NCBI RefSeq assembly: GCF_052425735.1 | Contig: NC_135763.1 | Span: forward strand, 11,718,001-11,782,000 | From: Oculina patagonica | Lineage: Eukaryota | DNA length: 64,000 nt | Direction of reading: 5' to 3' | In this document: positions 1-64,000 of the stretch, in pieces | How positions within the stretch are numbered: the stretch's first letter is position 1 | Layout of the letters: each line of letters starts with the position of its first letter | The notes under the pieces: model-generated | Databases searched by the model: none | The model's input: the letters and a program-made list of their open reading frames with translations, nothing else | Told to the model about the DNA's origin: nothing | Made by a program: the position numbers and the translations under genes

Positions 1-22804: not shown

Positions 22805-25800
22805 TTAATCCTGCCTGCACATCACATCGATTTCACGGATGTTGTTGATTGTTGCTCGGATCTTGGATGACTGGCCTATAATCAGGGTTTCTAGGCACCT
22901 AATGAAACATGACAAAAGTTTCAAAATGAAATTCATATCGAGAAGATGTCAGAAAATAAGAAATACAGTTCTGTACTTATAAAGATTGGGAGGCGCAGTG
23001 GCTCGCTACCCCTCGAGAGAACAACAAACCAAACAAAAGGAACTACGCCCCTAGCCCCAAAAACAACAACTGATAAACTACAGAACAAGAAGCTTACGAG
23101 ATCTGCTACACTACTGGTTAAAGGTGAAGCTCACTCCAGATTGGCCATTTATTTTCTTTACGGCAGTTAAAAGGTTTTACAAAGATATTGTTTTTTGTAT
23201 TCCTTGAAGCTCTGTTTGAGCAAAATGGAGATGCACAAACAGGCTCTTGACAAACAAAAGCCACTACGAAGAAACAAGGAGTTTCGACTATTTAAATTTT
23301 CCCGCCAAACTTCAGAATGAGCTCTTTGACGTCACGCATACATTACCAGCTCCAAGATGGCGGCGTTCAGTTGTCGAGTTTTGGGAATGATTTCGTAGGG
23401 TTATAGCGCACGTTGGAGGTGAAATTTTGGTGAATAACATATCTTTGTATAAACTTGTTATTGGTGTAAAGAAAATAAATGGCCATTCTGGAGTGAACTT
23501 CTCCTTTAAGTTTCAGAATCAGGATTTAAGCGCCAGTTTATTACGCCACTAGGTTCCAAAAAGTCTTCACTCTACTTTACCAACTTTCAAAAAGACGACG
23601 ACAAAGAAACACTTCCTTAGCACTTACTTAGTTTGTTTACCGACGTCTTGCATGCTCTCCAACGCACTCATTCCTGGCGGCGTCTCCATTACACACTGTG
23701 CCCAGATTATAGCCAGATTATTCGAATTCATGAGATTCTCCTCCTGATGTTGTGATATTCTGCGAGTACAAAGTCAACTATAAATTCTCCTTGCTAACTG
23801 TTATACATTTCTTTTAATGTTAGTTCTGGGAATTCGCCGGTGGATAAAGACAGCGTCTCCTGGTTGATGAATTTCAATATTCTCGTCAACACCTCACCTT
23901 GCAAGATGAAAGACAAGTCTTTCGAGAGTGTTTCGACTTGCTCGAGGCAATCTTTGCACCAAATTGTAGAGAGCTTGCAGACGCAACTTTTCTTCACTAA
24001 ATTCTGAAAAAAAAAAAACAAGAAAACAGTTAGCCTTCCTTTAGAGAAACCACCCAGTTTGTAAATGTCAGATAAAAGAATAACGCAGCCCTTCAAGGCT
24101 GCAAGGTACCGCGTGACGGGTCCGTGTGATAACTACAAAAGAGACTAGCAAAGTAAAAGGCAATTCAACACACCTGCAGTGCGAATAAAATCCATGTAAA
24201 AATTCGCAGCGATGATGGGAACCGCCAACTGCCTGAAGAACAGTTTCAATACGCCAGCTACCACGTGTACAGTGTACTCGTCTAAATGCACATTTTCAAT
24301 TCCTGCAAAGGAATGCCGTCACCATTTAGTAAACTCCAAATGTAGGCGCGCTGTCTTAGTAATTTTAGAAAGTCTCTACTAGTAAAAGGACTGGACGAAG
24401 GCAGTCAGTTTTCTATCGGCAAGTAGCCAGGCAACATGACGTAACCTTATGACGTCAAGTTGACGCAAGTACTTGGGCTTGTTTGTGATTGGATGAAAAG
24501 AAAAAGAAATTCTTCGAGCACTTCTACACCAAGAATAGTACTTGCTCCCCCGGAGAAAACCGGCCTCCAATAAAAAATATTAATGAATGCCACTCACCTA
24601 AGGTACAAATGTCGTTCTTTAGCTTTTTAACAGCAACGTGACTCGGAGATTTTCTATAAAGGCCCTCAGTGTACAACCCTATTGAAAAATGAAAATACAT
24701 GTACATGTACAACCGAATTATATTACTAGAATGGAGCAAAAATGGCACGTGTGTGACCACGACAAGTCATACAAAAAAAACTCGACTAAAATAAAAAATA
24801 AAACAAAACGAATCTCTTTAAAAGCGGAAACACACATTTCGGTGCACAACGGTGACGCTATACAGAGCACAACAGCCAGACAAGACAAGATCACAAACGT
24901 TCTACTTGAATTCTGCCCAGGAACTATCGTTCAAAACAGCAGCCGGTTTAATCTAAAATAACGGTTAACTTGCTTGTCAAATCCTAAGTGGGAGATTTTT
25001 TATGTGTTTCCTTAGTTATTCATTTTTTTATTCACCCACACATGCACCACAATCAAACTTCACAATCGACATTGGCACCTACGAAGTGACTCACCTCTTG
25101 ACTCGATGTCTTCAATTAGTTTATCGACTAAAGGTGGAACAGAGTTTTCGTTGGACACTAGACTGGACAGATCACCGCCAAACAGTTCCGTCTGAAAAGG
25201 AAAACAAACAATTGTATTAAAACAAACTCACTAGAGAACACTGTAAAAACTAAGGACCCAATGGGTGACTACAGTGCAAGTAAAATCATCAGTGCCAGAG
25301 CTTAAGAATGAAGAGGCTGGAGAATTGCTACTCCTCCTGGATGGGATGCTAGTCCACTGCAGGGTTACCCCCCATTCAGCATTCTGTCAGGTTTGTGACA
25401 ACAAGTTTTGCGTCTGTGACACGTGATTTGTTGCTCAAAACTCTTAAACGGGAAACGGGCGATGAGAGGCCTTCTTCGGCTGAAAACTGACTGAACTTGA
25501 CTCGACTCGACTAAACTGGACTGAACTGGGGATAGCTCAGAGCAACCACGCTTGCTGCGAGAGAGGAACTTGTCACGGGTTCCAAAGTACCGTCGGATCT
25601 GCTACAACTGGAATCAGGACACAAGAACTTGGACTTCACAGGTTTATTCTTCGTTGCAATTCTTCGATGTAACTCCACGAGATGTAAATCGACTTTACAA
25701 TGATAACAGCGCTCTATATATACTAACGCTAAACTGATTGCGTCATACAAAGTGAATCGAAAGAAGGCTGAATAAAGTCAACTTACAACTCAAACAAGAT

Positions 25801-28800
25801 TGAATAGAGTCGGCATATTTGAAATCGTAAACTAACCAAACTCAATTACGGACAAAAACTAAACAAAAATGAATGTTTATTCAGCCTAGAAAGCTGCCTA
25901 AATTCAAATTGTTTTCGGTAATGGACAAAAAGAAAATCGAAATTAACTTCTCTTTATATTTTTCTTTTGAATACAACCCTAGTTTAAACAGCGACAACTT
26001 ACACGCGCGTTTATTTACTTAAGCACTAAAGCTATTTACTTTATGTGTTAAAAGTGCTGTTTGCTTACACAACTTATCTTTGCATAGTTTTCCGGTGAAG
26101 CTAACTCTAAAAGTGCAAAGGTCCTATATTATGCTAAATTTTACTTAAAGGGACTATGTCACGGCTAATTTAATTTTATGTTATAAAATATAGTCAAATA
26201 TTCGCTATGAAACTAAATGTTTGCAAAGAAATTAATTCTATGTTTCTAAATAAAAAAAACCATAGCTTCATTGCAGTCAATGTGTTTCCCGGGAGTTATA
26301 ATTTAAAATTACAAGCAGACTAAATTAACTTTGAAAACTGTTCCGCCGGACCATATTTCAAAAACCCATATCGCAATCCGTTTCAATCTTCGTCGCTTTT
26401 GGCCATCCTTGCCTTCTTTTGTATTTGCTGTGTTATTGGGATGTTCCTTCACTGTTTTAAGAGGTTATTTTGTATATTTAAACGAATTTGATGGTCATTT
26501 CCTATGCCAAAGTTTGGCTTAAATCCGTGACACGGTTCCGTTAACATTGATAACGGCTCTCCTGACAGGTTGCCACCCACAATTTGCCGTTACCCATTTA
26601 TTCTACTGGGTAAGGAGAGGCATTGTGTGAGTAAAAGGTCTTGCCCAAGAACACAATGCAGTGTTTCCAGCCAGTGTTTGAACACGGCCCTCTCGATGCG
26701 AAATCCAAGTAAAATCATTGGGTCACTGCGCTTCTTTTCTCCAAAAATAATAGCTGTGGAACAATACAATACAATACTTTAATTTGACACTCCCCTTACG
26801 GGGCTTTTCAGTGACAATAGGTCCACATCAACGTAGGTCCACATCAAGTTAAAGCTTCGTTTTACAGACTGTCGTTTGTGCTAAAATTTGTTTTTTAGTA
26901 CTGAAGGATAACAGAACGGAAGTATCTATAGTGAGTTCTTACCTTTCCTTTTGAGTTGTTTGTTCCTTTGCGACAAATGTTCTTGGACTTGGCGTGACAC
27001 TTCTTGTGACAAGTGAATCTGCACTCTGCAAAGAAGCACATCGAAACAGCATTGAGGATGAAATTGCATGCTTATCGCTTCCGGGGCTGGGAACAGTATG
27101 CTCTTTTGGAACAAAATTAAATGAAGTAATTAACTTGACAGAAATGGGTTTAAGACGCCGGCTGCCTGCTAATTAAAGGTGCTATGTCACGCAATTTTAG
27201 GCAATTTCAGCATTGGCCAACTGGTCATAGAATTAACTGAAATACCACACTAACGGCTTAAAGCTGTAGAAGAACTCAAAAGAAACACAGAAAGGCCAAG
27301 AAAGGGCATGGATGGGCAAAATTCGAGAAGATTAAAACGGATTGCGTTCGGGCAAACTTGAAAAACGTCGGGCCGACTTTGTTCAAGTTTATCTCAATTT
27401 GAATGAAAGTGTCATTAACAATGCTCGAAAATCGTTCTTGTTTGTTACGAAGCCGTGATTTTACCAATCAAAGAATTTTGCTCTGCCAATTTGAAGTTTA
27501 GAGCTCCTAATTAGCAAAAATTAATAGAATTACATAAAATACCGCGACCTAGCCCCTTTAAAGATAAGGTTACGTTTGCATCAGGCTTAAGTGTCACAAA
27601 CCACCGAAGCTTATCCCGTAGAACGAAGTGATTAGGAGTATTTCTACACTCCCCTGAATGGAATGCTAGTCCAGCCTCTTGTTACCCCAGCACTCATTTC
27701 GTCGATACCCCATTATAAACCTGGGTGGAGCGAGGCACTGCGAGAGTAAAGTTTCTTGTCCAAGAACACTATAATACCAGGAAACACTCCTCCTCCTTTT
27801 ATTTAGAAAAGATAAGATTGGAGAGTTTAATTGTAAGTTCACGAATTTAGTCCTCATATGTTCTGTGTACTTTAATTATCTTTATACGATTTTTTTTGTA
27901 TAAACAGGACCCACTTTGATAGCAGTTTTTATAACTGAGATTCTCACCCTGTAAAAGAAGGGTAAAGAACACAATACATTGACTCCAAGCTGAGTTCGAA
28001 CTACCAGGTTGATCAAAGCAACTAATCCACTGAGGGTCATAAACGTGAAGTTTGATTTCAGTTTTTTAACTTTTCAGTTTTTTTTTACAACAACAACAAC
28101 AACATTTGAGCTTTATTTGTATGACCATAAAACATTACAGTATTGCAAAAGCATAAGGTGATATATTATAGTAATAATTACAATAAAAAGTCATTGAACA
28201 AAACTAATCAAATAATCAGTGATCAAGAATTTGATAATAATTTGTCTCTCATTTCAATACATACTAGTTATGCAACGCTTTCGAGTGGTATACTATGGAA
28301 TATCCAGCGAGTCACTTGTATTTTCTCGGTATACACACGAGCCTTTAGGCTCGTGTGTATATTATACCATGCCATAGAAAATACGCTCTTTTATACCATG
28401 CCATAGAAAATACGCTCACTAAATTTCATCGAGAATAAGATCGCAGCGCACGATGGGAAGGTTGGGTTGAATACCGTCGAATATACAACGGCTTTCCTGT
28501 ATTCTGATTGACTGTATTTTCTATTGCATGGTATAAAGGACGATATAAACTGCACTAATTGCATATTAATATAATAGTCAGTGGAGTTCATTAATTGCAC
28601 AATCAAGGTTTAAATTGATAACTTCTGGGGATTCGAAATTATATGATCTATTTTACTGAAAAAGATGTCTCTAATTGATGAATATCTTGGACAATGAAAA
28701 AGAAAATGGGTTTCATCTTCAACATTATGCACACAAATAGTGCAAAGTCTGTCACTTCTAGGGATATTGTTATATCTTCCTGCTTCAATTAGGAGTTTGT

Positions 28801-28989
28801 GATTACTTATTGTCTCTGTCCTCCAATTTTGACATCGACTATTCTCAAACTCTTCAAAACATAAGCAATAAGCAATGAATTACCTTGACAGACAAATCCT
28901 TTCTTGAGTCTCCTGATAAACCCTCCACAATGCTCGCAAAATGTTGGATTACTAAACTGTGTCGTGGAAAACTTATGGCCGTTAAACAC
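22805..28989 (-). CDS. Duplicated MYO9 C1-RhoGAP cassette (8 exons, 275 codons, open, new stop); functional alternative tail/new gene or young pseudogene
   Basis: Exons 28989-28884, 27025-26943, 25191-25095, 24678-24598, 24302-24174, 24003-23898, 23759-23628 and 22898-22805. The first seven have the same lengths as the 43753-39804 exons, all splice sites are intact and the arginine finger is kept. Ends IREIDVMCRQD* after a ~2.2 kb deletion. No own start exon found. Confidence 0.6.
23122..23505. mobile_element. Kolobok-like MITE (internally deleted copy)
   Basis: TTAA|aggtgaagctcactccagattggccatttattttcttta ... taaagaaaataaatggccattctggagtgaacttctcct|TTAA. Confidence 0.75.
25394..26567 (+). 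mobile_element. Solo LTR (Gypsy-like) inserted in a SINE, carrying a nested Kolobok-like MITE
   Basis: Starts TGTGACA and ends CCTGACA, 4-bp target duplication ggtt (25390-25393 / 26568-26571), TATA-like ctctatatata at ~25712 and AATAAA at ~25771. Copy B has the uninterrupted SINE at ~42540. Confidence 0.7.
26149..26540. mobile_element. Kolobok-like MITE nested in the solo LTR
   Basis: TTAA|agggactatgtcacgg ... ccgtgacacggttccg|TTAA. Confidence 0.7.
27177..27557. mobile_element. Kolobok-like MITE; related decayed copies at ~47215-47445, ~40145-40570 and from ~60933
   Basis: TTAA|aggtgctatgtcacgcaatttt ... aaaataccgcgacctagcccct|TTAA. Confidence 0.7.
28260..28536. mobile_element. Hairpin-containing repeat element
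   Basis: tatacacacgagcctttaggctcgtgtgtata hairpin plus ttataccatgccatagaaaatac (duplicated in tandem) / gtattttctattgcatggtataa inverted pair. Confidence 0.55.
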
Positions 28990-29025
28990 CTGCAAAGAAA
29001 AAACCTACTTTTAAGCAATGCATTT

Positions 29026-31150
29026 TCAAAAAGTTATAACTTTCTATACAGATATTGACACGAAATGCAACTTACACAAGCACGCACATGACTAAGTGTG
29101 CTACCCATCGCAAGTATAAAGGAGATGTCTATCGCAATCTATTAATTTTACAGTGATATTCTTAAGGACTGCACAGTTATTTATCGATATTAAGCTACAA
29201 ATTACATAACCATAGTAGGTTAACCGGAAGTGGGGTACTTTCCAAGCTACAAATTACATTACCATGGTAGGTAAACCGGAAGTGGGGTACTTTCGGCCAG
29301 TGTCGAGGTGTTATTATTATGTGCCTTAATAAATCGAAAATTGTTGTTGCGATAGACATCTCCTTACTTGTGATGGGGGTAGCACATTTAGTTATGTGCT
29401 CGCTTGTTTAATAGTTGCATTTCGTGTCAATGTCTGCAAAGAAAGTTATAAAACTTTTTGAAAACCGCGTATGGTGAGTGAAACGTTAAGCTGGCCATAT
29501 GCTGTTGGCCCTTATCTCGCGATGCAACGTTTTTCGTTGCAAGAGTCGGTCGGAGTCAAAAGTTATTAAACCACAAAATCGGCATCCGCTACTTCCGTAT
29601 AGCAGGACCGGAAGTAGTCATTTCCGGACATATCACCAGTGTTGTTATGTACCAAAATGGATCGATAACTGTTGCTGCGATGGAGATCTCCTCCCTTGCG
29701 ATGAATAGTACACCTAGTCATGTGCTCGCTTGTTTAGTTGCATTTCATTTCAATGTCTGCAAAGAAAGTTATAACTTTTTGAAAACCGCATGTGGTGAGT
29801 GAAACGTTAAGCTGGCCATATGCTGTTGGCTGATATATAATTGACGTTTGTGCCGATGGCCTGTTGGTGGGTTGCGATGAATAAAAGACCTTATTAGCTA
29901 ACAATACATACTGTTAATTTAACAGTGATATTTTTAAGGAGTGTTAAGTTATTAAGCTACAAACTACATCACTATAGTATCGGGACCATAGTAGCTGAAC
30001 CGGAAGTTGGATACTTTTGACCAGTGTCAAGGTGTTATTATGTCCCTTAATAATTCGATAATTGTTGTTGCGATAGATATATCCTCACTTGCGATGGGTA
30101 GCACACTTAGTTATGTGCGTGCATGTGTATGTTGCATTTCGTGTCAATATCTGTATAGAAAGTTATAACTTTTTGAAAATGGCAAGTGGCGAGTCAAACG
30201 TAATGGCGGCCGTACTTTGTTGGCTTATATGTATTTGAGGAACGTTGCGATGATCTTGCAGGTGATTGCAATGAGTGATACACCTTGTTATCTTGCGATG
30301 TTGAGTTTTTCGGTATAATTCTTGGTCTAAGTCAAAAGTTATTAAACCACAAAATCGGCATCCGGGCTGCAGAACCGGAAGTAGTCTTTTCAAGTAGTCA
30401 TTTCCTGTTTCATCTTCATGAAGTAGTCTGGAGAACTTCGCTTCGATACACTAAATGAATTTCTTCAGTTTCTGTAAGAAATTTTGCGGCGGTTATAGGT
30501 CGAAATTCAAGCAACTTACTGCAAAATCAAAAATTATGTTGCGTGTGTCATTACGTGTATAAAGCATTCGTGTACAAATTCTTCGTGTTTCCAAATATGG
30601 TATTTAAAAATCACTATTTAGCAAAATGAATATTCAAACGCTGTGCACGCGCGTAACACGTTCGGCAAGCCTTATGGGTTTCTGCTGATATATAATTGAC
30701 ATTTCATTGTGGCGATGGCCTGTTGGTGGGTTGCGATAAATTGAAGACCGTATTAGCTTATTTTGCAGTGATATTTTTAATGAGTGGAAAGTTATTAAGC
30801 CACAAAGTCGATTACCGGATTTGGTAAACCGGAAGTGGGTTTCTGTGGGCCCGGAGTACCGGTGTCGTTTTGTTAAAACTGCTGTTGCGATGGATATTCT
30901 GAAAAATGCGATGTATAGTACACCTAGTTGTGTGCCTGTTTCTTTATTTTTGTTTAATTTCATTGCCGGTATAAAAAGTTATAACGTTTTGAAAATGGCA
31001 CATCGTTGGGTAATACTTCGTAAGCTGATATACCTTGAGCATGTGTTGCGATCGGCGAGTGAAATATTGCGATGGCTACAGCAACGAGGGTAGCATCACT
31101 CTTGGAAAGAACCGAATTTTTAACCTAATTTTCTCAAGTTATAACGCAAC
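29026..31150. repeat. Degenerate tandem/inverted repeat block at the duplication junction
   Basis: 4-5 related ~300-400-bp units sharing aaagttattaagc..caaa, accggaagt, ttgcgat and aaagttataactttttgaaaa. 29026-29115 is the reverse complement of ~30087-30178. Confidence 0.75.
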
Positions 31151-32070
31151 AAACTTCGCAAACTTTGCACAATGAAAAAACGTGACAAGAAAAGCTATTT
31201 TTAAAAACAAATGCAAAAATAACATTTTGTTTTTGTTCTAGCACTTTGTTTGCTGTATCTGAATAAGGAAAATGCCTGTCAATTCTTTTTTTTTTTCGAA
31301 GAATGGAAGTTTAGATATCAAATGGGAAATCGGTAACCGGTAACCGGTAACCAGATTGCAACTGGTGATTAATCATTTTTTCGTCATCCAGGCTCTGTTG
31401 TTGTGCGAGGTGGTCACGTGACGTGTTCGCATCAAAAGTTTTCACAACTGGCTAATATGTCGGTAAAGATTGAAACCCAGTGTTTCACTACTAGGAATTC
31501 TGAGAACGCTTTGGTAACAAGTATGACTCATGATTGGTCGACCAATAACGCAACCTTCGACCAATCATAGCTAAGAAATACTAGTGCCGAAGTTTGCTGC
31601 TCAGCATGTTTGCTCGTACAATCGTCCAATATATGAACCCAGAGGAAAAAATCTGAAAATCGAATGGTTCGAAAAACATTTCCGCAAAATCTTGTCGCAA
31701 ATAGTGAGACACCTCCAGAAGTATTCCCATAGTGCTCTTTGAGGACAACCTTAAGGTCAACTGGTTTTAAAAAAAAGACCTTACTGTGAAATTTGACTGT
31801 CCGTCTGTACTGTGTTTATCAAGCGCTCTTAATGAAATTCTCAGAGCTAACATTTATTGGAAAGAAAGACGTTGTTAGGGAGAATTTCTAGTTTTAAACT
31901 GTGAACTGAAATCAGTCTTAAAAGAGAGCGAGTTGTCTTTTTTAACATACTTAACTTAGGACCTGTAAAAGTGCTTTCAAGTTCTTTGTCTCGTTTGGTT
32001 TGTTAACATGACTCCCGTGTTTGGTTTTCTTATTTTTAAACATTTCTTTTTTTTTGCCTGATATCTGCAG

Positions 32071-33783
32071 GGTCCTAAAACTAACATGACCAAACACCTT
32101 CAGGAGAACTCAGAGGAACATTTACAGCTGGCATTGGAGGTGATCAAACAACAGAGGACTGAGATGGGAATACAGCGAGGCCGGCTAAGAAAACAAGAGG
32201 AGAATATCACTCAGCTTATGGAAAGTGTCAGCAAGTTGACGGCACTTTGCGAAGAAACACTCAAAAGTAACGCGGAGCAGGAGAAAACCATCAATCGTTT
32301 GTCGGAACAAGTAAAAGAGCAGAAGAAACATCAATCGAAACACGAGAAGGAACTGAGGCAAAGAATTACCGAGCTGGAAAAACGGGGACCAAAAAATGCC
32401 CCAAAACGGTTTTTTTCGTTACCTGGGACTGAACGGTTACAGGGAACTTGTCTGGCGAATTTCCAGCTTCTCCCGAAGATTGCAGCGAGTTCAGTCTATT
32501 TCAGTTCAGTCTAGCTCAGTTCAGTTCAGTGAACCATTCTATACCTCGGCGTTCGGTTACAAAGTCGTAGTCTGGGCGTACCTTAATGGGAGAGGCAAAG
32601 AAGCGGGGACCTGTTTGTATTTGTACGCATGCGTCATGTCTGGGGAGTATGACGCAATACTTCAATGGCCAATCAAACCGCACTACACGTTCAGCTTGCT
32701 GGATCAAAACCCGAACTGTGAAGCAAGGAAGGACAACAGATCACTACTAAGTAAACCACCATAGCCAGTCATTGCGTCTGTTTCTTACACAAACATAACT
32801 ATTAGGATTTTTTTTTTACCATCTAGCCAGTAAACCCTCTAGTCAGTCAGTCTTATGGATGGTTTTCTGCACTTTCGACCTTCGTCTGCTCAGTCTGTGT
32901 GTTCAGACCTGTCACGTGCTTATGCACATGTCAGGCTGTTTCACTCAGCAGTTTATTCGGATCGTTTGTTTTTGCAGTCTTCATCCGTTACTTACATAAA
33001 CAGTAAAAGCCGAAATATTAAAACCTACTGAGTTCCGAAACTTTTTGGTTTTAATATCACAAATGGCATCCCACAGTGTTGGAACTATTCCTTCGCTTCA
33101 AAAAATCAAAAACAGTTTGAAACGTGGTTTAGAGAGATTTACCCTGATTTGGCTTTTAGTTTTATTTATACGTTACAATACGGATAAAAGATCAATGTAA
33201 CGTCTTCCCGCGCGCGCTTATCCCCTTTTTTTCTAGCTTACTCTTCGCGAAATAATTATCTCTCTAAGGGGTCTGTCACTGTGCCCCTGACGAGAATGGC
33301 AGACTTTCTGAGCTTTCATGACAATCTTCTCCGATCCAGGAAAACTTATTTGTGAGCTCACTATTATAATTTCTTCAATTTAAATAACAATGGTAATGTA
33401 CCTAAGCGATAAAGTTAAATAGGGATAACAGGTCACTACTAAGTAAACCACCATAGCCACTCATTGCGTCGGTTACTTACACAAATATAACTATTAGGAC
33501 TTTTTTCTTTACCATCTAGTCAGTAAACCCTCTAGTCAGTCAGTCTTATGGATGGTTTTCTGCACTTTCGACCTTCGTCTGCTTAGTCTGCTTAGTCTGT
33601 TTGTTCAGACCTTTCAAGCGCGATGACGTCAGAAGGAAAGGGATTGATAGGCCTGGTCGGGATGAGAGAGCAATCATTGTTGGATTTGACGATTTCATTA
33701 AACACGAAGAACTCGAAGCTGGGAACTTTCTTGTGGATGACACCCTATTCATCCGAGTTCTCGTAGACATGCCTGAATCATAG
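32071..33783 (+). pseudogene. Disrupted duplicate of the TRAF terminal exon
   Basis: Near-identical to 18208-19062 with an intact acceptor (ctgcag|GGT). Carries a +1 frameshift at ~32391-32397, a (TTCAG)n replacement at ~32497-32528, and an ~880-bp insertion at ~32730-33612 that removes ~27 bp of the MATH domain. Confidence 0.85.
32730..33612. mobile_element. Insertion with ~180-bp direct terminal repeats inside the TRAF pseudo-exon
   Basis: ~32730-32910 and ~33424-33612 are direct repeats (tcactactaagtaaaccaccatagcc...gttcagacct) around a ~510-bp non-coding core. Confidence 0.7.
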
Positions 33784-58066: not shown

Positions 58067-61000
58067 TTTTTTTTGGACATAAAAACGCGCGCTACTGGTG
58101 GCCGCTGTCTGGACGCAAAATTTAAATTTAGATTTAGACTCAAAAGGTGGTCAGGTGCTTCTGAGCTGGCCTAGAAATTTTTGACGATTCGGTCAATCTC
58201 CTTTCTAAAATAGAGTGAACTTCACCACTGATATATATACATCTGAAACTTAAGAAACCACATAAGCAAGGATGGTGACTTGTGGAATAAGGTCTTTAAA
58301 ATTAAACATTGAAACGTGACACAAATAAAGTCTGGTGCTCTAGCCGTGATTTTTTTTTCTTTTTTCTTTAACGCCAAAAAATGAGAGAAAACGACAATAG
58401 CAACATTTTTACAAAGTGCATAATTTTTGCAAAGACGGAGAAAGTTATTGTTGGCTTTTTTTGGCATGAATGACAAATATAGCCTGAGTAATCGTGTTAT
58501 AATTAAGTGAATGGTCTGTAACCAGGGACGGATCCAGAAAATTCAGAAAGAGTGTCGGCGAGAGTGCAACCTCGCCCCATACCCACAACACAACCCTAAT
58601 TGCACATTAACACGCGAAGACGGTTGGTCACAATGTTTTTTTTTTTCCAAGGAAAAAGTGGGGACCGCAGCATCCCTCCCCCTAAAGAGAGAAAATCTGC
58701 CCATAGTAACTGAGGTGAGATTTGTTGTCTCTGTTTGTGGCTTTTGATTTTGTTTTTTTGTTTTTTTTTTACAACCTGAGAATTATTTTGTTTATTTGTC
58801 GGTTCTGATGATTGCATGTTTTACACTTCAGCCAGTGTCAGGTAAGGTTTTACACGTAATTTTTTTTCAACTCTTCTTTTAAAAGCGAGGCATTAGTTTT
58901 TTCTTTGTCAGCAGTCTAACACACGTGGGTGAGCGCGACGTTCTCTGAACTCTATGTATAAATGAAAAAAAATGTAAATACTACGCTGTAGTGAAAAAAA
59001 CTATAGTATTTACATTTTTTTTCATTTATACATTCAGCACCTACGCTGCGCAGGGTTTCAAATTTTTATCACTAATGTTCTCTGAACTCTCCCGATCGAG
59101 ACGAGTAAATCGTCTGGGAATTACAAGTTTTTCTGTAATAACAACAATTTGGTGTTATGGTGAACTGTTTATACAGGACTAAGTCGTTCCTGCTTTGCAG
59201 GCTCAATCACATAAGACGGAATTAAGCCGTGGATTTCGCACGAAAGAACGAAACCTTCTGAAATCAATTTAGTTGTGGTCGATGAAAGTAACAAAACAGT
59301 TTTCCATTCCCTACGTTGATTTCATTGACAGTGTGGAGTTTTCTTGGGAGCAGTAACGCCAGATGTGAAGTGGAAAAATGTTGCATTCACCTTTTTCTTT
59401 TTAATCCTAAGCTAAGCAATCTAAACATAAAACACAAAAAATAAAAGGCCGGTGAAAGAAAAATGTAAAAAAATATAAATAACTGTCTCAAGACACCAAA
59501 CAAACAAATACTATACCGTAACGGACCAAAAAATCATTTACTAACTTAGTATTAGAAAACATGGGAAATCTCTCAGAAAATAAAAACTTGAATATGGACT
59601 TAAGGAATAAGGTTAAGCTTTGAAACCACTGAAAAAATCTTACCATGGGGTACACGAGAGTTAAAAGTTTTGTAAGCCCTTACTATATCACTTGATTATG
59701 TGCACTTTGCAAGCTCGAGCAATAATATTAAAGAAAATCGTTTACATAACGCAAAAATCCTTTAAGTCCAGTACTGCTATCCAATGAAAAAAGGGCTTTA
59801 AAAAGTTTTGTGAAACATAAACAGGGATTAAAGCTAGGCCTGTTAGTAAAAAGATGAGTCTATTAATTAGCACGAGTTTAGATAAGTATGAACTAGAATC
59901 TAAACCAAGGAGGTCGTACTTCTTGTTACCCAAGCCGGTGTCAAGCGAAAGCAGTGTGGTCGACTACCAAGTGCAGACCTGTATTGTTGTTTTTGTTGTT
60001 GTTGTGTTGGTCACGTTTGTTTGGTTTTTTCTTTGTTTTTATTGCCTTGCTGTTGCTGTTGATGTTGTTTTTAAGACGAAAATAGACGATCCTAAAATGA
60101 CACACTAATATGGTATGTACGAACCAGATGACTGGTATTTTTTTTAAAAAGCTATTATCTGTTACAACTGAGTCCTTTTGCAGAAGACGTAGTGTGGACT
60201 AATACGCCAGAAAGGACGACTGGTTTATATTCTCTCGTAAGCTGCTCTTGGCTTTTATTCAGCACAAAAGGCGTGGTAAACCGCGAGAAAAATGGCTTAA
60301 AAAGAAATTGATTTTTTTTCTAGAAACGTCATTCTTTCCCCCAAAAAAGATATCTGCAAGTATATGTTCTATTAAATAACATTTCAGTGTAATTATAGCA
60401 ACAATTATTAGCAATCAAAAATAACCTTTGGCATTTGGATGTAAATAAATTGCTAGCGATGCTGATTTCTCTCATCAATGGACCTCAAGTACTTAACGAA
60501 CACAGCTGTAAACAAACCTATAGCACACACAATTCTGGGCACAAGACGTGTTCAACTTATGACCTCGTGTTAACGTGTCCAGGCTGATAAAACTTTAAAT
60601 AGACAGTTAACATCAATAAAGAAAACAAAGACGTGCACTGCCGTTAACGACTGCCAAAATAAAAGTGTCAACGAGGCTTATTTTGAGCGAGGCAGTTTAT
60701 GTCACAATATGCTTAGTCACTTTTCTGACGCACAAAATTACTTTCAAATTGAAGGAGACCTCGAAATAATAGTTTTACTAAAGTAGAAACATCTAAGAGG
60801 TAATAATAAAGTAAAAATAAACAAAAAATAGATGGATAATACTAAGGAGGGTTAAGAAAAATTACGAATGGCAAGTTTGAAAAAATTGGCCGAGTTTTTT
60901 AAGATCCGCCGTACGTGAACTAGCTTCCTTAAAGGAACTGTGTCATGGATTTTAGCCTAATTTAGGCATGAGAAAGGACCATCAAATTTGGTGAAATATA

Positions 61001-63732
61001 AAAATAACGACTGAAAACAGTTAAGGAACATTTCGATTACACAGTAAATACAAAAAAAGGTACGGATGGCCAAAAGTGACGACGATTGAAACAGATTGCG
61101 ATATGGGTTTTTGAAGTTGTTTGCATGTAACTTTGAATTATAATGCCCGGGAGACACATTTGGTTGCAAAAGAAGCTATGGTTTTGTCATTTATAGATCC
61201 ATCGTGAAGTCAATTCTTTGCAACCATTAAGTTTCATATAGCGCAGAGTATTTGGCAAAACGAAAAAAAATAAACTTAACTCAGCCGTGTGAATGTTTAT
61301 CTCAACATGGTGGATTGGTTTCTAAGAAAGCCATTGCAGTGCTATTATTAGCTCAAAGTTAGTTCTGCAAAATAGCTAGTACAAGAAAATGTTTCAATTT
61401 TGTGCGGAAAATTAGATATAATGAACTCCCTTTCTTTCTTTGTAGGCTTTAGAAGTTGCCGTTAGCCCTTCGATCTCTCTCAGAGTGCTCTCGAAGCTAG
61501 TTTTCAAGGTTTACGTAGTTAAAGAAGTTTGATAACACCTAAAGGTCACTGAGTAACTATAGAGACACATTCAGCTGTAACCGCAAAATTGTAACACCGC
61601 TTCAGGCAAAACAGCAGAGATCCACGGTCAATCACGCAATTTCATTCAGCGATTAAGTTTAGCAAAAGTGAGCCAATAAAATCACTTACACGACGAAAGA
61701 AGACCATAGAACAAATCCGTTATTTTCTTTTTCAACGAACGTTCGGCTACGATAGCGGTCAAAAAAAAAAAAAACTTTCCGGCCTAGCTAGCGGACGTGC
61801 TAACTTTGCATGTACACATGGGTACTTGTCTAAACCTGTTCGATTTACGTATATGTAATAAAAGGCATTTTGCGTGCAAAATCGCAAGAGGGCGGGAAAC
61901 CGGTGATGTATCAAAGCTGCAATACACAATTTCACGGAATCTCAAATTGATTGGAAAAAGAAAACAGGAACTGCTAAATACAGTTCACACTTTAATACAT
62001 ACAAGTAAGTTAAAAATACTGCGTGCTTAATCTTACTCTCCTATGAACAATAAAATTAGTGTGAAGTAAAAAATACAATTAATTACAATCTTTCAAATAG
62101 AAAAGAAAGTAGAATGTATTTTTAGGGTTACTTGGACTGGCTTTTTAGAATGACAACACAACTTACAACGGAAAAAAGGGAGAAACTCTGTAAATACTTG
62201 GCCTGGTAAAATAGGTTTTCACGCAAATTTGGATTTAAAAAAACCTTCTTATTAGCACCAATTGAAATAACCCCGGGAGTATTTTATTGCCTACTAATGA
62301 CGAATTTCTCAAAGCGTGGGAAACCATTTGGGCGCAAATTCTGAAGCTATCAAGCCTTCGGTTTTTTTTTCACACATTGTTCACAGGGTAAACACAGTTC
62401 TTTCAAGACACTTTGTTGGGAAGAAGACTAGACTGGAACGATAGTTGGGTATATGCTCGAATTTTGCATACAGGTGGATACACTATTTGGTTTAGCCCGT
62501 CGTTAAGAGTTTTTTTTTGCTGATTTTTTCACTATTACAAGGTCTTGAGGCTTTGCTAAACGTAGCTCGCTCCTACGTTCTCCGCTATCATGTTTTCCAA
62601 TTATGCGCGTACGGCGGTTCTGTCTCTCTACCCATTCTTCCTTCTAGTCTAGTGACGTAGTCTTAAAACCGAAAAAGTTTTTATAAAAAAAGACTGTTAA
62701 CATAAGTCAAACGACGCACCTCAAACGTGAATCTCCACTGATATCCAAGAGTCCTGATTCGCACCGTCTCTAGCATTCCTGTATATCTCAATTGTCGAAC
62801 CACCAAGTCGCGATCGAATGTCATAGGTGCCTAAAAACAACGGGAAAACGATCAATTGAATTGCTTGCGTAAACAAAACTCATATAAATATACAGCTATA
62901 AGAGCAGATAGGTAAAAACTTTCAGTCGTTGAGGGTTTCGTAATTTTATACTTGAGGACGGACTTGTTTACCTTCTCCGCGTTAGATCTGATGCAGCGAA
63001 CGAAGAATGGCTGAGCCTCTTCCAGGAGTTCCACGAGACGACTAAGAGAGGACTGGAAGAAAAAGAAAATAACACCGAGTTCAATAACGACAAATGACAT
63101 TTAAACCTCCACCATAACCCACCTCTCTAAAACGGCTAGAATGATTTCGTTCTGGCTGCCAAACCACACACTTACTCTTACTAAAACCAACGCCCCCTGG
63201 ATGACCTTTACACAACGGCCAAGAAGTGACGAAATATATAAAATTTGCATTTTTCTGTTAGTTTCGTCTAAAACGAACATAAAATTATTAAAGTGTCATA
63301 GCCATCTAGCCTCCAGTACTAAGCATCAGTCTCGCTCGAGTATCGCGCTGCATGCCTATACTATTCACAGCCCTCTATTTTCTGGTATGTTTCTACAATT
63401 GTTGACCGCTGGAAAAGGATCGCCAGAGAGACGTCAGCGAAAACGGGGAGGCTGTAAACAGTCAACTGCGTGCCCTGCCTTGCTACACCTCCCATTCTAC
63501 AGACTATAGTCAACAGCCTTGAATTTCGCTCTTCATCAAAGCCCAACCGCACCATCTCAGGCATTATAAATTGTACAATGAACGGATCAAGACAAACCTG
63601 GAACTGTGCACTGACTGTAGGTGGGTTTTTGGGCGTGCCTTTGCCTCGTTGCATTGTCCTGAACAGGTAATCGAACGTCCGAACAGTCATGTCCCGTTTG
63701 GTTTCTAGACCTTGACGAATCTTGGACAGGGG
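36833..63732 (-). CDS. MYO9: Unconventional myosin-IX (motor C-terminal part, 4 IQ, tail, C1, RhoGAP, C-terminus); 5'-partial, 26 exons, ~1113 aa in window
   Basis: Exons (-): 63732-63598, 63052-62972, 62830-62720, 54779-54654, 53466-53317, 52606-52431, 51716-51645, 51298-51119, 50379-50319, 49872-49335, 48540-48401, 47869-47753, 47006-46849, 46484-46457, 46010-45963, 43753-43648, 42942-42860, 42401-42305, 41980-41900, 41321-41193, 40706-40601, 39935-39804, 38910-38784, 38427-38339, 37657-37497, 36942-36833. All GT-AG with compatible phases, total 3342 nt. Motor motifs [19 protein letters not shown] and [14 protein letters not shown]; motor + IQ + C1 + RhoGAP is the class IX architecture. Confidence 0.93.
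37236..37298. repeat. (GATT)n microsatellite
   Basis: Imperfect tgattgattgatt run. Confidence 0.85.
37722..38005 (+). mobile_element. Full-length tRNA-derived SINE with CORE-like central domain; fragments at ~10055-10225, 25310-25390, 26570-26720, 27590-27770, 42465-42690, 43030-43180, 50060-50235
   Basis: A-box-like tggcctaatgg head, core gtgcctctctccacccatgtgtataaatgggtacc, and target duplication ctttacactagattg (37706-37720 / 38001-38015). Confidence 0.85.
38784..42401 (-). CDS. MYO9: MYO9 RhoGAP-domain exons
   Basis: [32 protein letters not shown] (arginine finger), [38 protein letters not shown]. Confidence 0.92.
39134..39681. mobile_element. Kolobok-like palindromic MITE (fuller copy)
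   Basis: Same TIRs and TTAA duplication as 23122-23505, with long inner inverted arms (39208-39350 vs 39465-39604). Confidence 0.8.
40813..41123. mobile_element. TIR element, copy-B specific
   Basis: tctatggaggtatat..atgacaaaatt / aattttgtcat..atatacctccataga with long inner inverted segments; absent at ~24100. Confidence 0.65.
42860..43753 (-). CDS. MYO9: MYO9 C1 zinc-finger exons
   Basis: [49 protein letters not shown] split over two exons. Confidence 0.92.
45079..45177 (-). CDS. Candidate alternative first coding exon of a short MYO9 (C1-RhoGAP) isoform
   Basis: ATG at 45177, 33 open codons [33 protein letters not shown], donor TTG|GTATGT, phase 0 matching the C1 exon. CRE/CCAAT/AP-1 motifs lie upstream at 45260-45355. 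Confidence 0.5.
45240..45360 (-). promoter_or_regulatory. Putative internal MYO9 promoter (CRE, CCAAT, CRE/AP-1 composite)
   Basis: TGACGTCA at ~45260, ATTGG at ~45290 and TGACGTGAGTCA at ~45344, just upstream of the candidate exon 45177-45079. Confidence 0.4.
45600..45835 (-). mobile_element. tRNA-derived SINE, second family (V-domain-like), 5'-truncated; another copy at ~50480-50715
   Basis: On -: cccgggttcgaatcccggacccaacgtcatatatgggttgagtttgttgttggttctc...ggtttttctccgggttctccggttttcctccc. Confidence 0.8.
47044..47201. mobile_element. Tigger/pogo-like MITE remnant
   Basis: gaacctctatataacgaa ... ttcgttatatcgaagttccactg|ta. Confidence 0.55.
47929..48001. repeat. (ACA/GCA)n microsatellite
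   Basis: agcagcagc...acaacaacaaca run in an intron. Confidence 0.85.
51899..52392. mobile_element. pogo/Tigger-like MITE
   Basis: TA|cagtcgaagctctc ... gagagcttcgactg|TA with many internal cgtaagcgg repeats. Confidence 0.85.
52431..53466 (-). CDS. MYO9: MYO9 neck exons with four IQ motifs
   Basis: [38 protein letters not shown] and [13 protein letters not shown] across exons 53466-53317 and 52606-52431. Confidence 0.9.
52737..53048. mobile_element. MITE with 9-bp target duplication (Mutator-like)
   Basis: ttgcagaat|cattctcgtccccatagccctttcgtttctc ... gagaaacgaaagggctatgggcgcgagaatg|ttgcagaat. Confidence 0.85.
53532..53730 (+). mobile_element. tRNA-derived SINE, second family, with intact head
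   Basis: A box TGGCGCAGTGG, B box GGTTCGATTCC, followed by the same body as 45600-45835. Confidence 0.85.
53860..54218. mobile_element. TIR element with taacgcg internal repeats
   Basis: ataggaattaacgc ... gcgttaatttcctat ends. Confidence 0.55.
55457..55688. mobile_element. PIF/Harbinger-type MITE
   Basis: TTA|aggcgctttccatttgtcagaact..ccggc ... gccggctagttctgacaaatagaaagcgccc|TTA. Confidence 0.75.
56608..56688. repeat. Adjacent poly-C / poly-T tract
   Basis: ~29 C followed by ~48 T. Confidence 0.85.
57551..57649 (-). CDS. Candidate alternative first coding exon of a headless MYO9 isoform
   Basis: ATG at 57649, 33 open codons [33 protein letters not shown], consensus donor AGG|GTGAGT, phase 0. 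CpG-rich upstream region. Confidence 0.5.
57700..58000 (-). promoter_or_regulatory. Putative internal MYO9 promoter with NF-kB, ETS and CRE-half sites
   Basis: GGGAATTTCCC at 57880-57890, ACTTCCGG at 57967-57974, TGACGT at ~57917, and a CpG cluster inside an AT-rich intron. Confidence 0.4.
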
Positions 63733-64000
63733 CTACAAACATAAATACAAGGTTTAAATGAACAATAGAATCCCAGAAGTTCGTGTGTACAGCGCGCTTC
63801 TTGAAACCCTTACCTATTTTCAAAATTATGACCCAAAGTTCGAAACCTATCTCAGACCAAGCCTACCCATTTTTTTTATATTATTATTATTTTGGAATGC
63901 TTTGATACACTCTGCAATTACAAAGAATTGTTCGTATTTACAAAACTCTTACTAGTACTTCTTAACTGTCTCAATTGTAACAGACTATAAGAAGGGGGGA

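Follow-up and report, generated by a model that had tools for sequence, protein, structure and literature searches.

The window, a stretch of 64,000 nucleotides from Oculina patagonica, contains a second set of the exons that encode the C1 and RhoGAP domains of its class IX myosin (MYO9). Eight minus-strand exons at positions 28989-22826 (copy A, or cassette A) duplicate the MYO9 exons at 43753-38838 (copy B). Cassette A is shown to be a true paralogue of these in-gene exons, born after the split from single-copy relatives. At even confidence, we consider it a probably recently stranded relic rather than a new gene. It is without head exons, about 135 codons are gone from its end, it has taken up seven times the replacements of its parent at random with respect to conservation, the stranded TRAF exon of the same duplication is broken, and spliced RNA of A was not seen in three RNA-like runs.

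Extent and origin of the duplication

Cassette A is part of a tandem duplication of about 12 kb, the two copies of which form a collinear self-alignment at 73-96% identity (Table 1). A convergent TRAF gene lies in this block with its last exon, which was duplicated along with the MYO9 tail exons. Copy B is collinear with contig L026 of a single-copy relative. Homology between A and B stops 43 nt upstream of the first cassette exon (A-E1); upstream MYO9 exons are absent from copy A and single-copy in the genome.

It is very improbable that the duplicated arrangement is an artefact of assembly, as the repeat-rich spacer separating the copies might suggest. The cassette is present in independent DNA runs (share 0.44-0.49; 0.77 for E5-E6), and the two copies show 12% divergence and numerous indels. 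Furthermore, contigs of about 99% identity from X19, a DNA run of a close relative, span A-specific introns and the junction of A-E1 with the spacer (29021-29233; variant at 29002).

Searches for outgroups and further copies gave the following picture. Among the best 120 matches of an Octopus-seeded protein search there were molluscs and other bilaterians only, while alignment of four exons found the coral transcripts P0158 and P0176, which are saturated at silent sites (dS > 1.3). A search with E1 open reading frames of both types returned three of B type and no A-type copy in another species, and ten open reading frames of the window had no exact match in the sequence collection searched. 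Contig L009 (1 kb), which comes from a closer relative, is a mosaic and lies at equal distance from A and B. The literature search turned up no publication on duplicated MYO9 tails of corals.

Table 1. Positions of the duplicated block, its exons and associated signals in the window.
Feature	Position	Strand	Remarks
Copy A of duplication	17179-29032		intact TRAF last exon and stranded MYO9 tail cassette; collinear self-alignment
Copy B of duplication	31403-43798		broken TRAF pseudo-exon and in-gene MYO9 tail exons
Spacer between copies	29033-31402		repeat-rich; no CpG island; no match in L026
TRAF last exon, intact copy	18223-19062	+	279 aa, MATH domain; orthologous 279-aa ORF in L026
TRAF pseudo-exon, stranded twin	32086-33783	+	+1 frameshift at 32391; segment ~32497-32526 replaced; 28 nt replaced by 879 nt (32734-33612)
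A-E1	28989-28884	-	first half of C1; phase-0 AG acceptor; lineage-specific replacements E1V, I14N, W26R, G27R, E29K
A-E2	27025-26943	-	second half of C1
A-E3	25191-25095	-	linker and RhoGAP start
A-E4	24678-24598	-	RhoGAP, arginine finger GLYRKS
A-E5	24302-24174	-	RhoGAP (PF00620, E = 6e-8)
A-E6	24003-23898	-	RhoGAP
A-E7	23759-23628	-	RhoGAP end
A-E8	22898-22826	-	cut mid-exon at 22826; frame runs on to 22805 (VMCRQD and TAA from parent 3' UTR)
Two overlapping AATAAA signals	22173-22182	-	starts 22182 and 22178; homologues in B at 35771/35767
MYO9 exon just upstream of B-E1	46010-45963	-	phase-0 gtaagt donor; 16-residue peptide
Parent MYO9 C1-RhoGAP E1-E8	38838-43753	-	in-gene exons
B-E1	43753-43648	-
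B-E2	42942-42860	-
B-E3	42401-42305	-
B-E4	41980-41900	-
B-E5	41321-41193	-
B-E6	40706-40601	-
B-E7	39935-39804	-
B-E8	38910-38838	-	continues further
B stretch missing from A	36635-38837	-	2.2 kb: rest of E8 (to 38784), E9 38430-38338, E10 37659-~37495, E11 ~36945-36836 and stop

Exon structure, domains and the lost 3' end

Over the 807 nt common to the two exon sets there are 45 nucleotide and 15 residue differences, zero indels and zero stops. The initial annotation had described eight exons that keep GT-AG sites, phases, an open frame and the arginine finger. This description stands for all eight AG acceptors, the GT donors of exons 1-7 (0 of 30 splice-site letters lost), the frame and the finger (GLYRKS), but not for E8, which is incomplete and has no donor of its own.

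Both domains, C1_1 and RhoGAP, are matched by Pfam on the exon peptides: A-E1 matches C1_1 (PF00130) at E = 3e-7, and E5, E6 and E7 match positions 47-147 of PF00620. All eight C1 zinc ligands are present in the translation (pattern H-x12-C-x2-C-x12-C-x2-C-x4-H-x2-C-x7-C), and the RhoGAP part aligns gap-free over the whole domain with MYO9 tails. These tails are the closest relatives of the cassette, with residue identities of 94% to the parent, 85-88% to the tails of other corals and about 45% to mollusc MYO9. Two loop residues of the MYO9 C1 domain, the I before PTFC and the W of the IWG loop, are not kept (I14N, W26R); neither varies among the coral and mollusc outgroups compared, and the replacements are specific to A.

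At 22826 the homology of A to B leaps from B position 38838 to 36634; hence A has lost, by deletion, the remainder of E8 together with exons 9-11 and the natural stop. The 2.2 kb stretch is also found in L026, and is thus ancestral and missing from A by deletion. With it went the last ~135 codons, inclusive of the conserved C-terminal motif, which sits in B-E11 (exons placed by tblastn with P0158/P0176). The frame of A now ends six codons past 22826, on the TAA at 22807-22805. The deletion has left A with a neat terminal exon that has a stop codon and retains the parent's poly(A) signals.

On the upstream side, the natural partner of B-E1 is the MYO9 exon ending at 45963, whose donor is also a candidate for splicing to A-E1. 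The acceptor of A-E1 is intact and preceded by a polypyrimidine tract. It had been proposed before that this acceptor shares phase 0 with the donor at 45963, and the two are indeed compatible. Cassette A thereby combines a compatible phase, a stop of its own and a poly(A) signal, and as judged from these sequence features it should be structurally usable as a terminal module.

Selection on copy A and on its TRAF twin

Between A and B, the Nei-Gojobori method gives 29 silent and 16 replacing changes (dS 0.188, dN 0.026, omega 0.137), in good agreement with an earlier hand count of about 28 to about 15. Changes were polarised by the single-copy relative; codon 167 and residue 59 were reassigned manually. 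The A lineage received 14 replacing and 14 silent changes, the B lineage 2 and 9. Accordingly, 14 of the 16 polarised replacements lie on the A lineage, seven times the number of the parent (relative-rate test on replacements, P = 0.004).

The A branch has an omega of 0.21, for which a value of 1 is rejected (P = 1e-4); A was therefore not dead from birth. Frame and splice sites were kept in 0 of 4000 neutral simulations. The initial annotation had argued that a copy dead since birth should show more replacing than silent changes, and its conclusion that A was not such a copy is supported. A simple tandem duplication of 12 kb would have stranded the cassette at once; on this view it would have been dead ever since and would look intact by chance or through gene conversion from the parent. 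In view of the rejected omega and the simulations, this appears hardly credible. Gene conversion also fails as a source of the low omega: silent exon divergence (0.19) is not below intron divergence (0.13), so that no recent conversion has homogenised the exons, nor is a lowered omega on the acceptor branch an effect of conversion.

The TRAF pseudo-exon, the other stranded fragment of the same event, provides a control. It is clearly broken (Table 1), and yet its branch shows 12 replacing and 12 silent changes with an omega of 0.34, for which a value of 1 is rejected (P = 0.03); TRAF paralogues in the same genome share only 32-43% identity and are too distant to polarise changes. Neutral evolution with omega near 1, as expected of a pseudogene, is thus seen neither in A nor in this broken twin. 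Since the twin also has a sub-neutral omega, the constraint on A can be historical, and low omega is no proof of present function. The initial annotation had raised this very caveat, and it holds.

The positions of the replacements are in line with a lapse of constraint. In A, 10 of 12 replacements fall at positions invariant in outgroups (background 0.81), and 11 of 13 do so in the TRAF pseudo-exon, as compared to about half in functional lineages; the difference between the two stranded copies pooled and the functional lineages is significant (P = 0.008). Replacements in A, like those in the dead TRAF twin, have therefore struck conserved positions about as often as expected by chance. Five of 13 replaced A residues cluster in E1 (P = 0.02), where the C1 loop has been re-charged (FIWGLEKG to FIRRLKKG); this clustering is more in keeping with domain-specific adaptation than with uniform decay.

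If A had evolved neutrally over 0.15-0.28 of its branch, frame and splice sites would still be intact with a probability of 0.05-0.24, so that the intactness of A is unsurprising. On the other hand, comparison with X19 points to constraint on A in the most recent period. In 1,055 nt of unique A intron, X19 and the window are set apart by 10 substitutions and 3 indels; in exons E3-E7 there are only three differences (23633, 24253, 25168), all silent, and zero indels (P = 0.01-0.08 under neutrality).

Transcripts and possible states of cassette A

The RNA data are contigs of three runs guessed to be RNA, which can show presence, not absence. No A-specific spliced contig was found in these runs. 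Exons E5-E7 of A have zero depth, depth over A-E1 is at most 1.2, and E1 with its 5' flank is covered at trace depth at most. The share of E5-E6 words present is at most 0.15 in any RNA-like run, where a spliced A mRNA would give 0.47. The only A-specific contig touching an exon is unspliced (24944-25107, depth 2.8). Among the rows listed from these thin data, neither a joint nor a loose end occurs at 28989, where a shared upstream exon would meet A-E1. Copy-specific junctions, which the initial annotation had suggested to look for, were thus not seen; the sole junction contig, spliced from E4 to E5, carries the B-type letter in E5.

A living cassette, serving as an alternative distal tail of MYO9 or as a motorless C1-RhoGAP gene in the making, is a possibility that we entertain with some reserve. 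The C1 loop would have been re-charged and the capping-protein-like C-terminal motif shed, after which purifying selection would have acted, with the silent-only differences to X19 as evidence for selection. The earlier proposal of an alternative tail or a motorless protein fared well insofar as A was not dead from birth and could serve as a terminal module, but less well in that an A-specific spliced contig was not found, ~135 codons are lost and 14 of 16 replacements lie on A.

As a distal alternative tail, which we regard as rather unlikely, the cassette would be reached by readthrough of the proximal poly(A) site and splicing from donor 45963 to acceptor 28989. The predicted product is a myosin IX with a re-charged C1 loop and RhoGAP, but without coiled-coil or C-terminal motif. 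The matching phase, the intact acceptor with its polypyrimidine tract, the stop and poly(A) signals, the branch omega, the replacement-free and indel-free comparison with X19 and the clustering of replacements in E1 are all compatible with this route. However, it requires skipping of the proximal acceptor and of 11 proximal exons, A-type exon contigs and junctions are absent from the three RNA-like runs, invariant residues were replaced at random, and the dead TRAF twin shows a likewise sub-neutral omega.

Expression from a promoter of its own, as a motorless C1-RhoGAP protein of chimaerin-like layout, appears improbable. Such a gene could draw on the same evidence for constraint (omega, X19) and on its own stop and poly(A) signals. 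However, the C1 exons of A contain no ATG, the search upstream for a start codon or first exon gave just short ATG-to-GT candidates at chance level (e.g. 29108-29076), and the spacer, checked against L026, contains no CpG island and no conserved element. RNA-like contigs over E1 or the 5' flank do not exceed trace depth.

Based on this dataset, we hypothesize that cassette A is a 3' module left stranded in the tandemly duplicated block with the tails of MYO9 and TRAF. Both stranded copies may have been subject to purifying selection during most of the period after the duplication, either as parts of two complete gene copies that were later beheaded by one deletion, or as distal alternative last modules. 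Constraint on A would then have lapsed for about the last fifth of its branch, and today A would most likely be a silent relic that has so far escaped frame-breaking mutations, not a working tail or gene. Observations that run against a relic are the absence of stops and frameshifts in 807 nt, the intact splice sites, the silent-only differences to X19, the clustering in E1 and the neat terminal exon with poly(A) signals.

As a relic, A would be nothing unusual among the by-products of tandem duplication. The lesson would lie in the two stranded fragments of one event, the first visibly broken and the second open, which both have a sub-neutral omega; an open frame with low dN/dS is therefore no proof of present function. 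If A is alive, it would represent the birth, caught in the act, of a new RhoGAP signalling module from the tail of a motor protein, with its C1 domain altered and an interaction motif lost.

With the tails of class IX myosins (MYO9A/MYO9B: C1, then a Rho-specific RhoGAP) the cassette shares the domain order and the exon structure of the in-gene copy. It differs from them in lacking motor, IQ and upstream tail exons, in the deletion of the coiled-coil and the conserved C-terminal motif, and in I14N and W26R. Chimaerins (C1 and RacGAP) have the layout of a motorless A product, C1 directly followed by RhoGAP. This likeness is architectural only; A is no orthologue (its nearest relatives are MYO9 tails), and promoter, start codon and N-terminal region were not found. 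Like unprocessed pseudogenes, or exons stranded by partial tandem duplication, A is a partial copy without 5' exons or promoter and with a truncated 3' end. Its residues have changed at an accelerated pace and regardless of conservation, spliced transcripts were not seen in the three RNA-like runs, and the sister TRAF fragment is broken. Unlike unprocessed pseudogenes, its eight exons have no stop, frameshift or lost splice site, frame-breaking mutations being absent from the 807 nt with only the 3' end deleted. Its branch omega is well below 1, and exons E3-E7 have seen no replacing change since the split from X19.

Layout of the duplication and of cassette A

Self-comparison of the window reveals about 12 kb duplicated in tandem, as two copies (A and B) of the same orientation. 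MYO9 is encoded on the minus strand, and the TRAF gene on the plus strand heads towards it; because the two genes converge, both tail ends are present in each copy, namely the MYO9 C1-RhoGAP exons and the TRAF last exon (MATH-domain). The upstream MYO9 exons, single-copy in the genome, are continuous with copy B, and upstream TRAF sequence is continuous with copy A. No third copy of the cassette is found in the genome. The ancestral layout, a MYO9 tail facing one intact TRAF exon of 279 aa, is seen in L026, a coral contig from ENA that represents a single-copy relative; its MYO9 side is collinear with copy B and its TRAF side with copy A. Desmophyllum pertusum is single-copy as well. As a genomic object, cassette A (the C1-RhoGAP exons of copy A) is of a well-known type, the partial tandem duplicate; by descent it belongs to the myosin-IX tails, whereas it would resemble a chimaerin in layout only. 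Our literature search returned no paper on a duplicated MYO9 tail in corals.

On the 5′ side of its first exon (A-E1), homology to copy B stops after 43 nt, followed by a 2.4 kb spacer that is rich in repeats and without CpG enrichment. Outside the exons, the aligned sequence of the two copies shows a K80 of 0.13 and, over 5.2 kb, 76 gap openings. Two insertions in copy B are missing from copy A, L026 and a further relative (L009), so intron growth did not occur on the A side alone. A cluster of three tRNA-like elements and related SINE-like copies, the latter also present in L026 (8712-8946), are listed in the table.

Features of the duplicated region (window positions)
Feature	Position	Strand	Remark
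Copy A	17179-29032		block-by-block identity to copy B 73-96% (self-comparison)
Copy B	31403-43798		block-by-block identity to copy A 73-96% (self-comparison)
Cassette A, A-E1 to A-E8	28989-22826	minus	
Parent exons, B-E1 to B-E8	43753-38838	minus	within MYO9
Intact TRAF last exon	18223-19062	plus	copy A
TRAF pseudo-exon (TRAF-B)	32086-33783	plus	copy B
Direct repeat in 879-nt insert of TRAF-B	32731-32914 / 33423-33616		89% identity, ~690 nt apart
Insertions private to copy B	41379-41622 and ~40807-41128		introns 4 and 5
Cluster of three tRNA-like elements	4191-4940		Rfam tRNA matches 4233-4305, 4541-4610, 4819-4902
Related SINE-like copies	26581-26700, 27604-27770, 42533-42620, 50103-50212		MYO9 introns
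Variable stretch in A intron 3	24908-25078		
ATG-initiated ORF, 33 codons (MAFATTSG...IESNL)	45079-45177	minus	phase 0 end on gtatgt donor

Alignment to the parent confirms the eight exons described in the initial annotation, with no gaps, no stops, 45 nucleotide differences and 15 residue differences over 807 nt. AG is present at each of the eight acceptors and GT at donors 1-7; the claim of intact GT-AG sites for every exon fails at A-E8, which is cut mid-exon. The arginine finger and every C1 zinc ligand are retained, and Pfam detects C1_1 and RhoGAP. Searched against the PDB, the 42-aa E5 peptide yields seven RhoGAP matches (best ARHGAP12, 1.4e-4; N-chimaerin and MYO9B included) that are too weak for subfamily assignment. 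At the break (22826), homology switches from B 38838 to B 36634. The 2.2 kb absent from copy A (~135 codons) comprise the remainder of E8, exons 9-11 and the natural stop, covering the coiled-coil region and a strongly conserved C-terminal motif; since L026 holds this stretch, it is ancestral and was lost on A. The A frame ends six codons past the break at a TAA derived from the parent's 3′ UTR, and the parent's AATAAA signals are retained 620 nt past this TAA.

Past constraint and the broken TRAF twin

Nei-Gojobori comparison of cassette A with the parent gives 29 silent and 16 replacing changes (dS 0.188, dN 0.026, omega 0.137). Exon dS (0.19) is not below non-exonic K80 (0.13), hence no recent conversion has homogenised the exons. 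In a codon branch model on the tree ((A,B),L026,L027), omega is 0.21 for A, 0.045 for the parent and 0.07 elsewhere; omega = 1 on A is rejected (LRT 14.6, P = 1e-4), and other outgroups give 0.19 (P = 4e-5). In simulations with measured substitution and indel rates, the frame and 30 splice letters of a neutral-since-birth copy survive in 0 of 4000 runs. Cassette A was therefore not dead from birth, in line with the initial annotation.

The same annotation had cautioned that silent changes in the TRAF pseudo-exon might make this constraint historical, and the caveat holds. TRAF-B, stranded as the mirror image of cassette A, is clearly broken by a +1 insertion at 32391, replacement of a microsatellite-like segment, and a swap of 28 nt for 879 nt that introduces an immediate stop. 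Its lineage nevertheless counts 12 replacing and 12 silent changes (intact TRAF copy: 4 and 11), with a branch omega of 0.34 (omega = 1 rejected, P = 0.03). The duplication that gave cassette A thus also left a fragment, dead today, with nearly the same signature; an omega below neutrality here testifies to constraint in the past and not necessarily at present. Counting the 3′ deletion, A carries one lesion event versus three in TRAF-B, and is not clearly better preserved.

Differences between A and B were polarised with the relatives L026, L023 and L009. Codon 167 was corrected by hand (CTT to TTT, replacing, on A; CTT to CTA, silent, on B), and, at the protein level, K59N was assigned to A, given that every outgroup encodes Lys or Arg at this residue. 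The A lineage shows 14 replacing and 14 silent changes, the parent lineage 2 and 9; the relative-rate test separates them in replacements (P = 0.004), with no difference in silent changes. Cassette A is not constrained like its parent. Its specific replacements are E1V, I14N, W26R, G27R, E29K, Q50K, K59N, Q90E, N109H, D156N, L167F, K183R and A215N, and I14 and W26 are invariant across all MYO9 examined, from corals to molluscs. Outgroup-invariant positions take 10 of 12 replacements, equal to their background share (0.81), versus about half in functional lineages (L027 14/27, O1 12/24; each P ~1e-5 against background); stranded copies pooled differ from functional lineages at P = 0.008. The pattern in A is that of unselected hits. 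Five replacements cluster in A-E1 (P = 0.02), a distribution that uniform decay explains less well than a domain-specific episode.

Transcripts, recent differences and present status

The initial annotation proposed that cassette A is alive, as an alternative MYO9 tail or a chimaerin-like gene. Among the listed sequencing runs with cassette words, none is on record as RNA, and 14 runs guessed to be RNA contain 0.07-0.10 of these words. Contigs of three of these (X26, X4, X1), compared with 23600-29599 at 96% likeness, yield no spliced A RNA with copy-specific junctions. Their depth falls on intronic repeats, with zero depth on A-E5, A-E6 and A-E7 save a 30-nt repeat piece (23804-23834), and ≤1.2 on A-E1. 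X1 includes cDNA. One of its contigs spans the E4-E5 junction but reads as the parent within E5, where the seventh position is T rather than A. Exon sequence is touched by a single A-specific contig, at 24944-25107 with depth 2.8, and this contig is unspliced. E5-intron-E6 words reach at most 0.15 in any RNA-like run, with 0.47 expected for spliced A mRNA and 0.05 for parent mRNA. This negative carries moderate weight against a spliced A transcript, as contigs prove presence rather than absence and come from libraries of unspecified kind.

In a DNA run with a different organism label (X19), cassette A is present at ~99% identity, and the run also confirms the junction of A with the spacer. Unique intron within 23600-25200 (1,055 nt) shows 10 substitutions and 3 indels between X19 and the window; exons E3-E7 (545 nt) differ only at 23633, 24253 and 25168, all silently. 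X19 has the parent's letter at all three sites, so these changes look recent and on the window's lineage. Under neutrality, three of three silent has probability 0.01, and zero replacing differences, given neutral-class events, 0.018, or 0.08 when the six-difference intron cluster (24908-25078) is excluded. These silent-only differences and the clustering in A-E1, small numbers from contigs, keep a living cassette open. The cluster itself comprises six substitutions and one insertion within 170 nt in X19, several-fold the cassette density elsewhere; X1 is identical to the window there, and the stretch may be a divergent haplotype block.

For the greater part of the time that has passed since duplication, cassette A and TRAF-B must both have been useful. 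Two histories are possible, and the present structure fits either. A whole-block duplication would have produced two complete gene pairs, with a later single deletion taking the heads of MYO9-A and TRAF-B together; alternatively, a simple 12 kb duplication would have left stranded ends, temporarily serving as distal alternative last modules via read-through. For A, a phase of constraint like the parent's may have been followed by neutrality. Under such a model the A counts fit a neutral phase of ~0.15-0.25 of the branch; frame and splice sites then survive intact at probability 0.11-0.24 (0.05-0.08 at a neutral phase of 0.28), which makes the intactness of cassette A unremarkable. That it is a recently stranded relic is, in our judgement, about an even call. 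A living module, sooner an alternative tail than a separate gene, is a tentative reading: the cassette lacks any frame-breaking mutation, has a usable terminal exon, and its recent exon differences are all silent, yet its head is lost and its tail clipped, its replacements spare invariant residues no more than chance predicts, the dead twin shows the same omega, and spliced RNA was not found. Minor alternatives take up the rest.

Related observations in MYO9 and RhoGAP genes

The short ORF in the table sits in the intron between exon 46010-45963 and B-E1, in a region 65-73% conserved with L023 and L026, and could be an alternative first exon through which the parent gene would give a short C1-RhoGAP isoform. 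Gene models of other organisms (P0016, 1780 aa; P0015; P0034; P0017) contain two successive C1-RhoGAP or RhoGAP segments (1186-1350 and 1354-1596 in P0016), either by recurrent tandem duplication of the cassette or because the models run through duplicates. The single-copy MYO9 tail of Desmophyllum pertusum (L025, GCA_029204205.1) has in-frame stops in E5 and the last exon (12367-12498, 15343-15456) and is annotated as separate small genes, probably through assembly or annotation errors. In the predicted RhoGAP protein P0001 (1352 aa), a 40-residue exon-sized unit, IQNNTDIHVLTGSLKLFFRELKEPLIPCAIFDRILAACL, is repeated ~10 times in tandem, which reflects amplification of the exon or, alternatively, an error of assembly.
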